Below, piece after piece: positions 1-64,000 of a DNA stretch of 64,000 bases (positions are counted from its first letter, which is position 1; the number at the start of each line of letters is the position of its first letter). The notes under the pieces were generated by a model, which searched no databases, was not told the origin of the DNA, and was given only the letters and a program-made list of their open reading frames with translations. Made by a program: the position numbers and the translations under genes. The stretch is from Saccostrea echinata. Its lineage: Eukaryota. Where the stretch lies: NCBI RefSeq assembly GCF_033153115.1, contig NW_026889751.1, forward strand, positions 434,001 to 498,000, read 5' to 3'.

Positions 1-26300: not shown

Positions 26301-27532
26301 TTTAATAAAAATAGAGGAAATTCTGAAATATGTTGAGCTACAGTCTATATTGAAGTCATGTACATATAATAAGCTTGTCTGTTTTGCTATGCAGTGAAAT
26401 CTTGCACGTCAAGTCTCAACTCTGATATCTCGACACTTCGGATATCTCGACATTTTCCGATGGTCCCGTCGATGTCGAGATACCGAAGTTTACCTGTACT
26501 TGCATAAAAGGAATCTACAGCATATGATTAATTGTAGCCAGTCTGTTGAGAGAAGATATTTCTTTATAACTCTGATTCCTACCAAATTTCACTTACCGGG
26601 TACTTTTTCCAATTAATTGAATGTAAAAGCCCATTTCCAAGTGCCTAAATAGTCTACACAGACCAAACTTGTATAAATGTTGCACAGGGATGCTTACTAC
26701 CAGAATATTTATTAAGTTTGAGACTTTGCATTAAAGATAACATTTGTTGAGATTAGCTTTGTAATCTTTGATTACATACATGTACATGTATGTTTGTGTT
26801 AAGGTCTGATGACACGATCTTCAAATATCTGTTTTGTTTCTCCTTGTAAAATATAAGAAATATTCATAATATTAACATTATCTTGTGATTTCTAAACTGT
26901 TTTCAAAATGTCTTAGAAAATAGATACAACAAAAATTGTTATATTAACAATTCAAGTGATTTCAAATAGGATTATATAGGAACCGCCACCCTCTGGTATC
27001 TTGCACAAATGCTTGGTAAGGTACCTCAATTTTTTGTGAGGAAACTTGTTAGAGTAGCAGTATTTCAATGACAAATTCTTTGGAAAAAAATATGTATTAT
27101 TGAGGAACATATCGTGTGACCTTAAGTTGAAATAGTTTCTGAGGTTTGTGAATTTCAAAATGAAAAACTTTATCCAAGATGAATAACCATGATTAGCAAA
27201 TGCACTGTACATGGTTATTTACAAACTTAATTGCAGAAAGCACAGCTCCAGTGAATGCATATGATAAGAATGGACTAAAAATTGTGATACATTTAGCCAA
27301 GAATAAACCTAGGGAGGATGTCACAGTCATGGTTGTATCTACAATTAGTACGAACACAAACCCAGTCAAGAATTTTGTCTTTCAAGCCGCTGTTCCAAAG
27401 GTATGTAGACCGAGTAGAGGAATGATATTGTAGAACTAAGTCTAAAGAATATGTTTATCCTTTATTTCTTGAACAAGATTAGTATAGTTATCAAAAACCT
27501 TACACATGTAAAGACTAGTCACATGTATTTCA

Positions 27533-27578
<46 letters not shown>

Positions 27579-27640
27579 CATTTTGTCTGTAGTCCGTCTG
27601 TCCGTCTGTCTGTCCGTCTGTCCGTCTGTAAACTTTTCAC

Positions 27641-27695
<55 letters not shown>

Positions 27696-27698
27696 AGT

Positions 27699-27748
<50 letters not shown>

Positions 27749-29695
27749 CTTCCAAGGGGAGATAATTAAGAATTCGTGAAAAATTAATGGCATCATTAAA
27801 AAATCTTCTTCTCAAGAACCACTGTGCTTGAAAACATGAAACTTATGTGGAAGCATCCTCAGGTAGTGTAGATTCAAGTTTGTTCAAATCATGACCCCCG
27901 GGGCTAGGGTGGGGCCGCAATGGGCGATCAAAGTTTTACATAGGAAATATACAGGAAAAATCTTTCAAAATCTTCTTCTCAAGAACAGCAAAGCCATAAT
28001 TGGTCATATTTATATGGTAGCATCCTCAGATAGTGTACATTCAAATTTATTCAAATCATGACCCCCGGGGGTAGGGTGGGGCCACAATGGGCGATCAAAG
28101 TTTTACATAGGAATATATAGGAAAAATCTTTAAACATCTTCTTCTCAAGAACATCAAAGCCATAATTGGTCATATTTACATGGAAGCATCTTCAGGTAGT
28201 GTAGATTCAAATTTGTTCAAATCATGACCCCCGGGGGTCGGGTGGGACCACAATGGGCGATCAAAGTTTTACATAGGAATATATAGGAAAAATCTTTAAA
28301 AATCTTCTTCTCAAGAACAGCAAAGCCATGATTGGTCATATTTACATGGAAGCATCCTCAGATAGTGTACATTCAAATTTATTCAACTCATGACCCCCGG
28401 GGGTCGGGTGGGGCCACAATGGCGATCAAAGTTTTACATAGGAACACATAGTAAAAATCTTCTTCTCAAGAACAGCAAAGCTATGATTGGTCATATTTAT
28501 ATGGTAGCATCCTCAGATAGTGTACATTCAAATTTGTTCAACTCATGACCCCCGGGGGTCGGGTGGGGCCACAATGGGCGATCAAAGTTTTACATAGGAA
28601 CACATAGTAAAAATCTTCTTCTCAAGAACAGCAAAGCCATGATTGGTCATATTTATATGGAAGCATTCTTAGATAGTGTACATTCAAGTTTGTTCAAACA
28701 TGACCCCTGGGGATCGGGTGGGGCCACAATGGGTGATCAAAGTTTTACATAGGAATACATAGGTTAAATCTTTAAAAATCTTCTACTCAAGAACAGCAAA
28801 GCCATGATTGGTCATATCTAAATGGAAGCATCCTCAGACAATGTAGATTCAAATTTGTTCAATTCCTGACCCCCCCCCTCCCAACCACTTTTATATTTAA
28901 ACTTTTCAACCTTTCAAGATTGAAGTGATTTCTGCTTTTTCCTAGCCAAAGTGCTCAGGTGAGCGATGTGGCCCCTGGGCCTCTTGTTGTACAATAACTA
29001 AGACACACAATGGCTGATATTTTTACCCTTGATAATCAGGAAACTTGTGTGTACTGCTTTATTTGTCAGGTGATGAAAGTTAAACTACAGCCCCCTTCAG
29101 CCACTGATCTACCTGCATACAATCCTATTCTCCCACCTGCTGCCATCACTCAAGTTATGTTGCTGGCCAACCCACAAAAGGTAAAGACAGTTATCAAGTC
29201 ATTCCTTATTACAGTCCAAATGAACTGTACTTATATATACTGTCAATTAATAATCTGAAGTAGACTGTCTGTTTGGATAAGATATTATTAGGAATACAGT
29301 AAAACACGCTTATAGCGAACACGCTTATAATAAATTGACACTTAAATTGAAGTTGTTTTCATCCCCCCATTGCTTTAAATATTTTGTGAACTCAACTGAT
29401 ATAACAAATTATGTTTAGAACGAAGCAAAAATATCCCTCCTTGGTGCTTTGTTATAAGCGTGTTTTACTGTATTAAAACCCCATAAAAGAATATTACTAT
29501 TAAAGTAATATACTTGAATGGAAAAAAGTTTTTCTGAATAAACTTGTACCCTGTACAAGTATTTTGATAATTTTGGCACTCATAATTGACTTGTCATTTC
29601 AGGAAAAAGTGCGATTAAAATTCAAGATATCTTACAATGTAAATGGAGAGAATCTATCTGATGTTGGAGAGGTGGACAATTTTACAGTGTTATAA
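11303..29695 (+). CDS. GGA1: ADP-ribosylation factor-binding protein GGA (VHS-GAT-hinge-GAE clathrin adaptor), ~678 aa
   Basis: 17 exons: 11303-11339, 14985-15145, 15327-15425, 15640-15798, 16813-16878, 16978-17058, 17179-17316, 17410-17494, 18214-18309, 19300-19410, 20394-20479, 20975-21182, 21995-22136, 23760-23959, 27237-27400, 29070-29180, 29603-29695 (2037 nt, phases consistent). VHS (ATNPANRDEDW, VGKFRFLNEMIKVVSPKYLG), GAT (FEDEEKSKLLAKLLKSKNPQDLQAANRLIKNMV), hinge LLDL and DEELL motifs, GAE (FQAAVPKVMKVKLQPPSATDLPAYNPILPPAAITQVMLLANP). Probably co-orthologous to vertebrate GGA1/2/3. Confidence 0.95.
11519..12177. mobile_element. TIR MITE with ~90-bp TIRs, CAGG...CCTG ends and an apparent 5-bp TSD
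   Basis: caggtccagtacaatcagtacatttagctacgtagc... is inverted at ...gctacgtagctaaatctagtgattgtaccagacctg. The sequence atgta flanks both ends. Confidence 0.85.
12261..12632. mobile_element. Degenerate TIR element with a terminal hairpin
   Basis: tagagtacgtcccatatacttgcaatgtagc resembles the reverse complement of gctacattgccaatacacggaacgaattcta (ends ~12587). It is followed by the hairpin ttctatcgttaaa...tttaacgatagaa. Confidence 0.5.
12642..13607 (-). mobile_element. HINE-type element, family 'gtcccctaccgg', copy 2 (different cargo)
   Basis: aacaagcattctgagagtattgcataagcaatacatgtcccctaccgg ... (GACA)n at 13495-13558 ... aaacctatagtcccctacattttcaccggtaggggactaat. Two ~190-bp internal repeats start at gacaacctcgtttt (~13090 and ~13278). 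Confidence 0.85.
17600..18028. mobile_element. Hairpin-core non-autonomous element
   Basis: A 150-bp inverted repeat at 17600-17749 centred on ccgaggtggcgaagccgccgagg, then a tail bounded by inverted ttttattatac / gtataataaaa. Confidence 0.7.
18655..19048. mobile_element. hAT-like MITE
   Basis: TIRs TAGGGATG / CATCCCTA. The 8-bp flanks aattttta / gattttta match at 7 of 8 positions, consistent with a hAT TSD. Subterminal tatcg/cgat repeats. Confidence 0.75.
19470..20185 (+). mobile_element. Degraded HINE of the same family as 9318-10470
   Basis: Shares the 5' motif gcatttagtgtttgtcatgtcc plus a ctgtc microsatellite, and the 3' motif ggggcattcatgtc...catattt. Confidence 0.5.
20550..20791. mobile_element. 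Short TIR MITE
   Basis: gagttattccccttggccaccatgttgaag is inverted at ctccaatatggcagccaaagggaaataactc. Confidence 0.7.
22168..23532 (+). mobile_element. HINE/pearl-type element with diverged ~160-170-bp repeats
   Basis: 5' taggtcacctgagtcatacaggtgacctattgcta hairpin, repeats containing gtgaaaatgca...aaaatcttct...atgagcaagggtgcct, 3' aggcccttgggtctc stem. Same family as 31535-33786. Confidence 0.8.
24070..24222 (-). mobile_element. Truncated remnant of the pearl/CvA-like family
   Basis: gcccttcatttgaacaaac...cctttacccaaggatac...gacagacagac is the reverse complement of the 5' part of 27535-28988. Confidence 0.65.
24578..25060 (+). mobile_element. HINE-type element, family 'gtcccctaccgg', copy 3
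   Basis: tattagtcccctaccggtgaaaccggaggggactataggtttcc, (GTCT)n, two ~146-bp repeats, then ccggtaggggactagtattgctaatgcaatactctcagaatgcttg. Confidence 0.88.
25395..26496. mobile_element. Tc1/mariner (pogo/Tigger-like) non-autonomous element
   Basis: Perfect 21-bp TIRs CAGGTAAACTTCGGTATCTCG / CGAGATACCGAAGTTTACCTG with a TA TSD. Subterminal gatatgtcgac repeats. No transposase ORF. Confidence 0.88.
27535..28988 (+). mobile_element. pearl/CvA-like HINE carrying a 155-167-bp satellite-like array (Cg170/HindIII-type)
   Basis: 5' ttagctcacctgagccgaaggctcaagtgagctt, then a gtccgtct microsatellite, about 6-7 units (atgacccc at 27891, 28058, 28223, 28390, 28545, 28700), and 3' caggtgagcgatgtggcccctgggcctcttgtt. 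The family name comes from recall of oyster repeats, not a search. Confidence 0.88.
29297..29470. mobile_element. Short Tigger-like MITE
   Basis: TA-CAGTAAAACACGCTTATA ... TATAAGCGTGTTTTACTG-TA. Confidence 0.85.
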
Positions 29696-31534
29696 TACTA
29701 GAACAAATATTTTTTCACATTGTGATGGGGAAAGTGCAAGTATGGATGTTATGCATGTGAAAGGTGATTATAATTCTCATTCTTTAAGAACAAAAGGTGC
29801 TTGTTAGTGTGTTATGTTTGCTTGGTGCCTAATTCTATAAATTTTCAACTGCATAAGTGTTGAAGAAAAGTTTTCTGATTAGACAGTATGCTGTACTGGT
29901 ATTTGTTGTATCGTCTTTTAAAATAAATACCTTTGTTATCGGATATTTGTATTTGGAGGGTGTTTTCACTGGTTGAAATTACAATAACATGTACATGTAG
30001 CAACTTTTACTAGACTTGATAGGTATTATTATTATCTCTGTGAATATTAACTGCAGCATTTGTTAGCCCCCAAAATGAACATGGTTTACGCTGCAAAACC
30101 TTACATGCACCTTCCAAGAAATAGCGGTTTTCAGTCAGGAAATTGATGTACTGTTTAGCCCCCACAATCCATTTGTTTAGTATTCATTTCATATAGAAAT
30201 TCAAAACATGAATTATACAACATTCCATATATCATAGAAAGTTGTTAAATATGATTTGATATCAGTTTCATATCCTTGTACATCGCAAAAAAAAACCAAA
30301 ACAACAACAACAAAACAGACAATTTTATAATGGAAATAAAGTTCTGAAGTAGGTTAAACATGCTTCTTGTGTTTCGTGTACTGAATTTCAGAGTGGTGCC
30401 AGGGCATATAAAAAACATAGAGGTAATTCAATGTGTCATTTGGTTGATAATTTCCCTGTATAGTTTTTTTGTTATAGATAAAAACGGGGAAACAAAAACA
30501 TGGATATATATTTCTATATTCTAGGGGGCATTGTTATTTTTTTGTTGTCATCTTAAAACGTTGAAATATTTTTCTATAAAGTTACAAAAGTTTACCTCTT
30601 TTTAAAAAAATAGTCCTGGTGTTAGTTTTTGTTAGAGCTCATTTTTCATGATTACACATACAGCAAGAAAATCTCTTTTGCCTGCATTTTTGCTGATGAA
30701 ATTTCTGCATTCATTGTTATCACTACAAGATGTATTAAATATAAACCACTTAATTTAATTCCATTCCAAAGTAAACTGCCTCACATCCCTCAGAAACTGA
30801 ACTTTATTGAGATTTTCCATGTATGTACTTGTGCTACGCTATGATTTCACAGTCTATATAAGGAATATTTTATACAACATACATACATGTTTTTTAAAAC
30901 TTCAGAAGTTAAACATATTCATGTTACTGAAAATTTTACATGTACAACATTAGTGTTAAAACTATGTGTATACTCATTACTTGTACATGTAATGATCAAT
31001 GGGCTTAAATTATAAAGTTTTATATTATACACTGTACATCTCATTACATGTCCATGTGTACTTTTTATGTGAACATGAATAAATTTCTGAGTAATATTAA
31101 AAGTGTGTGTTCCAAAATTATTTCTCGTCTCTTAATATTGAGAAAGAAGCAAACATAGCATACAATAAGAACATCACAGTGTGAATAAAACTGTAAAAGA
31201 TGCAATATAGGGATTATTAATCAAATTTTTAAAGTGCCATCTTGAAATTATTTTCCAAAATGTCATATTTTATAGTAAATGTACATGATTGTACTTAACG
31301 TTGAACGTGTTCAAAGATATTAACCAGCTGAATCCCAAACTTCACAATTTAAAGGCACTGGTGTGAGGTATCCTAAGTCTGTCAATGCAATTTGTCACTA
31401 TCACAGTATTATGTATCATAAAAATTCTTGTATAAATCTCTTATACAATTGACCATTTAATTACATTATTCACAGTGATTAACTGTCATAGGCAAATAGA
31501 AAAGGGAAATAACTTCTCTCAGTAGAATAAAAAT

Positions 31535-33786
31535 AGAGCCCTGCCAGCACCAAAACACTTGACCAAGTGGTCCAGAATTTCAAAACCTGGTAAAAATACC
31601 CTGCTTATTACAAATTTGTACCATGTTTCCTCCTGGAACAGAGAAGATGATTTGCATAGAAATAATGCATTTTCACTAAAGATTCAACACAGCCCCACCC
31701 TAACAGTAGAGCCCATGACTGAGGGGCCATGAAAATCAAAATTTTGTAAGAGGCACACTTGCTTATCATAACTATGCATTTAGTTGAAGATTTTCAAAGA
31801 ATTAATGCCTTTTCACCATATAATCAATAGAACTCCACCCTAACACAAGAACCCTGACCCTGGGGCCATTAATTTGACAATTTTTGAAAAGGCACCCATG
31901 CTCAACAAACACTGCAATTAGTTTGTTTGCTTAATACCTAAGAGCAGGGAAGAAGATTTTCAAAGAATGTATTTTCACCATATATTCAATATAGTCCCAA
32001 TCTTACACCATAGACCCTAACCCAGGGGCCAAGAAGTTAACAATTTTGGAAGAGGTACTCTTGCTCATTATAACTATGCAATATTAAGTATGTTTGCTAA
32101 AACCCTAGGGGCAGAGCAGAAGACTATGAAAAAACAATGCATTTTCACTATATATTCAATAGAGCCCAATAGAATTAACACCAAATTCCCTGGTTCAGGG
32201 GCTATGAATTTCACACTTTAGGAAGAAACACCATTGTTCATCATTTCCATGCACAAAGTTTATCTGCTAAATACCCAGGAGCAGAGAAGATTTTCAAAGA
32301 AATAATGCATTTTCAATATGTAATCCATAGAACCACGTCCTAACACCAGATCCTCTGACCCAGGGGCATGAAATTCACAATTTTGGAAGATGCACCGATG
32401 CTCATCTTACCAATGCATTTAGTTTTTTGCTTAATAATCAGGAGCAGAGAAGATTCCAAAGAAATAATGCATTTTCACTACATAATCAATATAGCCCCCT
32501 CCATCCCCAACACCAGAACCCCTGACCCTGATGCCACAGATTTTACGCAATTTTGTTTATCTGCTAAGTATACAGGAGCATAAAAATAGATTTTCAAAGA
32601 AATAATGCATTTTTTACTACTTGTATATAAGTAACAGAACCCCCCACTCCCCCAACAAACTTTGGGTCACACAATGTTAAGTGGCACCTTTGCTCATCAC
32701 TATGCACGTAGTTTATCTGCTAAATACCCAGGAGCAGAGAGGAAGATTATCAAAGTCACTTTTTATCAATAGAACCCCACCCTAACACCAGAGCCTCTGA
32801 CCCTGGGAGAATTAATTTCACAATTTTAGAAGAGGCACCTTGCTCATCATGACATTGAATTAAATTTGTTTGCTTAATACCCATGAGCAGAGAGGAAGAT
32901 TTTCAAAGAAATAGTTCTCACTAAATAATCAATACCTAACACCAGAGCCCCTGACCCAGGGGCTGAGAAATTCACAATTCAGCACCCTTGCTCATCATAA
33001 CCATGTACTAAGCATGTTTGCTAAAAACATAAAGGCAGATCAGAAGAATATCAAAGAAACAATGCATCTTCACTATATACTCAACAGAGCCCCACCCAAA
33101 CAAAAAAACCTGGTCCAGGGGCTTTAAATTTCCGAATTTTAAGAGTGGCACATTTGCTCATCATAACCAGGCACCTAGTTTATCTGCTAAATACCCAGGT
33201 GCAGAGAAGATGATTTTCAAAGCAATAAGGCATTTTCACTATATTATCAACAGAACCCTTACACCAGGACCCCTGACCAAGGGGCCATGTAATTCACAAT
33301 TTTGGAAGAGGTACCCTTCCTCATCAACACTATGCACAAAGTTTGTTTGCTTAATACCAAGGAGCAGAGAAGATGATTTCAAAGCAGTTATGACCTTTCA
33401 TTATCTGATCGAGCCCCACCCGAACTCCAGGACCCCTGACCCTGGGGCCATGAATTTCACAATTTTGGTAGAGGGCTCAATGCTGATTACAATCACACCA
33501 ACAGTTTGACTGATTGATGTCCAGGAGTAAAGAAGATTTTAAAAGATAGCACTAATTTTGGTGATTTTAGCCCACCAACCCCTCAGGTCCGAGGGGGGTG
33601 GGGACCATGAAATTCACAATTTCATTCCCATCTACCCATAGATGCTACCTGCCAAAATTGGTTGAAATTGGTTCAGCAGTTGCAGAGAAGCTGAAAATGT
33701 TAAAATGTTAACACACTACGAATGATGCATGGCGACAGACAAAAACAGATAGCAATAGGTCACCTGAGTGACCAAGGTGACCTAAA
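31535..33786 (-). mobile_element. Large HINE with about 12 diverged ~160-bp repeats, between the GGA and AP5Z1 3' ends
   Basis: Ends tagcaataggtcacctgagtgaccaaggtgacctaaaa, the reverse complement of the 22168 element's 5' end. Repeats contain aatgcattttcacta...cctgaccc..gggc...cacaattt. The left boundary is approximate. Confidence 0.8.
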
Positions 33787-34453
33787 ATGCCTAAAAGATT
33801 CTGTTTGTTTTGGTCTGTAAAAAATACATAACAACAAAATGTTCATGAACATTTTAATATAAATATTAAGTAATATAAATAAAAATTGATGTACGTTCAT
33901 CAAAAAAAAATTGCACTGTCCCCTTACAATTGTTCTAGGAAAAATTTATCTATGACTATGGATTCATAGAAATGTATGAAATTAGAAGAAACTTGATGTG
34001 TTTGTGAAACACTGATGCCTTTGGTAGCAAACTATATGCATGTACATTGTAGATATAGAAGTTTGATACTGGAATTCACTTTTAAGGCCTTAATTTGACT
34101 ATATACCTTGACCCTGACCTCAATTATTATGACCAAATATGAAGATTTTATATAGTTCAAGGTTAAAGTCCTGGACAGAGAGAAAGACCAAAATCAACTT
34201 TTAGTCTTCAATATTTGGTGTATTGAAGAACATGTACCCGGTAAATTACTCTGAAAATTGCATTTGGGGGGGGGGATAACTTTTGTTGTTTTTGTGGTAT
34301 AGAGAGACCCACAGATTTATGTCCTCAGTATCATGCTTGTCAACTATACTTAACTCTGAAATCAATTCCAATATTTTTTTTCTTAAATCCCCATGAAAAT
34401 AAGTTATTTTTCGGTATACATAGACAATTGTGATTGATATTCCTATTAAGAAG

Positions 34454-37400
34454 CTATGATAACACATGTTGGATTCCCCTGAGGGTAATAGGTAAACTTG
34501 TATTGTCTCTGTGCCACCTTCCAGTCTCTATGTCATCATCAGGGTTAAACACAACATTGGCAAAACTACAATAAAAATACAGATTGCTAGAATACAACTC
34601 TCATAGTAAGAGTGTTACATGTGAAAATTTTACTAAAATTGTGATGAAATTTAAAAACATGCACCCTGTTATATTCCTGATGGGCCAAAATAGAGCTTCA
34701 ACTTAAAAATATTATCTAATGGGGAGCTCTCATGGCCAACAGGGAAAATATGCAAGCAACTTAAAGTTCAAGGATACTGTGTTAAGAGAGATAACTCTAA
34801 ACTGGAAAACTAGTTAAAATTTTGCTCACAAGCTAAACTTTTTTGCATTTTACTTATAAAATACCTTTCTTTTGGAAAATCATCAGCATTGAAGCAACAC
34901 TTTTAAGTTATATGATTGAACAAAGGGATTATGAACCTTAAGTGTTGTAGATTTACTGCTGAATGTAAAGCCTAACAACTCCATAAAGGACACCATAAAT
35001 TCAAAATTTAAAATTTCTCATTGATGACTCAGGTTAGTATTGTGGTTAAAGGGTCTTTCCCGGGTGATTTTTAGTTGAGTTCAATTCTTCTTCAGAGCTT
35101 GAACTCTTGACCATAAGAAATGTAAAAGATACAAACTTTGGAAGTTTAAGAAGGTTGATGAGTTCCTGTGCCCTTCCAACCAGTGCATCCTTTACTTCTG
35201 TATCCAAGTAACCAGCTTGCTGCTGCTTAGCAACCTTAGTCAGGAGAAGAATTGATCGAGGAATCAGGTCTTGACATTTGGAAGCTAACTAAAGAAAGAA
35301 TTTCAACAAATCATGAACAGATTAGACACTGCATATACACGTATATTGTGAGAATGCACATGATTATTGTATTATTAAGCAGCTGTGATGACCAACCTTT
35401 GATATTGCTGACATTAACATGCAAATGATTTTTGAGGAATCTGCAAATCCTTCATCTGTAGATGTCATCCCTGAGAGTTCATAAGACAACACCTCAAGTG
35501 TATCAAAAAATCTTGTAATTGTTTCAGCTGAGCATCTTTTGTCATGCTTGACTGAGCATAACTCACCAACACACCAAACCTACATAGAAATTGAAGAGAA
35601 TGTTTTGTGACTTTTTGCATCAAATGTGGCAAAAAAATATTCTGACAGTTAAGAATTTGTTATATTCAATCACAAAAAAAAAAAATTTCTTTTGATCAAG
35701 TTCAGTTTGATAAGTCACAGTAACTCACATTTTATTTAAATTTAAAGTAAAACTGTGCTTAAACTGTATAAAAGATGAGAGGCACTAGAAAAGAAAAGCT
35801 GACCAGATTTGCAAAGAATTCCTCTCGTTCTGAAATATTCCTTGGACTTATGAGGAAATCTTTAATTTCTGAGGCCTGATCCAAAATTATTCCTGGATGC
35901 TTCTTCAAAAGATGCACCAAATTTTCTGACAAAACCCTATAAATCAAAGTATTCCCTATCAAAAAATTGCCAGGAATAGGCCTCAATGTTGTATATTTAC
36001 AGAACTACAGCTACACTGGATAATTAATGTATAGACTGACTTTTTGACATCTGCTTGATAGCCTGGAATACTGTACAATGAAGCTGTTCTCTCTAGAAGG
36101 ACTGGAATTAACTGAGACCCAAACTCTGATGAGGCATCCTCCAATACAACATCAAACCAAATCCTGAAACATAAAAGACACATACATGTACTGTATTGTT
36201 CTCCTAAAATCAAATATGTGACTAAGTAATTCCATATATTCACCTTATCTATATTTCATTTCTATCATTTCTTTAGGAGAGTAGCAAACACGCTTTTGTA
36301 AACTTATACCGAATAACGGTTTCTTTAGTGGGTGCAAAATTTGTCAATTTCCTCACTCAAAAGGTGTGCTAATAATTTTGGCTTCACCTCGCCAAGTATA
36401 AAATTTACTTACTAGGTATCATCCCCCACCTGGTCACTACAAAACTTTGTAACAAAAATTACCCCACTGATAACATAATTATATATTCAGGTGTCTACTG
36501 CTTGTAAAATTGTTTCTCCCTGCAATATGTTTCATTACTCCTGTATCATTCTCCTAAAAATCAAATATTTATGTGCCTTTAGATTATGAAGTATATATCT
36601 GCATGCCCCCCCCCCCCTTTTTTTTTTCCAAACTTCCAACAAAACAATTCTCTTTTGTCAAACATGTTACAATGCAAGAAAAAAAAATAGTAAAATACAG
36701 GGTTCCTTTTCAGCTCTTGTTTTACATAAAAAAGAAGAAGAGCACATGTAGCATACTGAATGTTCACAGATATAAAAAAAAATTCAATTTTTTTTTTTTT
36801 ACGATAATACAATTTGACCTTTCGAACAGGAACAGGTTAACCTAGACATGTACATGTAGTTCTAAGTCATACCCAGAAGCCTTACACTGTGTTTGATACT
36901 GAAGAGACAATATCACAATTTTATTGATGGTGTGGGCATCATGCACAATATGAATTCAAACATATACTTTTAAGTCAGAGATATGGCTCTGACAATATCT
37001 AAAAATACTACATTGTAGTCCAGATGAACCTTGCACCTGAAGGTTTGTTCACTACATAACCAAAGTTAAAACAAAAACATGTAAAATATGATCAATGTTC
37101 AGTTAGACCACATTTAAAGTCAAAATCAAAAAAGATTTTTAATTTGAGGGGTCTCAATAGTGAAGTGAAGCTCATTACCCAGGAATTGTTTAAAGTACCT
37201 GGTACATGTATGTTGAATATGAATGAATAGGTCAAGCAATCACAGGCATGCAATGGAGATGTTAAGACAGCAACTATATGCTCCTCTTTTAGAAAGCATA
37301 ATGAAATCTTAAAGAGCAAGAACAAGAAGACATTCTAACCTTAACAAAACAGGCACAATCTGAGAGCAGACAACCACTCGTGGATGCTGGTTCATATCCC

Positions 37401-40400
37401 TCAGAATATTATGGAAGGAAGACAATCTGTTGAGAGAACATAATTATGACTAATGAAATGTTATAGTGCTCATATAAACTGATGGTTTAAAAACACACAA
37501 TAATATCTCTGTATCTTATAAGAATCCACAATGTTTGTATGAATGTGATAATTAACTTGTTTTATGCACAAAGTAAACCACTGACCTATTTATGGTATCT
37601 CCGTGCCCTCCCTCCACTCTTGTGAAGAAATTAAACATTGGCCTGTAGAGGGCACTCTGGAATGCTGACAGTGAGCTGATTGGTTCAGTCTCAGTGGACA
37701 ATGTCTGAGCCTCACTTTTCTTACATCGCTCAGTTACCTCTAAGGCAACTGTCACACAGGGCAAATCCAACAACATATGGAAAACCTAGAACAGTAAAGA
37801 CTGAGAAAAGAGTCAGGGTGACAAACCTCAGTTACCTCTAAAGCAACTGTCACACAGGGCAAATCCAACAACATATGGAATACTTAGAAAAGTAAAAACA
37901 GTAGGGACTGAGAAAGAGAGTCAGGGCGACAAACCATGCATGTTTTACATGCATTTCGTCTTTGTAATGCATTAACCTGTGCAATAGATGTCACTTTTTC
38001 TCCTGGCATGATATATGATACTATTTTCATTTATTTCCATACTGGTATGGCATAGTTGCATTCATTTTATAATTTTATCATGACAGAGTAGCAATTGCAA
38101 TGTAAGATGTACATCCACACAGGTGAAATCTGTACAGTGAAATACTTCAATTCATGAAGAAATCAGAGGCTTAAATAGAAGCAAATGAAGAAGAATATGG
38201 TGGATGAGAATAAATCACTTCCTTTTAATAGACGTGTTCAGCTTTAACTATGGTTTTTTTTAAAAACAAAATTGACCCCCCCCCCCCCCAAACACAACCT
38301 CTGCAAAAAGAAGCATCCATTTATATTATACATGTATAATTATGCATAATAAGACCATGTCCATGGCATGGGACCAAAAGTAAGCAAATTTATACATTTT
38401 TCACACTAACATGCTTAAATTGACTCAATGTTTTTAAATTGCTTAACAAAATGTTGTGCTTAGTCCAACTTCTGTTAAATCCACACTTTCATGAAAGTGT
38501 TATACATTACTCACTTCAGTAGCGGTGGAGGGAGACATCAGTGCTGGCAGTATATCTTCAAAATCAGTCAAATAAGTCCGAGGATTCCAGGCTAGAATCT
38601 GCAAATTACAACAACATGCACCTAAATTATACCATATAGATCTGTTTATTTCAGGTTAAGCTGTTACTCTGGTTAATTTATATGTAATGTCTTTCACGCA
38701 GACCTTGAGGATGTTGGGAAAGTATGTAGACAGTATGGATGTGTTGTGACAGAGAGTTTCAAGGTTATCTTTAATAAAGGTGACTGTATCAAAACTGAAG
38801 GCTGGGTCTAAGTACCACTGAGTCAGCAACTTGTGGAAAAACAATGTATACGCCTCTTGTGGGTCATGCTCTACACTTTTACCTGCATGGGAAGGAAAAT
38901 GCCAAAAAAAAAAAAAAAAAAAATGTAGAAATTACACTAATATTGAATTATACTAATATTAAATGCAGAAAATATCAAGGGAGTGACACAAAAGTATTGG
39001 TTTGAAAGTACAGTATTCCAAGATGAGAATGATTCATAAGTAATAGAGTAAAGAAACAACATTTATTTATATGTATTTTTACATAATACCATGATTAAGG
39101 AAGAATTGTAGAACTGGAATGAGAAGTCTGGCTTTGTCTGGTTCTGCTGCTAGTCTGTTGTACAATCGACGCACCTCCTGGAAAACTCGTGCAACCCGAC
39201 CTGGTTCTATCTTACAAATGATGTCCAGGATATTTACTATCTCCAACAAACACTGGTAAGTAGACAAAGATGGAGACCTATACATGTAGCTAATGCTTCA
39301 GGAATGTTTGTAAAATGGGGCCTAAAATATTCAGAAGTATGGGAAAAAAATATACTTACACAGTTTTGGAGGTCTACGTCTGATGCAACTTTAGGTTCTG
39401 GAAAATACACCCAGATGAGCACCATTTTACAGAACTTCTTATTTAATAAATTTGTATAACGTAATAAAGAAAAAAAAGAAATATAAACACAAATCTTACT
39501 TCTTTCACACTGGTCCAGTATTCTAAAACAGTAATCGATGGATTTATCTACTAAAGAGTTGAACACATGGGCAGATTTATTAGATACTTCCTGGCTCTCC
39601 TCACTAGTAACATGGGAGTGGTACAACCATTTGTACAACATAGAGAAACTATAGATGTTCAAGAACTGGTCATTTGTGTAATACTGGCCTGCAAGAGGTG
39701 AAAATTTAATACAAATAATATCATTATATACACATACATTAAAACTCGGTTAGAAGGAAGTCACTTGGACCTTGAATTTTACTTCCTTATGAGTGATATT
39801 CTTCATATCAGTATGAAGAAAATAATGAAAAGTCTTATCATGGGATTCCTAAAATAATTCCTTATAATCAAGATTTCCTTATAAGCATGTTCTTTACATC
39901 TGAGTTTTACTGTAGTATTAAAATAAAGACATAAGTATTGAGAAAGGGATACACAGTGTAATCATTGACAAGTTAAACACATATCCAAAAGACTTAAAAG
40001 CCAGTCATCTTAAGTCAAGAAAAAGGTGAAGATAACATAATACAGTCAAAGTCATGAACAACATAAGTCAAGAACAGGGCAAAAATAAAAACCCTGGAAT
40101 CACCAGAGGTGGGATCAGGTGCCTAGGAGGATAAAGCATCCCCTGATGACCTGTCACACCAGCTGTGAGTCCTGTGTATTATATAAACAGTTAAAAAGGA
40201 TAATCTGTTGTCAGCATGAGTTTGACAACAATGGCCTAACAATTTGTATTATTAAACATGGAACTTTAAAAATCAGAATATAATTAAAACAAGTTAATGC
40301 TACTAATAAAAAACAATCAGAAATTTCATACCAACATTGAGCACAGTAAAGAAATTTCTGCTGGGAGTTCCATCTACTTCATTTACAACAGTGGCCTGGT

Positions 40401-43400
40401 CTTTCTTGAAAGGATTAATGGTGTAAGGATTTGGGAGTTGATACAGAGAGGCATTCATCAACCAATCACTCACTGTACTATTAACTTCTTTCAGGGTCTC
40501 TGAGTAAAAAAAAGAATAAACTGGCACAATGAAAAAAGATTATGCATCATGGTTGCTTGTGAGCTCAGCACTATACATGTACAGCTAATACTCTGCCAGA
40601 AGTTTATTGTGTAGGACCTGAAATGTGCCAGAAGTTTATTGTGTAGGACCTGAAGTGACACCAGGAAGGACAAGGTCTGTCTTTGTATGGATAACTTACC
40701 CTCTGACAGAAGTTTATTGTGTAGGACCTGAAGTGACACTAGGAAGGAGAAGGCCTGTCTTTGTATGGATAACTTACCCTCTGACAGAGGTTTATTGTGT
40801 AGGACCTGAAGTGACACTAGGAAGGAGAAGGCCTGTCTTTGTATGGATAGCTTACCCTCTGACAGAAGTTTATTGTGTAGGACCTGAAGTGACACCAGGA
40901 AGGACAAGGTCTGTCTTTGTATGGATAACTTACCCTCTGACAGAAGTTTATTGTGTAGGACCTGAAGTGACACTAGGAAGGAGAAGGCCTGTCATGGTAT
41001 GGATAACTTACCCTCTGACAGAAGTTTATTGTGTAGGACCTGAAGTGACACTAGGAAGGAGAAGGCCTGTCTTTGTATGGATAGCTTACCCTCTGACAGA
41101 AGTTTATTGTGTAGGACCTGAAGTGACACCAGGAAGGACAAGGTCTGTCTTTGTATGGATAACTTACCCTCTGACAGAAGTTTATTGTGTAGGACCTGAA
41201 GTGACACTAGGAAGGAGAAGGCCTGTCTTTGTATGGATAGCTTACCCTCTGACAGAAGTTTATTGTGTAGGACCTGAAGTGACACTAGGAAGGAGAAGGC
41301 CTGTCTTTGTATGGATAGCTTACCCTCTGACAGAAGTTTATTGTGTAGGACCTGAAGTGACACCAGGAAGGACAAGGTCTGTCTTTGTATGGATAACTTA
41401 CCCTCTGACAGAAGTTTATTGTGTAGGACCTGAAGTGACACCAGGAAGGAGAAGGCCTGTCTTTGTATGGATAACTTACCCTCTGACAGAAGTTTATTGT
41501 GTAGGACCTGTATTGACACTAGGAAGGAGAAGGTCTGTCTTTTAACATTAAAATCTTCCTTTTCTGAGGACATCCACCTTTAAAATATAAAAACTAAGTT
41601 TAACTTTATTCTAACGGGTGGCTCCATGTTACCAAAGGGCTTACATGAGCATTGCCTGTTGTCTAATTTGTTAACATAATATGCATGAAATACAAAATGA
41701 AAACATTTTTTATGTACATCTAATGTACAATTACACAAGTCTTGAGTATTAAAAATTAACAGAATAGAAACAAAAAATACCTTACAGCTTGTGGAATGAG
41801 GTTAGTTAAACAAAAATTCCTGTTTCCCTGAAATGAGATTTAAACTACTCCTTATTTTCACCATCTTGCATATCCTTGTATACTTACTTTTACTAGGGAC
41901 ACATTCAATTACATGACTGGTTCATAAATTGTAAAAAGCAATATTTTTGATACTCTGGCTTTTGTGTGTTCAACAAGAAGACCATGATTTAATGATATTT
42001 AATATCTTATCAAGCACATGCAACTGCATATAATGTTAGCGAGTAATAGAATTCAGATGTGAAAATGTACACATTTTATGACTTATTGACTTATGTACAT
42101 ATTATTCCTGACTTTGTGTTATTGATTTTGAAAATTGACTTATGTACATATCATTCCTGAATTTATATATAAAAAAAACAACAAAAAAACCCCAAAATTT
42201 AAAGTCCAGTACATTTACATTATTACATTATAATTACACTGTTATCTCACCTGTATTAGATAGAGAGAGAAGCAGTTAGCCGTGGCTTCGGATGATTGAT
42301 AGCCTGTGCTGGGATAGAAGTCGGACCCTAGATCACCCTCATCACGTGGCAAAAGCTCAGCCAAAATCTGCTCACAAAGGAGACATTCTTTTGTTTTGTC
42401 ATGATCCATAGAACTCACCATATTCACCAAAGTTGAAATCATGTTTCTTGGCAAACTAAAAATATTAAACTTATGAACTCAAGACAGACAACAATTAATA
42501 ACAGCATTGAAAAGAAAAGATAATGAAAATAATGATAATGTCATATTGAAATAAGATGGTTGACAGTCTTCTTCTTCCAATAAAGTTCATACCACCATCT
42601 GGATATTTGTTTAACTTAACATGATAAATATGACTTTTTCAACATATGATCAACTAAGCTTAACTCTGGGGCTGAACTCTGAACCCAAGAGACACAGATT
42701 TTACATCACAATATATAAAAATTATCTGTTGGATTCCTAGGAGTTAAGAAATGTAGATGCCGTACTAAGTAAGTTGTACAAGTTAGTTACCAGTTTTTTT
42801 GAGCATGCCTCATGTCTTTTTGACAATTAAAAAAAAATGCGGAACTCAAGTTGGAAAAAAAAAGATAATTAAGGCATACACATTACAGAACTTTCTTCTC
42901 TTTTTGCACAACTAAATTTCTTCAAAGTAACTGTACACTATTACATGTACTCTGTTGGATCACTCGAAATATTCAATAAATATCAATCATCTTTGGGCCT
43001 GGACCCTGCATGGTCAAAGCAGGAACATATATGCTAATGGAATAGGCAACTCCTTTAGCGCCATAGTTATTTGCCATATTTATTTGCCCAAAATGTAAAA
43101 CACAACACTACAAGTTTTTCAAACCATACTTATGTAAAGTAAACAGTTTTTTCTGATGTAATCTGTTCTTTTTGTTTATTGGAATGGAATTTTATTTAAT
43201 TTTAAAGTATGCATTGTAATACATGTATAATTTAAATCATTAAAGCATGAATTTCATTATTATAAATCATTATCATCATACAGATGAGTTTGCCTGTTAG
43301 ATGTCTAGACATAAAGATGATTTTTAAAGAAATAAAGCACTTTCAATATACAATCTACTTTGCAGCACACTTTGGTTTTGTTGCCTTTGTTTTTTTTCCG

Positions 43401-44540
43401 TCATTATCAAAATTCCTAAGGAACTAAGGTAAACTGTTTCTGAAATTGTCAGAACTCTGCCTAGAAATTTGGCTAGACTAATGTGCAGACTCAATTAATT
43501 TTTTTCTGCTCTTGTGTATTGGTTGTTATTGCTCACTAAATAATGTGAGGCATTAATTGTAAGAGCCAGTGCCACCCGACACTGTGATCTCTTAAAGCAA
43601 TGCATGGGTGAAGAGAAAATTTGGACTGTGCAAATTGATCCAAATGAATTTTTTTCCACAGTAGCCTGAAGACCCACAATGCAATGCAAATGCATCTCGC
43701 TGCTAACTACACTCCTGCGGTAACAACAAAAGTTCACAAAAAATTAACTCACTTTGATTTAATGGATATTGCATATGGATAGTGGATTAAACATTCTTTT
43801 TTTTAAAAAATTTGCACCTTTCAAACTTCGAAATATGGAAATGTAACTAACATACGACATCAAATGACATCACTGTCTAGATGTTCCAAATGTATTGTGC
43901 ATTTTAAAAAGGCAGATTTAATTATTACAAAAGTGAATAGGTATCCAATAATACACAACTGAGCTCGCCCCAACAGTCGCACCATCAACATATACTTCAC
44001 ATACCATGGCTCAGTGCTAGAGGACTGTAGAATGAAATAGAGTTGCCGCAGCTGGTTCATACATTCAGTAGATTTCTCTGGTGCATAAAGATTTTCCAGA
44101 ATACCATGACAAATTCTGTCAATTTCTTCTTGAGGTGTCTTACTATTAAAAAATGATAATAATATTAATAAACACTTATGCCCCTCCCCCTGATAATTCT
44201 ACAGATATTTAGAACAGGTGGTCTGACGTCATATACTATGAAAGAATAACCATTTATAAACTGAAAAACTTAAACGTTACACTTTATATCGTCAAAACTT
44301 GTGTAAGAAAATTCAACATTAGACTTTCCCTTTTCTCAAATTGAATGTAAATAGAGAAAATTCGGGCTATATATGAGGGAGCTAGATAAGAACTAAAAGA
44401 AGAGGAATCAATCCATATGACTTTGCATATGGTAAACAGGATGAACAATTAAGTAAAACAAAATATCAATAAAGCTTTGACGATTTAGAATATATGTACC
44501 TTGCTTGAGAAAAGAGACTGTCGATCATAGAAAGCGCCAT
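34454..44540 (-). CDS. AP5Z1: AP-5 complex subunit zeta-1, ~779 aa
   Basis: 18 exons (-): 44540-44500, 44142-44005, 42455-42251, 41827-41781, 41577-41480, 40499-40332, 39688-39500, 39397-39360, 39252-39090, 38882-38704, 38598-38515, 37785-37586, 37426-37340, 36163-36041, 35936-35804, 35579-35397, 35288-35137, 34565-34454 (2340 nt, phases consistent). Recognisable motifs: EVDGTPSRNFFTVLNVGQYYTNDQFLNIYSFSMLYKWL, YCFRILDQCERK, FPNILKILAWNP, LLDLPC, VWCVGE, KLASKCQDLIPR, RWHRDNTSLP. Confidence 0.93.
37729..37936. repeat. ~98-bp tandem duplication spanning the AP5Z1 exon-12 acceptor
   Basis: ctcagttacctctaa[g/a]gcaactgtcacacagggcaaatccaacaacatatggaa occurs at 37729 and 37827, each followed by gactgagaaa..agtcaggg.gacaaacc. 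Confidence 0.9.
39737..39912. mobile_element. Degenerate Tigger-like MITE
   Basis: ta-cattaaaactcggttag ... catctgagttttactg-ta, with the same size and architecture as 29297-29470. Confidence 0.55.
40022..40176 (-). mobile_element. Retroelement 3' fragment (RTE-X-like tail, tentative)
   Basis: ccagaggtgggatcaggtgcctaggagg..agcatcccctg...gtcacaccagctgtgag. A related piece lies in the opposite orientation at 50731-50780 (gggctcacagctggtgtgactgg). The family assignment is from recall only. Confidence 0.5.
40597..41543. repeat. 78-bp VNTR (~11.7 copies) amplifying the AP5Z1 exon-5/intron-5 junction
   Basis: Unit agaagtttattgtgtaggacctgaagtgacactaggaaggagaaggcctgtctttgtatggataacttaccctctgac. The 26-aa periodicity is visible in ORFs on both strands. 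Confidence 0.97.
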
Positions 44541-44875
44541 GTTGTAATTTTACCGATTTTTTTTTCAAAAATAGAAAATACGTAATTTTCTATTTCCCAA
44601 AAACAAATTCATGCTATTTAATTTTAACATTTAAAAAAGACCATTTTTAATTATATAAATAAATAATCAGATTTTGTTCCTGTATTACTTTGTTATAATA
44701 AATTTTATATGATCGTTTCGTTGATATTTGTTCTCTTTAAATTTAAAACTCGGAAGAAACAAGTGCGCATGGCTTGATTACTGTTACTCTTGACAACACC
44801 TGCAAGTACTCCATGCCAAGTTAGAGGGGATTTTTGTTTGTTTATTGAGACCTTGTGAAAATTACAATCGTAAGT
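44541..44875. promoter_or_regulatory. Bidirectional AP5Z1/DNAI2 promoter region with a probable non-coding first DNAI2 exon
   Basis: Divergent start codons at 44540 (-) and 45419 (+). X-box-like GTTACTCTTGACAAC at 44783-44797, forkhead-like TGTTTGTTTA at ~44835, NRF1-like TGCGCATG at ~44764. Donor gtaagt at 44870/44874 and acceptor cctatag at 45387. Confidence 0.55.
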
Positions 44876-45418
44876 AAGTGTGCGATGAAAATATTTCATT
44901 GACAGTATATGGAAAAATACTCAAATTTTAAGACACTGCAATAAATGTACAAGCTATAAATTTTATAGTATTTAGACTCTTAGAATTAATGTTTCTCAGT
45001 ATGCTTGATTGAAATTTGGGAGACTTCCAGTTCCTTGGAGACATTTATTTAATAAAATTTAGACTGATGCTCATCAAACACAATTAAGCTACATTTGTGA
45101 CACCTTGATACCCGCCATTGCCAATTAACGACTTGTAAAGTTTTGATGGTGTTTATTATAAATACATCTCATTTCTGAAACAACATTAAGCCAAGAATGT
45201 GAATTTGATTGAGAATATCAAGTTTATCCCAGTTCTTTCACAGTGTCATAAAATTCATGCACACATACCCAGAGAGAGTTCATAGCACAAGAAAGTGAAG
45301 GGACATGCCAATTTGTACATGTAAGAACAAATTATGTAATGAAATCACACATTTATTCACCAAGTTTTTATCAATTTAATCCTATAGAAAGTTGTGACAA
45401 GAACTAACAAAACTCAAG

Positions 45419-48400
45419 ATGGAGATTGTGTATGTGTACACAAAGAAGCGCCAAGAATTTGGTCGACAATGCAACTTCTCAGACAGACAAGCAGAGTTGC
45501 ATGTAGACATTACACCAGACCCATCTCTGGCAGAAAATTTTATTGAAAGAAATCCAGTTGATACAGGGATACAATGTGTCCAGGAAATGTCAGAACATGA
45601 GGTATGTATAGATACTATACTCTGATATGTACTTGAGATACAAACCTAATATGTGAAATTGACTGAAAAACCCTGTCAAATCCTATGAACCATCAAGGAA
45701 ATCAAATTTTTTAAATTAAAATGTGTTTTTTTACTCTTTGAAGATCAATACTGAAAGATTTGAAACAAGTTCAAGGGGAATAAATCACACAGAGGGAGGA
45801 TGGCCAAAAGATGTCAACCCACAGGAAGTGGAGCACGTCACAAGGTACAGGAAGAAGGTGGAGAAGGATGAAATGTACATTGCTGCCATCCAGCAATTAG
45901 GAACAGTAAGGAAACTTGTTTTGTTAATTATTAATTAAAAGATTCTTTATGTGTAATATTCAGTGCCTTCTCTATGAGGGATAATAGTCTCATACGCAAG
46001 TTTATTTCATGCAATTTAACAGATCATGGAACATACCATCAGACAAAACAATGCCATAGATATTTATCAAGAATACTTTGAGGACATTGAAGTTGACACA
46101 GTTGATGAGGCTCCTTCAGCAAAAACAATCAATGTATTTAGGTATGGATAGATATTATTCTAAAGATTGCTATAGAACAAACATGATTGTGGTCAGACAT
46201 GAAAATTTAATGCTTTTAGTTTCTTAATCAGAATGATATAGAATTTGTGGCTTACTTAAAAAAACTTTTTATTTAACTATTCTAACCTTTTTTTTAATTA
46301 AATGTATTCTGTAATTTTTTGCAGAGATCCAAATGAAATCAAGAGAACCTCCACACACATTTCCTGGTTCCCAGATGGTCCCAGGAAATTGGCAGTAGCT
46401 TACTGTAACCTGGAATTCCAGGGTTCCACTCCTGACACAAGCATGGATTCATACATCTGGGATGTGGGTGAGTGAATATATGTTTGATAAATCTCAAGAT
46501 GGGATTATACATTTACAAGAAAGTTTCTGAAGAATTCAAAATTGATCTGTATCAAAGTTTCATATCAAAAACATGTGTATATATTTTATCTTCATTTTTT
46601 ACAGAAAATCCAAACAAACCAGAGACAGTTTTAAAACCTGTGTCTCCTTTAGTGTGCTTGGAATACAACCCTAAAGACTCACACATTCTGCTGGGAGGCT
46701 GCTACAATGGTCAAATTGGTAAGTAATCAATACAGTATGACTTAATTAATAAGTAACTAAAAAAGAAAACAATTTAAATTGATATTTTCTAAAGACTAAA
46801 TAAGCGCTTTTTTTGAATAGCTTATTGGGACACAAGGAAGGGATCTCAGCCAGTGGAAATGTCCCCAATAGAACACAGTCACAGAGATCCAGCCTACAAG
46901 GCCATATGGATTCAATCCAAAACTGGAACCGAGTGTTTCTCTGCCTCCTCAGATGGACAGGTGCTATGGTGGGATATCAGAAAGATGGGAGAACCCACAG
47001 AAAAACTATACCTAGACCCAACCAAGAAACAAGACCCAACTAAAGCCCTTGGAGCAATGGCATTAGAATATGAACCAACTATGGTACTATGTTCTTAACA
47101 TTCTTCAAAGCTGGAGGAATTATGCGATGCAAAATTCATGTTCTAAATAACAAAACCATATAAAGGGAAATAAATTCTATACATGTATAAACACTCAAAA
47201 TTTAATGTGAATGATAGATAACTCTTATTATCCTCTATATTTCAGCCCACAAAATTTATGGTAGGATGTGAACAAGGCTCAATATTGTCATGTAACAGAA
47301 AGGCCAAGACACCAGCAGAAAAGATTGTAGCCCAGTATAATGGTCACTTAGGTCCTGTTTATTCACTTCAACGAAATCCATTCTTCCCCAAGAACTTCCT
47401 CAGTGTGGGTGACTGGAAGGCTAGGGTGAGAAGATGTTCACACATTTCTTGAAGAAACATTTACTGACATCACTAATCCCATTACTTCACTACTTTTATT
47501 TTTGAACTTCAGATTTGGTCAGAAGATATTAGGGAATCCTCTATCATGTGGTCAAGGTAAGACTTGTACATCTTTCAGTTGGAAACTCATCATTAAAACA
47601 GAAAGTTATGCTTTTAAAATAAAATTGTTGCAAGCAAGGTTTTACGCACAATAAAAGTGTCATCTTCTTTACACGTTGTTTAGACAGTACAAGTCATACC
47701 TGACAGACGGATGCTGGAGTCCCGTTAGACCCTCTGTGTTCCTTGTCACAAAAATGGATGGCACCCTTGATGTCTGGGATATTATCTTTAAACAAAATGA
47801 CCCAACTCTTAGTTTACAGGTATTTATCTTAAAGTTACATAATGAATCAAATGCATGTGTTTCATTTAAGTTATTTGTATCAGAAAGCAAAAGATTTATA
47901 TAAAAAAGATCAGTATGTGAGTTTTGAAAGACTCAACTGCTAAGTAAAGCAAAAAAGACTGCAAAATATAAGTGCTGGAAAAACAAAGGTTGTACCTACC
48001 AATTTTTGGTTATTGTCCATGTCAAGGTCACACAATTTTTATCTTTAGTGTAAAACTTGTAAATGAATTGGAGCATGCAAAGGTGAGGAATATGTTCTGG
48101 TAATCTTTTTTGAAGACTGTATTAAATTTTTTTTTTCTCCATAAAAGTAGATTTTTAAGGTTCTGAAACCTGTAATTTTCTGTTACCTAATACTTTCAAG
48201 AATTGAACAAAATTTGCATGCATCATGCAAAAATTCTATTTTTGTCAATTTTCCCCTTTTTGCATCACGGTGTCACTTTTACCAGAGACAATTCTTGTAT
48301 TTCATTGAAAAAAATATTTGCAAAAAAGTTTAGGAAAAATTAGGAATACCTGTAAATAAAAATGTATCAACTACCAAAGAAGAATCTAAAACTTAATTAT

Positions 48401-51400
48401 TTCATAGTTAAGTATTTTATGCAACGTTCCACAGAAAAGTACCAACTGTTTTTGCTTTTCAAAAGTAATTTTTAGTTCTGCTTTTTTGGCTTACTTGAAA
48501 TTTTGTATACTGTAGATCACTTTTTCTTTGTGACACATTTTTTGTGAGGTTGTTGTTTAGTATTTATAAGCGAAACAAACTTTTCATGAATATTGGTTAT
48601 TGCTCTATATTATCTTTAATAGTAGAATTATACATGAGAATGAAATTTTCATGAGCAGATTTTCTTGTGTAATTATGCCTAAATAAAGTTCTCACGAATA
48701 AAAAATGATATACTGTAAACATATCATTTAGGTTTGTGATGAGCCATTACACAGTCTGAGGGTGCAGGAACAGGGCCGATTAATCGCTTGTGGGTCACAC
48801 ACTGGCACCACCACATTATTAGAACTATCTGACAGCTTGTACACACTTCAAAGGAACGAAAAGAACTTAGTCACAGCTGTAAGTACTACAAATATGGCAA
48901 AGAAAAGATAGTCTGATTTATAAAAGTATAAAAGTTATACATAGAATCCCAAATAGTTTGCTTTTATAAAGGGAGCAGTAACTTCTAACTCAGATATATA
49001 CGCACTGTATCTTGTTGCAGATGTTTGAAAGAGAAACAAGGAGAGAAAAGATCTTGGATTCTCGACACAGAGAAATGAAATTAAAAGAAAGGTCAAAGAG
49101 TTCAGCAGATGGTGCAAAGGTAGTTGAACTATATTTTAAAAATTACATATATATGTATATGCTGTTATCCATTTAGTGTCATTAAGTATATTAATTGTTT
49201 TCAAATGATGCACGTACAGTATAAACAAGAGCATATCTATAAGTAGAAATATGAAGATTCACTGAAGTCTTAATAGAAATATCACCTTTATGATTAGGAT
49301 GGACAAATATGTTTAAGGTATATCTGGGTTTATCATTTGAGATTTTACTATTAAGTAAGCAAGAGATTGCATGCCACTTAAATCAACAACTTGAAAATAA
49401 GGTGACTTAGAATTCTGTCATTGACCTTGGAAAAAGTAAACAGAGGAAATTATCAATATTTATTTTTATTTTTGATATTTGCTTATACAGACAGAAGAAG
49501 TAAGTAATATATTCACAATGGATTGCATGCATGCACATTGAATGGAACAATTTTGTGTTTCAGCACATTGAGAAAATAGTTTATCAAACATAAAAAATCT
49601 GTACTTCACAACATTTCTATTTGGTTGACTGCAGTTTCTTTATTTGATAGGTATTTTAGTGTGAATTGTATATCATGCTGCTCTTAAACTGTCACTGCTT
49701 TAAAGACAAAGAACAAACTGCAGCGTTTCATAGATGTGTGGGTTAAAATGTTGCAACCAATTTTGTGCATTGAGCATTTTAATCAAAAGAAACATAAAAT
49801 GATGGAGCAAGTCCATTGTTCAAATGAATCAGTTGGCACAATGCATACACCTGCTTTTTTTTATTCCTGCAGATAAGAATCATATGCTTCAATTTAATGA
49901 TTTTTTTTTAAATGAATCAGTTGAGGATAAATTACTTGTATGTGTAGTAAATGATATTATACTTTGACAGGAGGAGGAGCCAGAGGAGGGGCGCTTGGAG
50001 GAGGAAGATCTGTACACCAAGGCTGAGAAGGAATTCTACAGCATCATAGAACAGGAGAAGAAACAGTTAGAGAAGAAACAACAGATGATCAGTGACACAG
50101 ACAAAACAGACACTGGAAAAGTGAGTCACATCACTCTGACACACAGAGTATTTCAAACTGTAAAAATAGATTGATATACAGGTAGTGGGTTTATATTTGA
50201 AATTGTTTGTAAGGAAAGCATTAATATGAAGTTAAATGAATACTGATCTGAAGCAATTCAAAAATTATATATATATATATTATAGTATTACCATAATTTA
50301 TCTACAATGTTTTGCTCAGGTCAGTAAGGAGTTGCTTCCTTTTTTATAATATATAGTATATATATTTCACTTGGATTACTTTGCAGCAATCACCAATTGC
50401 AGAAGGGGATGAAGAAGAGAAAACAAATGGAAATCCAGTAAGTCCATAAGTAATAATAAGCTCTTCCATTGTCTTATCAGGGGCTTTTTTCTTTTATCAA
50501 TTAATATTAGGATTTTTGCAAACCAGGCTAGGAGTGTAAAAGGAAATGTGAGGAGAATAAGTTTTGAAAAGTTTTTTGACTTTGAAAATCAGAGTCAGCA
50601 TTATGCAGATTATGTGGTCATTATAATGACCTTCTTTGGAAATACAACCTATCATTGGCTGACATGTTAGGCCTTTGTTTATATACCACTTATATAGAAT
50701 GTGGATGGCTCGTTTTATCCTATCAATACATAGGGCTCACAGCTGGTGTGACTGGTTGATGGGGGATTCTTTCTCCTCCTTTTTTATGGTTCAGCTAAAA
50801 CTCGGTTTAGATACCTTAATCATAATGAAATTGTGATAGTGTTGGGAAATACCTGGTAGTTGTTTTAATTGAACAATTGTCACATTTCAGTAAAGAAACT
50901 GGTAAAAATGAATTTTTGAGCTTGGTGAATGGAATTTATTCAGTTTTATTTAAAGTTATCAATTATAAATAAATGAATGCAGAGATGAAGAAATGCATCG
51001 AATTCACTGAATCCATAAAATTGAATAGATAAATAAGTATCTTAAATTCTGAGAAAAACATCTGAAAATATTTTTTGTTTCAAGTTGCATTTTCTTCATC
51101 CTGTTATAATTATGGTGCATGAATTTTATTTTGCATTCTTGAGATTTTACTGACATTTGCACTTTTTCAACACCTGTTATATCGTTATAATAGTTTAATT
51201 GTTATCTCAAACATAATGTGACTCAAACTGTTGAAAAATATTAAGAAATTCCGGTGTTTGAGATTTCAAACATGACACTCAATGATAAGGTTTCAAACAC
51301 TGAATCACTTCAACAAACATGTATCCACTATCCATGGTATTTGACATGTTCATTTGAATCTATTATATAGACAATGATACTTATCAATAAGATATAATGC

Positions 51401-51500
51401 TGATATTCATTAACATTAACGCGAAAGAGAATCAATCATTCTATTGATTTAACATAGAGATAATCTTTATTTTCAGGAATCAGACCAGAAGAAAGATTAA
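45419..51500 (+). CDS. DNAI2: Axonemal outer-arm dynein intermediate chain 2 (dynein intermediate chain 3, ciliary), ~604 aa
   Basis: Exons 45419-45601, 45744-45905, 46023-46141, 46325-46467, 46605-46718, 46821-47083, 47246-47425, 47513-47556, 47684-47819, 48732-48878, 49021-49119, 49971-50120, 50387-50437, 51477-51500 (1815 nt). Diagnostic motifs [89 protein letters not shown]. The last two small exons are less certain. Confidence 0.95.
49491..49499 (+). other. Candidate 9-nt alternatively spliced microexon of DNAI2 (TEE)
   Basis: U-rich tract...tttgcttatacag|ACAGAAGAA|gtaagt. It is symmetric phase 0-0, matching the flanking exons. Confidence 0.65.
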
Positions 51501-52264
51501 TGATGTCGTTTTTTGCTCTGGAACTCCATTGTGATGCAGCTAAAAGCCAAAGCAAATTTTACCACCATTAAAACACTGTAGGGAAGCTATATATCATGTT
51601 TGAAAAAGACAAAGATGAGAATAAAATCAATATCATAACTTTTGCTAAGACTTCCAAATGAAAACATAACTTGCTGTGATGCTGTTTTATACATCAGAGT
51701 GTTTACAACAGATTGAACATCGTCATCCCACAATGTACCAAGTCAAACAGTGGTACTGCATTTAATTTGTTGATTACGTTTTATTTAACAATGTGAACTG
51801 TTGTGGTAAAATCTAATGAGATTTATTTGTAAAAAATTATATTTTATTTATACCATCTTGTTACCAATAAATTAATTCTTTGAAAAAGGGTATTTTCTTC
51901 TTGTTATGAATCATTAAAAAGTGAACGGAAATATATTGTATATGAAAACATTTTCCCCCAATTTCTTTTTTACTATATTTATGAAGGTAGATCGAGGATA
52001 CATTGTATTGTTTCTCTCTCGATTGCCACCTGTCTTATATTCATTATAACGTTCCAATAGTCATGAAATATTAATGCCTTTACACCGAACTTTGGCGCAT
52101 TGCTCTACCATAAAGAATTGTTTTGGTCCATTAGATCGATTTTTTCTTTACCTGACTGTCTATGAGCATCATCTTAGGTATAAACTCAGCTGGCTAACCA
52201 CTCACTTATTTGGAAAAAGAACGGCGAATACATATACCAGGGGCTCCGCGTATTGAGAAAAAAA

Positions 52265-55200
52265 ATGGGTGTGGTAACCAGACTAAAATTCACTCTCGTT
52301 GCCCTGTCGATTGCGTTTGTACTTAAAGTGGTTATATTCTTTAGCCCTGGTTGGGCTATAGTGAATATTCACTTTCCGGAGAGGATTGCCGGGGATCTTA
52401 TGGAGGAATCCATGGAACAGATTAATTCTGGGCACCCTAACCCCGGGGACCCAGTCGCCATGCCCTACGACAAGGACGGCATAGCCGAGGGTCACCGACT
52501 GTCCATTTCCATGGGTCTGTGGTATTTTGTAACCTGTCTTTACAATAAAAAGCCGCACACCATGTTCTTCAGAAAGGAATGTTTCCATTCAACATACTCC
52601 TCAGCCGAGGAAGAGATGGACAGACTCCCTGACGGAACGCCATTTGTCAGAGGAACGTACGAAAAAATCCACTGTAAGTAGTTTTGCCTCCAGATTTTAT
52701 AAATTCTCTCTCTCTCTCATTACAATGCCAAAACAAAGTAAACAATTCCATTGGCGTATTCCATTCATAGCATTGTGATAATTTCCTAGTCACATTTTTT
52801 AAAGATTCAAACTGATGAAAGAAACCTCAAACAGATCCCTACGAATGCACTAGCTATAGTTATTTGGATTTTTTCTCGTATAAAAAATAATTCTAAATGA
52901 AAGAAAAGCAAACAATCTCGGAGAAAATTACTGTTGGATTTTGCAGGAAAAAAGTATTTAAATAACAATCATATATGCTGAATTTTATATAAGTTGAACA
53001 TATGGAAGGATTCAAGGGTCATTTATCCATTTTCATGAGTATTTGAAAATCGGGTGATGTAAAAAAAGCCTGATTTTAATGGATCAGAATTTCTACCTCA
53101 AGTTCCGTCGGGGAATTCGCTTGGAGATCTAGATACACATGTACTAGTACATTCTAGTCTAATTCAAGGTGGCTATTAAATTAAACGTGTATTTCCTTCT
53201 TAAATAGATAATAATTAAAACAGTCTAATGTATATCGTCCTATACTCGTATTGGGCGGAATGACTGCCATTCAGCACTTTTTTTCTGTTCCGTGTTCGCT
53301 TTCAGGTAGTTTATTTTTTTTCTCAAAATCTTGATTTTGAAAAACTAAGATAAAATTACTGGATATAGTGCGACAAATTTTCTCTGTGATCTTGGAATAG
53401 TGTTAATTTATTTGAACCTATTGTCATCTTGTTATTTTTCCCATGTTATTAGTAGGTAGTTTTTAAGAATTTTGACTGACGCAAATCAGTGGGAAAAACA
53501 GCGGATTTTATATTTATAAAAAAGGAAGTGAAATCAATGCATCAACGAATATTACACGTACACGTACAGGAACATAATTAAAATCTGATACTGTACAGTA
53601 TTTCTGTTGGAACTTTTACCTTTTTTCTCTGTTGGTCTGATTAATTAACGTATTTCTTAATAATTCATTATTCCAAGATTAATCGATGTAGACTGCGAAT
53701 TTTCTATTTCCCATTTCATGCCAATACACCATATAATCAAATCAGAATCTATCCAGTAAGGCAAAAGTCAGTCATAAATTAACAATGGATAAATAAGCTC
53801 AGAATTAAACCTAGGATTCCAATGATATGGTAGTCAAACTACAAGCATTCTGCATTCCAAGTTACGTTCTTGTCAAAGAAGAGAAACGAACAAAATTATT
53901 TTGTATGTTTGACATAATTTTTTCCCCTTCCCCATGCATTTATATCGATTCCTGGATACTAGTATATAGAAACCCTTGAGATACATGTGCCTGACCTTGA
54001 GGCAGCGAGTCATTAGCAAGAACAAACTCAAGTTCGCCGAATAAATTCCAATTAACGATTTCTATTTATGTTATTATTTCCTTTCTCTTTCTCTATGGAC
54101 CTTGACATATAAGACTTGATTTTGAGCAAAAATTTATTGAGTATGAATGAAATGTGAAAATAGCGAACGGTAATCATGTTCAAAGTCCAAATAAACAATA
54201 GAAATTGTGAATAGAGGATGAAACATCTTTATAGGTGATAGACAACAACACACTAACCTATTCCAATCTACTGTTCTCAGGTTATTGATGATGAACACAA
54301 TTTTGTACTACATAACAGACGAGCAACTGTATATACATGTAGAGAGACAACCAGAACCACACGTTTCCGTTCGGGGAGACATACCGGTAATAAAACACGC
54401 TCCAAAATTCTTTTACCGAATTCTGTGGAAAATTTAATGATGGCCTATGACAAGTTATATTACGTTAACGCCTTTTAATTTTTTATACAAGGCCCCCCCC
54501 CTTTTTTTTTTGAGAATAGGTTTTTGATGTAGTTTTATTATGTAAATTTTCATTTGAAAGATGCTTGCCCTTTTTTGTTGCTGTTCGGTTGAACATTGGC
54601 GAATTCCAGCATTCGAAAAAAATGCACCGAAAAGTTAGAGAAGGGTCCAACACTAACCCACCCACCCCCTCCACAACGCAATAGGACTTTCGAGTTTGTG
54701 CAGTTGAGCAATTTACGTTTCTACTTTGCTTGTCAGTTTGGGAGGTTAAGAGATTTCGAGTTAGGCAACAATTTTATTTTATGTATCTCAATATGATTCA
54801 AGGTCTTTTGGCGTCTTGGAAACTGTCTTGTGAAAAGAAGACGATTGCAACTCATAAAAGTACCAAAAATTACATCTTTAGAGAAATCGAATTTCGTTTA
54901 GGCCTAATCAAGCATGACATGATCTGTGATATCTTGCAATGATATAATATTATATAACAATTGAAGTTATTAGAAGAACTAAAATATCGCGTAAGTATAA
55001 AACAAGTGGAAAGCTGTTAATGCGACAGCAAGCAGTGTTTTCTTTGCGTGAACAGAACTCACATGGACAAACAAATTTCGAATTTGCAAGAGTTATTTCC
55101 TTTTTTCCTGAAACCATTTTTTCTCATTATAATATCCTTTGTCACTAGATATTTAAAACCTCTCTATTGGCAAAGTATGGAACAACAAAGAAAACATAAT

Positions 55201-55807
55201 GAACTTACACATATAAATTTGTTACATACTACCCATACGTCTCCGCACACAGACAAACGAACTCTTGCAGAAGTTTGGGTTATGTTGAAAACAGCACCTT
55301 ACGCCCGTTGACCCTAGTTTGACCCCGGAAGGGAAATGACTCTTGTAAAAGTGAAAATCGTCAATTATAAAAACTTTATTCTGAAAACTGTAGGAGGTGA
55401 CATCCCAAAAATTAATGTACCTTATTAGCATATTTTGCATAGAAATGTCTAAGTTCAACAATTGGCCATTTCCCTCATAAATGATATAAAATCAAAATCC
55501 AAGTACCATGCACATCTCTGATGTACAATTGATCTGCAAAATAAAAACTTATCTTGAAAACTGTCGGAGGAGTTATCCGGACAAATGATGTACCTTATAT
55601 GCATATTTTGCAAAGAAATGACTAAGTCCAGTAACTGGTATTTTTTCTCATAATTTATCACAAATCAAAATCCAAGTAATATGCACATCTTTGATATATG
55701 TAGTTTTATTACAATTGAGTTGCATTTTTTTTAAAAAAAAAGTTCCTATTTTGAAAATTGAGGGAGGAGTTATCCGGGTTAATGGGGTACCCTATATGCA
55801 ATATTTT

Positions 55808-55854
<47 letters not shown>

Positions 55855-58800
55855 CAACAGGTGGTATTTTTCCCATAAATTATCAAAATCAAAATCCAAA
55901 CAGTGTGCACATCTCTGATATAATATAGGAACGATCTGAAAAATAAAAAAAAGTCCCCATCTTGAAAACTCAGTTTAAAGGCGTTATCCGGACAAATGAT
56001 GTACACTTTTGGCAGCCGTCTCCCCCCATCCCACCCCAGCCATTTTCACCATTTCAATAACCAGATTTTTCCTACGGAAAACCCGGTTAAAAACATGCGA
56101 TTTTTGTTGGGAAAACTATAGTATTTTATCCTAAAATATTCTTATTTCTCAGTTTTCAATTAGAAAATGCATAATTATTGCTTTTATTTACGTTTCCTTA
56201 AAATATACTTGAGATTTTATTATTTTCCCTCTATAAGACGATTAACTAAAGAACTTTGAAGAAATAACATGGGTAAATAAACTGTATTAAATACATATTA
56301 GTATTTACTTTGTGAACTTAGTGACATTTTTGTGAGCATTTTCATATTACACGTGCTTAACTGTAAAAGAACTATGCACGCTAACTCTAGATTCCAGCCT
56401 ACATTTTACATCCATTTTATTCAATACTAATGCAATATGGCCGTAAAATCTTTGTTGAATGCAAAGAACAGTTCAATGGTAATTGACTGATAATTTTAAT
56501 ACCAGTGTTAAAAAGTTAATTACCCCTAATTCCAGCTCTTTAAATAAGAGGGGTAGACGATATTTTTCATTGAAATCGGGCTTTAAAGCATCACCTCATT
56601 TTAAAATATTCTTGGATGTGAATAAATGTACCTTAAATCTTTTCTCATGCTTTAAAATTAAACATATATTAGTAATAAAATACAATGTTTTAGTGGTAAA
56701 TCCCTTTGAAATTGGTGAAAAAATAAGCATTTTTGTATTTTATGTCCCCCCCCCCCCCCCGTGAAACACAAAAAGCTTTGGTATGAATTTATGAAATGAC
56801 AGTCCATATTACCTGTAAAAGGAATTTTTGTTTCACTGGGGAAAGATGTTCTAGAAATATTTTCCGTTTTCCGTTGATTTCTATAGTGAAAAACACAAGT
56901 TTTACCAAAATTATAGATTTATCTCTCTTTGTTTTCCCAAAGAAGTAATGTTTTATGAAAATTCATATAAATATCTATATAGATATTAAAAAAATCATTC
57001 AAATGTGTTAACTTTTGAAAATTGACTTGGAGGTACTCAGGAGAACAATACTGTCGTTCGCAGGTCTTTAGAACCTGAGGAACGGACTACCTTAATGTAA
57101 AACAACCCATAATGTAACCAAAAAAGTGCTATCCTTCATGATAAATGAGTTTTACACTAAGGTTGCAATACTGCTCCCCTTAAGCATTGCCTTGTTTTAG
57201 AAGAAGCATAATTAAATTAAGTGTTCAGCAAAAGATTTTTTTTCTCTCTCTCGAGATGTCTTGCCTGAAGACATGAAATTAAAATGAAGATTGCATAAAA
57301 CGATTGATTGTGCTTGTCTTTGCTGAATAAAACGTTAAAGTCCAAAGCAGCAAGTTTCTGAGTCTTCTTCCTGTCTTGCATTGTATTGATTGAAATGTTC
57401 TGCCTATATCCAATGCCGGTACTTTGGTCGGGGCTGCCTACCCAATGCTAGTACTTAGATCGGAGCTGCCTACCCATTGCTAGTACTTCGATCGGAGCTG
57501 CCTACCCAATGCTAACACTTAGATCGGAGCTGCCCATCCAATGCTAGTACTTAGATCGGAGCTGCCTATGTAATGCTAGTACTTAGATCGGACTGCCTAC
57601 TCAATGCTAGTACTGTTGCATTTCAAAATCACATTAAAATTGTATATGACATATTGTACATTTTAATGAATATTCACTGTGAAAGCTTTATACACAGAGA
57701 TAAAATTAAAGAAAGGAAAAAGGGGGTGAAAGGGTGCAAAAAAGTGAGGTGGGGGGAACAGTATTAAGTATTTTAACATACTTGTACATTTGTATATAAA
57801 CTTGAGAAAAATAAATACATTATATCATATCACAAATAGTTTTCCAATATTTTTCATATTCTGAAAATTTACAGTTTCTTAAAAGTATAACTTTTTCGAC
57901 TAATATTCTATCCACAATATTTTTTTCTAGCATTGAGATGCTTAGTTTAGGCACATTTTTAAACCTACTAGCAAAAATAAATTGCTTAACAGTAAGTATT
58001 AATATATTGTGTAGTCTAAACATGTTTTTGTTGTTGAATTTGCCAAAAAGTATATCCTTTCTATCAAAATTAATGGTAAAATGAAACTTACTAGTTTCGG
58101 GACTGCCTACCCAATGCAAGTACTTAGGCCGAACTGACTACCCAATGCTATTACATATGTACTTAGATCGGAGCTGCCTATCCAATGCTAGACTATAAGT
58201 ACTTAGGTCGGACTGCTTACCTAATGCCAGTACTTAGGTCGGAGCTGACTGTCTAATGCTAGTACTTAGGTCGGACTGCTTACCTAATGCCAGTACTTAG
58301 GTCGGAGCTGACTGTCCAATGCTAGTACTTAGGTCGGACTGCTTACCTAATGCCAGTACTTAGATCGGAGCTGCCTATCCAATGCTAGTACTTAGGTCGG
58401 ACTGCTTACCTAATGCCAGTACTTAGGTCGGAGCTGTCTATGCTAGTACTTAGGTCATGCATCATGTATTTTGTTTGATTTTATTGTTATATTTTCTCTC
58501 TGTTGTTTTTACAAAAGGCGAGAATAAATTGAATTGAATTGGTTGGAGCGGCCTACCCAATGCCGGTAATTGGGTAGGCAGCTCCACCAAGTGCTAGTAT
58601 TAGGTCGGAGATCGAGAATAAGCAACGCTTGAATCAATAATATTTTCCTTCCGATGAGTATTATTATGATTAAAAAAGTCTTAAAAACAAGAGTAATCAT
58701 CATAAAATCTTCCTCTCTGGTCCGTTTACCGTCTGTGATAATTATAGAATACAGTATAGAATGTACACATAACAGAATATAATTTATGGACCGTTATATT

Positions 58801-60110
58801 TTAATTTCCTTAAGTAACCTTGAATTATACAACTTATACCAAATCTTAGTTCTATCTTTGCAGTCACTGCAGCTACCTCTAAATAAAACTAAAAGAAGTC
58901 GATTATTCTTAAAATGTCAAAGTATTCCGAACATAGATGAAGTTGGAAAAAATCGATTTATAAGCAGTTTTCCAGGATTGTCAAATTTTCAGGGTTTCGA
59001 CTCATTCAGGTAAGCTATAAATCATAATTTGATTTGTAGCTCACCATCTCACAATACCTTTAACACACAAAAGAATGAATTACGGCAAGAGCAACATCTT
59101 TTCATGTTCCAAAATCAAAATCCTAAGATAACGTCTTTATCAAAAACAGCATTGACAACGTTTACCCGTGCAAAGAGGTAACAAAAGGTGACAGCATATC
59201 TCACAATTTTCCTCATTTTTGGTCCATTGTTACGAATTTTCAGCTTTTGAAGACACAAAGCCCAGACAAGCCGTGGGTAAAGCTATGATATTTTCATGTT
59301 GGAAGTGAGAATGAAAGGGCGACAGGGCTAGCTAGCATGAATGCGAGACCAACAACTCTCTCGTTTACTTGTGAATAAGTCTATATTTGTTATTTTTACA
59401 GATGTGACAAAATTTGGTCTGCTGGAGTTCCAGATAGAGACAGGTCTGGGTATTATATGCAGTGCTATTGGGTTGATCACTACGGCATTGTACTACCGGA
59501 CAGAGGGAAATAAGCGACACGTGGGACTAGCAGCATGTGTCTCCTGTCTACTGACAGGTATAGTTATAAGTTGTGCTTTTCATTCAAATAAGCTTTATGT
59601 GTTTCAGAAGACTGCGAAAACACACAAAGAAACACACACCTCAAAACAAAATAAAGAGATTGTGTATCATGAGAATTGTGTCACCCGATATACAATTGTT
59701 TTTGTTAAAACAAAAAGTATTTCTTTCTATAAACAGGAGTCTTGTTTTGGATCGCTGTGGGTAAAATTTCCATGAGTTTGCTGCACCTTCACGAAATGAT
59801 AAATATGTATTATGGAGGTAACATGTACGGCATTTATGTACCGATCCCTTGGTGCCTCATTCTGGGAGCGATCACCTCGTCAACCTTTCTGGCAGTCGCA
59901 GTTATGCATCTCTTCATTGTATCACGTGATAGGGACGACAAGAAGAAACCCACGGTATATTCAACGACCTCGGAAAAGAACACCACCGCAATCCCCGTTG
60001 TGACTACAGAATTTTATCCAATCGAAAAGACCGACCTCCCGCCATTTGAGGTAAACTCCAATGAGGGACTGGGAACTGCACTTCCCCTTCCAATAAAGCA
60101 AAAACTCTGA
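52265..60110 (+). CDS. Claudin/PMP22/EMP-superfamily four-TM protein, ~312 aa
   Basis: Exons 52265-52673, 59402-59557, 59737-60110 (phases 1 and 1, 939 nt). TM1 is followed by SPGW, the signature GLWYFVTC...C sits in the first loop, and three further hydrophobic segments precede a cytoplasmic tail. TATAAA at 52179. Confidence 0.82.
55255..56093 (-). mobile_element. HINE-type element with ~170-220-bp repeats and a long A-run
   Basis: Terminal stem aaccagatttttcctacggaaaacccggttaaaaa. Repeats are marked by aaatcaaaatccaa (~55489, 55662, 55887) and gttatccgg. The left edge is approximate. Confidence 0.65.
57400..57614. repeat. 32-bp minisatellite, array 1
   Basis: About 6.5 copies of ccaatgctagtacttagatcggagctgcctac. 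Confidence 0.92.
58097..58456. repeat. 31/32-bp minisatellite, array 2 (alternating 63-bp dimer)
   Basis: Same unit family, with tacttaggtcggactgcttacctaatgccag alternating with tacttaggtcggagctgactgtc(t/c)aatgctag. Confidence 0.92.
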
Positions 60111-60211
60111 ACTGTTTTCTCTTAGATTATAAGGATTCTATTAGCTTTGTGATGTGTTTGTTAAGATATTTTTCATGTGGAGGAAAATACTGTTAATATT
60201 TTTATTTGATA

Positions 60212-60928
60212 TTTATACCCCCGCTCCGAGGGAGAGGGGGATATACTGTTTTACCCTTGTGTGTCTTTCTGACTGTCTATCTAGCCGTGTTTATGTCCGT
60301 AACAAATTTTCGTCTCAGTTTTCTCAGCAACTACTCATTGCTGATGCTTGAAATAGTCATAACACCAAATTTTCTATTTTAATAAAAATTTGTGGGAAGA
60401 CAATATTAGCACACTCTTTGTCTAAGGCATATACCATATGGTGGGGATCATTTTTGAACAAATCCGATGTCAACTTCTTGTTTATCCGTGTGTCTGTCCG
60501 TACCAGTTTTCTCAGCAACTACTCATCGCAAATGCTTGAAATATTAGCACACTCTTTGTCTAGGGCATGCCATATGGTGGGAATCATTTTTGTACAAATT
60601 TGTGCGTCTGTCCATACCAATTTTTCGTCGCAGTTTTCTCAGCAACTACTCATTGCTAAAGCTTGAAATTTTAGCACACTCTTTGTCTAGGCATGTCATA
60701 TGATTGGATTCATTTTTTTCGAATCTGATGTCAAATTCCTTTTTATCCATGTGTCTATCCGTACCAAATTTCCGTCACAGTTTTTTTCAGCAACTACTCT
60801 TCGCTAATACTCGAAATTTTAGCACACTCTTTCTTAGGCATGCCATTTGGTGGGATTCATGAGAGTGTACATTCACATCAGAGCGGGGGTATTACTATTG
60901 AACATTGATTCACAGACTTCTTGTTTTT
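60212..60928 (+). mobile_element. HINE-type element ~100 bp downstream of the claudin-like stop codon
   Basis: Subterminal inverted motif tacccccgctc / gagcgggggta, 5' stem, ctgtct microsatellite remnant, repeats marked by cagttttctcagcaactactc (~60317, 60504, 60631, 60778), cttgttttt end. Confidence 0.8.
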
Positions 60929-61569
60929 TATCATCACAAAATCGAATTCAATTTTGAAATATATGAATATATCAAGATCAAGATTAATAAATCAGTTTAA
61001 ATAAATATTAAATTATTCTTAAAAGGGAAACTTCTCACTTCAAGCAGGATTGGTACCCTAGTGAGAAATATCTGACATTATTCAGATGCTGATTCAATAT
61101 ACCAGCATCAATGTTCACTTTTTAAGATGAGGATCGGAGTTAACAATGTTTCTTCGTTTTGGCATAACAGGAGAAAGTTGCAATCGGATTAAAATCAATT
61201 TCCAAACATGCGTGCACTGACCTCTTTTTGAAGTAATAAAAAAAAAATCAATTTTAAAAAGATCTATACGGTAAATAAAATTTTTCAATTGTCATTCTAT
61301 TTCAAATGATTTAATGCATCATTCCAAAACAGTATTTATTGATATTCTTATTATTTGAATTTTTATTTTAAAAAATCGCTTGTTTCCATAGACTTCAGTG
61401 CAATTTTGTTAATTAATTAATTACATCTTAGTTAATTATTTTTTTTAAAAAACTTTCTCTTGGTAAATCCTTTTCTACTGTAAAATGCTTTGAATTAACA
61501 TCAGAGTATTATATACGTGATGGATATTTAAGGATAGAGAATTAGGCCCTATTTGGAATGGAAAACCTT

Positions 61570-61995
61570 AAGTTCTGTCAGTGCCGTTATCTTTAGTTCT
61601 GTCAGAGCTATCGTGTTTAGTTTTGTCAGTGCTATCATCATTTTTCTGTCAGTGCTATCATTTCATAAATTCTGTCAGTGCTTTCATCTTTAGCTCTGTC
61701 AATGCTATCATATTTAATTCTGTCAGTGCTATCATCTTTAGTTCTGTCCGTGCCATCATCTTCAGTTCTGTCATTGCTATCGTCTTTAGTTTTGTCAGTG
61801 CTATCATCTTTAGTTCTGTAAGTGCTATCATCTTAAGTTCTGTCAGTGCTTTCATCTTTAGTTCTGTCAGTGCCATCATATTTAGTTCTGTAAGTGTCAT
61901 CATCTTTTTTTTTTCTTCTGTCAGTGCTATCCTCTGTAATTCTGTCAATGCTATCATCTTTAGTTCTGTCAGTGCTATCATCTTTAGTTCTGTAA
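61570..61995. repeat. 24-bp minisatellite (~17 copies)
   Basis: Unit agttctgtcagtgctatcatcttt, which gives an 8-aa periodicity on both strands. Confidence 0.95.
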
Positions 61996-63269
61996 GAGAC
62001 AAAAAGGTTCTCTTTACATTGAAATTATCTGATCATAGTCTAGAATTCACTTGAAGAACAAATTTTTCGATGTTATGGCTTGGCTAAACAGGCAGAAAAA
62101 GGAATTTGTATAAAATATCTTATATCTGAAGTGAAAATGCACTTATGTTTTTGTCTTTGTGTTTCAACTGTAAGCATATGCATTTTCAAGCTAAATACAC
62201 AAAGTACTCGAAGATACTTGTTTATAATACACAGGCAAAGAACTGGTATTAACTGATTGCATTGTCTAAGCAGGACACCGTGTGTAATACCTTTAAAATA
62301 ATTAATAAAGAGGTCTGAAATACACCAAAACTTATATCATTGCAGTCTTCGTCAGAGCGTAAACAAATTAATAACTTCCAAAAGATAATAGATTAAATTG
62401 TTTCTTGGGAAATTTTGTTCAGACCAACATATGCTAGGATGTCCTCAATTCAAAGAAATTTATATTTAAAGGGGGGAAAAAAAAGAAAAGAAAAGTCAAA
62501 AATGTTGTTTTTTTTCACTTTTCAACACAAAAACATCTTTTCTCCAATAGATTCAATGAACATTCCAATTATAAAAACATTTAAGAACCATATTTACACA
62601 CTATCAAGCGGTTCATCTCAAGTTCACTGTTGAAGGGAAGTCACTCTGTTTAGCTGTCTGCGTCATTAATTATGCTACACGGAAATGATGAGTTTTCTTT
62701 TTGATAGAAATACATGTACATTTAAAACTCGTAGATAAATAAAAATACATTTAAAATTTGTAGGTAAATAACTGCAAAAAAATGTCCGTTAAATAATTTA
62801 GTACCACCTTTGCATACTTTTTGTTTAAATAGTTTGTTTTTTTTCTTTGTTATTACAATTAACAATAGCTTTGAGTAATCACACTGAAATGAATACAATT
62901 TTCAGGAAGATACATGTAGTTCATCTTTTTTTTTTTTTTTAACAATCTCTGAAATCACCTATCTTAAAAGCTAAGTAATACCGTATCGTATGAAAGTGTG
63001 CATTATTTAAAGTATCTTGTGTCATACAATTCGCTCGATTTTATATTTACACGGTCATGCCTCGTTAATTTTTCTACTTTGCAAATACATGCAGACAGGT
63101 AATGTATTGATTTTCTGGAATTCAACACCTGACGCATGCGTAGTGTTTTGTTTTGATGCACCTGAATAAAGAAGACGACACGGACATAAAACATCAAAAA
63201 ATATCCGGGTAGCCATTTTCTCTCTTACAAAGTTAAATATTTTTCGAGAGTTATTCAGGCTAAACAACG

Positions 63270-63660
63270 ATGAAGTTGGGTAGAAAGTTGAAGATTTTTG
63301 CGGTAATTACTTTCATCGGCGTGGTGTTGATGACAGTTTCTTTCGTCAGTCCAGGATGGGCCAATGTTTCCGTCAGGGAAACACAACAAGACTATTCCCC
63401 TTTTTTTGATTGGAATCCTGAAAATGGCGAAAAAGTTCACCTCTCGGTTGGACTGTGGTATTTCACTATCTGTTTCCACAGATCTAAAAATGTTTACCCA
63501 CATTATATGCCTGATGCCAGCTTCGAAGATGATAGCTGGATGATGCAGAGGAGAGAAGATTCTGGCAAGGAGAAGAGATGTCATGTGTCCACCTACCACA
63601 GTCATAGAGAATCGCCATTTATGTATTCATTCCCAAGCTCTGTGTACAAGGAAATGAAAG
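63270..63660 (+). CDS. First coding exon of a second claudin/PMP22-like paralog (continues beyond the window)
   Basis: MKLGRKLKIF-TM1-SPGWA...LSVGLWYFTIC...C mirrors the gene at 52265. It ends at the same phase-1 donor type (AAAG|gtaatg). Confidence 0.8.
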
Positions 63661-64000
63661 GTAATGTTGTTATTCCCAGTGTGTTTTTTTCTCTCTCATT
63701 ACAGAAGTCGGTACACTCTGATAATCAGTATACATGTACATTTCAATAAACAAAGTGGTGAAATATATTTTGGTTTAGAATTTTTAACATGTTGTCACTA
63801 TGGGTAGATGAGTTTCTTTAAATCAATATATTTCTTCAGTCTTTGCCACTCCCTATTTTAAAATATTTATGTTCATATCTTTCAATTAAACATCCGGGTT
63901 TACGCATGCAGATTAGAGAGGACACTTTTTTTCCATTAATCGTTTTAAGATTACCATAGATGTTGCCTTCTATTGATCGTGAATCTGTATCAGGTAGCGT

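What the first reader, a model, noticed from the sequence alone, without database searches (positions are those of the whole stretch)
40597..41577. Splice-donor ladder: a VNTR amplifying an AP5Z1 exon end into 11 in-phase 5' splice sites
Seen (- strand): each 78-bp unit is the last ~63 nt of exon 5 plus the first ~15 nt of the intron, including GAGG|GTAAG(T/C). Donors fall at 41479, 41401, 41323 ... 40699. Because 78 = 3x26, donors 1-7 all join exon 6 (40499) in frame, adding 0-6 copies of GKLSIQRQAFSFLVSLQVLHNKLLSE. A variant unit creates TGA at 40994-40992, so donors 8-11 include a premature stop. Inference: a copy-number-tunable rheostat yielding either AP-5 zeta isoforms with repeated helical segments or NMD substrates. 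This is the best candidate for an undescribed system in the window, though it may be a tolerated neutral expansion.
Basis: partly seen in the sequence, partly recalled or inferred. Interest (0 to 1): 0.8.

Follow-up and report, generated by a model that had tools for sequence, protein, structure and literature searches.

The report
Splice-junction "mirage" minisatellite in oyster AP5Z1
An intron of an oyster's AP5Z1 gene starts with eleven tandem copies of the preceding exon's end and its splice signal; this is a real repeat of an already described kind ("mirage" minisatellites) and is probably harmless, not a new regulatory device.

Summary
Window 40629-41542 holds a 78-bp x 11.7 tandem array (95% match). 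Its first unit overlaps the 3' end of a 98-nt AP5Z1 exon (- strand, 41577..41480), so AGG|GTAAG(T/C) recurs 11 times at exactly 78-nt spacing. The frame stays open through six units, and unit 7 carries TGA (40994-40992).

The "undescribed rheostat" reading is not supported. This is a splice-junction ("mirage") minisatellite. The kind is described in human F7, IFI6, CBS, LMNB2 and PDGF and in amphioxus Adh3 and globin genes, where the exon-adjacent donor is used exclusively or nearly so. This scan has already reported many such arrays on other DNA of this same oyster genome.

RNA contigs from three runs join 41480 to 40499, which is the first donor. They come from another haplotype that may lack the array. 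The one run that matches the assembly holds array sequence at about 0.25-0.4 of exon depth. Unspliced RNA can explain that, and the run cannot resolve donor choice.

Orthologues have one copy of the segment. The units carry a stop and a Leu->Pro change, so they show no coding constraint. Each unit equals one helix plus a loop of the solenoid.

The array is most likely a recent, private, near-neutral expansion. Use of downstream donors in carriers remains untested.

The parts
41480..41577 (-). Its last ~63 nt are copy 0 of the repeat.
   Evidence: RNA joints lie on both sides, 41577/41781 and 41480/40499, with GT..AG. Orthologue alignment. Frame check.
41474..41482 (-). Authentic 5' splice site AGG|GTAAGT (exon end 41480, intron starts 41479). 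It is the only donor with transcript evidence.
   Evidence: The joint 40499<->41480 is seen in one contig each of runs X2, X5 and X3. Donor 9-mers are listed.
40629..41542 (-). 78-bp x 11.7 minisatellite. Units 1-11 begin at 41479, 41401 ... 40699 and each starts with a copy of the donor. There is a three-unit (234-bp) higher-order periodicity.
   Evidence: TRF. Unit table and identity matrix. 234-bp blocks are 99-100% identical and found only here in the genome.
40695..41404 (-). Ten reiterated pseudo-donors, AGG|GTAAGT or AGG|GTAAGC, with GT at 41401/41400 ... 40699/40698.
   Evidence: No RNA joint from any of them was seen.
40992..40994 (-). In-frame TGA in unit 7 (CAAAGA -> CCATGA, giving Q6P and R7*). 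It would be included by donors 8-11.
40594..40654 (-). Degenerate end of the array. Unit 11 is truncated and followed by a 32-bp x 1.9 partial repeat without an intact donor.
40500..40593 (-). Unique tail of the intron with the pyrimidine tract and the acceptor ...TTTATTCTTTTTTTTACTCAG|.
40332..40499 (-).
   Evidence: RNA joints. Pfam TPR_AP5Z1 E 7e-07. Frame check.

Best explanation
This is a "mirage"-type splice-junction minisatellite. A 78-bp piece spanning the end of an AP5Z1 exon and the first 15 nt of its intron was duplicated in tandem. It then expanded recently, by unequal exchange of one- and three-unit blocks, to about 11 copies, all of which now lie inside the 980-nt intron.

Splicing takes the exon-adjacent (most upstream) donor and removes the whole array with the intron, so the normal single-copy AP-5 zeta protein is made. 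The ten reiterated donors are intact but silent or nearly so. The array is a private, near-neutral and probably length-variable by-product of repeat instability, not a device.

Shown: the anatomy, the real splice borders, uniqueness of the array, the single copy in orthologues, and the lack of coding constraint. Inferred: that carriers of the array use the first donor almost exclusively.
For: - Array and donors are confirmed.
- The only joint over the array is 41480->40499 with GT..AG, in RNA contigs of three runs from two studies. One of them is a 2780-nt contig that runs through all neighbouring exons.
- All RNA-supported exons keep frame without stops.
- The array is private to this locus.
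- Blocks of 3 units are 99-100% identical, which points to recent growth.
- Unit variants are 2 synonymous against Ala->Thr, Phe->Leu, Gln->Pro, a stop and Leu->Pro, as expected without selection on coding.
- Saccostrea cucullata, Ostrea edulis, Crassostrea virginica and more distant molluscs have one copy of the segment.
- No protein with the repeated 26-residue unit was found in the 5.8-billion-protein collection (length limits apply).
- In the AlphaFold model of the S. cucullata orthologue (pLDDT 83.8), the duplicated residues 125-145 are most of one helix (122-138) plus the following loop. A unit therefore adds a single helix to an antiparallel helical repeat.
- Precedent in human genes (PMC1557585): the same architecture uses only the most upstream donor in F7, LMNB2 and PDGF, and at most the next two in IFI6 and CBS.
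- Precedent in amphioxus (PMC3087553): mirages do not disturb regular splicing.
- In run X1, which matches the assembly, array sequence sits at about 3.75x per copy against 10-15x for exons. X1 also has patchy contigs in other introns, so unspliced RNA suffices to explain this.
Against: - The three runs that show the first-donor joint carry about 2% exonic differences from the window. They show no array contig, although X2 has a contig in another intron. Their genome may therefore lack the array, in which case they do not test donor choice.
- In the matching run X1 no contig crosses the exon 5 - exon 6 junction. The contigs stop at 41550 and 40499, and I could not fully explain the stop at 40499.
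- All 11 donors are strong (8 of 9 consensus positions), and seven are identical to the authentic one.
- Classical duplicated-site experiments gave opposite answers on which copy wins, as discussed in PMC1557585. Oysters may also rely more on intron definition, which would favour the donor 200 nt from the acceptor; this last point is my inference.
- The data are contigs only, and contigs drop rare isoforms.
Confidence: 0.65

Rival explanations
1. Leaky ladder without function. The first donor dominates, but the next one or two pseudo-donors are used constitutively at a low level. This would give minor mRNAs with +78 or +156 nt (+26 or +52 residues, in frame), as in human IFI6 and CBS.
For: [quoted passage not shown] Donors 2 to 7 are as strong as donor 1 and in frame. 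Contigs cannot show minor isoforms, and X1 is unresolved.
Against: No such joint was seen in any of four runs. No protein fragment with unit-unit or unit-exon 6 sequence exists in the protein collection. Earlier notes of this scan report exon-adjacent use only, for three other arrays of this genome (unchecked).
Confidence: 0.2
2. Damaging allele. With all donors occupied by U1, the donor nearest the acceptor (donor 11, giving a 200-nt intron) or other downstream donors win. Most transcripts of this haplotype would then include unit 7's stop and be degraded, making it a hypomorphic AP5Z1 allele carried in a highly polymorphic oyster.
For: The donors are identical and strong, and donor 11 leaves a short intron. 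The exon's own copy has private Lys and Ile changes at residues that other oysters conserve, which could reflect relaxed constraint. X1 shows array sequence in RNA and no exon 5-6 contig.
Against: Array depth per copy in X1 is only about 0.25-0.4 of exon depth, so most steady-state transcripts lack it. Exons of the assembly's haplotype are expressed at ordinary depth with no mismatch. All other exons are intact. Precedents point the other way.
Confidence: 0.07
3. Selected rheostat. Array length tunes the ratio of normal, helix-inserted and NMD-targeted AP5Z1 mRNA.
For: The unit is in phase and six units stay open. VNTR length is known to associate with splicing at many human loci (abstract of PMC10078293, listed).
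Against: The in-phase property is expected by chance about one time in four. There is no coding constraint in the units. Orthologues have a single copy. A single-helix insertion into a helical repeat is likely to disrupt it. No transcript evidence exists. The same kind of array occurs at many unrelated junctions of this genome, which points to a mutational bias and not to gene-specific function.
Confidence: 0.03
4. Assembly artefact. The array, or its length, is a mis-assembly.
For: No long-read support could be inspected here.
Against: A 108-nt RNA contig from run X1 matches a unit-to-unit junction with no mismatch and is a closed 31-mer cycle, as a tandem array must give. The units carry an ordered three-unit variant pattern and not a collapsed or stuttered one. 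There is no second copy or haplotig in the assembly.
Confidence: 0.02

Closest known systems
Human F7 intron 7 minisatellite (37 bp x 5-9), Borensztajn et al. 2006, PMC1557585
   Same: The first monomer spans the exon-intron boundary, so the authentic donor is followed by identical pseudo-donors in the intron. The pseudo-sites are intact and potentially functional. In F7 the array is length-polymorphic and only the most upstream site is used.
   Different: The F7 monomer holds only 4 exon bases and a weak donor (UGG|gugggu). Here it holds 63 exon bases and a near-consensus donor. The unit here is a multiple of 3 and stays open, so use of pseudo-sites 2-7 would stay in frame. Donor choice and polymorphism are not measured here, and the host is a mollusc, not a mammal.
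Amphioxus "mirages" (Adh3; globin genes BflGb6 and BflGb9), PMC3087553
   Same: They are minisatellite-like tandem duplications of exon-intron boundaries, private to each gene, with units of 10-160 bp. Regular splicing is not disturbed. They evolve in concert, with the boundary units left out of homogenisation. The phenomenon recurs across the genome.
   Different: The phylum differs. I found no mollusc report in the paper library, though I did not search for one specifically. Somatic or allelic length instability is shown in amphioxus but was not tested here.
Human IFI6 (6-16) intron 2 and CBS intron 13 minisatellites, as summarised in PMC1557585
   Same: They are boundary-spanning minisatellites with many pseudo-donors. 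They show that the next one or two copies can be used constitutively, which is the precedent for a small ladder.
   Different: Ladder products are documented there. None is seen here.
Human LMNB2 (100 bp x 10-15) and PDGF (81 bp x 16-18) boundary minisatellites, as summarised in PMC1557585
   Same: Unit size and copy number are similar to this array. Only the authentic donor is used.
   Different: No transcript data from array carriers are available here.

Membership tests
Splice-junction ("mirage") minisatellite | Head-to-tail tandem array of a 10-160-bp unit | tested here: met
   TRF gives 78 bp x 11.7 copies, 95% matches and no indels.
Splice-junction ("mirage") minisatellite | The first monomer spans a real exon-intron boundary, so the authentic splice site is reiterated inside the intron | tested here: met
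   An RNA joint at 41480/40499 with GT..AG fixes the boundary. The exon's last 63 nt plus 15 intron nt make up the unit, and there are 11 copies of AGG|GTAAG.
Splice-junction ("mirage") minisatellite | The array is private to its gene and is not a dispersed satellite or transposon | tested here: met
   Searches of the 923-Mb own genome with 3 units and with the flank found this locus only.
Splice-junction ("mirage") minisatellite | Regular splicing uses the exon-adjacent copy, with pseudo-sites silent or nearly so | tested here: inconclusive
   The first-donor joint is seen in three runs, but these come from a haplotype that may lack the array. The matching run X1 is unresolved.
Splice-junction ("mirage") minisatellite | Length instability or polymorphism, and concerted evolution with divergent boundary units | tested here: inconclusive
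   Concerted three-unit blocks are seen, and the exon copy and the last unit are the most divergent. Copy-number variation among animals could not be tested.
AP5Z1 (AP-5 complex zeta subunit) | Pfam TPR_AP5Z1, SPG48 and TPR_AP5Z1_C domains in order, and orthology to annotated AP5Z1 | tested here: met
   Exon-by-exon Pfam hits down to E 1e-19. tblastn of mollusc AP5Z1 proteins covers all exons, up to 97% identity to S. cucullata.
Regulated alternative 5' splice site / NMD switch | Transcripts that use the alternative donors | tested here: inconclusive
   None was seen in contigs of four runs. Contigs cannot show rare forms.
Regulated alternative 5' splice site / NMD switch | Conservation of the alternative region across species, or constraint on its sequence | tested here: not met
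   Orthologous proteins have one copy. The units carry a stop, Leu->Pro and other replacements.

The most novel reading that the evidence does not exclude
In animals that carry the array, a measurable share of AP5Z1 pre-mRNA is spliced from donors 2-11. Array length would then set the proportions of normal mRNA, mRNAs with one to six extra 26-residue helices, and stop-containing mRNAs. That would make it a heritable dosage dial on the AP-5 complex, and a natural 11-site test bed for 5' splice-site choice outside vertebrates.
Probability: 0.07. Interest if true: 0.5.

Novelty: new member of a known kind. Interest (0 to 1): 0.2.

Why it matters
On its own it matters little. It is one more boundary-spanning minisatellite, most likely spliced out whole.

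It has some value as a clean natural substrate for asking how a spliceosome picks one of eleven equally strong donors in a mollusc, because the products would stay in frame and be easy to size.

It also adds one donor-side case, and a two-copy acceptor-side case in the same gene, to the recurrent "mirage" phenomenon that this scan has noted across this oyster genome. The cause of that phenomenon, a bias of tandem duplication towards splice junctions, is the more interesting open question.

Tried and rejected
- **The look-up of encoding contigs was closed.** I could not fetch the S. cucullata, Ostrea or Logan loci to see whether the orthologous intron has the array.
- **Protein searches for translated units found nothing.** I used the 195-residue open frame and two units. 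The length windows (107-341 and 29-91 residues) limit what this means.
- **The representative search returned mostly fragments.** I ran it with one conserved exon. The full-length relatives it did return served to anchor the exons.
- All runs were Logan contigs, so there are no raw reads, no isoform ratios and no strand information.
- **I tried to read donor use from where X1's contigs end.**
  - The end at 41550 fits a branch caused by occasional skipping of the 47-nt exon. Exon 3 ends CAG and the 47-nt exon ends AAG.
  - The 108-nt contig is a closed k-mer cycle.
  - The start at exactly 40499 stayed unexplained.
  - I rejected the first idea, that array depth in X1 proves inclusion in mRNA. 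About 3.75x per copy is compatible with the patchy intron coverage seen elsewhere in X1.
- **The Pfam hits on the repeat frame are spurious.** Hits to PH_LRR1, MC5, CAF1 and others come from summing weak hits over repeats, with no single significant stretch.
- **The 307-residue + strand open frame over the array is likewise a by-product of a stop-free repeat unit.**
- **No joined (spliced) model was sent to any tool.** Exons were searched one by one by reference, and frames were checked exon by exon.

Full report
**What is there.** Tandem Repeats Finder reports one array of period 78 with 11.7 copies, 95% matches, no indels and score 1667 at 40629-41542. A degenerate 32-bp x 1.9 tail follows at 40594-40654. 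Read on the - strand, GAGG|GTAAG recurs eleven times at exact 78-nt spacing, with the first intron base at 41479, 41401 ... 40699. Seven sites read AGG|GTAAGT and four read AGG|GTAAGC, which is 8 or 7 of the 9 positions of the MAG|GTRAGT consensus. Each unit is the last ~63 nt of the exon plus the first 15 nt of the intron. In the exon's frame a unit reads GKLSIQRQAFSFLVSLQVLHNKLLSE. The frame stays open through units 1-6, and unit 7 carries CAAAGA->CCATGA (Gln->Pro, Arg->stop; TGA at 40994-40992).

**The gene and its exons.**
- Stop-free frames on the - strand between 44198 and 35049 hit Pfam TPR_AP5Z1, SPG48 and TPR_AP5Z1_C in order.
- Mollusc AP5Z1 proteins align exon by exon, up to 97% identical for Saccostrea cucullata. 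The host is therefore a Saccostrea-like oyster, and earlier notes of this scan name S. echinata.
- RNA contigs laid on 38600-44250 give eight introns, all GT..AG.
- The exons are 44141..44005, 42455..42251, 41827..41781 (47 nt), 41577..41480 (98 nt, the repeated one), 40499..40332, 39688..39500, 39397..39360 (38 nt), 39252..39090 and 38882..38704.
- Checked exon by exon, the phases fit and no exon has a stop.
- I searched exons singly by reference.

**Anatomy of the array.**
- It is private. A three-unit query and the unique flank find only this locus in the 923-Mb assembly, and there is no second haplotig.
- The units fall into three types that recur in order, so 234-bp blocks are 99-100% identical. 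This is the signature of recent growth by unequal exchange.
- The differences among units are two synonymous changes (Leu3, Leu13) against Ala9Thr, Phe10Leu, Gln6Pro, Arg7stop and Leu23Pro. The numbers are small, but nothing suggests selection for coding.
- The most divergent copies are the two ends, that is the exon's own copy and the truncated unit 11. The same is described for amphioxus mirages.

**Transcript evidence.**
- Runs X2 and X5 (one study) and X3 (another study, another organism label) each have a contig that joins 41480 to 40499, skipping 980 nt. In X3 it is a 2780-nt contig that runs through all neighbouring exons. That is the first donor, and no other joint touches the array.
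- The caveat is that these three runs share about 2% exonic differences from the window. In exon 5 they differ at 41513, 41534 and 41543, where they carry the letters of the unit consensus and of other oysters.
- They also show no contig on the array, although X2 does have a contig in another intron (41865-42063). Their genome may therefore lack the array, in which case they do not test donor choice.

**Run X1.** This run is labelled "DNA?" but has spliced contigs, and it matches the window without a mismatch.
- Its contigs stop at 41550 and at 40499. A separate 108-nt contig of depth 21.5 lies on a unit-unit junction.
- That contig is a closed 31-mer cycle (78 + 30 nt, with the first 30 equal to the last 30). 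Its k-mers occur 5.73 times on average in the array, which gives about 3.75x per copy against 10-15x for the exons.
- X1 also has patchy contigs in other introns, so unspliced RNA is enough to explain this.
- The run does prove, independently of the assembly, that tandem units exist. It also caps the steady-state share of array-containing transcripts at roughly a quarter to 40%.
- The stop at 41550 fits a branch from occasional skipping of the 47-nt exon. The start at exactly 40499 I could not explain.

**Comparison with relatives.**
- S. cucullata, Ostrea edulis, Crassostrea virginica, a Logan oyster transcript, Pecten and the gastropod Batillaria all have a single ...AVRWMSSGKEDFNVQRQAFSFLVSLQVLHNKLLSE|ETL....
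- The consensus unit keeps these ancestral residues. The window's own exon copy reads KRQTFSFLVSIQ. Its Thr is shared with one unit type, and its Lys and Ile are private.
- No protein with the repeated unit was found in the large protein collection, within the tool's length limits.
- An AlphaFold model of the S. cucullata protein (35-sequence alignment, mean pLDDT 83.8) places helices at 100-116, 122-138 and 145-160. The duplicated residues 125-145 are most of one helix plus the loop after it. A unit would thus insert a single helix into an antiparallel helical repeat, which I infer is more likely to disrupt than to tune.

**What is known.**
- Borensztajn et al. 2006 (PMC1557585) describe exactly this architecture: minisatellites whose first monomer spans an exon-intron boundary.
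- The human cases they list are F7 intron 7 (37 bp x 5-9), IFI6/6-16 (25 pseudo-sites), CBS intron 13, LMNB2 (100 bp x 10-15) and PDGF (81 bp x 16-18).
- In F7, LMNB2 and PDGF only the most upstream donor is used. In IFI6 and CBS the next two are used as well.
[quoted passage not shown] Only pseudo-sites raised to a perfect consensus shifted splicing.
- In amphioxus the same structures are called "mirages" (Adh3, globins). They do not disturb regular splicing and are length-unstable (PMC3087553).
- Earlier notes of this scan report many such arrays in other windows of this same genome. For three of them, transcripts use only the exon-adjacent copy (AI notes, unchecked by me).
- In this gene I found a second case at an acceptor: two copies of about 98-108 nt at 37729-37935.

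**How it most likely works.** A slipped or unequal exchange duplicated the junction. Further exchanges of one- and three-unit blocks then expanded it. The spliceosome takes the first donor after the exon and the array leaves with the intron.
- I put 0.65 on this reading.
- A harmless leak to the next one or two donors, as in IFI6 and CBS, gets 0.2.
- A damaging allele, in which downstream donors win and unit 7's stop triggers decay, gets 0.07.
- A selected rheostat gets 0.03.
- An assembly artefact gets 0.02.

The weak point is that donor choice in a proven carrier was not observed.

**Limits.** There were no raw reads and no population data.

**Verdict.** The interpretation as a new system is not supported. 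This is a new member of a known kind that the scan has already met repeatedly in this genome, and it is of low interest by itself.

Noticed in passing
window 37729-37935 (- strand): A second junction duplication in the same AP5Z1 gene. There are two tandem copies (spacing 98-108 nt, 91-93% identical) of the intron end, the acceptor and the first ~55 nt of the exon that starts near 37785 (..FHMLLDLPCVTVALEVTE). The upstream copy is followed by GTTTGT, so it could act as a pseudo-exon.
   Followed up: partly
window 41513, 41534, 41543 (exon 5): The assembly's exon copy encodes Lys, Thr and Ile where RNA contigs of runs X2, X3 and X5, the consensus repeat unit and other oysters have Gln, Ala and Leu. 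All three differences change the residue, whereas most other exonic differences between the two haplotypes fall at third codon positions.
   Followed up: partly
window 41781-41827 and 39360-39397 (- strand): Two very short AP5Z1 exons (47 nt and 38 nt) are supported by RNA contigs. In run X1 a contig ends at 41550, which is where a k-mer branch from occasional skipping of the 47-nt exon (frame-shifting) would fall.
   Followed up: partly
window about 40090-40300 (intron after exon 6): A short stretch has contig depth up to 450, against about 10-20 for exons, in all four runs. Many contigs run off into unlike sequence at 40103 and 40145. It is probably a fragment of a highly expressed or high-copy repeat.
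   Followed up: no
window 40622-41542 (+ strand): A 307-residue open frame runs antisense through the whole array. It is a by-product of a stop-free 78-nt unit and not evidence of a gene. The Pfam hits on the sense repeat frame (PH_LRR1, MC5, CAF1) are likewise summed weak repeat hits.
   Followed up: yes
window 27843-28874, 22718-23252, 31786-33474: Arrays of a ~160-166-bp satellite-like unit (up to 6.3 copies, 71-90% matches) lie in and after the GGA-like gene. They are unrelated to splice junctions and are probably a dispersed repeat family.
   Followed up: no
run X1: The run is labelled "DNA?" but holds spliced contigs for every AP5Z1 intron laid, so it is an RNA data set. It is the only run identical to the assembly.
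   Followed up: yes
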